64,000 nucleotides of DNA from NCBI GenBank assembly GCA_011109175.1, contig RDEW01000014.1, positions 310,001-374,000 of the forward strand, in the 5' to 3' direction. This document shows positions 1 to 64,000 of the stretch, in pieces; the stretch's first letter is position 1; each line of letters opens with the position of its first letter. The stretch comes from Dicyema japonicum. Lineage: Eukaryota > Animalia > Dicyemida. The translations under genes were made by a program, and so were the position numbers. A model generated the notes under the pieces. The model saw only the letters and a list, made by a program, of their open reading frames with translations, was not told the DNA's origin and ran no database searches.

Positions 1-243
1 GTGTCTTGCCTATGCGGAGCTATAAATATTATGGCTCTCGTGGAAAGGCTATTAAAAAAATTATCTAGATAGTGATTAACTTTTTCTCGGTGTATTTGGG
101 ATTAATAAAATAATTGCGGTCAAGTTTTTTTTATTCTGATCGTGGAAGGAAGTGCCTTATTGGTATATTCTTAAGGCAAAATTAAAATTTCTATTTTTGG
201 CAATACAATTAGTAATAATAACTTGTTCAGCGTAAATTTAACG

Positions 244-697
244 ATGATAAGCTGGGGATTGATCTCTGCATTAGTTTCGTTCTTTGGCATATTCAGTAAG
301 CCATTTATGTAACCTCCTAATAGTGCCTACGATTGGAACACTCATTTCTATTTTTGGACCTCAAGTTGATGTTGATCACTCCATTAAAATGGCACGAGCC
401 AACTTAGAAGCTAATTACCACCCGTGTCTATATGGAACACTCATGATAAACGACAGAATGATAGACCTTGTGGCGACGGATAAGACTAGTGAAAACTGGG
501 TTAAATATAAAAATATAAATTCACCACAAAAATTCTTCGTTGGATCTTTCGACTCCTTTGTTGGTAGTGACGGGTCAGGGATTTACATTTCAACTAACAA
601 TAAAAGCAATGAAACATCAATTTACTCTTTCAACGATGATAATCTAATTAATGGTGTAATCGAAGACAGTGGAAGTTTTGCTTGTAAAACCAAATAA
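244..697 (+). CDS. Small orphan protein with hydrophobic N-terminus (probably secreted or membrane-anchored), 2 exons
   Basis: ATG at 244. Removing a GT-AG intron at 296-323 (28 nt) joins MISWGLISALVSFFGIF in frame to the 284..697 ORF (M-PTIGTLISIFGPQ...FACKTK*). No recognisable family. Confidence 0.55.
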
Positions 698-867
698 TTT
701 TTATTTTTGTCTATTTTCTGTAATAATAAACATAACAATTAAACCCTTAATATTTCCTACTAAGAAAAGATCCCTGATAATAGTCCTTACTTTACTAATC
801 AAGAAAAGACTCCTGGGAACATAATAAAAGTTCCAAAACACGAATTTTCGTGGTTGGTTGGAACGGA

Positions 868-1296
868 AATTTATTTATTAACCCCAGGATTATAATCTTT
901 GGTAAGCTCAGCACAAACAGTCGCAACTAATAATCCAAGGAGAACGTCTGCTGGTGTCGACAAAATCCATCTTCCGAAAGGAAATTACAGCAGAAGGGAG
1001 ATGGAGGAGTAAGTTCACCCTCTTCCATTTTCATCACATGTCCTACCGTCACGGATATTACATCATTTTTTGGCGGAAGAGTTCTCATACTGGTAATCTT
1101 CATCAGTGGAGTTGGTAAGGGAGAAGGTAGGAAGGACCCTTTCAGCTACTGTATCGTTCCAGAAGGACTCGTCTTTTCACATGTGGGACCTGTTTTACGA
1201 GAATTGACCTTGGCTGAAAACTCCATTTTTCGGATTCGAGCATACGACTGTCAGATCCGAAGTCATCAGACATTACGTTCAACCAGTAGGCCAACA
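868..1296 (-). mobile_element. tRNA-headed SINE-like element, family 1, copy A
   Basis: On the minus strand: A-box-like TGGCCTACTGG (1283-1293), B-box-like TGCTCGAATCC (1232-1242) and a TAAA-type tail near 868-885. Aligns by eye over about 400 bp with 18775-19175. Confidence 0.6.
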
Positions 1297-1719
1297 AAAA
1301 TCTATTTACTGATCTAGAAATATAAGTTGAGGGATAAATTTGGGCGTCACATATTCAGAATAGTTCTCAACAAGAAAAGTTAATCTTTAATGGCGCATTC
1401 AAGGCAAGGTTAAACATCTTGATGCTATTTTCTTAAGAAAAAACATGAACATCAAATTATAACAGAAAAAAGAGGCTATACTTGCTAGAAAGGTTTTTAA
1501 TTCTATTTCTGGCCCCAAACAAAGTGGGAATCTCCAATGATCTTAGTAGTCATAAAAAATATTTATCAAAAGTTTTAACAACCGACTTATCGAAAAAAAC
1601 AAAATATAGTCCCAAATTGGCCATTTTTGGTTGCTTTGAATTTGGTGGCCAATTTGAAAAAATAAAATCAATATTTTTGAAGAAAATAAACAAAGAATTT
1701 TTAGAAAAATGCTTTAAAT

Positions 1720-3314
1720 CAGTGGTTCTTAATTTGTTTAAGTCAGCGCCCCCTTTTGATGCAATTTTGAAGCTTCAAAATTTCGTTTGTTAAAATGCAT
1801 CGGGATCACGTGATAATTAGTTTTGTTTTACCGTGGTCTTGGGTTAAATAAATAAATCAATCAAAATCAAAAAAATCAAAAAAAATTTACGCCTCGTGGC
1901 GACTTTGGTGCTGCGCGGCTAATTGGAGTAAGTTTTATGTTTGTTTGTCTGTTTCTCCTCTCTCTTCCTATTAGAGTGGCGATTTTTCCAAGTGGCGTCT
2001 CAGTGTCTGGCCGGCACGAAAAGGGATCATTTGCTCTCCCCACTCCACTGGAGGGGTTTTCAAAACTCCAAGTATGGACGTCTTTTTCCTTTTATGCTGA
2101 TTCCGGATGGACTCTGTTTCTGTAGAAGTGGAAACTGGATACACTTAATTAGTTGCTTACTTTACTTTTTTCTCGGTGTATCCGGGGTTAATAAATAAAT
2201 TAATATTTTTTGTGATGTCTGAAAACGTGTTAAATATACTCAAGTTATTCACGATCTAATTGAAGAATTCGAATGATTTTTTAATAATTTCAAGGATGCC
2301 TTTCCGATGATGAAATTATTTTCTACTCCTATAGAAATAGATCTTACAATCGTTCCAGACGAATTTCAAATGGAGCTCATTGAAATGCAGTCGGATATAG
2401 AGCTCACCACAATATTTAAGAAAAGTCAAGTATTACAACTATGGAGTAGAATTTCAATTTTAAAACACCCAAATTTGGTTACGCGTCTGTATTTGGATCA
2501 ACGTATGTTTGTGAAGCTCTGTTCAACAGAATCACACGGATCAATACCAAATTTCGAATCCAATTAACTGATCGATGCAACTCCTACGTATGCCGTCATT
2601 AAACTGAGTCCCTGTTTTGAAAGAATAGAAAAATGAAAGCAGATTCAATTCTCATTTAAATTTTAGTTAATAAAATTTAATTTTTTTAAATTTTTTTTGC
2701 ATTTCATCAATTCTGGAGGAGACAGAACTATTGCTGAGAGGAATTGATTAACTTATTGATCAGAATCACAATCAACCATTAAATCAAATATTTCTTTGAC
2801 AGCTATGTTAAGGAATCTCCAATAGTATGAGGTTTTCTTGATTTTGCTATCAATTGCGATATTTTGTATGATGCTATTAGGTTTTTTTCAAGCATTTTGG
2901 AATTTTTGGTAAATATTTGATATTATGTTAATAAAATTATCTATCAATTTTTGGTAAATATTTGATTTTTCATAGACGATTTTCATAATTATATTTCAGA
3001 CTAAAAACTAATTAACATCTGCATCAAGTTTCTCAGGATGAAAAATCTTAAGATGATTTGACATTCTTGTGGCCTTCATTTGTAAAGACCTTCTTAAACA
3101 TAAGTAAGTATTCATCCGAATATATACGTTGTTTTACTTTTTATCACACATCTATAAAATATTAAGTACAATTAAAAAATATATTTTTTAGAAAAGTACT
3201 TAGAAAAGTAGAATTAATTAGAAAAGCAGTGATAAATTATTTATAAAATCTAATGCAAATATTTTTAATAATTAAAAAATATTAAAATTCCAGCGCCTCC
3301 GTTAAGAACCACTG
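1720..3314. mobile_element. Non-autonomous hAT (Buster/Charlie-like) DNA transposon with intact ends
   Basis: 13-bp TIR CAGTGGTTCTTAA at both ends and a perfect 8-bp TSD CTTTAAAT (1712-1719 and 3315-3322) with central TA. Internal transposase remnants: FQMELIEMQSD on + (about 2290-2650) and ASYKISQLIAKSRKPHTIG on - (about 2700-3120). Confidence 0.85.
1885..2200 (+). mobile_element. 5'-truncated LINE 3' end nested in the hAT element
   Basis: AARLIG post-RT motif, shared TGGCGTC..TGGCCGGCA blocks, TTAATTAGTT tail and TAAA tail, as in other copies in the window. Confidence 0.55.
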
Positions 3315-3394
3315 CTTTAAATTAACCAAAAAATTATATTTAAATTTAATTAAAAAAATTTAATTCCTAACTGTTTTTTCTTTCCTTTTTTTCT

Positions 3395-3632
3395 ATTCGC
3401 GTGGCGCCATATGATGGATAGTTTGTCAAAATTATTTTCCTTCCTTCCGATGGCGTCACAGGATCCACCTTTACTGAGAAGGCGCCCAATGACTGGCCGG
3501 CATCAAGAGGATCCAACAATTCTTCCCCGGGGACAACGTCGTTACCTAGTGACAAGTTCTGGAATGCTGGAACGAGTCAGGATCGAGGAGTTAGTTAGTT
3601 TGGTTACTCTTGGTCTTTGGAAATAATTTTAA
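3395..3632 (+). mobile_element. 5'-truncated LINE 3' end
   Basis: Clear similarity to 36035-36270 and to the reverse complement of 6500-6800; ends in GAGTTAGTTAGTTTGGTTACTCTTGGTCTTTGG. Confidence 0.6.
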
Positions 3633-3671
3633 TTTTTTAACTCGCCTTGTTTTATTGAAGAAATTAGAAAA

Positions 3672-4030
3672 ATTATAGTGTCCATGAAAAGCATCGGAAG
3701 ACGTGTGTTAATAAAATTTTTATTTTTCCAATTTATATTAAAAAATGGCCAATTAATAAAGAAAATAAGATTTTTTTATAATAGATGAATCTTATTTCTT
3801 GTTTTTCTCGATATCGTTTTTCGAAACAAGTTCGAGAATATATCAGCAAATTGCTGGCATGAAATAGCATCATTTACTTCTTTATAATTTACAATTTAGA
3901 TTTTTTCAGTAAAAATAGAACGATTATAGTGTCCATGAAAAGCATCGGAAGACGTGTGTTAATAAAATTTTTATTTTTCCAATTTGTATTAAAAAATGGC
4001 CAATTAATAAAGAAAATAGGATTTTTTATA
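3672..4030. repeat. Near-identical direct repeat of about 108 bp (3672-3780 and 3923-4030)
   Basis: ATTATAGTGTCCATGAAAAGCATCGGAAGACGTGTG...TTTTTTATA occurs twice about 250 bp apart with very few differences. Confidence 0.9.
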
Positions 4031-5574
4031 AAACTTTTCAAAATGTAGCCAATTTGCCGAGAGTTGATCGTAGTTACGAAGTTACCTAAGTTTTCTTGGC
4101 TGGACAAAAAGTCTCTTTGCTAAAAAATAGTTTATAAGTATATTAAAGTAAAAAATAAAATTTCCCCCATCACATCAGATCCATTTAACTGATCACCGGA
4201 AGCCTCCAAATTGGGCTGTTACACTTTTGTAAAACACTGATTTTCTTATTTTTGAAATTGTTCCCTAAATATTTCAGAATTTAGAAAAATATAATTGAAA
4301 GAACATAGGACCCCATTACAATATGTTTAATGGTTGATATCTTAAATTTTCTAATTTTGGGTGTTAAGTCTTCGTTAGCCTTTGGTTTCTTTAATCGCGA
4401 AATTATTATGTCACGGTCCATTGGTGTTACTCGATCTATTTTTTTCCGATTTAAAATACCAAGCAGTCTTATTTTCGTCTATAAATAAATATAACTTTTT
4501 TTTGCGATCTTCAGCTATGTTTTTAATCTCCCAAAAACATCACCAGGACATAGTTAGTCAACATACTGTTCACATTTTATTCTTAAAAATTAAATTAAAC
4601 TTATTATTTAAAACAATAAAAATAATAAAAAATTCTTACACAAGAATTAACAAAATTACCAAGAATTAAGCCTTATGATTGAACATGGACACATACCTGA
4701 TTACCTCTCAACGGAATCCCCAAAACAAAAGAAAATTATCATGACAACCAGTTTTGAATGCCATCCTTTCCAGCCCAATGAAGATAACGCCATCTTCAGA
4801 TGGGCTGGATTATCTTCGAAGTCTTCTCTTAAAAAACCGAATTATCAAGTTTTATATGAAGTTTATCATTTTTCAATTTTCGCCTGCTAGCCATCTTTTC
4901 GCCTTCAGAATAGAACAAAATTATCCTGACTTACAAAAAATTAGTGACTTTTTTATCTTGTTTGTAGATAAAACGGAATTTACTGTGATTTACCTAAGTA
5001 ATTTCTTAATAAAGTTTCTAGTTAATAAGACTCTGAACGTAATTTTTATTAGTCTCAGAATATTTTCGATAAAATATCTGTAGATTTGATAATTTTGAAT
5101 TAGTTCTCTTTCTTCACTCGACAACATAGTAAGCCTCATAAGTGCACGCTATCTTTAATAAGCACTCCAGGAAAATCATAAATTAAGTTTTCCTTAGGTA
5201 ACGTTCAGTATCCAACTACACATCCTCTTCCATGCTGGTTTCATAGTACATTGTGCGATGAAATGCAATCCATGTCCATAGTGACGACAGATTGTTGGGA
5301 GGGTAATCAGGCAGTAATTTCCAATTTTCAATGTTCCGTTGTCTATGACAATAATCTTTCTTTATTTTTTGGAATAAAAAAATTTTTCTCAAAAATTATC
5401 GATTTTATATGATAAAATTTCAGAGGTTGTAAGATGCATTCAAAAACTCTCTATTAGATTAAACTGGAGGATCAATTTCCACTAAATAAACTCAAAAATA
5501 ATGCATGATTAATTAGAGAGTTTTAATTAATCGAATATAAGAATAAAAATTGATTAATTACTGTCAAATACTTA

Positions 5575-5883
5575 ATGGATAATAACGCAAATGATTATAT
5601 GACTAAAGTGAACTATTTAGAGTTGGTTGATAATGATAATGAACTTGAAAAAGCGGTTCGCTTTCTCAAAAATTTACGAAAAAACTATCGAGTGGATTCA
5701 AACAAATGCAAGACCATGAAAAACTTTAGAAAATATAACTCTAATAAATCGAAATACCAAGAGAGCTTCAAATTGAAATGCGAAATAATTCAGAATCTTG
5801 CCAGATTAAGTAATGAAACAAATCAAGATATGCTTATTATTAATGGAAAATCAATACAGTTAACTAAAGTTCATAGATTTTAA
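5575..5883 (+). CDS. Possible small intronless orphan ORF (102 aa)
   Basis: ATG-started open frame flanked by AT-rich DNA; no recognisable motif and no independent support. Confidence 0.25.
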   Translation: MDNNANDYMTKVNYLELVDNDNELEKAVRFLKNLRKNYRVDSNKCKTMKNFRKYNSNKSKYQESFKLKCEIIQNLARLSNETNQDMLIINGKSIQLTKVHRF

Positions 5884-6499
5884 ATTTAAAATAAATATAC
5901 TTTTATTTACACTTAAAAATGGCTCAGCCATAAGTGTCGGTCAAAAAGGCCTGATGGTCCTACATTTAGGATGAAGGTTCCACTTATCTACGATGCTTTG
6001 GCTTGACGAGTGACGTCGTAATCAGTGAAAATTTTACTGAGAAACCGGATCGTCTATAAAAAACTCCCACGAAAAAAAAAAAAAAAGTTAAGAGTATTTC
6101 TTAATTGTCCCATTCTATGATTAGTTAAGTGTTCTTCACTTAAATAAAGTATGTGTCCTGCTCGGGAGGAGCTGTGGATAACATGACTCTCGCTTAAAGT
6201 GCGATTATTTTTTACACTTAAAATCATGTGGTTCACCGGCTCTCTAAGTTCTGGTGGCTTCAGAAGAAATTTAATGGACTTTGAAAGAAAACCATTCACT
6301 TCACTCTATCGAAGGACAATCCTCTTTCCTGACGATGCGTCCTATGGTGCACATGTCGAATCAAGTAATTGGTTAGTTTGGATTTACTGTGGTTTTTAGA
6401 ATTTAAAAAAATTGAGCGAAATTGTTAGCCTATTGGTTAATTAGGTACGGTAGTTATGGTACGTAGCTCTATGGGGGATATACCCATTGTCTTTTTCAT

Positions 6500-6800
6500 G
6501 TTCATATTCCAAAGACTAAGAGTAAAACTAAACTAACTAACTCCTGATCCCGACGTGTTCCAGCAGATCCCTCACCCAAGCACAGTGATCCAAATAACGC
6601 TGTCTGGAGAACTGAGGTCAATTTGATAACTCATCGCTAAAGAGCGATATTGTCTCTGTAAAATGAATAGATAGGTCCTTTTGAATGCCAGTCAGGCATT
6701 GGAAGTCTCCTTAGTAAGGTGATCCAATGACGCCACTAGAGTGAAGAAAGAGAAACCTTCAATCAGGTAGTCACATGGCACCACGCTTCCCTCATGGGCT
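6500..6800 (-). mobile_element. 5'-truncated LINE 3' end
   Basis: Reverse complement matches 36100-36265 (TGGCGTCATTGGATC..CCTTACTAAGGAGAC) and has the same TTAGTTAGTT tail. Confidence 0.6.
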
Positions 6801-6999
6801 CAACCAATAGAATTACGAATACAAAATTTATACGTCTTCAATTTGGAGAAAATCAAATACAGCATATCAACCAGAATATACCATACTAACTGTAAAGTAT
6901 GGGGGAGGAATTATTAGGATTTGGGGGTGTTTCTGTTTTTCGGAAATAGGAGAACTATATTTTATTAATGGGATAATGACTTCTTCCAAATATTGCCAC

Positions 7000-9900
7000 A
7001 TGAAAATGAAAATGAATTAAAACAACAGGTTATGGAATAGGTATCTATCAGTCCGCCGGTTGGCCTGACTGTTCATCCGAGTACCCCTTTTCCTTGATAT
7101 CCATCCCATTACTTGTCTAGTTAGTTAAGCATCCTGATTTGAATATCCTCCCTTACTGACATGACAAGTTTGTTCTCTTCCTCAGTCAGGCCTTCGTACA
7201 ATTTCTTCCTAAGGGATAGTTTGATCGCTGCTCGTCTTGTTTTCTCTAGTCGGGTGAGAATCCTCTCTCTCGAGGAAATGTAGAACCATTTCTCGCTTCC
7301 CTAAATAAGTCTGGGAAGAATCACATTCCGAAAGACAAAGAGCATGGTATCAACATCTAACTTAAGTCTTCTAGTGCAGAACAATGATTGCAAAGTCTTC
7401 TTCCTTCGCTCTTCGATGTCCTTCAGGTATGATCCTCTCCCATCTACTGCAATCCCCAGGTATTTCAGGGATGAAACTCTCGGTATGCGAAGAGTGTAGG
7501 GCTCATTCTGGCCTACCCGGCCTGCTTATCATCAAGTAACTAGATTTTTCCGTGGAGAGTTTCATGCCTCTCCGATCGCACCAACCCCGGACGTCGATAA
7601 AAGCTCCTAGTCGCCGCTCTGAGAGGTATGCCTTCAGAGACGAATTCAGGATTAATATGTCGTCCGCGTATATCATCAGCTTGGTCCTGACGTCTTGAGG
7701 TGACGGAAAATCTTCCATAAATATGTTGAATAACAGGGGGCATAGAATAGATCCCTGTGGCACTCCCCTTTTAAACGATATACCATCAGAATATCTTCCA
7801 CCGACTACCACGTAAGATATCATCACAGTTAAATAGTCTTTCAACCATAGGAACATTTGTTTAGATATCTTAGATCGTACAAGTTGACAAAATAAGGCTT
7901 TGTGCAAATACAGTGTCGAACGCCTTTGAGATGTCAAGGCAAACAAGGCTCAACTGGCTTTTCTTGTCAAATGTATTTGTAATTTCGTAGTTTAGTGAGT
8001 GAATACAATTTCCGCACTATCTTCCCGTACGGAAACCCCATTGGTAAGGTTGTAGAAAGTTACTCTCTTCTATTTACCGATTCAATCTCTTGAATACAAT
8101 CCGTTCCATAATCTTTGATGTAGAACATATAAGACTTATTGGCCTATAACTAAGAGGATCCTTCCTCGACTTTCCAGGTTTGAGGATCATCTTCACAATA
8201 GAACGCTTCCATAACGGAGGAACATGTCCGAGCTTAAAACTCGAGTTATACATCTTTTGTAAAACAAATAGTAGTTCATCAGACCCTTCTTTAAACATAA
8301 TCATGGGAATGATATCGAATCCAGGATCCTTGTTTTTGCACTCTCGTATAGCAGTTCTGACTTCTGCCAGAGTGATTTCCTCTACCAGACTTTCCAGATC
8401 GCCCATAGAGTAATCCATAGAATTAGATATCTCCTCTGAAAATTTCTCAGGTATAATACTAACAGGGTCAACTCCTTGTATACTTTCCAGTAGTTTTCTC
8501 TTTCCAAGGGAATTGTCCTTCCCTCTTGATCGGCCAGCACAATATTTTTTGCCTCTAAATTTCCATTAGTTAGCCTTCTGTACATTTTCCAGAAACAAGG
8601 GTTTGTCCAGTTAACTTTCGAGGCTGCATTCTTCAATTTATTTTCGGCGTTTACTTTCCAAGCTTTTTGTAATATTTTTTGAATCACATCAATTCTACTT
8701 TTCAGAGTTGTCCTGTCCCACAAATCAACACATCGTCTGTGCTTCGCCTTCAGAGTATTCCTCTCGCGAATAAGATTCCGTAATGAAGGTGGGCAAGAAT
8801 GTTTGTTCTTCAGAAAGCTTTTGGAAAAGACCTCCTTCTATATAGTCGTAGATACATCAGCATAGTATTGGATAGTTCCCAGTTAAAAACGTCCAGCTCA
8901 TTAGGTGTAGAAAAGGAATTAGTCTTCATTAGTAAGGTCTTCGATAAATAATAGCGATAATGTACCCAGTCTATCGACGAGGTATCAAAGTATAAGAAAA
9001 TATCTCCAGCAATGTTCGGCTCCAGGTTTATAGTTACTTCCTGAGGGATATGATCACTCTATGTCCCAAAGTAATCTTGGTCTGTCAACATTATCCAGTT
9101 GTGGAGACATTAAGGTCAATCCAAGCATGTCACCGCCATAGTGTGAGAAATGGTTAGGTTCCTCACGTCAAGACTTCAACTCCAATTTCGTTAACCAAAT
9201 TTGCTAGGAGTCGCCCGTCCCCGTTGTTTTTGCAACATCTTAGCATTCAGGTTTTCTACCAAGATCGACATAAGGTTTGTTTCAAAAAATTGAACAATTT
9301 TTGCAGAAGATCGGGCCAAGTCCTTAGAGTATAGCCCTCCCACGCTACAGTCGTTTCGTGTTGCAATTCTTTATGAAAAAAGATTGAGGTTCTAGTTCCA
9401 GCCGCTGTTCCATCTTTCCATGGATTGTCCACCGAGTCATATCCTTCCATATTATATTTTCTTCCGTGTTTGATTTTCGTTTCGTTAACTACCAAGACAT
9501 CCACCTTGGCATTCCTCACAAGTAGCGCTAGTTCATCAGCACTAGAGAAAATTCACACACAACAAGGTCGTGTTCCCCTCCACACTTGAGGCACCTCTTT
9601 TTCTCCTTCCAATGTGCGGCGATATGACCAATTCGTTCGCAATTGTAGCAGATAGAAGGGGGCCTCTTCATTTACTCACAAAGGATCTTGTTCGATCCAA
9701 TGTAGAAGCCACAACGTATCAGCGATGTGACCTCCGCATTACTACTAACCGAGGCTTTCGCCATTGGATAGGCTGCGATCTTCTTGATATTCGGGTTACC
9801 TTCGAGGTTGAGGGAGCCATCTTCTGAAGGTAATCAAGGAGGTCGTCTTCACTCACCCAGAAAGGGAGGTTCCTGAGGACAATCTCACATGGTTTTGTTA

Positions 9901-10270
9901 GGAGCGTTCAGAAATGGTGGTTGTCAGTTCCAAAAGGACAGGTCTCATTTATGGCCTCCATATATGCGGCTATGTGGTTATTGTCCGTAAGTTAATCGGA
10001 AGGAGCCCGGTCCTTTGAGGCTCATCCTCAAAGATCCGTATTGATCATAGTATTGTGAAACGTTTTGCGATCTTAATCGCACTCATAGTAGAATTCACTG
10101 TGATTAATATAGTCTTGTTTTCTGAATGATCAGCTTTCATTTGTTCATCCACAGGTTTGGATACTTCCCTGGGTCGTGTTTTGTAAGAACATTCGCTGGT
10201 TTAACAGGATCTGCCTTATGTGGTGTCTTGTTCTCCAAGAGAGAGACTCGTCTTTGAGTTGCTCAGTTGT
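7000..10270 (-). mobile_element. Decayed near-full-length Jockey/I-group LINE (gag zinc knuckles, APE endonuclease, RT)
   Basis: CYNCERIGHIAAH and CLKCGGEHDLVVC knuckles near 9570-9660; APE motif VDVLVVNETK (9256-9519); RT motifs YRPISLICSTSKIMERIV, GVPQGSILCPLLFNIF and YADD. Many stops and frameshifts. Confidence 0.85.
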
Positions 10271-10299
10271 CATATTGAAAAATTCAGAAATTTCCTAGA

Positions 10300-11830
10300 A
10301 GAACTAAAAGTACAAATGGAGAAAATTAAGTCAATTCCGAGGGATATTCGAAAACCAACACCCAAAATTCAGAGAAAAGTAATGTAAGAGTTAATGTTTT
10401 CCGGGACTAAATTCTGCAATTTATTATATTAAGAAAAGATAATCCACCTCAAGATATCAATCAAATTACTGATATTCTATATGCTGCACATATGGCTTTA
10501 AACTGCGAAGGTTAAGCCGCAGAGTACGTGGTCGGAGAACACTGAGAAGAAAAATCTCAAAGCTGAAAACAGAACTAGAACTTGTCAATCGTTTTTCTAG
10601 ACAGGCTCTCCCTGTGTTTGAAAAACAAAAGGTTATGGGCGTTCTTTGTGCCTATGGATACAAAAGGGCCAAAAAGGAGGAGGTTGCCAGGATTGAGACT
10701 CTACTATGTGACCTTGTCAGAATTAAGAAGAAGCAAATAGCTGTACGTTATTATTCTAGGAAGGACTTTCGTAAAAACAACTGTTGTTTTGAATTAAATC
10801 GAAGAAGATTTTATCGGAAACTATCAGCAAGCAATGAGTAACATTATATGGTTTCGATGATGAGGGTTGTATGTCGTTCTGGGAAAAAGTGTGGTCTAAA
10901 TGAAATGAGATGCCCGTGTCATATGACAGTGGTGGTAAATAAATACTGGTATTGAAGGCATGTTGCCAGAGTTCACAAATGAATTTATCCTGGATGTTAT
11001 TAAATGGCTCCCCGATTGGAAGGCATGTGGATGCGATAAGTCATACAATTTCTTAAGAAAATGGAATCTTTGCATGGATTTTTATGTACTGAGATTAATA
11101 GAATTATTAATGGGGAATATATGCCTGAAAGTTGGTTTTATACTGGAATAACCTAATAATTCCTAAAAAAGGATGATTGTGAGACTCCTAAAGACTTACA
11201 TCCTATAACATGTATGCCAACGTTATATAAACTTATTATCAAATGTGTTAATGCCAACCTCTCAGATTTTGTGGATTCGTTTAGGATATTATCTGACAAT
11301 CAGCTGGGAACGAGGAAACATTGTCAGGGCGCTAAGGAACAAGCCCTTATTAATCAATGCTTAAATAAGGAGTATGGAAACGCCCTTTATTCTGATTGGG
11401 TTGATGTGAAGAAGGCCTTTGATTCTGTTGACCATGAATTATTATTTCATGTGTTGGACTGTTTAGGAACACCCCGTTGGATTGTTAATTTTGTAAAGAC
11501 CATGGTCAAGAAGTGGACTGTAAACCTCCACTTAGATGGAAGAAGAATTGGTTCTGTAAAGCTGGGACGTGGAATTCTGCAAGGAGATTCATTATCCCTG
11601 CAACTATTTGCTATGATAATGGAACCCTTGAGCAGGATCCTTAACTCTATGTTCCCAAGACTCCAAATTAATCAGGAGTACTCTGGCTTATTCTCTAGCT
11701 TATTCTATCAATCATTTGTTGTTCATTGATGACCTAAAGATATTTGGGCTAAAAAAAGATACTTTGATTAAAATGATGAAAGTTGTTCGCGATTTCTTTC
11801 ATGTTGCCGGCTTGGAGATGAATTCGGAAA
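10300..11830 (+). mobile_element. R4/Dong-like (RLE-type) non-LTR retrotransposon RT fragment
   Basis: PITCMPTLYKL, GAKEQALIN, DVKKAFDSVDH, GILQGDSLS and a downstream LFIDDLKIF-like motif; truncated after the RT core. Confidence 0.75.
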
Positions 11831-11899
11831 AGTCAGTCCTTTGTCGGTCTGGGATCACTTAGTTAGATGAGAACTTTTATTTCTTGCTTTTTGACGCAG

Positions 11900-12690
11900 T
11901 GATCTTGGAAATAATAATAATAATTATTCAACCTTATGGTGAATGACTTGCCACTCCCACATGGGGACGATGACATATTATTAACGTATGCGGATGATGT
12001 AGTCATTGCTTCGAGGGATGTGAGTATTATCGAAGCAAAAAGAAGACAGGACAATATGAATAAACTAAGTTTATGGCTTTGGGAAAATCAATTGACTGCT
12101 AGCCATAATCGGTGTCACGACAAACAGAAGACATGGGAAAGTATCAATTGACGTCACATTGGATGGGAAATATATCCCGCAAAACAAATTCCAGAAAATC
12201 CTAGGAGTTACTTTTGACACCTTCTTAACCTTTACAAAACACGTCGAAAATATGTTATTGACTTGCACGAGGAAAATCAACTTCTTGAAGGCGTTCTTGA
12301 AAAACCTAAAAGACAAAAAAATCTGAGTGGACTGGATGTCATATACAAACAGTTCATCGCATCTACAATAGGAAACGCATGTAATGTCTGGGATCTAACC
12401 TTGCTGCAACGAATCTGAACAAAATCTGCAACATTCAAGTGAAAACAGCGAACCTACTAAAGAAATCTTCCCGTGTGGAAACCCTGCCCAGACACCTTGA
12501 AAATATGATAGAGGCGACTGGAACAGTGCCCCTGCGAAGGACTCGAGTATGCGGACCCCGTCCTAATCAGTAAAAGCATAAGAACGCAGTCAGAACACCG
12601 AGAAATGACTGTTGAGGGAGGCCGGAATTTTGTTTATTTTGGATATGACGGTGATTTTTTGGTTCAATAAAATAAAAAAATAAATTATTT
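11900..12690 (+). mobile_element. Jockey-like RT fragment
   Basis: NDLPLP...LTYADDVVI, PKILGVTFDTFLTFTKHV; A-rich tail near 12665-12690. Confidence 0.7.
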
Positions 12691-12999
12691 GCCTCTCTGT
12701 AGCTACACAACTTAGACATTTTTAGGATTATCGGCTAAGGGAAGATTTTTAAAATTTTTCTTTTTTTTAAATGTGCCTAAAATTAGTATAGAAATGAAAG
12801 TGTTTAAAAATTATCTTACCATTTAATGTTTATCCCTATATTATTTTTATGCGAGTTGTCCCTAAATTTTTTCTGGCGAGATGGGGATAACTCTCTTACC
12901 GAATCATGATTAAGATAACCAAATAACATCAAAATAAGAATAGAGGCTTGGGAGATATTTCATTTGTAGGTTAGGGAGGTATTTATTTTCATTTCAGCC

Positions 13000-15040
13000 G
13001 CGTTAGTTAAACTTCATATATGGGATAGTTGCAGTAATTGCGTACTTCTATTGCGCGAATGTCTTAATCTCTTCAGGGTGGATCAGACATTTCTTTCTCC
13101 TACTCGTGTAAATGACTCTTGAGAAATTATACGAGGTTTCGAAATGATGAAGCATCAGATTTTCGAATCTTGTCTGGCTTTACGTTTGAAGGTACATAAC
13201 CAAGTCTACCTTGATGAGGAACAAGTAACTGTTAGTAAAATCATTAATTCCATCACGCTCTTAATAATATTGAAATTAGACGAAATTTTTGGATGATGAA
13301 GTATTATATTTGATTAAAAATCGATGTTACTCTCGAATCCACCAATTTTACCAAAATCCTAATTACTATTTAAAAATATAGAGGTGGACGTATGTTTGTT
13401 GCAGGTTTGAGTCATCTCTGGATGTAGTATGGCACACTCAATCTCGGAGGATATCGGAACTATGACTCAAAAAGTTTTTAATTGCTACTTCTAACATTCG
13501 ACGCAGGAAGATTATCCCTGTTAGGATCCTCAAGACTTGTCGCCACAATTTTGCATCTGCTCTTGCTTCCTGTATCGAAAACGCTATTCTCAATGATTCA
13601 ATGAGAGATTGGTAAGTCAGGACATCTCATGGATCTATTATCTTAATCTGTTGGCCAGACCGCTATACTTCTATCCCGGAGAATTATGGATCTTGTGAAC
13701 GCGTTACTTTCTGGGACTATTTCTGATTTTGGCCTCAAACTCATTTTTTCTGAGAATTTAACTGCGTTGGGGAAGAAAGAATTTGTCATATTGCCATTTC
13801 CAACGTTTTACGCCACCTTTTTTGGAAAGATTGTTTTTCGATCGGTCACTGAATATTTCGGCTAACTTTTGTCCATTACAGCTAGGCTTGGGAGTGAGGT
13901 GTCCATGTGGTTAGGGAGTTCGCCAGGCTATCATCATCTGAAGCTGAGGATAAAGTCCTTTTCAAATTGGATCTGCGCAACACTTTCAACTTGTCAGAAG
14001 AGATATCATCATCGACGTTTGCTTACATCCTTTTGTCCACCTATCATATTCGAGTCCTTCCCCCACGTTTTTGGAAATGAAATCTTTTTTCTGAGACGGG
14101 AGTACAGCAGGATGACACACTTGGTCCTCTTCTTTTTTTAATTGGCGATCAATCATATTGTGCAAGATATTTCTACTCCCCTCAATTTATGTTACCTGGA
14201 CGATTGCATCCTTGGAAGAAGCCCTGAAGAAGTCCTTTCAAAAGTAAGCTCGATTTCCGAGAATTTTCGCAAGAGGTTAACACAAAGAAATGTAAGTAGA
14301 TAACATGAACATGAGTGCGGAATCATTAGCCTTCTTTAGAAAACGAATGGAAGATATTGTCCCAGATGTTCGGATGACGGACCTATGCTCTCTTGATATC
14401 CTTGGATGTGGAATAGAGAAAAGTCGAATAAGGGACTCTTTAAACGACAAAAAGATGCTTGATCTTTCTGGACAGGCATGTTGGACTTTTATGTATAAAA
14501 ACTGTCTCCTGTTCCCCAAAATGCTTCGATTGATCGATCCTTATGGTTACCATCCACTGTCGTGCAGGTTGTCTCAACATGACGTAGAATAACGCACTTT
14601 CCTCTGATGACCACCACTGGATATTGAAGCCCACTGTCTCACCCGAGAGGATGGCAAACGCCCCAATGGGATTACAACATTACCTTTTTGCTAATGATCG
14701 GAACCTGGTTTGAGACGCTAAGTGTTGATACATACTCTCCGAAAAATTTGGCCGCTTCAGTCTCGGACCCAGCTCATGCTTCTAAACAAGCCGAGGATCA
14801 GAAGAGAAGGAAGTACTAAAGTATTTCGGAAGATCACTTGTTTGTCCCATTTGCTGTTGGGATGCCAGAAATCCTTGGCCCACAAGCGAACGACCTTGTC
14901 TGTGGTTTGGCTCAATGATCCAAAGGGTCACCAAGGATTCCTGTGAGACTGAACTGCTTCGATAGCGTATCTCGATAGCTATTGTCAGAGGAAACAACAT
15001 ATCCATTCAAGTTCCCTAAATTAAGTACTCTTAACATTTT
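13000..15040 (+). mobile_element. Decayed CRE-clade non-LTR retrotransposon (RT plus restriction-like endonuclease)
   Basis: GVQQDDTLGPLLF and YLDD RT motifs, then YGYHPLSC and EPHCLTREDGKRPNGITTLPFANDRNLV, the CRE-type RLE signature. Confidence 0.75.
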
Positions 15041-15099
15041 TTCATTGAACCCGACAAATTAGGAGGGAAACACGGCCGACAGGCGATCCTGGCCTCCTT

Positions 15100-15800
15100 A
15101 AACATTAATCTCAAATTTGTTCAATGTTCATACCGAGATCCGATCCACTTCATGTATGCTCGTGTTACATGTGTAAGCTTAGCTAGAGCCTCACAAGAGC
15201 ATCGAATTGAGTTGGTCTTAACAGCGAAGTGGAGAAGTTATGACTGTGAGTCAAAAGTCATTGATCTCTTTTAGATTTGTTTTAGATAGGTTTGTACCCC
15301 ATGCAGCACAGTCATGGCTGATTTGCTGGTTGTATGTATCGCTCTCAAACCTCAAGAAAGTAATTTTCTTGGGGAAGGGTCAAAAACCTTTTTTATGTCA
15401 ATAAAGCATATTAGGATTTTTTGATGCCTAGGTTTGACTGAGGAGATAAGTTTTAATCTGTTCAAGGATATTCTCTTCTAGGATTTTTGTGGAAGCACAG
15501 AAATATCGGCCTGAAAGAGGCGGTGAGTCCTTTGGCAATCGGGTTTAGTTTAATAGTTTTCATATAGGCAGGATTGTGTTCACGTTGAATCAAAAGTTGT
15601 AAATTTGGATTAGGACCGAGGCCCATGTTTTTGAGTACTTTGATCGGGATCCCTTCCGGTCCGCTGAAATAAGTTGACTATTGTTTCTAGAAAGCATTTC
15701 CCACATTTTCTACTAAGAGAACAATGATGGCGGCGTCTCTTTTGGGTTTCATGGATGAAAGAGTGGGGCCCAGAGACTTCTTATGTAGAATAAAACTCAC
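15100..15800 (-). mobile_element. Decayed LINE RT fragment
   Basis: Minus-strand SFRPISV and FIDIKKVFD-like motifs, interrupted by stops. Confidence 0.5.
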
Positions 15801-16419
15801 AGATGAGTAGTATATTGTTTCCGGTGTATCGCAAGAGGACGTTCTCTCGGTTTGTTCACATGCTTTAGATAAATATTCAAAACTGATTCAAAATTACATG
15901 TAGCAATGAAAAATATGTAATGTGGCTTCCTTGATTGATAACAGAGGAAAGTGGAAATGATTGGTAGTCATAATAATTTGACACATAATTATAGTTTATG
16001 TGATTCTATTCTGACAATCTAAATCGATGAATTTCCCTCTTAAAAGAAAAGTTATCGACCCGCCACTTCTCAGCTTCCCCATATCATCAAACTGAATCGT
16101 CAGGTCCAACATCAATATCTTTGGTTCGTAGCATCTGACAACTAAAGTGAACCACTTGCATTTGTTGTAGTGATTGGCATAACCAATTACTAGTCTAAGT
16201 GATACAATGGGTTAGTTATAAGACGCTATTCAAAAACATGATTTGTTCCAAAAGTTCATGTATCCCGGAGCCAATCGTTAATAATATTTATTGATTTTTA
16301 AAATGTCTATCAACCGCACATTCCAGTCAACGGCAATGACAAATACATATATTGTAACATAAATAACACTAAAAACATAAACAAAATATTAAATAAGAAA
16401 AATCATGGAGAAGTAAATC

Positions 16420-18038
16420 CTAAAAGTATGTGGATGGCTCAACAACAGTGCCACCTTTGATGATCTTTCCCCATCCAATCAACCTACAATCTAAGCAAAC
16501 AGGTACCTCCAATGTGAGTCAATTCGCCTACTAAGGGCTATTCTTTGCCCAACAGCAGTGCTCACTGGACTTGTCAGCCTAATATCACTAGTCTTTTCCG
16601 TGACAGTCATCACCTTCCCGCCTGTAGAAAGGGACCCGATATTCAAAAACAACAACTCCCCGGTTTGAAGATGAGCAACCTAACTATAAACAAAAATGAT
16701 AAACTCTAGCAGCCTTTTTGTTCCCTTCTGTCCTAACACCCACCAGTCTTCTCAAAAGAAAAAACGAGATCCGAAATGTGGATAGGGGGTAAGGTTCCAA
16801 CAGCACCAAGAAGATTGCCAACCAAATTGTCTCCAATGCAAAGCGAAGGATCAATCTCCAATCCCACACCCACATTAACAAAGTCACAAACCAATCAGAC
16901 CACCAGGAATAGCCATTTCCAGTGAATTCTGCTCAGCATAGAGGGAGACAATCTTCGAAAATATGGGAATCACCATCTTCTGCCCTTTGTCGTTCGTGAC
17001 TACCCGTCCGGGACTAATTTCAACCGTTTGTCCGATCTAGTTTTGTTAATAACTAAGAAAACTCTCAAAATCCCTTCAGTAAGACTTCCCCCAACAACTC
17101 CACCTTTAAGATCCTCTATGGAGCAACCAGGCTTGTTAATATCGAAGGATCGGATGACTAAAACTCAAACTTCCTAATAACTGATCATTTGAGGGGAAGA
17201 TGTCAAGTTTCTGGTTGGAACTGTTATGTTCTCCACAATGTGTTGCAAAACCATGTCAATATTGTACTTCAGTTGCGCGGAAATGGGAATCACAGGAGAA
17301 CTTTCAGCACGTGTTCCTGAAATTTCAACAAATTTAAACCCTGAACGAATCCTTTGATTTCTTTGTGCATTTCTTTAGCCCGTTCTTGACGAACAAGGTC
17401 GATTTTGTTCTGCACTATCAGAATTTCGTTCAGTTTCATTATTTCTATTGCTGCCACGTGCTCAATTGTCTGGGGTTGAGGACATGTCTCATTCGCAGCT
17501 AAAAAATAATCCGTAAAAGAACCGCAGAGAAGAAAGGCTGCATCCATAACTGCAGCTCCGTTAAGCATCGTTGCCATTAGAATGTCGTGACCGGGACAGT
17601 CGACAAAGGAGACATGCCTGGCTAGTAGAAAGGTCCCGTCGCAGCCCTCTCGGTCACATGGAAACGACAGAGGACCATCACTCCCGGTAGATCGATAGCA
17701 TTCAGGCCTTGGATGGATTGGGGAGTTACATTTATAGATCTTAGGAAGAGTGATCGAGATACCTTTGAATTAGCGTAGCCAAGTTTAATGGTGATGTCTC
17801 TGACACATTCTGAACGAAAGCGAATTGTCTGGACGCCAGAAATTGCCTTCACTAGAGTTGTTTTTCCGTGAGCCACGTGGCCAATTGTTCCTTTGATAAC
17901 TAAAAAAAGTAAACCAATATTAATTGTTGCCTGCGACTGTATTATTTCTGGCGAAATTGCAGTTATCTTATTAGTATCCTATACATTTTGTTAGGTTTAA
18001 TTAATTCTTACAACATCAACATCACCAGATGAAACCAT
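16420..18038 (-). CDS. EIF2S3: Translation initiation factor eIF2 gamma subunit (micro-intron gene; one frameshift and one non-canonical acceptor as assembled)
   Basis: [58 protein letters not shown] and WRLIGWGKI recovered after removing about 10 introns of 22-33 nt. ATG at 18038, TAG at 16420-16422. Confidence 0.93.
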
Positions 18039-18329
18039 CGTGCAAAATTTAAACTTCAATAAATCTTTAATTTAAAATTATATTTAAATTATGATTTCAT
18101 AATTTTATCAATAAATTTATTTTCAGAAGGAATTTATTCGATTTTAAAAATTTTAATTTCTATTGATTTCGCTAAATATAATACTTGGGGATCACAGATA
18201 TTCCATAGGGCGAGGGTCGGGTCGTCAAATTATAGCCGTCGAGCCTTATGAGAAAATTTATTATTTCAAAAAGGAAACCTCATTATGTTTATCTTTTTTA
18301 TGATAATGATTTTTAATTTGCCGCAAATA

Positions 18330-18700
18330 TTGCATCATTTCACCAGGACAATAGACAGACTGAAAAATGGTGGTTCCCCTGGACCAGACAAATTCAATCC
18401 TCAATTTTATAATTATGGACCCCCGTTCTAATTGATAAAATTAAAACACACCCGTATGCTTTTTGCCAGAAAGGAATCCCTATCCCTCTGATCTGGACTG
18501 CTGATGCCTATCAGAAACCTAACAAGACAGTTGGCTCAGTGGAAAACCTACTCCGATAATCTTGCTTAATATTCTACGAAAAATCTTGCCGTCAGTTACA
18601 TTGAATCGTATCAGGAATCAAGTGGACTACTATCTTGTACCAAGTCATAGTGGATTCAGGATTGGGAGATCAAATCAGATATAGTTTAGATCCACAAATG
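18330..18700 (+). mobile_element. RTE-like RT N-terminal fragment
   Basis: LKNGGSPGPDK and LLNILRKIL..RIRNQVDYYL..SGFRIGRS-like motifs, degenerate. Confidence 0.5.
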
Positions 18701-18774
18701 ATGTTGCGCTGTAAACCAAAGAAAATGAAATATGGAGAACATCTGGACGACTTGAAAAAGGTTGTAAACGACCT

Positions 18775-19175
18775 TGGCATCATATTTGGAAATACCTCTG
18801 GTGACATCAGATCTGACAGTAGTGGGTTCGAATCCTAAAGATGGACTTTTCAGAGAGAGTCAATTCTCGTCGAACAGATCCCATATGTGAGGCGACGACT
18901 CCTTCTGACACCACACAATTGTTGAATGGGATCTTCCTATCCTCTTGCTTACCAACTCTACTAGTGAGATTACAATTATGAAAAACTTCCGCGATGGTAG
19001 GGCATGTGATGAAAATAGAAGAGGTCAGACCTACTTCTCCACCTGTCTTCGGAAGCGGAATTTTTTAGTGGACTATTGGATGATGGGTTTGGTCTGACAA
19101 AGTAGACGTTCTCCCTTGGGTTCCTTCCTTGGATTAATTAGTTGTGATTGTTTGTGCTTGGCTTACCAAAAAAAT
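18775..19175 (+). mobile_element. tRNA-headed SINE-like element, family 1, copy B
   Basis: Perfect B-box GGTTCGAATCC at 18825-18835 preceded by a TCTG-7nt-CAGA hairpin; body collinear with 868-1296 (-). Confidence 0.6.
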
Positions 19176-19829
19176 AAGATTACTTCCCAAATTCAACCTC
19201 TTTGAATCTATCCAATTTCGAAAAGCGCATTTTTCTATTTTTTAAATTCTGCAGTAACTTATCTATTTGAATCACTAAACTTCCGCTCTCATTGCTTTTT
19301 CGTCTCTCCTGGAACTTTGATGTTTTTTTCAGAAAACTCACTCGGCAAAAAACGGATGGTATATGTAAGATTCAATCCAAGCTCACAACGACAGTTCCTT
19401 CAGGCCAAGATGAAGTCTTTAATGACTTGTCGTCAGTCTCAAAACTGCATTTCGTTGTCTGATTAGCAAAATCTATCAGACCATTTAGACAAAAATTCTC
19501 CCATCCTTTTAAGTGGTGATAGAGATCGTTTCGTACGGAAATAAATTGAGGACCGTGTTCACCAATGGCTTGGATGAATTGAAAGAAAATAAAAGAGAAC
19601 TCAAAGCAGCGTCGAAGGCAGGGAAAAACCTAATTCACCAAAGCCAACAGAAAGTGCTGCTTGAAGCCAACCAAACACGCCAAAGTGAACGTTTATAAAA
19701 GGAACATGTCTATCCAAAATACCTCAACCCGTTGCAAAATAACTTATAAGACTTATTTTTTGTTACCCACAACTCCTTCAATCGACATTTTTTTAAATAA
19801 AACCTAATAAATAAAAAGAATTTAAGGCC

Positions 19830-20300
19830 GTCTCACAGGAATGCGCCCTCGTCGTGTTCAATCAACTCCTAAAACCGACGATTGAGTACGCTTGTGCCTC
19901 ATGGGCCTATGGAGCTTCGATATCAAATTCACTCAAGATCAATACCCTAATTGGCAAACTAGCACGTCAAACGAATCTACCCCTGATCTTTTCCCTCCAA
20001 TGCTTGACCACGCCGCAATCAAAATAATGGCTCCGGCTTCATCTGTCTGTGTGCCAAGAAACAAGTCGTTTCTTCCATTCAAAGCTAAAGGCCTCAAATA
20101 CACGAAATTTGGGGAAAAACCCACTCCTCTTCAAACTCTAATGAAAGATGATCGTCGTCTATTCAGGAAAGCCGTGGGTACTCTGGAGGAACACAGGAAA
20201 AACCTCTCGATCCTGTTGAGGCGTACCGGGATTACTTAATTAGTTTGGTTTACTCCTTTCTTGGTGTTCCCTTTCGGGGTTATTAAATAAATAAATAAAT
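19830..20300 (+). mobile_element. LINE ORF2 C-terminus and 3' UTR with (TAAA)n tail
   Basis: LKPTIEYACASW post-RT motif; frame ends LLRRTGIT*; closely similar to 25838-26165. Confidence 0.7.
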
Positions 20301-20349
20301 ATAACAGTTAATATTGCGTTTTTTACCAAATTATAATCAATATGAACGA

Positions 20350-21420
20350 AATGTACTGATTTAGGAGACAATGCTGCACATTTTTTCTGAAAAACTTGAA
20401 AAACGAGGCCAGAATTCATAGGCGTGCTTCAATCAAACTCCTATATGGGGTTCGCATCTTTTTGAATCAAACATTCGTCTGATATTAGAGAGAAAGGAGT
20501 CCGTCATCTCTCCCATGACCCGTAAATCACCATCGCAATAGGAACGAAGTGGTACTTTCCCTGATTGATTCGTACTTTAGATTTTCCTGACTCCGTCTTT
20601 CTGCCGCATCTCCAGGTGAATATGTCACCGTCAGAGATCTAGCCCAGAAAAGATTTCCACACATGTGGCATCCCAAACAAGTGATTTACCATGGGAGTGA
20701 ATGGTTCTGAGCCCAAATTCGATTGAGTACTTCGCATTAACTTATAAGCCTATGTGGGAAGCTTTAGAAAGGACCTCAGTTGGAATTCCCACCAAAAATA
20801 TAGTCGTCCAGATGCCGAGTATTAATGGGAGTAGATACATCTTGTATAATAGGATCAATCGCCAAAAAGAGAACCTAAAGGATCTCCCTACTGAACCCCA
20901 GTTTCATAGAAATAACTTCATCGAAAAAAACAAATGGCGAAGGCTTTGAGTACGAAAGACAAAAGACTGACTCCTTTATAGAAATTAGATGACAACTCAA
21001 CAAACTCTCTAACTGTATAGATCTCGATTTCACAACAAGTCTGACTAACACCCAGGCGTGAAGGACACAAATTGGCCAAAATGTTTCTAATTACAAGTAG
21101 ACAGCAATCTTCCTCGAAAACCAACGAAAAACGGGAGAATTCCACCGTGTTTTTTTCCAGATCAGTTAGTTTTGCAGAGTAAATATGATTACGGAGAACT
21201 CAGAAACATTCTCCGAACAACAGACTTTAACTCTAACCAAGGGCCAGTACAGGGAAAGAAAAGAGCGTCCATTCCCTTTTTGAACCGTTGAAAATAGCTT
21301 TTTCAATAAAGCAAGCAAGGGCGTAATCGTAATGCGGAGGATAATCTTCCTAAGCCTTTATGAATTTTAACAGGGAAAATATTCCTACGTTGAGTGTTTG
21401 AAACTACAATTAGAAAGTCC
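20350..21420 (+). mobile_element. Probable decayed RTE-like APE endonuclease region
   Basis: Weak SPN.IEYF (QIDY-like) motif; interrupted by the MULE starting at 21423. Confidence 0.3.
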
Positions 21421-21422
21421 TC

Positions 21423-22499
21423 GGTGTCCAGACATTTTGCCGACAGGAAATTCTGGTTATAAAATTCAGAGATAAAATTCAAGATAAAAAAATTTACTTA
21501 AAGGTTATGAGAAAGCGCAGTCAAAAATTCTACTGGAGTGTATTCATTCTATTTTTCAATAATACTGTTTATCCTTTTGTTCACATTTTGGTTCTTCTTT
21601 ACTTGTCTTATTGTTATTCCGGCCATCACTTGTTCTACTGTGAGCTCCCACTCAGACTGTTTTTTTCGTATTTTTGAACAAACGAAAACGGTTAAATGTT
21701 TTATAGACACTCTTTGTGAAAAAGATCTGTGCCATCCTTCAAGTGAATTCGTAGTTCTTGGGAGGCATTCTGCCTGTTGTTGTACATTCCACATTTCCAA
21801 ACTAAACAATGGTCTTCTTCTCCTTCCACATTGCAAGGCTCCGATCTATGTTGTCTCAAAATAGGTCAGAGAATCTCCCAACACGCCATCAGTCTCGTAC
21901 CATCACATAACCAATGTTCTTTCATAGAGATAAGATCAAGGTTTTTTGCTGTTGTTAATATAAGCAATCCATCACTATCGTGTAGCACAAAATCATCTCC
22001 TCTGAGAGTACTTTTAAGTTCATTAGTTAGAACATTACCGTCTTGTATTTGATCTGTACGCTGTCGTCGAACAGTACGTGCAAGGGTTTCTTTTTTGGGT
22101 AGCGCACAAGCAGCATCAATGAGGTATGTGCTTAAACAATTTTGGATAACTGTGGATGTAGTTTCTTGAAAATCTCTCGTTCTCTTCTTTATCATATTGA
22201 CGGTTTTCAGCGCATGTAAACGTCCTGAATTTGGTGGATGTTCGTGTGGTGTCATAGTTCCATTAAGTTCTTCGTTAACAGTTCTTACTCTGCCTTTGCA
22301 TTTTCCTTTCAGCTCACATCTCCAATATATGACATTGTCTCTGTCTATCCATAATGTACGCATAGCCATCATGCGGAAGTTTTCTCTTTCCACGAGTGGT
22401 TTGTGAAAATTGCATTTTTTACCGTTATTAAGATACATATTGCATTTATGCTTAATTGAATTGTCGGCTAATGGACTGTCGGCCTAATGTCCTAGTACC
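21423..22499 (-). mobile_element. Internally deleted Mutator-like (MULE) transposon with FLYWCH-type domain
   Basis: YWRCELKGKCKGR..HEH motif, WLCDGT first catalytic Asp, then an abrupt jump to LPRTTNSLEGWH. Imperfect TIRs: GGTGTCCAGACATTTTGCCGACAG and (reverse complement) GGTACTAGGACATTAGGCCGACAG. Confidence 0.8.
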
Positions 22500-22574
22500 A
22501 AGTTTTCCGGAGTCATGGTTTTGATATAATCTGAGATCAGATGGTATATAACATTCTTTAGATGATTCCAACAG

Positions 22575-22690
22575 GCAACAAAGGCCTTGGATTTTTTTCA
22601 CAATCAGACGTTCTCCCTTAGATTCCTTCCTCAGATTCCTTAGTTGTGACTGTTTGTGCTAAGCTTAGTAAAACCTAGAGTTAATAAAAA
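22575..22690 (+). mobile_element. 3' fragment of SINE family 1
   Basis: AGACGTTCTCCCTT..TTCCTTCCT..TTAGTTGTGACTGTTTGTGCT matches the 3' ends of copies A and B. Confidence 0.55.
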
Positions 22691-22754
22691 AATATTGACT
22701 ATAACCCTATACGTGCAATTCCGGACTGATAATTCCCCTGGTTCTTTCAAGTTT

Positions 22755-22885
22755 GTACTGAACGAAATTCGAACCAGGGTCATTCATGTATCAACATTTT
22801 CTTTGTTCATAACTTCGGTTTCCAATCTCTCATGAAGCTAGGTAGACATTCCGTGCAATAAAGGTGCGTAACCACCTCAACTGTT
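22755..22885 (-). repeat. Dispersed repeat family 3 (possible tRNA-derived), copy 1
   Basis: Minus strand begins CAGTTGAGGTGGTTACGCACC and carries GGTTCGAATTTCG (22765-22775); collinear with 40200-40385. Confidence 0.5.
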
Positions 22886-22999
22886 TTCGATTGTGTCTGC
22901 AGAGAAATTCTATCGAGGTTCCTTTATTAATGGTCGATTGGAATTCCTTGAGTGAGCCATCCTTTTTCTGAATGGGTTTCTTAGCTCCTTTAAAAAACG

Positions 23000-23720
23000 T
23001 GTAAAACCCTGACCATTTCTCAACGTCGCCCCTTCAGAAGGGAGACTGGTGATATCGGCTTACATCTCCAGGCGGAACAAGCATATTCAATTGTCGGGCC
23101 AATAACTCGAAGATAGAACTTGCTGATAAAAGTTGCAGATGGGACGGGACTCTTCTTTATGATAACCTTTAGAATGATCCACCTTCGATGCTCATTGGTT
23201 AAAACTTCCTTGGTGTGACTTGAAAATGTCAAGAGAGAATCGATGGTTACTCCAAAAATCTTCTGGATTCGCGAGAAGGAATAGGGAATAGCTCCAGTCC
23301 ACCCTTAAATCTCCTGTCCGTAGTGAACAGGGTGAACTGAAACTTGGATGCAGATACAGACAACATATTTGCGGATAGCCAATCACTTACCTGGTTGAGG
23401 TGTGACTGAACCACCACCACATAAACGGAAGGAGATCTACCCTTTCGGCGATAATTAGGTCGTCCGTGTAAAATAGAATCATAGTGTCTTGATCTTTGTT
23501 AGTAGGTAGGTCGTATAGAAATAATTTATGCAGGAACAGAGATAGAGGGAACCTTGTGGGACTCCATTTGGGAGAAGCCGTAATTAATGAAGTAGTATAT
23601 CGATCCAGACTCTTTCACGTCGACCAGCTAGGAAATTTTCAATCCATAGCGTGATGTTCGGATTTAAATTCGAATTAAGGATCTTCTTTGTTAGTTGCCT
23701 CGAAACAGGGCGGATCCCAG
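23000..23720 (-). mobile_element. Jockey-like RT fragment
   Basis: GVPQGSPLSLFL, YTDD, KIFGVTIDS and IGPTIEYACSAW motifs. Confidence 0.7.
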
Positions 23721-25129
23721 ATAAGTCATTTTAGAATGAAATTGAAATGTAAAATTCAATTTATAAAAAAAATATCCATTTCTTTTTACAGAAAGTCTAA
23801 GGATCCGTTTCCCCTTTATGGTGCCTCATCGCAACTGATCATTATGGAATGATTGTCTTGAATGAACCTATAGTCTTCACTAGAACCCCATTAAATCCAC
23901 ATTCACCAATTTAACCTTATGTTCCTCTTCTTTTGCAAAACATGCTTCATCGAATGCTAATTATGGTTTTCCAGCGACCACATCTTCTAAATTAATAGGA
24001 TTTCGACGGGACCTACGTAACAGATTGAAGTCAAGAGATTCAAGAACTACAAAAAGGTAGAATGGTCCGGTTTCAGTAACTTTGTTGATAAAAAATTGGT
24101 TAGAAGATTCTCATCATAAATTCATTCAATGAATGAGGCCACGAAAATTATCAGTGCGGTCATTAAAAAGGCTAGCAATCTGTTTACTTCTCTCCCATAA
24201 CACGAATTTTACATCTATTCTCAACTCACGCACATTCACTCTCATAAAACTAAGAAACCTCTCGAAACGATCCAGATCGATGGGCTCGACTCTTCAAAAA
24301 TACCAGACGACTTAATGGAAACATGAGAACCGAGATATCGACTCCTGGTCAGTCGCCTCAACAGGAAAAGTTCATTCAGAAAATTCTAGAAAACACTAAA
24401 ACATATTAAATTGAAGTTGAAGGATGTAAACATGACCGAAAAGGTTTCTCCAGTTCTTCAACCTGGATTCCAACTCGGTTTTGATCTGGAAGATTGATCA
24501 CATGATGGTTACCAACACTGTCACAATTTAAGTCCAAAAGTTTCCATCTCCAATAAGATTGCTCTACAGGAATGAGAAAAGGCACCTTCTACTGTATTGG
24601 AGACAATAGATGGACAGATACGTTGGATGACGCACCTGATTACGGAAACTGAGATCACCTGAAAGTGTAACTCATAAATGCAAAAGCTTGCCCAAACTAT
24701 TTACAGTTATATAGTCTTTAAATCCCCAGGACTTGAATCAAATTCTTCTCTAGCTTTCGTCTCGTGTAGAAAACAGATCAAATCCGGTATTTCGTCAGGC
24801 AAAGTATTGCAAGTGTAAACGGGTAGAATATACAGACAGAGTACGATAAATACATAGACATTATTAGAGAGATGTCAATCAATCAATCAACAATATTTTA
24901 TTTCTTTATTTACCCTCGGTCCCTTCGAGTGGAAGAAACCGGTTCCTAACAAGAACGTCACAGCCAAAACAACAATATTTAATATTATTTTGGAGCTGGT
25001 TCATTGAGAGCATTTTCTTGCAAATCGAAAGGGGAAACGAGTTTTCAATTATGAGAGCAGCCAGCAGTTGCTAACTGTTAGTTTTTGTGTTATAATAATT
25101 TTTTTCTTATTTTGGATAATAATAATGCA

Positions 25130-25602
25130 CATTCGCAACAATAATATAGTTGATCAATTGGTGTCGCTTGTGCCGCACCCGGATAATTTTTGCCGTCAGA
25201 CGCCTCCACGCTCCTCTTGAGATTGCGATTTTCGGAGGTCGTTTAAGTCATCATGGTTTTCCAGTCGCATTTTGCATTTTTAGGTCGTTATTTAAGGTAA
25301 GAGGAAATGTTGTCGTGATCTGCCCCGAAATGAACCATTGCTTAAGAAGTATAGTTCCATGACATCATTTGCGGGAGGAGCAGGATCCATCCTCAATATA
25401 TGCCCAAATAGTGGTTTCCAAGTTTTCAGATTTACAGATAGTGTATAGGTCTAGTTGCTGATCACTTTTGGATAGCGTATGTCCAATAGGAATTTCAGTT
25501 GTTTTCTGTAAAAAACATTCAGACTTTTAGTACAAGTTTGATTCAAACCCTTTGTTCCTGAGTTGTACAGCAAATTAGGCAGAATAAATGCATTGTATAG
25601 AC
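25130..25602 (-). mobile_element. RTE-clade LINE C-terminal fragment
   Basis: LYNAFILPNLLYNSGT..LNVFYRKQLK..YP..ISN and QDR-like AWRRL end motif. Confidence 0.6.
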
Positions 25603-25700
25603 CAGTGGTTCTTTCCTTTTTTAAGTCAGCCCCCCTTTTGATACAAATTTGAAGCTTCAAAATTTCAGCGCACTTAAGATTTAATTTAATTTTTTCAATT
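25603..25700 (+). mobile_element. One end of a second copy of the 1720-3314 hAT family, inserted into the RTE fragment
   Basis: CAGTGGTTCTTT plus the shared subterminal block AAGTCAGC..CCCCTTTTGAT.CAA.TTTGAAGCTTCAAAATTTC; 8 bp upstream is GTATAGAC (central TA). The other end was not found. Confidence 0.6.
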
Positions 25701-25837
25701 GCGAGTTTGTACGTCGATACTTTTTTTCATAATTAAAGTAAAATGCGACTGACCAAATTTTTTTTACAAATTATTTTTAAATTAAAAAGTCTATTCATAA
25801 ACAAAACTTTTTTTTGTTATATAAAAACAATTTTAGT

Positions 25838-26165
25838 ACCTGCCGATTTTCCCCCAATGCTTGACCACGCCTCACTCAAAAACACGGCTCTGGTTTCATC
25901 GGTCTGTGTGGTCATGAGACAGTCGTTTCTTCTTTTTTCAAGACTAGAAGCCTCAAATACACGTAAATTGGGAGAAAAACCCACCCCTCTTCAAATCTTG
26001 ATGAAAGGTGATCGTCGTCGATACGGAAAGCCGTGGGTACTCTGGAGGAACACAAGAAAAATATCTCGATCCTTTTGAGAAGGTGTACCAGGATCACTTA
26101 ATTAGTTGGTTTACTCCTTCTTTCATTGGTGTTCCCTTCTCGAGGTTATCAAATAAATAAATAAA
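25838..26165 (+). mobile_element. LINE 3' end, sister copy of 19980-20300
   Basis: High similarity including the EKPTPLQ coding stretch and (TAAA)n tail. Confidence 0.7.
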
Positions 26166-26199
26166 AACAATTTTAGTGACTGCCCTGTGCTTGATGAGA

Positions 26200-27320
26200 A
26201 TCTGTCAATTCCTTCATGTCAGCTACCATAGTTGACAGACTTAGTCTAAAATCTTTTCTATTCACAATTTGTAATTTATTTTTTTGGTCAAAATATTGCA
26301 CTAAACTCTTTCAATTATATGTTGAAGGAAATGCTATATATGAGCGTTTTGATTTTATTCCACAATTGAAATACTTTTTTCAATAAGTAACCCAGAATTG
26401 GTGATATCCATATTTGCTAAACATTACTTTAGCTTCAAAGTCATATTTCAGATTTAATAGATTTTCTGTTATTTCTGGAGATATATTGACGTTTTCAGGT
26501 TCAAATGGATTTATATACCAATCAAAAAATTTTAAATTTTCTAAATCATTAAAGCAAATTTTCATAGCCGTCCCTTAACTTTTTTAGATGCAAACAGTAA
26601 CATTCACAGCCTGAATCCGTTAATTTTTCAACCTAATAAATATTATTACGAAAAAATAAACCCTAAATTTTTGTAGACTTGGAAAATTAATAAAAATCTT
26701 TTTTTTAATATTGTTTTCATAAAGCATTAATTTTTTCAATAAAAGGCATGATAGTCCTTTACATTTATTAAATTGATAATTAAAAATTTAAATAAAATTA
26801 AAAATTTAAAAAAATGATATTGTCTTGCGAATATTTATTTGCTGATTTTATGAAAAATATTTGCTAGATAAGCTCTATCAGCTTTTAATAAAATCAACTT
26901 ATTAAAATAATAAAAATTACCTAAAAATTCTTTGTTCATGTAATTGACAAAATTCTAAATCGAATCATACAATTCAAAAAATCGGCGCAAACAGTTTCCT
27001 TCAGAAGGTCATCTAACTTGGGAATGCAAAAGAAGTCGTTCGTATTGTTCACAAATAAGTCGAAATATTCTTGCATTTAAAGGGTGCATTTTTTATCCGA
27101 TATATTGCATTTATGACTCCATTTAGCGTTTCATTAAGCCTCTCACTTAAATTTTTTGCAGCTGAATGTTTCTGTGAATAACACAATGAATGGTAAAAAT
27201 ATTTGGTATTTTTCCCTTCATATATGCTAAAACCCCCAATGAGCTCCAGCCATAGCAGGTATCCTATCCGTAGAACAAGTAACAATGTTGCTGGTAGCGC
27301 CTATTACCTTCATTAGCATC
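26200..27320 (-). mobile_element. Decayed hAT (Buster/ZBED5-like) transposase
   Basis: TCSTDRIPAMAG, AAKNLSERLNETLNGVI, LLLHSQVR..EGNCLRRFFEL and DWYINPF motifs, with stops. Confidence 0.7.
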
Positions 27321-27339
27321 CCCATCATGACGTTGTAAA

Positions 27340-28301
27340 ATTTCGTATCCTGAATTAAGTTCATCGTATTTCCATTTTCGGCGTTTTTTCATTCTTTCAC
27401 TTGACTTTATTATATTTTCAAGAGCAATTTTTCATTTTTCTTCTAAATTCTTCAAGGATGAAAATTCTATTGGCTCTTCATCTACATCCTCGCCGGCAAA
27501 ATTTATTAACGATTCTATTTTTTCCTGATCGTATTTTTTTCCAGATTGACGTTGTAAAAAATCTCAAAAGGCTGCTTTCTTGTTGTATAATGATTTGATC
27601 TATTATAATCCTGATTTTTGAATTCTTTACCGTATGTAGGATAATAGGCGGTCCAATAAAAAAATATTCTTTAGAATTCTGGATATCTCACTTCCAGATT
27701 AGGTGAGGGCACTTTCGACAACAGCAAATTTAGAAAATGAGTCTATAAGATCCATAATCTGATAAATATTTTGCAAACTAATTACCAAAGAATAGTTTTC
27801 ATTTTGAGAAGAATATCGACGTAAATCAACAAGATCTACAATGTACCGATCTCTTGGAGCATAAGCAATGATTGACGTAATTTCAGGTTTAGTTGTAACC
27901 AATCGTTTTGACTAAAATTATTATATTTGATGCCTGTCAATAAACACATTTAGAGACCACAGTACTAACTTCTCTACGTGTAGCACCATAAAGGGTAAGT
28001 GATAATAAACTATATAATTTATCTCGTCCAAAGTGATTAAGATTATGTTGAGCCTAATATAAATTGGATGATATAGAACTTCAATGTATTTTTCTTTAAG
28101 TTCTGCTTCTTCCAAACAAAAGTATCTCAGCTCTATACCATTTTTTATAATGTAGAGTTTCAAATCTTTAAAAATGAATTGTTCGGCACATCTTTTGATT
28201 TTTGCCCGTTCTCTCAAGTCAGGACAATTATCGATCCTACCAGTAGCACAGTAGATTCTAAATTTTTCCAAGGTATCACGTGTTAGATTCACTAGATGCA
28301 T
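27340..28301 (-). mobile_element. Ginger/GIN-like DDE integrase element carrying three micro-introns (decayed)
   Basis: Spliced reading gives HNLNHFGRDK..CVY*Q (HHCC finger), RDRYIVDLVD, YSLIMDLIDSFSKFA and GPPIILHT..GKEF. The second catalytic Asp region is deleted. Confidence 0.75.
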
Positions 28302-28399
28302 GTTTTATAATTAAAATTAAAAATAATTTAATATATGTAATTTTAATATTATTAATAATTTTTCAATGAAAATTTTACTAAGAATTTTTTTTGGTATTT

Positions 28400-29270
28400 T
28401 GTGATGAAAGTTTTACTAAGAAACTTGTTGCGGCCGACGCCGTTCAATAAGTGTAGAACGAGAAAAATCTTTATGGCTGATCGATACGTAGTACTTCATA
28501 TTCTTGTTTGCGAGTTTGCGTGCGGGTTCCGAAGCGTTGCGGGTAACGGCCTCAGTTCCGCGGTCCTCCTCATTGATAAGGCAATTGATCCTTCTTAGCG
28601 TTTTCCAAAATGTGGCACAGGAGTTTTTGTGACATAGTCGTCCAACTAGGCGGCTCCATTTGAGTCTGTTGTTAGTTCGGATAAGCTCAGATAATTTGGT
28701 ATTCAGTGAACGTATAGAGTAGAAGGAGATATTGATCTTTGTTCTTTTTCTCTTCAGCCCATATAGTTTCTTGATGAGTGACACAATTTGCGATGATAAT
28801 CTTAAATTGAACTTCTTGTAGGAGACGACGGCATAAATAGTTTATCAGCTTTCAAAATGATAGTAGATAAAATCTTGGCCTTCTTCTCTACTGTACAATT
28901 AACCACTGTAAGGTCAAGCAGACTATTGTCCACATACGCCATGAAACCTTGCCAGTCAGCCTTCAAATAATTTTTGAACTTTGTAGAATAACACAGTAAA
29001 CAAATAGGCCCTATAAGTCTCAACACAATGGGGTTCTGGTCGCTTAAGAAACCATAACGAACATTCCATGAAATACATCCAGCCATAAAAGGAGAGCAGA
29101 GAGACAGGACCGGGGATGTTGGACTGTCCCTTCTGCGAGTCGGGCTCCTTATGTGAGCGTCATGGTCATTTAGGATTGTCTAATCATTAAGTAAGGAGAG
29201 GATGTACTCGCTGCGACTGTCGACTGATTGTGTCCGGAGTCAGAGTGGATTGTGATAATAATGACTAATT
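28400..29270 (-). mobile_element. LINE APE-to-RT linker fragment
   Basis: LSDQNPIVL (SDH-like), YLKADWQGF and FWKTLRRIN motifs. Confidence 0.5.
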
Positions 29271-29414
29271 ATATAAACCATCTAATTAAATGATCCCGGT
29301 TATATAAAATTTGAATTAAATTTTATAAAATTAAAATTAATTGTATTCCATGTTATATAAAATTTTAAATTAAATTGTATTTGAGTTGCGGTGTTTAAAT
29401 ATTTTTTTGTAATT

Positions 29415-32400
29415 ATGAATCTGAATTCTCAAAATTGCAATGAAATAAACAAAAAAGATATCGCACAGTTTTCATTAATTTAACTCCAAGTAGAGAATCG
29501 TATAACAATTATAATTTCACTAAGTATTCACGACCTCTTATTGACAAAGACTGGTTGAAGGGATCCTTAACTTTCCAACAACTTGAGATTGATCACTACA
29601 TTGGTTTTATACTCTAAAATTTACCACAGGCAGTGTAAACCCTTCATTTTGCAGCAAAGTTATGGCCGGATCGGTGCCTATTATAAGAATGTATGGATCT
29701 ACTGCCTTTGGGGACAGTGTCTTAGTACATGTTCATGGTTTTTATCCCTACTTCTACGTTTTGGCTCCCGTTAGTTTTAAGAGTGAAGACTGCTTTGAAT
29801 TCAAGGTAAAATGGTGTTCTACTTTTAGTCAGCGTTAAATTGTCAATTAGCAAAGTCTTTTAAGAACCTTAAAGATCATGAATTCTGCGTGCTTGACGTT
29901 GGAGTTGAATATAAACAAAGAATGAACTTATTGTTTATTTTAGGTATTTTTGGATATCAGGGAGATATAAAAACTCAGTTCATTCGTATTACACTGACGA
30001 ACATAAAGTATGTAAATTCAGCTAGAAAACTGCTTGAGGATGGATTTGCTTTCAATAACTGGGATCCTTTAAATTATTATAAGACTTTCGAATCTGATGT
30101 TGCTTTTGAGATTCGGTTGGTCTGTTGGTGATGATTTTAGCTTCATGATTGATATGAACATGACCGGTTGCTGTTGGTGTGAGATTCAACCTCAAAATTT
30201 CTCAGCAAGATCAGGGTTCACCCGTTCTTCGCGCTGTTCCATAGAACTTGACGTGAATTTCTCCAATATTATGGTCCACGACTCCAATGATAGTCAGTGG
30301 GAGGCCATTGCTCCTCTTCGTATTTTGAGTTTTGACATTGAATGTGCTGGTCGTAAAGGTTATAGTATATTTATTTCAAGGAATATTTCCACAGCCAAGT
30401 CTTGATCCTGTAATCCAGATAGCAAACGTCCTTAAATCGTACAATGCTGAAAACACGACAGAAACAAATATAATTTTTACCCTTTCTACTTGTGCACCCA
30501 TTTTCGGAGCAAATGTATTGTGCTTTGAGACAGAAGCCGAATTATTGACTGTTTTCACGTTTAAATGTTATTTGACAGAGCTGGACCCTTTTTATTCAAA
30601 ACTATGATCCAGATATCATTACTGGGTATAATATTGAAAACTTTGACTTATCGTATTTAATATCAAGGGCTGAAGCTCTCAAATTGATGAGTTTTCCCTT
30701 TCTTGGTAGAATAAAGGAATTAAAGTTTGTTTTTGCTAATAACGCTAGATCTTCGGTAAGGGATTCAACTTTTCAGTCAAAGCAAATGGGGAGGCATGAC
30801 TTTAAATCGATAAATATGGAAGGCAGGGTTGTTCTTGATGTTTACTGGGTTTTTATTGAATTTATTCAAGATTCTTATTAGGAATCACAAACTCCGCTCA
30901 TATTCCCTAAATTCAGTTGCTTTCCATTTCTTAGGGGAGCAGAAGGAAGATGTCAAGCATTCTATCATCACTGACTTACAGGAATTATTATTTATTAAAA
31001 GTAGAACGGTGATGATCAGACACGTAGAAGACTGGCTGTTTATTGCTTGAAGGATGCACGATTGCCGCTAAAATTGCTAGAAAAATTGATGTTAATTGTC
31101 AATCATGTTGAAATGGCACGTGTTACCGGAGTCCCTTTTTCATATTTAATCAAACGTGGACAACAAATTAAAGTAGTTTCTCAGCTTTATCGTAAAGTAT
31201 GGATGAATTTAACTCAATAGTGTCGTGCTTGTGGTATTTTGATCCCCAATGTTAAACAAAGTTCAGGCGACGAGGAATTTACCGGTGCTACTGTGATTGA
31301 ACCGATTAAGGGGTTTGTTAGTAGTTATTGTAGCTTCTATAATACGCCGATTGTCACTTTGGACTTTACTTCCCTTTATCCCTCAATAATGATTGCTCAT
31401 AATCTATGCTATTCCACTCTCGTACTTAGTTATAATGAAGAGTTTAATGGTTTAAATAGCTTAGACTTTCTCCCGAGGATTATGAAATATCTCCTACTGG
31501 CAATAAATTTGTCCGGTCGAATTTAAAAAAGGGAATTTTACCAGAAATCCTTGAAGACTTACTGAAGGCTAGAAAAAAGTTTTTATCAATTTTTGATTTT
31601 CAGAGCCAAGACAGAACTGAAAAAAGAAAAGGATAATTTTCGGAAACAAATTCTCGATGGAAGACAACTCGCCTTAAAAATGTCTGCAAACTCTGTTTAT
31701 GGATTTACAGGAGCTCAAAATGGTCGTCTTCCCTGTTTGGAAATATCTCAAGTTATTAAACTATTAATCTTAGAGTGTCACATCATACGGTAGAAATATG
31801 ATAGAATTGACCAAAAATGAGATTGAAAGTGGGTTTAACATGCGTAATGGCTATGATTATGACACTCAAGTATTTTCATTTCCATTATTTATAAGGTAAT
31901 TTATGGAGATACGGATTCTGTTATGTGCAATTTTGGCTACGAAGACATTGGTCGAACCATGAAAATTGCCTTTAAAGCTGCTAGTTTTGTATCCTCAAAA
32001 TTTCGCCGCCCAATTAACTTAGATTTTGAAAAGGTGATTGCTGGTTATAGTGACAGATTTATTACCCATATCTTCTTATTAACAAGAAACGTTACGCAGG
32101 CGTTGTGTATCCGGCTTCTGCATACTCTGAAGGAAAGACTAATTATTCGTCTGAGTTAGTGGACTGCAAAGGTATTGAGAATGTTAGGAGGGACAATTGC
32201 CCGTTAGTTGCCAATCTAATTTCGAACTGCTTGAATATTATCTTATTCAGAGGTTTTCATGAATTTGTTTATGCTATTAGAGATCCGGACGCGGCAGTCA
32301 ATCATACTAAGCAAATAATATCGGATTTGTTGAGAAATCAGATTGACATCTCCCATCTTGTTATTTCACGTGAACTCACTCGTAATGAGGACGAATACTC

Positions 32401-33143
32401 TGGAAAGCAGGCTCACGTAGAATTGGCCGCTCGGTTATATTAAAATATTGATTAAAGAATGAGGAAAAGAGACGAAGGGACTGCCCCCAAACTCGGTGAT
32501 AGAGTTCCATACGTTATAATTGCATCTGCCAAAGGGCTGCCGCATACATGAAATCAGAGGTAATCAATTAGATCTTATATGAAGGATCCCTTGTATGTCT
32601 TGGAGAACAATGTTCCCATAGACACTGACTACTATCTCAACAATCAAATTAAAAAGCCTCTTCTGAGAATATTCGAACCCATACTCGGTTCAAAGACCGA
32701 ATCAATACTTTTCTGTATTCTTCTGATGAATTCCTAGCCGGAGATCACGCTAATCAGAAGAAAATCGTTACAACAAAAGTTGGCGGGCTAATGAACTTTG
32801 TCAAAAAATCTTCGTCGTGTCTTAAATGCCGGTCTTTGATAAGAAATGGTAAGCTTATTAGTTATTAGCAAGACACTGATCGTGCGTTATGTAACAACTG
32901 TGAGGTTTTAAGAAATCAGTTAAGCGAAAAATATGTTCATCGTTTGAGAATGCAAGAGGAAAGGTTTTCAAAACTATGGGTTCAATGTCAGCGGTGTCAA
33001 GGTAGTTTTCACGATGAAGTGATTTGCTCTAAGTATTATGATAAGTGTTATTTAGTCGTGACTGTCCGATTTTTTATATGAGAATAAAAGCCCGTAAAGA
33101 CTTGAAGGAGTCAAACGATATTTTAAATCGTTTTGATTGGTAA
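29415..33143 (+). CDS. POLD1: DNA polymerase delta catalytic subunit (about 23 micro-introns)
   Basis: [57 protein letters not shown] and C-terminal CysA/CysB cysteines. Introns 21-30 nt; one -1 frameshift at 32534-32536. Confidence 0.97.
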
Positions 33144-33199
33144 TTTTTGATGTCAATTTAAAATAAATTTGTACCATTTTTTATTTTATTGTTTCCTGT

Positions 33200-35950
33200 A
33201 TTTTGGATAATTTGTGTATATTATTTTTTTGAGCGGATAGTAAACGAAACAATGAGTCACGAGTAAAAATAATTAATTTATAACGCCGGTCTAACTTAAT
33301 CTCCTCTTTTTGGGGCCAACCTCTATTGCCCGTATAGGTATGTTCAAACGACGCACACCCACATTCAGAGACTAGCCTGGGTTGACATTCCGTACCATCT
33401 TTCTCCTCACCAGGCATCAATACTCTATGCCACCCATCTGTCTACACGCTATCCAGAGTCTTCTGCAGTACTAATGTTTTCAAACATGAATTCACCGTTT
33501 CCTCCTCCTTGAGGAAAGCCAGGTGGCCCTTGAAGAATCTTATATCCATACTGATCGTCGTGTCTAAACGAATCTCACAAATTTATTTGCGACAACAGAT
33601 TGGACTGATTGGGTTTTCAGTTTCTTGGTTTTTCTTATTCCATATTGACGGTAGAAACATAGGTGTAATCATCCGACTACTTCGTTATGCCGCCTGAGAT
33701 ATGAGCTATTCAGCATTCGACCACACCTAGTTGCAAAGTGATCGACGGTCTTCTTTTCTGAGTTACAATGTCCGCACTTAGTTGTTACGATCCTGAACTA
33801 AACAAAGCCTTCCCTCGGTTATAGGGGAGTGATTTCCATGCTCAAGCATGTGTCTTTCAAACACTGAAATAAAATAGAGTGCGGTGGTTTCTTCTCATTT
33901 TCTCCCAATAGATATTCATGCTGTTTCTATCAATTTCGACATTTCCAAGTCCTTCACATTTTCAATGTTGTACTTTTGAGAGATGAATTCTACGACTGTG
34001 GCTATGTGTGTTTTCTTTGAATTAATGACCCGTAGTATTCCGCTCTTCTTAGGAAGTAATTTTCCTTATGTTCCAAGTCACCATAAAATTTGAAGAGCAT
34101 TCGTTCTGCTTTGTTACAGACAGGCTCAAGGCCTTTTGCAAATTTATTTCTTATAAAGTTTTATTTTTTTTATTAATTAATTTTTAAACAGTGGAAGTCA
34201 GGTAGTTGCCGCCCTCACTGCGTGGCTGATAAAAAAAGTGAGAGTGCATATTCGTTCATTACCTTAACAGGTTAACTGAGTTTAAATCAGTTTTTGTCAA
34301 ATTTTCAATACGCGTAGATGCTTCATAGATTTTATTCATAATTTCTCCTTTAAGGACATTACTGTTCTTATCCTCAAGGACTCCCAAATATTGGTATCCA
34401 TCTAATCCATCGAGGAAACGAGCTTTCCCAGACATGTACTTCAGGTTTGTTGCAGAATTGTCAAAGTTTCTCTCCAATCCGACTGCATCAAAACGATTGA
34501 ACTCCTTCTATATTATTTCCATTGAATCACTGAGGAGAAAATAACTTTATATTTTCCATAGAAAAGGTGATTAGTTGCATATGTTGGTTCTCCATTTCCA
34601 GGACTTCCCATCGTTACTTTCGGGAATTTTCCGTTCAGCAGTCGACTAAGAAAGTTCATTAACAAAGCAAAGATATGCGGTGAGAGAGTCCCCCTGTAGA
34701 ATTCCTCTTTATTTTAACTTCTCGTCGTTTTGCTTTCCAAATTTAGCTGCCATTGCGTGACAAGTTTCTGAATAAATCTGACAATCAAGCAGGGAAGACC
34801 AGTGAATCTCCTCACAAAGATTTCCACGACTCGAATGAAGTTTTTGAGTAATCAGTTATAGACTCCGTCACAGACATATGCTTTCCAATTTGGAAGCATC
34901 CTGATAGAATCAGTGATTGCCTCCTTCGTAAAATCACCATAAGAGTTCTGATCCAGTCACTCTTTTGCTAACCAAGAAATGCTATCCTTTCGTTCACCCT
35001 TATTCCAAATGTTAGTCCAAAAAGGAAGACATTCCTCCCCATTAAAATTAAGCACCAACTTCTTATCTCCACTGATATTTCTATAGAATCGTCTTTATTC
35101 AATTCGAATTACTAGTTGGCTCGTCTAAACCCCTTTCTCGATTCATAAACTCTCAATTTTTTGTCAAAAAGTTTGATTTGATCACGAAAATAGGAAGCAA
35201 TCCTTTTGAATTCTCCCCTAAAGTCATATGAACACAAGGTATAGGGTATTTCTTAGTCAAATTGCTACTCGTTCATTTCACCAGCCGTTTGAATTTTATC
35301 AAGTTGTTGCTTAAGTTTAGTGAGTTTGTATTTCATAGACTCTTCCAAATTACCGTTAGTGCTATTCTTCTTGGTAAGCCTCTCATAAGTCCACTACCAA
35401 GCATATATGATATCAGTGATATCGTTGATATCCAAACTAAGCAAGGAATCAACTGCATTAGTTCCATTCAAAATATTTTTCTAAGTATTTTTTTCTGGAA
35501 TCTTCGTTGTAGGAATTACGAATAGTTTTTTCTCGTTTTGACTACTTTCCCAATTTGGCAGCAGAACTCCTCAAAGCATTTTCCAAAATTTGAAATTTCA
35601 GCCTTCTATGTTTTCTTGACTGGAAGGCCACAGATTGATTCACTCGACTTTGAAGAGAGTAAGCTCTTAAATTTGGTAACGGATTTCGATGTCCCACATC
35701 TTAAGTTAAAAGCGTTCGTAATCACACCATGGGAAATTTTCTTAAATCTGGAATTTGCAGACACAACGACTTTCACAGCCCATTGTTTCCGGTCCACAGT
35801 GTGAACTTTGTCAACTAGGCATTGTACAAAAAAAGAAGATGTGCTTTAAATTCAATATTGACAACTTCTTGCGTCTTGGGCAATTCATCAACCACATTCT
35901 CTACGGTCCTATTGTTTTTTCTTTTACTAACTTTCGTAAATAGATCGAAT
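33200..35950 (-). mobile_element. Decayed R4/Dong-like non-LTR retrotransposon (RT, CCHC finger, RLE)
   Basis: GDSL, YQYLGVLEDKNSN and CGHCNSEKKTVDHFATRCGRML..RRHNEVVRMIHL; appears to be in at least two pieces. Confidence 0.75.
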
Positions 35951-36034
35951 AAAACATATTTTATTTTTTCTTACAAGAAACCACTACAACAGCAAAAAAT
36001 TCAAATCTTTTGTCTAAGCATATAATAGCGTTAA

Positions 36035-36270
36035 AACCATGTGGCGACATTTGCTACGTGGCTAATTGGTTGAAAATTTCTATTCCTTAACTTCTAATGG
36101 CGTCATTGGATCCACCTTACTAAGGAGACGCCCAACGACTGACCGGCATTCCAAAGGATCCAACTATTCTTTCCACTGAGAGACAATTTCGCTACCTGAG
36201 ACAAGTTATGTAATCGCTAGAACGGAGTTAGTTAGTTTGGTATTACCCTTGGTCTTTGGAATTATTTTAT
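36035..36270 (+). mobile_element. 5'-truncated LINE 3' end
   Basis: Collinear with 3395-3632 and 6500-6800. Confidence 0.6.
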
Positions 36271-36651
36271 TATTATTAAAACCTCAAACGACCTGGCACG
36301 TCTATCAGTTATTGAACGAAAGACAAGGTTATTATTGGCAACAGAGTCTGTTACGTTCACTCACGGGAGAAAGAAGACAAGGGCTTTCATCCATCATGAA
36401 ATAAAGTAACTCAATCTTCCGATCAATTAACCACTTGGTTAACTGGTGAAGGTTTTTTTTATTTATTTTATTTGGTTTATATCATAAATTAAAATTCTTT
36501 TTTTGATTTTTAGTCCAAAAATTATTATTGATTTGATTATTAAAATAAATGTAGGAAAAATAATTTTGATATTTCCATAGAAACAAAAGACATCCCCATA
36601 ATCACTCAGTGACCATTTTATGAGAATAATTTAGTATCTCTATTTTGTAAA

Positions 36652-38940
36652 ATGACTGATAATTTGGATATCAACTCACTACAAAAAATCAAAGAGCTCT
36701 CAGTGGCAAACGAACTCGAGCACAATACTTTTTTATTGGAACAAAGAGACCAAATAGATATTTTAGAGAAAGTTCAGCGGAAATATTTTTATAAAGGCAT
36801 TTATTTTCTACTATTAAAAGATCTAGTGAATGATGAGACAATTGCTGAAGATGATTCTGATGAATTTGTAAAGTTTAATCTAACAGAAAATCGACCCAAA
36901 AATGGAATTGCGGTCAATGACATAGAAGAAACAGTCGTCGGTAAATTTATGTCAAAAGTTTAGGTTCATCCAAAACATTTGAAGAAATACTCGAAAGAGA
37001 AATTGAGCTAAATAATGTAAATTTTAGTTGTATTTAGAAAAATGAATCTCAGAGCACTGCAACTCCTAAGAAGCAAAAAATGCAATTTTTAAAAAAGGGG
37101 GAAGGCCTCAAGCGATTCAACGGAAAACCTAAAATAACGAATAAAATTGAAGAAAACACACACAAAAGTGACTATTCAACATGCTCGTCGAGAAATTTTG
37201 CCGAACCAAAGAATGAAAACATATGCAAAGGTTTGTTTTTAAGAGATCATCTTTAGATACTAAAGAGGCCGAAATCAAAAACGTTTAATATATTATTTGA
37301 TGTTTACTAGGATGTTACAGAGTTCGAGGCTATGGAGGAAATTCTGGATAACTTATCTTTCGTATCTCTCACTCCGTCGATTGTATCAAAAATTGACGAA
37401 ATGAAAAAAAACAAAGTAAAATTTATCTTGAATTTTGATAAAAAACTGGAATGTCTCCGCCAAATAAACAGACTGAAACATTTCCAAAATATTACAACAG
37501 CTATGAATACAAGGATGCCGAAAAATCTTTCTCCGATCAAAGTGATACTTCTTTCGATGATGAACAAAGCTGGAGCAGTCTAAGGTTCACCAAATCAACT
37601 GCCTCAAATAATGAAGTTCCTAAAAAACCTAAATTCCATTCATCAATCGTCAAAAAATTTTTCCCTTCAATCGATAACGACATGAAATCTACTATTTCGA
37701 AGGATAAACTCGATTCTGAAAGTTCAGAAAAAGTGATGACTTCCAAATTAAAGGATGAAGCAAATTTACTGGAGAATGAACGAATAAAGCTCGATAAAAT
37801 TAACGAAGATATTAAAAAAATTAAATTTGAGAAAAAACAGGTTATAATTTCATCGCTTATCTAAGGAATTAAATCGATTGAGGAGACAGGTCGAGGAATT
37901 TGAGAAAGAAAAGAACGCTGAGTTATTGAGACTGAAAAATTTCAAAGATTCTGAATTAAATAAAATAAAGTCATTTTCAGCTTTAATTTGCCAGAAAAGA
38001 AAAAAAGCAGTTCAATGATTGGATTAAATCGCAAAGAGTGAATCCACTTAGACTGGAACGCCAAAAAATTAACGAATTGGAGAAAAAAGTTAAACAACTG
38101 ATAAACTTAAGATAAAAGAAAATGACAGCATTCACGAGAAGAATGAAATGCGGTGGAATTGCAATTTAACGAGACTCAAAAATAGAGTTGATTTCCTAGA
38201 AAAGCAAAACGAGGAGCTCAAACAAGAAATTAAGATTTCTGGGCAATTTTACTTTGAAAAGTCGAAAAGTTTTCTTTGATTCTTATTTAGGAGACTCAGC
38301 ACTTTGTAATAATAAAAATCAAATATGCAAATTTTGTGAAAAATCGAACAAAGTTGAATTTAAATTTAAAATAGAATTCTGACGAATCAATGAATAAGTC
38401 AAATGAAGTTTATTTCCCGAACGGAACCAAGAAGTACATCAAAAATGACGGAAATTCGTATTCCTTGTTTTACTTCAACGGAGACGAAAAGCACAAATTT
38501 AAAGATTTGCAAGTGGTTGCTATTTTATGCGATATTCGCTAATTTAATAGGTTTATTACTATTCTGAGTCAGGATCAATTCAAATAACGCTACCAAATGG
38601 GAACGAAGTAGTGATATTTAGAAAGTATGCTCTATTTAACCCCCAAGCGGTCAAATTGAACGGAAATTTAAAAATAGTGACACAGATATTCTGCATCATG
38701 ACAGAAACGCTAAATTTACGTTCACCAATGGAAGCAATACTATAATTCAAAATGACGGGACAATTATTCGTAATTATCCTGATGATAGACAAACTATTCA
38801 CTATTCAAACGGAAAGACGGAAATTCAGACTAAAGACGCTATAGTACTATTTAGAGATAATATTTTAGAGAAAAATTTATGCTAACGGAAAAATAAAGAT
38901 TTTAAAGCGCTATGAATCTTCAGAAAGCAATTTTACATAA
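36652..38940 (+). CDS. CENPJ: Centriolar protein CENPJ/CPAP/SAS-4
   Basis: QFLKKGEGLKRF and EFEAMEEILDNLSF motifs, coiled coil, and C-terminal TCP10/G-box repeats (FPNGT, YFNGD, LPNGN, FTNGS, YANGK) after removing micro-introns. Confidence 0.85.
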
Positions 38941-39599
38941 TGTAGTTTCATTAATGGATTTTTGACTGCGTGTAAATGATTTTCCTAAATAAAATCTTGA
39001 CTTTCTATCATATTGGCAAAATATACGCAAATAATTTGAAAGTTTCGAGTGTTTCTGTGCGCCCCTTTGAATAACTAAGTGAATTGAGCATTTTCTCTTT
39101 TTACGTCTCATATTTATTATTTTCCCCACAGGATCACTGTGTTGAAAGATAAACAACGTCCCAGCAACTAAGCAATTTTACAATGATAGGGGAAGTCGAA
39201 TCCGGTAGGGATGGGCATCAGAATCTGCTCCATAATGGACTCAGAGATTTCTGTATCTCGAGTAGTTTTTTAGGCATTTAAAAGTGTCAAAGAGGGGCTG
39301 TTTGGTATGTAGGCCGCCCTAAAAAATTTTCATTGTTGTTCAATTAGAAGAGCTTCAAGAGTTATACACTCGGAATTAAGGCCAATGAGTTTTGGATCGT
39401 AAATAACATTTGCAAGGAAGAATGGGAAAGGAAACTGTCCACAGTGAACTCGCACAGGTCAAAAGTTGACCTCCTCACATTTAGCTTAATGTAGCTCTCT
39501 AAAAAATAGCTTTGCACTAAACAAAGACTTTCCTTGTGGGGTTCTATATTAACCCTTGATACACAGAAAAAAAAGTTAATAATCACGCTTACTAATTTT

Positions 39600-39950
39600 A
39601 TTTAGTTAAAAGCACTCCCACGTTACCAATAAGCATATGAATACATAGACTTCCGCTTGTGCCATGTTCTTTGATATCCGTTCTACCAGTTTTCTCCCTG
39701 CAACTTTCTTCCGTAGTTTATCGAAGTCGTCCGATGTTCTAGAAAAGTGAGAAAACAGCTGAGTAAAACAATTTAACTGCCAATTCTGAGTTCGAAAACT
39801 CTGTACCATAATCTGGTTGTAAAATAGAAGGCGGGTCATTAAAAAATTGTGACTCTTTTCGAACTTCATACGTGCACTAATCCATGATTGAAATCTCCGA
39901 GGATTGCCTCCGCCTTATTGACACCACAATGACGGTTCTTTTCTGTATTT
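39600..39950 (-). mobile_element. Highly decayed integrase remnant
   Basis: DPPSILQPDYGTEFSN resembles GPPxILQSDNGTEF; downstream LVERISKN resembles the VER motif. Confidence 0.45.
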
Positions 39951-40199
39951 TCAGAAAGCATAATGTTTCTCATCTTATCTTTCTAAATAACGTCCTTTTT
40001 TTAGATCGTCTGCGAATAAATACAACTTGTCATCAATTAGAATAAAAAGTTCTGCCTTTTTTTATTTCGTGTTCTTGCTTTTCGTCAAGCCACCTGGAAA
40101 AATTTAGATTTTAACGAAATTATTAAACTCGATTTTGGATTGTAGGATCACCTTGGTCATTTAAAGGAGCTGATAAAAAATTCAAATATATTTCACGCA

Positions 40200-40385
40200 T
40201 ATGAACGAGATTAGACCCCGGATCTTACGTGCATCCAACAGATTCTCCATTTTCATAACTTCAGATTTCCAATATCTCCGTCAACTCGTCCACGCACTCA
40301 AGAAAAAGGAAGATAAGTGCTTTCAGCCATCATGAAGCTAAACAGACATTTAACGCAATAGGGGTACGTCACCACCTCAACCTGT
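40200..40385 (-). repeat. Dispersed repeat family 3, copy 2
   Basis: Minus strand begins CAGGTTGAGGTGGTGACGTACC and shares TAGCTTCATGA, TTGGAAA..GAAGTTATGAA and GGTCTAATCTCGTTCA blocks with 22755-22885; has an extra internal segment. Confidence 0.5.
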
Positions 40386-40466
40386 AAATTCGTGAAATAT
40401 CTATACAAAAATAACGGGAAAAATCAATTAGTAAATTTAATTAATAGGGAGTTATGATTAGAAATT

Positions 40467-41246
40467 TTATGTGGTAAATTTGATTATTGGCCTGTTTGGT
40501 TATTTAATAAGAGCCAATTCCCTAACCAAGTCTAAAATGAAATAAATATTTTAACCACTGGATTTTCAGGCTTTTCTTTGCACAGGTTTGTAAGACCACA
40601 TAACAACGTCTGGTTCACTGTTTTAATTAAATAGTCTGATGCGAGTTCATCTTTGGAAATTGGATCAAGGATCGCTAAATTTACGAGACAAATAATACTT
40701 TGACGGAAAAATAACCGAATTTCGTTAACGGCTTTATCGGCGGTCTCACTAATGTGAACACCGTTTCTAATTTCATCAGTTCCATAGATTGCCCTTAAAC
40801 TGTAATGTTTTATAATTAAATAGCCAACGAATTTGGATATTTTTCTGACGCAACCTTAGGATTTAAAGGTCCTGCTAATTCGGAAAGATACTCCACACCG
40901 TTAATTCGAGACAAATGATAGACAATAATTGGGGACAAACTCAAATAGCTACATTTAAGGAAAATGAATTTTTCCCAAAATCTTCATAGTAAAACATACT
41001 GGCTTGTTCCGGACTAAGTAAAACTTTACGCTTCTAAGCATGAAATTAAAAATTTTGCTGATTACCTGCAAAACAGTAAAGCCCGATCTGATCAGTATAT
41101 CTTCGATTTCAACGGCTTTATCAATAACATCAGGTTTTATAATTAGCAACGTCGACGATGATGGAATTTTATCAAACTCAATCTTTTTAACTTCAAAATC
41201 TTCTGTTTGTTCAATATTCTAATTTTAAAATACTAGATACATCCAT
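40467..41246 (-). CDS. NME5: Nucleoside diphosphate kinase homolog 5 (NDK plus Dpy-30 domain, axonemal)
   Basis: TLLIIKPDVI, SLRAIYGTDEIRNGVH, and Dpy-30-type LLCGLTNLCKEKPENPVTWLGNWLL. Five micro-introns; two apparent -1 frameshifts. Confidence 0.9.
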
Positions 41247-41499
41247 TCCTCTATTTCTTAGTAACAAAAATTTATATTGAGAAATATTTTTTATATAATA
41301 CAATATTTATGTAATTTTATTAAATAAAAATGTATTTTTTAAAACTTAAAGACAGCAGACTTTATAAATTAATTTTATTTACCCCCAATGTTTTTGGGGG
41401 GAAATTACCAAAAAGTCAAGACACAGTCAAAGTGACCAGTTAGTATAGTGACTGACGGTTGAGATTCTGACTTAGCTATAGTGCATTTAATGCTTTATC

Positions 41500-42250
41500 A
41501 CCTCAATGTGAATATAATTCCTCTTTTCCTTTTTTGGTCCTGATGTCCTTCGTCGTCAATGGAGATGTCAAAAATCCAGTTAGCTTAATGACGATGAATA
41601 TCCTGTAGTGGTCCCAGTCAACCGAACTGATGTTTTTGTAGCCTACAGATAATCTAGACGTCCTCTTCGTTTTGAGGTTGATCGTCACCATCAGGGGAAA
41701 GTGATTACTTCTTATATCTCGTAATATCGTCGACATTTTCAAGTATATCATAAGAAGAGGGGAGGCAAGAAACAAGCTAGTTTATCGCCTCTATGAAGTA
41801 GATAGTGATTTATCTCCTTAGACGTTAGCACGTAAAATCCATTCTGATCATTTGTGGTCTTTTTGGGGTCGTGTTCTTACGGTTGAAGATATGGTGTTTG
41901 TGTAGTCAGATTCTTTCATGTGGCTGTAAATTTGTGATATTTTCCATGGATTATCAGATCATGAATACAGTCCGCCAACGGAAATTTATCTGTCTTCAAT
42001 TACAAAAAATTATATTTGGATCCCGAACTCGCAAGTGGAGGCGGTAAAATAGTGACGTCCCCGTCCCTGCTATAATTCCATTTTTCGATATTCTTGGTAT
42101 TCGTCTATAGTCAGTAACTCTTCCTTTTAGGATATAGTTTCGTTTAATACTATATTTGTTTACTCAGATTCCACAATTGATGCAAACTTTTGAAACCTTT
42201 TTACGACAAGGGTTTCAAAAGTACAACTTTTAGTCCTCTTTTATTATCGT
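41500..42250 (-). mobile_element. Probable decayed LINE endonuclease remnant
   Basis: RSNHFPL (SDH-like) and VDWDHYR motifs only. Confidence 0.3.
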
Positions 42251-42989
42251 CGGTGGCCTGATTTTACAAGAGCAGAGCAATACATTCAGTAAATTAACGT
42301 GGCCTTTCCACGCCAGCTGTTTAATCTATCTATAAGTTAGTTTTCCGGACTCTCTGATGCACCAGGGATATGTTCCCATTTTGAATACTTCGTCTTGCTT
42401 GGCAGCGTTTTTTCATTCATTATTGCATTGGTTCCCAGCCTTAAGGTGCTCGCGAAATCCTTTTGGGTTAATTTATTTTTTGCAGAACCCTTACAATTCA
42501 ATTATTACAATTTTCACTTAAAACATAATCGTATTAACCAAAAACAATTTTAATGTGAATATTGAGGTAACGTTTTATCATAGCATAGAGTTGTGTAACG
42601 TTAGGATTATTGTTGACAACTGTGTCCTCATATCAGCGGAAGCATTGAGTTTATTTCTATATTTTGTTTTTAATAGATCGAAACTAACTAACAACATCCG
42701 AACTTTCTTCGTCTGGTCTTCTGATGAGCCAATCGCATTCCAGTAGCACCTTCTCTTCCTTCTGCATAGGAATTAAATCGGTGACATTGATTTTTAGCGT
42801 GGCAAGAACACTCGCAGAGGATTACGCAGTGATCGGGGGCCGATTGATGGATGCAGACGATCTGGAAGAAATTCAGGAAACGAGCACGACAACGAAAAGG
42901 ATGGAGAAAACTAACAGAAAGGATAGTCGACAAACGTGGCACAAGCAAACCATAAACAATGTTTATTGGTAACGCGAATGTGCTTTAAC

Positions 42990-43265
42990 TAACTAAATGT
43001 GCCTCTCCACAACGTGCTACAAGATAACTCACCTGTTTAATTAAAACAATTCTATACTTCATAGGATGCTCTGGTCGATTTTAAGTTGTCGTCTTTAGCA
43101 AAATTGGACACTTCCAACTTGCACCTTATAGATGAATTCAATTTGTTTTGAAAAAAAAAATATCTTTATCCTTTAAATGAGGATGCTTCATCAATGAAGA
43201 GATGTGTTAGGCATTATATGATGGCACATTACACATTTTGTCGTATGCGGTAAATCAGATCCGTT
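42990..43265 (-). mobile_element. hAT transposase N-terminal remnant with a 25-nt intron
   Basis: STRASYE|VSYLVARCGEAH resembles the hAT ASYxVAxxIAKxxKPH motif once 43033-43057 is removed. A TIR-like TAGTTCCCAACCTGGG lies on the minus strand near 43875-43890. Confidence 0.55.
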
Positions 43266-44289
43266 TTTAGAAAACCCATATGTGATGTAGCTTTTATCAT
43301 ATTTTTTTTTCTAAAATTATAATTATAAAAAAACCTTTTTGAATATTTTTTGGAATCTCCTATGCTACTATTTTCTCATTAAAAATATTATCAAATTGAC
43401 TAATTGACTAACCAACCCAAAACAGAATCATGTTTAATATATTTTAATTTTTGTGGAAAACAGAAATTGAAAAAGTAAACGAGTAAATAAATTTAAATAA
43501 AACTGGTTATTTGAGAGAATCTCGCTCGCTATCCTGAGAGGGAATAGCCACACAGTCAGGGCAGCCTCTATATAACCGTTTACTCTATTTTCTTTCTTTA
43601 ATGAGTAAATTATCTGATTAAGCGGATTTTAATCCAGATCGCTGGTAATCTTTCTCCTTCTCTTAGAAGAAGAGTGTGCCATCACTCCCTGTTATTCCTT
43701 ATCTCCATATCAGTGTCAGTCGAAATATCTCTGTTAGAGTCAAGTGGGATGTCCTCACGGCATGCCAGTTCCACAAGTTGAGATGTAGCAGAGGTGTACT
43801 CTTCATCAGAAACCTTCATCCCGTGTTTGAGTAATTAAAAACTATTATTAAATAATTTATAATAAATTTCGGAACCCAGGTTGGGAACTACTACATTATT
43901 GGTTTGCGTGAGAAGGATTATCGTCCCTTTGCTTCTGTGTATTGCATGATAGCCATCTGGTTTTCTCATAGCGGCTATTCTGGTAACTGTGGTCGATAAA
44001 CTTGCAAAATCAGAATTAGGACCAATGAGTTTGTTATGGCCTTTTGGATTATGGATAACTTGTGTAGGGAGGAAAGAATATGGTCTTTGACGGGAATTCA
44101 CTTAAACTGACGGCAGATAGAGAGTAGGACAATATTACGCGAAAAATCGATAATTCTGTGCTAATTTTGAATTCAGATTAAAATTTTAGAAGTTTACATG
44201 TCTAAAACTTTTTTACTTAAAATTTCAAAAAATCGACTATTATAAATTTAATTAATTTAAATTACTAAAAATTCAAATTTTAGCAATGC

Positions 44290-52662
<8,373 letters not shown>

Positions 52663-52683
52663 CTTATGTTTGTTAGTGTTAAA

Positions 52684-53034
52684 ATGAAAGTCACTTTAAA
52701 ATTTTGATTTGATATTTTTGAGTTTAAAACTAGTATTTGTGTAATTTGTCGAGAGAAAAATAAAAATGTTAATAGGCGATTGATATTTTCAGGGTTCAGA
52801 ATGGAAGAGACTTTGTGTAATTTTGGGTGCATTCTTCTGTGTTTCTGCTAGTCTGCTTATTTTTCCGCCATTTACCAAAAGTCAAAGTGACAATAAATAG
52901 CTGAAGAAGGAATTCTCATGAATAATTGTAAAGACACAATAGATGACAGTGAACTTGAGAAATTTAAAAATTATAGCTACAGATTACTATCAAAAGAAAT
53001 ATCTAATAGAATGACGCGATTGCTTTCGCAATAA
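52684..53034 (+). CDS. Hypothetical small membrane protein (speculative 4-exon model)
   Basis: Three GT-AG introns (33, 25, 20 nt) give an open frame with a hydrophobic stretch LCVILGAFFCVSASLLIF; no homology recognised. Confidence 0.25.
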
Positions 53035-53370
53035 TAATAACAGAGACCAAGGTTATACAAACTAACTAATCACGTGATCCCAGCACGCACTAGCAGGGAC
53101 CTCATTTTGCCCGATGCTGCTCCCTCGACCCCACACAAGCACGTATCGGTCGAATGGTTGGAACCTTCGCATTCACGACGGCGCGTTTCCTGGTTCATTC
53201 GTATCAAGGCTTCAAGAAGCATTGGTGGCTGGAACTCTCCAGAAATCCAGCGTTCCGTGATTTTGGAGGCTATGAGAGGTAACTCCCATTGCGTGCTCAA
53301 GTCCAATTATTGATGGTCGTCGGTGCTGGTTTCAAGACCATTGGTGCTGGTGCCACGACCGTTGACGCTA
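53030..53370 (-). mobile_element. LINE 3' end
   Basis: ORF ends RSLLVRAGIT* followed by TTAGTTAGTTTGT..CCTTGGT and a (TTA)n tail, like the other LINE ends. Confidence 0.55.
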
Positions 53371-53408
53371 CAACTTACGTTTTCGCAAGTCGAAAGAGTT
53401 TCAATGCC

Positions 53409-53576
53409 AAGATACACAATACAAGGCCATGTTACAAGACGATCTGAAGATACACATTACAAGGGCCATATTACAAGACGGACATTGGTGCTGCGTTCAT
53501 GAAAAGACATATATCACAAGGGCCATTTTGCAAGACGATCCGAAGATATACATTACAAGGGCCATACTACAATACG
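53409..53576 (+). repeat. Four-unit minisatellite of about 39 bp
   Basis: Units AAGATAYACATTACAAGGGCCATATTRCAAGACGATCYG start at 53409, 53447, 53504 and 53543; unit 2 carries an 18-bp insertion. Confidence 0.9.
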
Positions 53577-53781
53577 AAAAAACCTATTCACTTCGAGTGA
53601 ATCTTCTCAAGACAAATAAACATATTACAAACGAAGGAACCCATTACATGGTGGAGAAACATATCACAAGTCGGAAGGATATATTCACAATTACGAAGAA
53701 ACCTATTGAAAGTGCAGTAGACAAAGGGTCAAAGTCTCGGGATATTCTCCAAGTTGGACTTGGTACCCACAACAATTGAAT

Positions 53782-53947
53782 CCCTACATTCGAATCCGGG
53801 TCTACACAGAACTTTGTCATCCTCCGGACTTTGATCCCTACAGCACCTGGGACTATCGTAGATGTACATACTAGAGTTGGGACCTACCGGGAGATACCCA
53901 TACCAAATGTTCCCTACATTCGAATTGGGTTCTACGCAAGACTTTGT
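53782..53947 (+). repeat. 36-bp imperfect direct repeat, 130 bp apart
   Basis: CCCTACATTCGAATCCGGGTCTACACAGAACTTTGT and CCCTACATTCGAATTGGGTTCTACGCAAGACTTTGT. Confidence 0.75.
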
Positions 53948-54249
53948 TAACCACATTATTGGTCCCTAGAAGGCGGCTTGGAACTACTGTGGAAAAAACA
54001 TACCGGGGAAGGGACCTACTAAGGAGAACTAACTGGAGATGGGCTTACTAGCTTTGTACCTACTACGCTCTGGATATAAAAACAGGATTCATGGGATCCA
54101 ACACTAGGACGAAATTCAACCAACGATAGAAGATAACTAAATGGAGTGTGGATACATCGGAAGTGTCCAGGCATAGGCGGACACGTATAAATATCCATAA
54201 AATAACTCCTTACTTACTTAATTTGGAATAATTTTGGTTTTCGGTTTTT

Positions 54250-55100
54250 GGTTTTCGTGCTCAAGTCCTGCAGGTCATTATAGAAATTTATTTCCAAAGA
54301 TCACAGTTAAAGACAAAAACAAGAAATTATGTGATCCCGGCGAATTTTATTAGGGCTCTCAGCTTGGCCCGGTGGTCTTCCCTCGATCCAACACAAGCAC
54401 GCAGTAGACGGGTGATCCTCTGGTATCGTTGAGTTTGGCCTCCTTTTTTTTCTTATTAGGTCTTCCAAGGTGGTAGGTATAGAATTTAGATCGCCTTTGA
54501 TCCAGTTTTCTATCACGGAAAACGCTCTTTTTTGGGTTGCCGCAATTCTCTGGGCATTCGTCCAAAAAATTGAGGGGCCCCATGATACATATGATATGCA
54601 TGGCTCGACCTCATTATCCTCATGCTCCGGAGTCGGGATATCATTCAAGAAAAGGTTGAAGAGTATAGGGGATAGAGGAGATCCTTGGGGTATTACATTT
54701 GGAATTAAACGGAAGTTCGACTGTAGGTTTCCCAAACAGACCCGTTTTCTTCGTCCACTGAAGAAATTCACCAGCCAGAGTTTGAAATTCTCAGGTATAT
54801 CCGTATGATAGATTTTCCTGGTGAGTTTTTTCTTTGGGATGGAGTCGAATACCTTGTGAATGTCTACAGAACATAGAATTGTCTTTTTGTGCCTGGTTTG
54901 TTGGTGAACCCCGAGCGAATAAAATCACTCAGGGATAGTAGGTGGGTATCCGTCGAGTGAAGGGATTTAAATCCGTGTTGGAATGATTTCTCTGAGATTG
55001 TTCCTCTGATCTTCTGAAGAACTGGTTTCCCAGATTTTCGACATTGAAGATAGCAACGATACCGGTCTGAATGATGCCGGGTCGTTTTTTGGTTTTCTCA
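54250..55100 (-). mobile_element. Jockey-like RT fragment
   Basis: IPQGSPLSPILFNLFLNDIP and VDIHKVFDSI motifs. Confidence 0.65.
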
Positions 55101-55479
55101 TTTTCAATATCGAGCGGATGTAGGCGAGTTTCCAAAGCGATGTCTTGAACTTCCGTTTTCTTTATGGGCAATTTTCACATAATCTTCATAATGGAATTCA
55201 GATCTTTCTGGCTGTATTCGGATTCGTCGGTTGGTCTATCATCAGCCCTTGATATAACCCGAATGATTTTCCATACTTGGGCTGTTGTCTGACTTCGGTT
55301 CAAAGCTGTAAGAACTCGTGACCATTTGCTTTCTGTATCTTAAGTTCTTTGGCCTTTATATTTTCATTCAGTGCTTTCAGTCGGAGTTTTGCCTTGGTTG
55401 AGCGAATTCCAGCTTTTTTGAGGCTATTTCTTTCCTTTACCAAAGCCATCTTTCCAAAGCCTCTTGTGTAGCAGGTGTG

Positions 55480-56470
55480 TCTTATTGGGACAGCCATTTT
55501 TCTCCCTTGCAGAATGATGTCATACATGCTGATGTGATACACCGCCTCTTGCAAAATCAACATACTGAAAGCTGTGTCAGGCCATTTTTTGGGCAAAGCA
55601 AAGAGGCTCTGACAATCATATATAAACAATTCATTAAAATAAAATTAAATGCAAGTCCTTGTTGGTCAACCTCTGCCTCTTTCACTTCAATCAACAAACT
55701 TCATAAGTTCAAACATCGCTTTATGTTTCAAATCACCCCCATTGATCATCTTCACTAGGAATCAAAGATCCTTCTAATTGGAGACCATTTGGAAATGAAA
55801 GCTCTGCAGTTCCTCTCCCAAGTCTGCTACCCAGACCATCCTTGTCACTCTGCAAACCCCAAAACAAAAGAAAAATTATTATGACAACCATTGATCTGCC
55901 ACGAATGGTATAATCCATTCCTTCCAACCCCAATGATCGGGATTGTCAGAAACAGATAAACGAATATGTTTCTACGAGAACTATCCGAAGACTCGATGGT
56001 AATAAAATACTACACCTGGCCCCTCCTCCTATAGAATATTCAGGATACTCTCCTCCGAAGGGCATCCAGGTAAACCTGACTCGTCTACGATGTGGGCACC
56101 ATCCTTCTCTACCAGCGTACGATGTCCTCTGTTCCTTTCGCAACCTCTATGAGTTAACAACAAATCATGAATTAACACAATGTTCGTCTACAATGGCAGA
56201 ACTGACCGATCTTTGGGAGCGAACTACATTTGCTGCGTCCTATTTAATAGCTGCTGACCTCATACAAGTTTGTAAGGCTGGGGTTCCTTAACTAAGTAAG
56301 TAATCAACTAAATCCGTATTCATTCACTGTACTAGTCTCACTCACTCTTCTGCAAAAAGCCATCCTATTGAGTTCGAAACACCAGTTATCAAATAAATCT
56401 TGCGTGGCCTATACAGACACGTCCTCTTCTTCCGGCTTTCCCCATAGTTCATAAATATTATTGTTAAATA
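55480..56470 (+). mobile_element. Jockey/I-like LINE post-RT region and 3' end
   Basis: TPIDHLH.ESKIL..DHLEM..YPDHPCH and LTRLRCGH motifs; short similarity to 4700-4790. Confidence 0.55.
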
Positions 56471-56520
56471 AATTAATTAAAATAAAATAGTGAATAATAA
56501 ACAGTTACGTATTTAAAAAT

Positions 56521-59500
56521 ATGATTTCAGGTCGTACAGTAATAGAATGGTCCTTTTATTATTATGGACTGTTTCTCACCCGCCATCAGAAATTAATTAT
56601 TCTGTTCTTAATATTCACTTCAATATTACTGTCTGCTTCAATCTTATATCATTTAGTTACCCCTTCGCTCTGAAGTCATCTTCAACTACCATTTCAGAAA
56701 CGAGTTTTCCCACCCCCGCTGACCTGTAATGACAACGAATGTATTACTAAATATGCCTCTTCCTTAACTCCCACCCAGCAGGTTATTTTAGTCTTATTTT
56801 GAAAAATTTGTTTCATTTTCCAGGCGTTTGTCTTGGATTGGCCTAGTCCGTACGTCTACGTTCAGAAAATACACATACGGAGCATCGTTTCCCCGTGGAC
56901 AAACGACTTGGAGGCAGCTGACTCTGTACGTTTCCCCCTTGCTCTGAGTTTTGAAATTGTTAACCAACTCAAAAACATTTCAATCACGGAAAAGTTTGTC
57001 CGTGATTTATATAAGCAACCAAACCGTCAGTCTTCAACATTTGTGTCTTAAGGCCACTCAGCCTGCAGATTCCGTATCCTTTCTGCCGTCAAATGACTGT
57101 CTCGTGATGTCTCCTTCTAACATTTGGAAGGATCAACTTGAAAGGTCAACGTTTTCTTCAGTTTCAGATTCAAAAACGATGAAAATATTATCAGAACCCT
57201 GTACAATGTGATTGACAGAGCCCCAATTGCTTCCCCCGTTATTGGTTTTTTTTGGTTTAACCTGGAAGAGGTCGTATTTGGTCTCCCGTGGACACAAACG
57301 GGGATTCCACGGTATTTTATGAGAAGCAGACCGCGGATGATCACTTTTTCTGTCTCCGTGTACTTCAAAAAGGAGAACTTAAAGTTTATGCTTTCGTGAT
57401 TTAGGTTTATCGCCAAAATGAGGGAATCCCTCAGCACGATCTCGAAGGCTGTGGACATGGACGACTACAGAGTGCATTTAATATTCACCAAAAAATCTCT
57501 GTGGTCTCAGATTCTCTCAAATTATCTAATCTACCAGTTCACTGTCCTCTTCCTTTACGTAACCTTCCGTTATTTCTAAATTTTACTGTTTCTAGATCTG
57601 ATTCCGTATTTGAAGGGAAGACTCATAATCAGTGTGACTATTGTGGTCCTCATTATCGTGCTGAGCGTTCTTTCCATGCTCGTGTGCACGTTTTTTAATA
57701 TTGACCACTTTTTGATGAGATTGTAACTTTTTTCCATAATCTGCAGCAATTTGTGGAAATATACGCTAATGGTGGTGGGATTAGAGAACTCCTTGGTTCT
57801 GCTGACTGCCATTACAACAACTCCTGCGCATTTGGACCCGGCTATTCGAGTCTCCATTGGTTTATGTGTGATTTATTGGCAGGTCTTGGAAGTCAAGGAT
57901 ATCCAGTTTTCAGAAACTTAGTTTTGCTGTTCTCCATATTTTTGTGCAGCATTTATACGTGGACCACCAGTTTACAGGTTTGGGGGTAAATCCAGCTTGA
58001 GGAATTTGCCATTTTTGGATTTTGCAGCATTCTGATTGACCACTTGCTTCAGTTCACTCTGTTTGCTCTGGTGGTTTATAACCAACTGGAGAAGATGGAG
58101 ATCACGGAACAGCCTTGTACTCTGGAACAGGTCACTCAGTCCACAAAACAGTTCCCAAAGTGTTCGAATACTCATTTCGGGGACATTTTTACCAACAAGC
58201 CTAAGAATGAACCGATTGAACCAATACCCGCGGTAATCAAAAATTTCCCGAAAATATCCTGGACAGCTAAAACCTTGACTTTCCTTTCCAGAAACAGGAT
58301 ATTTCAGACTGTTGTTTTGGTTTTCCTTGTCATCACAACTAGACCGTCTCTGCCTTCTACTTTGGATTAAGTTTCTATAAAAGAGGTATCAGTCATTCCA
58401 CAATCCCCAATTTGTTCGGTAATTTCTATAAATTCTCTCTCCCTTTGTAAGTAAGTGTATTCATTCAAGGTGGTCCAATGTTGTCAGCTATTTTGACGCC
58501 AATTCCTGCATAAACTTTAACAGTATTTGTTCCCAGCACTTCTCTACTCTTTTCTCGTATTATGGTGATTCCTTAGTGAACCGGTAAAGGAATGTCATAT
58601 TCTCAGTCGATTAGTCGTGTTACCTTCCATTTACGTTCCCGTGAATATTGACCCCAGAAATTTGGCTGATCTATCCCGAAAAGTCTCCCGTTTCAGAGAT
58701 TTTAATCCCCTGTTATTCCCGGAGGACTTTTGGCTGGTAATAGTTGGAGTAATTTGTAGCAAACTAGTGAACACTTTGATTTTACTAGCAATATTCCGAT
58801 CATTCTAATTCTGTTGATATCTGTAGTTTATATTCTGAAAATCATTTACAATTGCATTTGTCCGCGGAATTATTCACAATTTCAGCCAAATGTGGGACAA
58901 AACAGCAGCACAATCATGGAAATCGACTTCAAATCTAGTGAAAACGTCCTCAGTTTTCCCAGTCCTGATAATATTAAGGTGGGAGTTGCTTATAACTCTA
59001 GGAAATCAAATTAGTTACCTCCTCGCAAGGAATGATTGCCCTTTGTACCTCCCATAACGAATTATTGGTGTATTGTGTAAGTCTCCGCCGTTCAACTCTG
59101 CGGATAACTCGAGAAAAGTTACTGTGATGTGAAAATCTAGTATAATTGGTGGACAGTTCAATCTGGTCCCTATTTACACGCTTTTGAAGGTCGTTAGTCC
59201 GTCCACCGTAGTCTTTGACGTTCTGATGAAAGGCTTAAGGCGGCGAATAATGTCCATTTCTATGAAAGACTGCCTTTTGGCCGTTGGCTGTGGAGATGGT
59301 CACATTGAGGTAATTTTCGTATGAATTTGAGTTTTGGAATATCACAAATGGAAGTCTCAAGTTCATAATTGAGGATTTCCGCAACAGAAGTTTGGTCAGA
59401 GTAGTTGAGGTTCTGATTATAAACAGGTCCTCGTTTTTTGATATTAAAGATGTCTGTTTATCGCCTTCAACACTGGTCGGGTGATTGTCGTCAACTTCAA

Positions 59501-60305
59501 GTTCAGTGACAACCGGCACTCAGATTTGAGTAATTTTCCGACTTTTTAGGGCTCGAATATGCCAGTGGATACGAGATTACTCAGAATTTTCAGCTTTTTC
59601 ATGAAACACTAACCCACATGGCTCATTGCTGCTCTGATTATTACGCGGCAACCGGTGATTACTCAATTACGAAGGTAACCAGAGGGATTTGTGAGAGTAG
59701 GTCGTCAAAAGTGATCAGACGGCCGTTGTTTTTAAGTACAATTCCAGAGTTTCCGTGTTGTATGCTCATTTGGTCAGATTTTTGGTTATTTTCAGAATTT
59801 TGTGGTTGTCGGCTATGAGGACGGCAGAATTGACATTTGTGACCTCGTGAACGGACTGGAGTTCTCATTCGTGCACTACCACGACAACTCTATCCCCGGT
59901 TTATCATCATCTCCTTATCTATGTTAGCTGTTCAAATAGTTAGGAGTCAAATGCTCGTTTCCTGTGGATTGGATCACCGACTTTGTATTTCTGATATTTC
60001 TACCTGTCAGCTAAAGCAGTGCATTTATTTGGTAGACTGATTTGGTAATTTTAGTCGTCTGCTACTTTCTACAGTCAGTTGTGCCGTCTGTGGGACGATC
60101 GGTTCTTCATTACTGGAGGATTTGACAAGTTGTTCATTTGGACGCTGAGGCAGGAGTTTGCATTCGTGTAATTGAGATGGACTCTGAAAGAAAGGACTTT
60201 ATAAGAAATATCATTCAATTTGACGAAAATAGTGGGAAAATCATTGTCACGTTAGCTGGGGAACTATTTTTGTTTCATTTTGATAATACAAGGAAGAATC
60301 GGTGA
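56521..60305 (+). CDS. SCAP: SREBP cleavage-activating protein (sterol-sensing domain plus WD40)
   Basis: FYYYGLF, YVYVQKIHIRSIVSPW, VVGLENSLVL..TTP..RVSIGL, LQEFAIF..IDHLLQFTLF and C-terminal WD40 repeats after splicing. At least two apparent frameshifts (about 56723 and 60140). Confidence 0.85.
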
Positions 60306-60379
60306 TGTCAATATTTGTTATTTTTATCTTACTTTTTCTAAATAATTAAGATCTTATCTATCATAGTATGATTAGATGG

Positions 60380-61340
60380 GGTTTAATGAGTGATTAGCGG
60401 AATGAACGGCTTAGGGATGACTTCTATTGAGTCACTAATATGGACAAACGGTGAGGGATTCCGTTCTATTAACAGTTCTTCATCCAGTATGTGGTCTCAA
60501 GAGAGGATCACAGTCCCAAGTTGAAGGTACTGTTTGAATGTGTTGGGATCACTTAGTTCTAGTTTTTTTACAGTGGTTTGATCATGGATATATCAGCTGG
60601 ACGGTTGATGGCAGCAGGCCTCCTACGTGTTAGCGAGGTCACGGTAACTAACTATCATTAGTTTGATTATGCGGTTGTTGGAAATAACTTAACCTTTACT
60701 AACCTCTATCTGACCTACTATGAACAAATTTAATGACTAGTCGGTAGATAACAAATATTATTTATAGTTTTGAGTTAAAAGCAATCTAAAGAATATAGGA
60801 TAGGGACTTCGTTTATGAGTTTGGGAGTATCATTTATGCGCTAATCGAGGTCATTTTATTAAGGTGACAATTATTACACGACATGAATAAATAATTCTTG
60901 TTTGACGAACACTAGAGACTATCCTCATGCTCAGTCACTTCTATTTCTTCTTGTGGAGGACACTTAACTCATTGATGATGAGGTAACAATAAAACTTGAC
61001 ACTCCAATATTTGATCAAAAGAATAATTGATTAATAATAATTTGATTTTTGTCCGAAAACCAAAAATAGGATTATAATCAGAATTAATTTATTAATGCTA
61101 CACAGTTCTGTTAACAGTATACAGGTCTTTCGATATTCTGGTGCGCTCTAATGTTTGCCTCTATTACGTGCGGTGAAAAGAATCCTTTTTTGTGTCCGCT
61201 CTGAGTAGGCCTAAGTGATCGCCTTTTAGAGTAGCACAGACTTGACTAATGCATTATATCTGCGTAGTTCTGTTATCGCGTCCAGCCCTTTGTGCATAGA
61301 AGGAGTTTTCTCCCGTTTTTGCAATGCTAAATATATATTT
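60380..61340 (-). CDS. Possible unidentified gene between SCAP and PP2A
   Basis: Short open segments separated by intron-like GT..AG blocks; no consistent full model was obtained. Confidence 0.2.
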
Positions 61341-61545
61341 TACTTATATATTTCAGCAAATATAGACTAAAAAATTGAATAAAATATTTTTCACATTTTT
61401 TTTGCATTTATTAGTCGATAACTAATTTTCTAACATTTGATTGGAAAAGAAAAATTATTAATTAAGTAATTTAATTCAAATACTCCTGTTGTCTTAACTG
61501 GTTTTGTATGTTCTGGTTGGTCAAAATTAGTTTCATTGACCTGAA

Positions 61546-62593
61546 ATGAGGGATTCGAAAAATATAAAGGAGATTGACGTATGGATTGAACAACTGTTTA
61601 TGTGTAATCAACTTTCTGAGGACCAAGTCAAAGTTATGTGTTCCAAAGTTTACTCACTCTAACCTTTTTAGGCCATCGAGATCCTCAGTAACGAAAATAA
61701 TGTCCAAAACGTTTCCTGTCCTGTTACCGTTTGTGGAGACATTCATGGACAGTTCTACGACCTCATGGAACTCTTCGAAATTGGTGGAAAACTTCCAGAT
61801 ATCAACTACCTATTCTTAGGGGACTACGTGGACCGTGGATACTATTCTGTGGAGACCGTATCCCTTCTTGTTGCCTTAAAGGTGACTCTATTCTTATTTT
61901 CAGGTTCGGTACCCCGACAGGATTACTATACTTCGCGGAAATCACGAAAGTAGACAGACTACCCAAGTTTACGGATTTTACGATGAATGTCTACGGAAAT
62001 ACGGGGGACCTTCTGTGTGGCAGCATTTTACTCAGCTTTTCGACTACCTTCCACTGTCGGCACTCATCAGTGGCCAGGTTCTTGTCCTCTCATTTCCAGA
62101 TGTTTTGCCTCCATGGAGGACTATCTCCATCTATTACCTGCCTAGACAACATTAGGGCTATTGACAGAATCCAGGAGGTCCCCCACGAAGGCCCGATGTG
62201 TGATCTTCTGTGGTCGGACCCCGATGATAGTTCTGCTTGGGGACAGTCTCCACGTGGCGCTGGCTTTACTTTCGGACCGGACGTTTCCAGCCATTTTATA
62301 GCTTTAAATTCCCTCTCAACTATAGTACGTGCTCACCAGTTGGTCATGGAGGTTAAGCTTTGGTTGTCTTCTTACAGGGGTACAACTGGTGCCACGATCA
62401 CAAGGTGGTGACCATTTTTAGTGCCCCGAATTACTGCTACCGGTGCAATAATCAGGCGGCTTTGATGTGCCTGGATGATAATATGTCGGATATTTTGTAG
62501 TTTTTGGTTTTTATGGGTAGTATTCAGTTTGACCCTGCTCCACGGCAAGGTGAGCCGTTGGTCACTCGCAGAACTCCTGACTATTTTCTTTGA
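61546..62593 (+). CDS. PPP2CA: Serine/threonine protein phosphatase 2A catalytic subunit
   Basis: [27 protein letters not shown] and C-terminal TPDYFL*. Five GT-AG introns of 24, 22, 22, 26 and 24 nt; no frameshift. The A/B paralog label is only nominal. Confidence 0.97.
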
Positions 62594-62649
62594 GCGTTGC
62601 TAATTTGACTATCATTTTATGTGAGGATACTTTTATTAGTAAAATCAAT

Positions 62650-64000
62650 AGCGGTTGCTTTGAGATCTGTTAGTTTAACAAGTTCCTATGTATTAGTCGT
62701 GAAAAAGCTGTTGAGTTATTACCACTAGGAGCTGAGTTTGAATACACGTAGTGTCACGTGGTTTGGGTGTTGTGCTGGTGACCATGTTAGGTTATTTTAA
62801 ATTCTCTCTTCAAGTGTGTTAAGGTTATGGCACGAACGAGATAAATCGGGGACATTTGAGGTATTAGTCATGGAGATCACTGTCAAGGTTTGACTGGGAT
62901 CATAAGCTCAGATTGATTGGGTATTTTGGGTAACAATGTGTCATGGAGTTCGTCTGCTGTGGGGACATAAAATTTTACATGTATTTTAAACTTATCAGTG
63001 AATGCGGGATTTTTCGTTTCAATCCCGAGTCCATAAGTGCTTCGAAGATATCGAATGAGGAGATTTGGCGAAACTCCTCACGACCGTAAAGAGTAGCCTA
63101 AAGTCGTGCAATTCGTTTGTAATTTGATGTGTTTGTCATTTGAATCAATATTAGGCACTTTAAAGCTGTTGTTTACTTTTAAAGTAAAATTAGGCAAATC
63201 GTGCTAACACTTCGGAATCTTCGTATTTCAGAAATCCTTACCCTCTAAAGCTGACTTCACTTTTCCCATTCTGTTCTCGCTTAGTCAATCAGAGTTCTTA
63301 CTGAGTTTCACTTAAAGCATTGAATTTTACTTTTGTGGTTTTCTCAGCATTATTTATGCTTAACTGACTCATGCCAATCGACTAGAGCGTATTGCTCTTG
63401 ACACCCTAAACATCTCAGAACCACACGTGGTATAGACTACAAAATAATCCTTTCATAATTTCACGGTGTTTTATTCCATAGTTAACGGAATTAATTATTT
63501 TGATAATTATTGTATCGGAGACCTAAAATCACAAAGTCACCCAAAAGAGGCAGAAAGAGAGGAAAACGTCCATCCTTGCAGTCGTGGGACCCCTATTTTT
63601 GACTCTGCAAGGAACTAGGATTCAGTGCATCAAAATTTGTTATAATGGAAAAAGCTCTAATCTTGGTTTTGATATATTTTCATCTTCAGGAATCCTCCAC
63701 GTAAAGTCCTTGTTGCCAGGACAAGCATAGAGGTCCCGAACTTTGCTTCCACTCAGAGATTATGATGGCAACAGTAAAGAGCAGCAATATTAGGTGTTGT
63801 TAATCAACTCTGGATTTGGCCATCGAAGATAAAGAATTAGTTCTCAGAAATTTAAGAGGATGCTGGGGCCATTCTAAAGGAGCTGTAAAATCCCACAACT
63901 CTTTAGAGATTAAACTGATACAAAGGTCCACAGTTCTACAAATCCTTATAAAAACAGGGTGCATACATAAAAATGATAAGAACTTTGTAGGGGGTGGATA
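62650..64000 (-). CDS. Probable unidentified micro-intron gene, likely continuing beyond the window
   Basis: Open segments such as RDLYACPGNKDFTWRIPEDEKY and EFRQISSFDIFEALMDSGLKRK separated by GT-AG blocks of about 22-35 nt; no family recognised. Confidence 0.3.

Follow-up and report, generated by a model that had tools for sequence, protein, structure and literature searches.

The window analyzed here is a 64,000-nucleotide (64-kb) stretch of the genome of Dicyema japonicum, with a G+C content of about 36% (the published value for the species is 36.7%). It contains a gene for DNA polymerase delta (POLD1) on the forward strand, whose coding region runs from an ATG at 29415 to a stop codon at 33141-33143 (29415-33143), as defined by protein alignment refined with the read data. 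A second gene on the forward strand, at 61560-62600, encodes a PP2A/PP4-like serine/threonine phosphatase with an ORF of 304 amino acids after the removal of five introns, as judged by homology. Four other ORFs (7503-7946, minus strand; 11214-11729, plus strand; 54307-54771, minus strand; 21866-22438, minus strand) gave matches in Pfam, three to RVT_1 and one, weakly, to the FLYWCH zinc finger. The reverse-transcriptase (RVT_1) match of 54307-54771 falls below Pfam's curated cutoff. The window is retroelement-rich, in line with the repeat content of roughly 49% reported for D. japonicum.

We modeled POLD1 by spliced dynamic programming, aligning a full-length homologue (P0025) with positions 29300-33300 and allowing any intron ends at a penalty. 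Logan contigs of four sequencing runs were placed on the same interval. Three of the runs (X1, X2 and X3, with word depths of about 420, 32 and 19) are colinear genomic DNA from a sample of 2019 (S1), and the fourth (X5) is RNA from a sample of 2017 (S2) that belongs to another study. The X1-X3 contigs were built independently of the assembly, yet probably overlap the data behind it. Both samples pool many animals, and rare variants are lost from Logan contigs. The X3 run contains remnants of Nextera mate-pair adapters.

The resulting model of POLD1 has 23 micro-introns of 21-28 nt, 21 of them with GT..AG ends and two with GA..AG ends, and a product of 1058 amino acids after two read-based base corrections. 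The 23 donors match the metazoan consensus CAG/GTAAGT at 2-6 of 9 positions, and the two GA donors do so at 4-5 of 9. Two introns proposed in the alignments were revised. The first spliced alignment had placed a 17-nt intron with TT..AG ends at 31443-31459; it was rejected, and the depth of X5 fits a 23-nt GT..AG intron at 31442-31464. Likewise, an intron of 30 nt (32253-32282) gave way to a 28-nt one with GT..AG ends (32253-32280), together with a T that is missing from the window at 32240.

The assembly was merged from Illumina and PacBio RS II contigs (PMC6736024). An earlier note on this DNA, made from the sequence alone, had remarked that the assembly shows other single-base losses, and the contigs do insert bases at four places in this 4-kb gene. 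A T is put in at 29937 by the X1-X3 contigs, a T at 32240-32241 by X1 and X2 but not by X3 (a single-base loss or an allele), a G behind 32533 by all four runs (32533-32534, where the window has GGG for GGGG), and a C at 32719 by the short-read DNA contigs. Each of the four shortens a run of one base or takes away a base beside an identical one. The loss at 32533 shifts the reading frame of POLD1 in the window and had been predicted beforehand from the spliced protein alignment. With the T at 32240 in place, the intron that follows is the 28-nt one, and the net 27 letters left out by X5 correspond to 28 minus 1. Because the X1-X3 contigs correct these four losses, they are not copies of the assembly.

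Two further observations concern sequence variation in this gene. In X1, a second POLD1-like contig (record 3; 2964 nt) was placed at 30289-31421 with a depth of 105, compared to 420 for the major contigs. It has 73-96% identity in four exon blocks with similar spacing between the blocks, which points to the presence of another dicyemid species, or of a very divergent haplotype, in this host sample. At 30312-30336, five positions within 25 nt of the window depart from the major contigs in every one of the four runs. At these five positions, it agrees with the minor variant of depth 105 in X1, and the assembly may have a small chimeric patch here. The homologues obtained in protein searches with an 83-amino-acid piece of POLD1 were all at or below 76% identity, and a search with a 64-amino-acid exon gave no match above 81% identity and no dicyemid fragment.

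The first of the two GA..AG introns is a segment of 23 nt at 30982-31004 (forward strand, phase 0, 87% A+T). The window reads TTACAG/GAATTATTATTTATTAAAAGTAG/AACGGT at 30976-31010, and the wider context is ATCATCACTGACTTACAG/GAATTATTATTTATTAAAAGTAG/AACGGTGATGATCAG. The segment separates the Q and N codons of the conserved POLD1 stretch IITDLQ/NG(D/N). The upstream exon (30871-30981, forward strand; translated piece used for alignment, 30883-30981) aligns to residues 467-498 of human POLD1 and 406-437 of yeast Pol3, and has no mismatches to X5. The downstream exon (31005-31196, forward strand) consists of 64 codons, ends in QLYRK, and aligns to human residues 499-561 and yeast residues 438-501. 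The exon junction thus falls at human Q498/N499 and yeast 437/438, within a gap-free, highly conserved stretch of the alignment, so that the split of a conserved sequence by exactly 23 nt, as claimed in the earlier note, was borne out. Because its length is not a multiple of three and stops are present in the downstream frame, the segment must be removed to make POLD1, as had also been proposed.

The segment resembles the micro-introns of dicyemids (about 20-30 nt, A+T-rich) and its own neighbors, the other 22 introns of POLD1 being 21-28 nt long and 57-88% A+T. Its 3' end is AAAAGTAG, with the AG terminus at 31004, and an AAAA run lies 5-8 nt upstream of the 3' end. AG is repeated at both boundaries, such that placements with GG..TA or AG..GT ends give the identical mRNA; only with GA..AG ends does the intron have a standard acceptor. 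No features of U12-type introns were found at 30982-31004. The donor is GAATTATT rather than /RTATCCTT, there is no branch site like TCCTTAAC, and we rejected the reading as a minor (U12-type) intron. RNA editing was also considered and rejected.

Removals with GT..AG or GC..AG ends that keep the reading frame around 30982 would take out 8, 11, 29, 44 or 53-104 nt. Those that bypass the insert (53-104 nt) lose at least 10 conserved residues, and the shorter ones leave residues derived from the insert that distort the conserved stretch. The statement that no GT or GC donor yields the conserved junction therefore holds. Removals of this kind are also excluded by X5, which lacks 23 letters here.

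The GA donor at 30982 is present in the genome and is not an assembly error. The contigs of X1, X2 and X3 all read GA at 30982-30983, with zero gaps, mismatches or inserted bases. Record 4 of X1 spans 30455-31769 with no gaps and two mismatches (30865 and 31523), record 18 of X3 spans 30232-31583 with no gaps, and record 13 of X2 spans 30232-33283 with three gaps and 13 mismatches, all away from the donor. The earlier note had cautioned that a GTAATT donor from which one T had been lost would look like a GA donor; the intron would then be an ordinary one of 24 nt with GT-AG ends. The merging of two kinds of contigs in the assembly and the four single-base losses in the same gene lend this explanation some initial plausibility, but the DNA contigs dispose of the caveat, since they place all gaps and mismatches elsewhere and insert no base at 30982-30983. 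Moreover, the real losses affect runs of the same base or neighbors of an identical base, which a T lost between G and A would not, and the DNA contigs likewise bear out a second GA donor in the gene, at 29920, without a mismatch. We consider an artefact of assembly extremely unlikely.

Removal of the segment from the transcript was assessed using X5, in which a single contig of 3250 nt covers 29376-33177; it shows 16 mismatches and 554 gap letters and represents an intron-free transcript. The span of the window exceeds the contig by 552 letters, which matches 553 letters left out and one G put in; 553 letters left out plus the inserted G also give the 554 gap letters. The depth of X5 in each 134-nt bin is the depth of the contig (36.5) multiplied by the fraction of the bin that is covered. 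In the bin 30908-31041, the depth was 30.2 compared to 36.5 for the contig, indicating that 111 of the 134 positions were covered and 23 letters were absent. None of the 16 mismatches falls in this bin. The intron model fits all 30 bins, with a total of 553 letters left out. The mRNA rebuilt from 29376-33177 by removing the 23 introns and making the two base corrections has 3250 nt, equal to X5, and contains one long ORF. The absence of the 23 letters from this transcript further supports the claim that they are taken out.

We infer the exact cut, 30981/31005, from the arithmetic of the depths combined with the conservation of the protein and the open reading frame. There is no GT..AG or GC..AG 23-mer in the bin 30908-31041. 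Removal of 23 letters from different positions in this bin can give 25 distinct mRNAs that are free of stops, and the sequence IITDLQNGDDQ is restored only when the removal starts at 30980-30982. Only the spliced form was seen in X5, at a depth of 36, and the removal of the segment at 30982-31004 from POLD1 mRNA is as efficient as that of the 21 GT introns of the gene.

The repeated AG that flanks the segment, a repeat of 2 nt that allows the cut to be written equally as AG..GT or GG..TA, raises the question of removal by a process other than splicing. Programmed DNA elimination between the AG repeats would be one such process, and unusual circular DNAs have been reported in dicyemids (PMC6543705); template switching by reverse transcriptase would be another. 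The joined form is absent from the DNA contigs of X1-X3, and X5 is without all 23 introns alike, with the spliced form alone at a depth of 36. Template switching would not dominate at a repeat as short as 2 nt. In addition, the site is that of an ancestral intron (see below), and the size and composition of the segment match those of the neighboring introns. Removal in either of these ways is highly improbable, and removal by the spliceosome would account for the segment.

The DNA and the RNA were from different samples, which differ at 16 of 3250 positions (about 0.5%). It is conceivable that GA is present in the DNA population whereas the mRNA comes from individuals or alleles with GT, which would leave the GA copies unspliced and without function. 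Since the animals were pooled and the contigs hide rare variants, a minor GT allele, or GT in sample S2, is possible. On the other hand, POLD1 is an essential replication gene present in a single copy, and its major allele would then be null at two separate introns. The chance that both donors differ between the samples is approximately 2.5e-5 at a divergence of about 0.5%, and no alternative contig carrying a T at the 30982 or the 29920 donor is listed among the four runs. A difference between alleles or strains is thus a very unlikely explanation, though slightly less so than the two considered above. Taken together, the segment at 30982-31004 is, with high probability, a genuine spliced intron with GA-AG ends.

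The second GA..AG micro-intron of POLD1 (29920-29943, forward strand, phase 1) is 24 nt long in the window and 25 nt long in the contigs of X1-X3, which add a T behind 29937 (GAATGAACTTATTGTTTATTTTTAG after correction). The need to splice it is hidden in the uncorrected window, because a segment of 24 nt is in frame. Among the positions listed for X5, 24 letters are left out at 29920. The DNA contigs read GA at 29920-29921, with record 1 of X1 covering the site without a mismatch, and the sole alternative placement of the intron has AA..GG ends. Both GA introns start with GAAT, in the contexts CAG/GAA (30982) and AAA/GAA (29920). The GA donor at 30982 is therefore not a one-off. The proposal of the earlier note that the spliceosome of this organism accepts GA donors in ultra-short introns gains support from X5 and the DNA contigs at two sites in one gene.

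A third candidate with GA..AG ends, an in-frame segment of 27 nt at 32133-32159 from the spliced alignment, was rejected. X5 retains this segment, so it is coding; it encodes an insertion in POLD1 that is specific to the lineage (EGKTNYSSE-like). This example warns against calling GA..AG introns from sequence alone.

GA donors thus make up two of the 23 introns of POLD1. The five micro-introns of the phosphatase gene (61648-61671, 61882-61903, 62078-62099, 62352-62377 and 62497-62520, forward strand), placed by homology, are all GT..AG, and none required a non-canonical donor. With these included, the frequency of GA donors is 2 of 28, with a 95% interval of about 1-24%.

The position of the 30982-31004 intron was compared with ORF fragments from the genomes of other eukaryotes. 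In six fragments that show shared boundaries of the 64-codon exon (P0151, P0152, P0154, P0159, P0167 and P0215), homology begins at NG and ends at RK followed by V, the codon that a GTN donor would give. These common boundaries indicate that the exon is old, and that both introns that flank it (30982-31004 and 31197-31220) are at old positions common to unrelated eukaryotes. The shared positions fit the conservation of exon/intron structure that has been reported in dicyemids.

In the simplest history, 30982-31004 would be an ordinary intron of ancestral origin in which a GT donor became GA, a change that D. japonicum tolerates. The donor logo of D. japonicum is 'GTa' and the acceptor is 'AG', and a few A residues upstream probably serve as the branch site (PMC13644364). 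A likely reason for the tolerance is that the lineage would already have had its donor information reduced to about three bases. The intron would be defined mainly by the G at +1, the terminal AG, a narrow range of lengths and an A+T-rich body, and pairing of U1 to a long donor consensus would count hardly at all. The catalytic steps would also have to accept an A at +2. A scan of the 64-kb window with Rfam found no snRNA genes.

Few bases in eukaryotic genes are as strongly conserved as the U at +2 of the donor. An A at this position usually stalls splicing after the first step in yeast and mammals, and routine use of GA donors is known in few lineages only. Dinoflagellates, as a lineage, accept G-A and G-C donors with AG acceptors; unlike D. 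japonicum, they are protists, their introns are much longer, and their splice sites have a different context. Among animals, the copepod Eurytemora affinis and the tunicate Oikopleura dioica have introns with GA-AG ends (Frey and Pucker 2020, PMC7072748). GA-AG accounted for 3.2% of RNA-supported splice sites, a figure given after both species had been introduced, and the GA in these species typically has AG upstream and A downstream; a variant of U1 was proposed for E. affinis (PMC7072748). The two GA introns of D. japonicum are like these in having GA at +1/+2, an AG 3' end and an overall appearance of the U2 type, with CAG/GAA at the main site in POLD1. They differ in belonging to another phylum, in their length of 23-25 nt, and in having almost no donor consensus. 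The share of GA is at the percent level in E. affinis and O. dioica, whereas for D. japonicum the frequency comes from a single gene (2 of 23).

A different kind of GA 5' splice site, that of human FGFR genes, is reported to depend on a canonical GT six nucleotides upstream (cited in PMC7072748). Both cases show efficient splicing at a GA donor in a gene of an animal. However, the 28 nt that precede 30982 contain no GT, the nearest being at 30952-30953, and we rejected an FGFR-type reading of this donor given that the upstream sequence, ATCATCACTGACTTACAG, is without GT.

Micro-introns of dicyemids have been described several times (Aruga 2007, PMC2222250; Lu 2019, PMC6736024; Zverkov 2019, PMC6543705; Hadjez 2026, PMC13644364). 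The introns of POLD1 are like the published ones in length (21-28 nt), A+T-richness, donor information in the first three bases, a plain AG and conserved positions, but the published descriptions and logos give a GT donor, and POLD1 has two GA donors. We found no report of GA-AG or other non-canonical sites in the dicyemid literature covered. Dicyemids are a new lineage, in another animal phylum, for a known kind of non-canonical intron.

The mapping program TopHat and the gene predictor AUGUSTUS are not known to admit junctions other than GT-AG, GC-AG and AT-AC. Both were used to make the annotation of D. japonicum (PMC6736024), and this pipeline probably could not call GA introns, which would explain why such introns went unnoticed in this species. 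Gene models will require splice-aware mapping that allows non-canonical ends, together with a polished assembly; otherwise POLD1 and other essential genes appear broken.

It is tentatively possible, and we would give it somewhat less than an even chance, that GA donors are a regular feature of dicyemids at the percent level, that a gene set limited to canonical junctions breaks or misses genes, and that part of the reported gene reduction is an effect of annotation. If true, the gene set would systematically break or miss genes with GA introns, with uncorrected single-base losses contributing, and part of the extreme gene reduction that has been reported could be an annotation effect. GA would be tolerated where micro-introns are recognized by length, composition, the G at +1 and the terminal AG, with little consensus paired to U1. 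The GA introns of POLD1 link relaxed donor recognition to extreme miniaturization of introns, and make D. japonicum a natural system for the minimal information that defines an intron.
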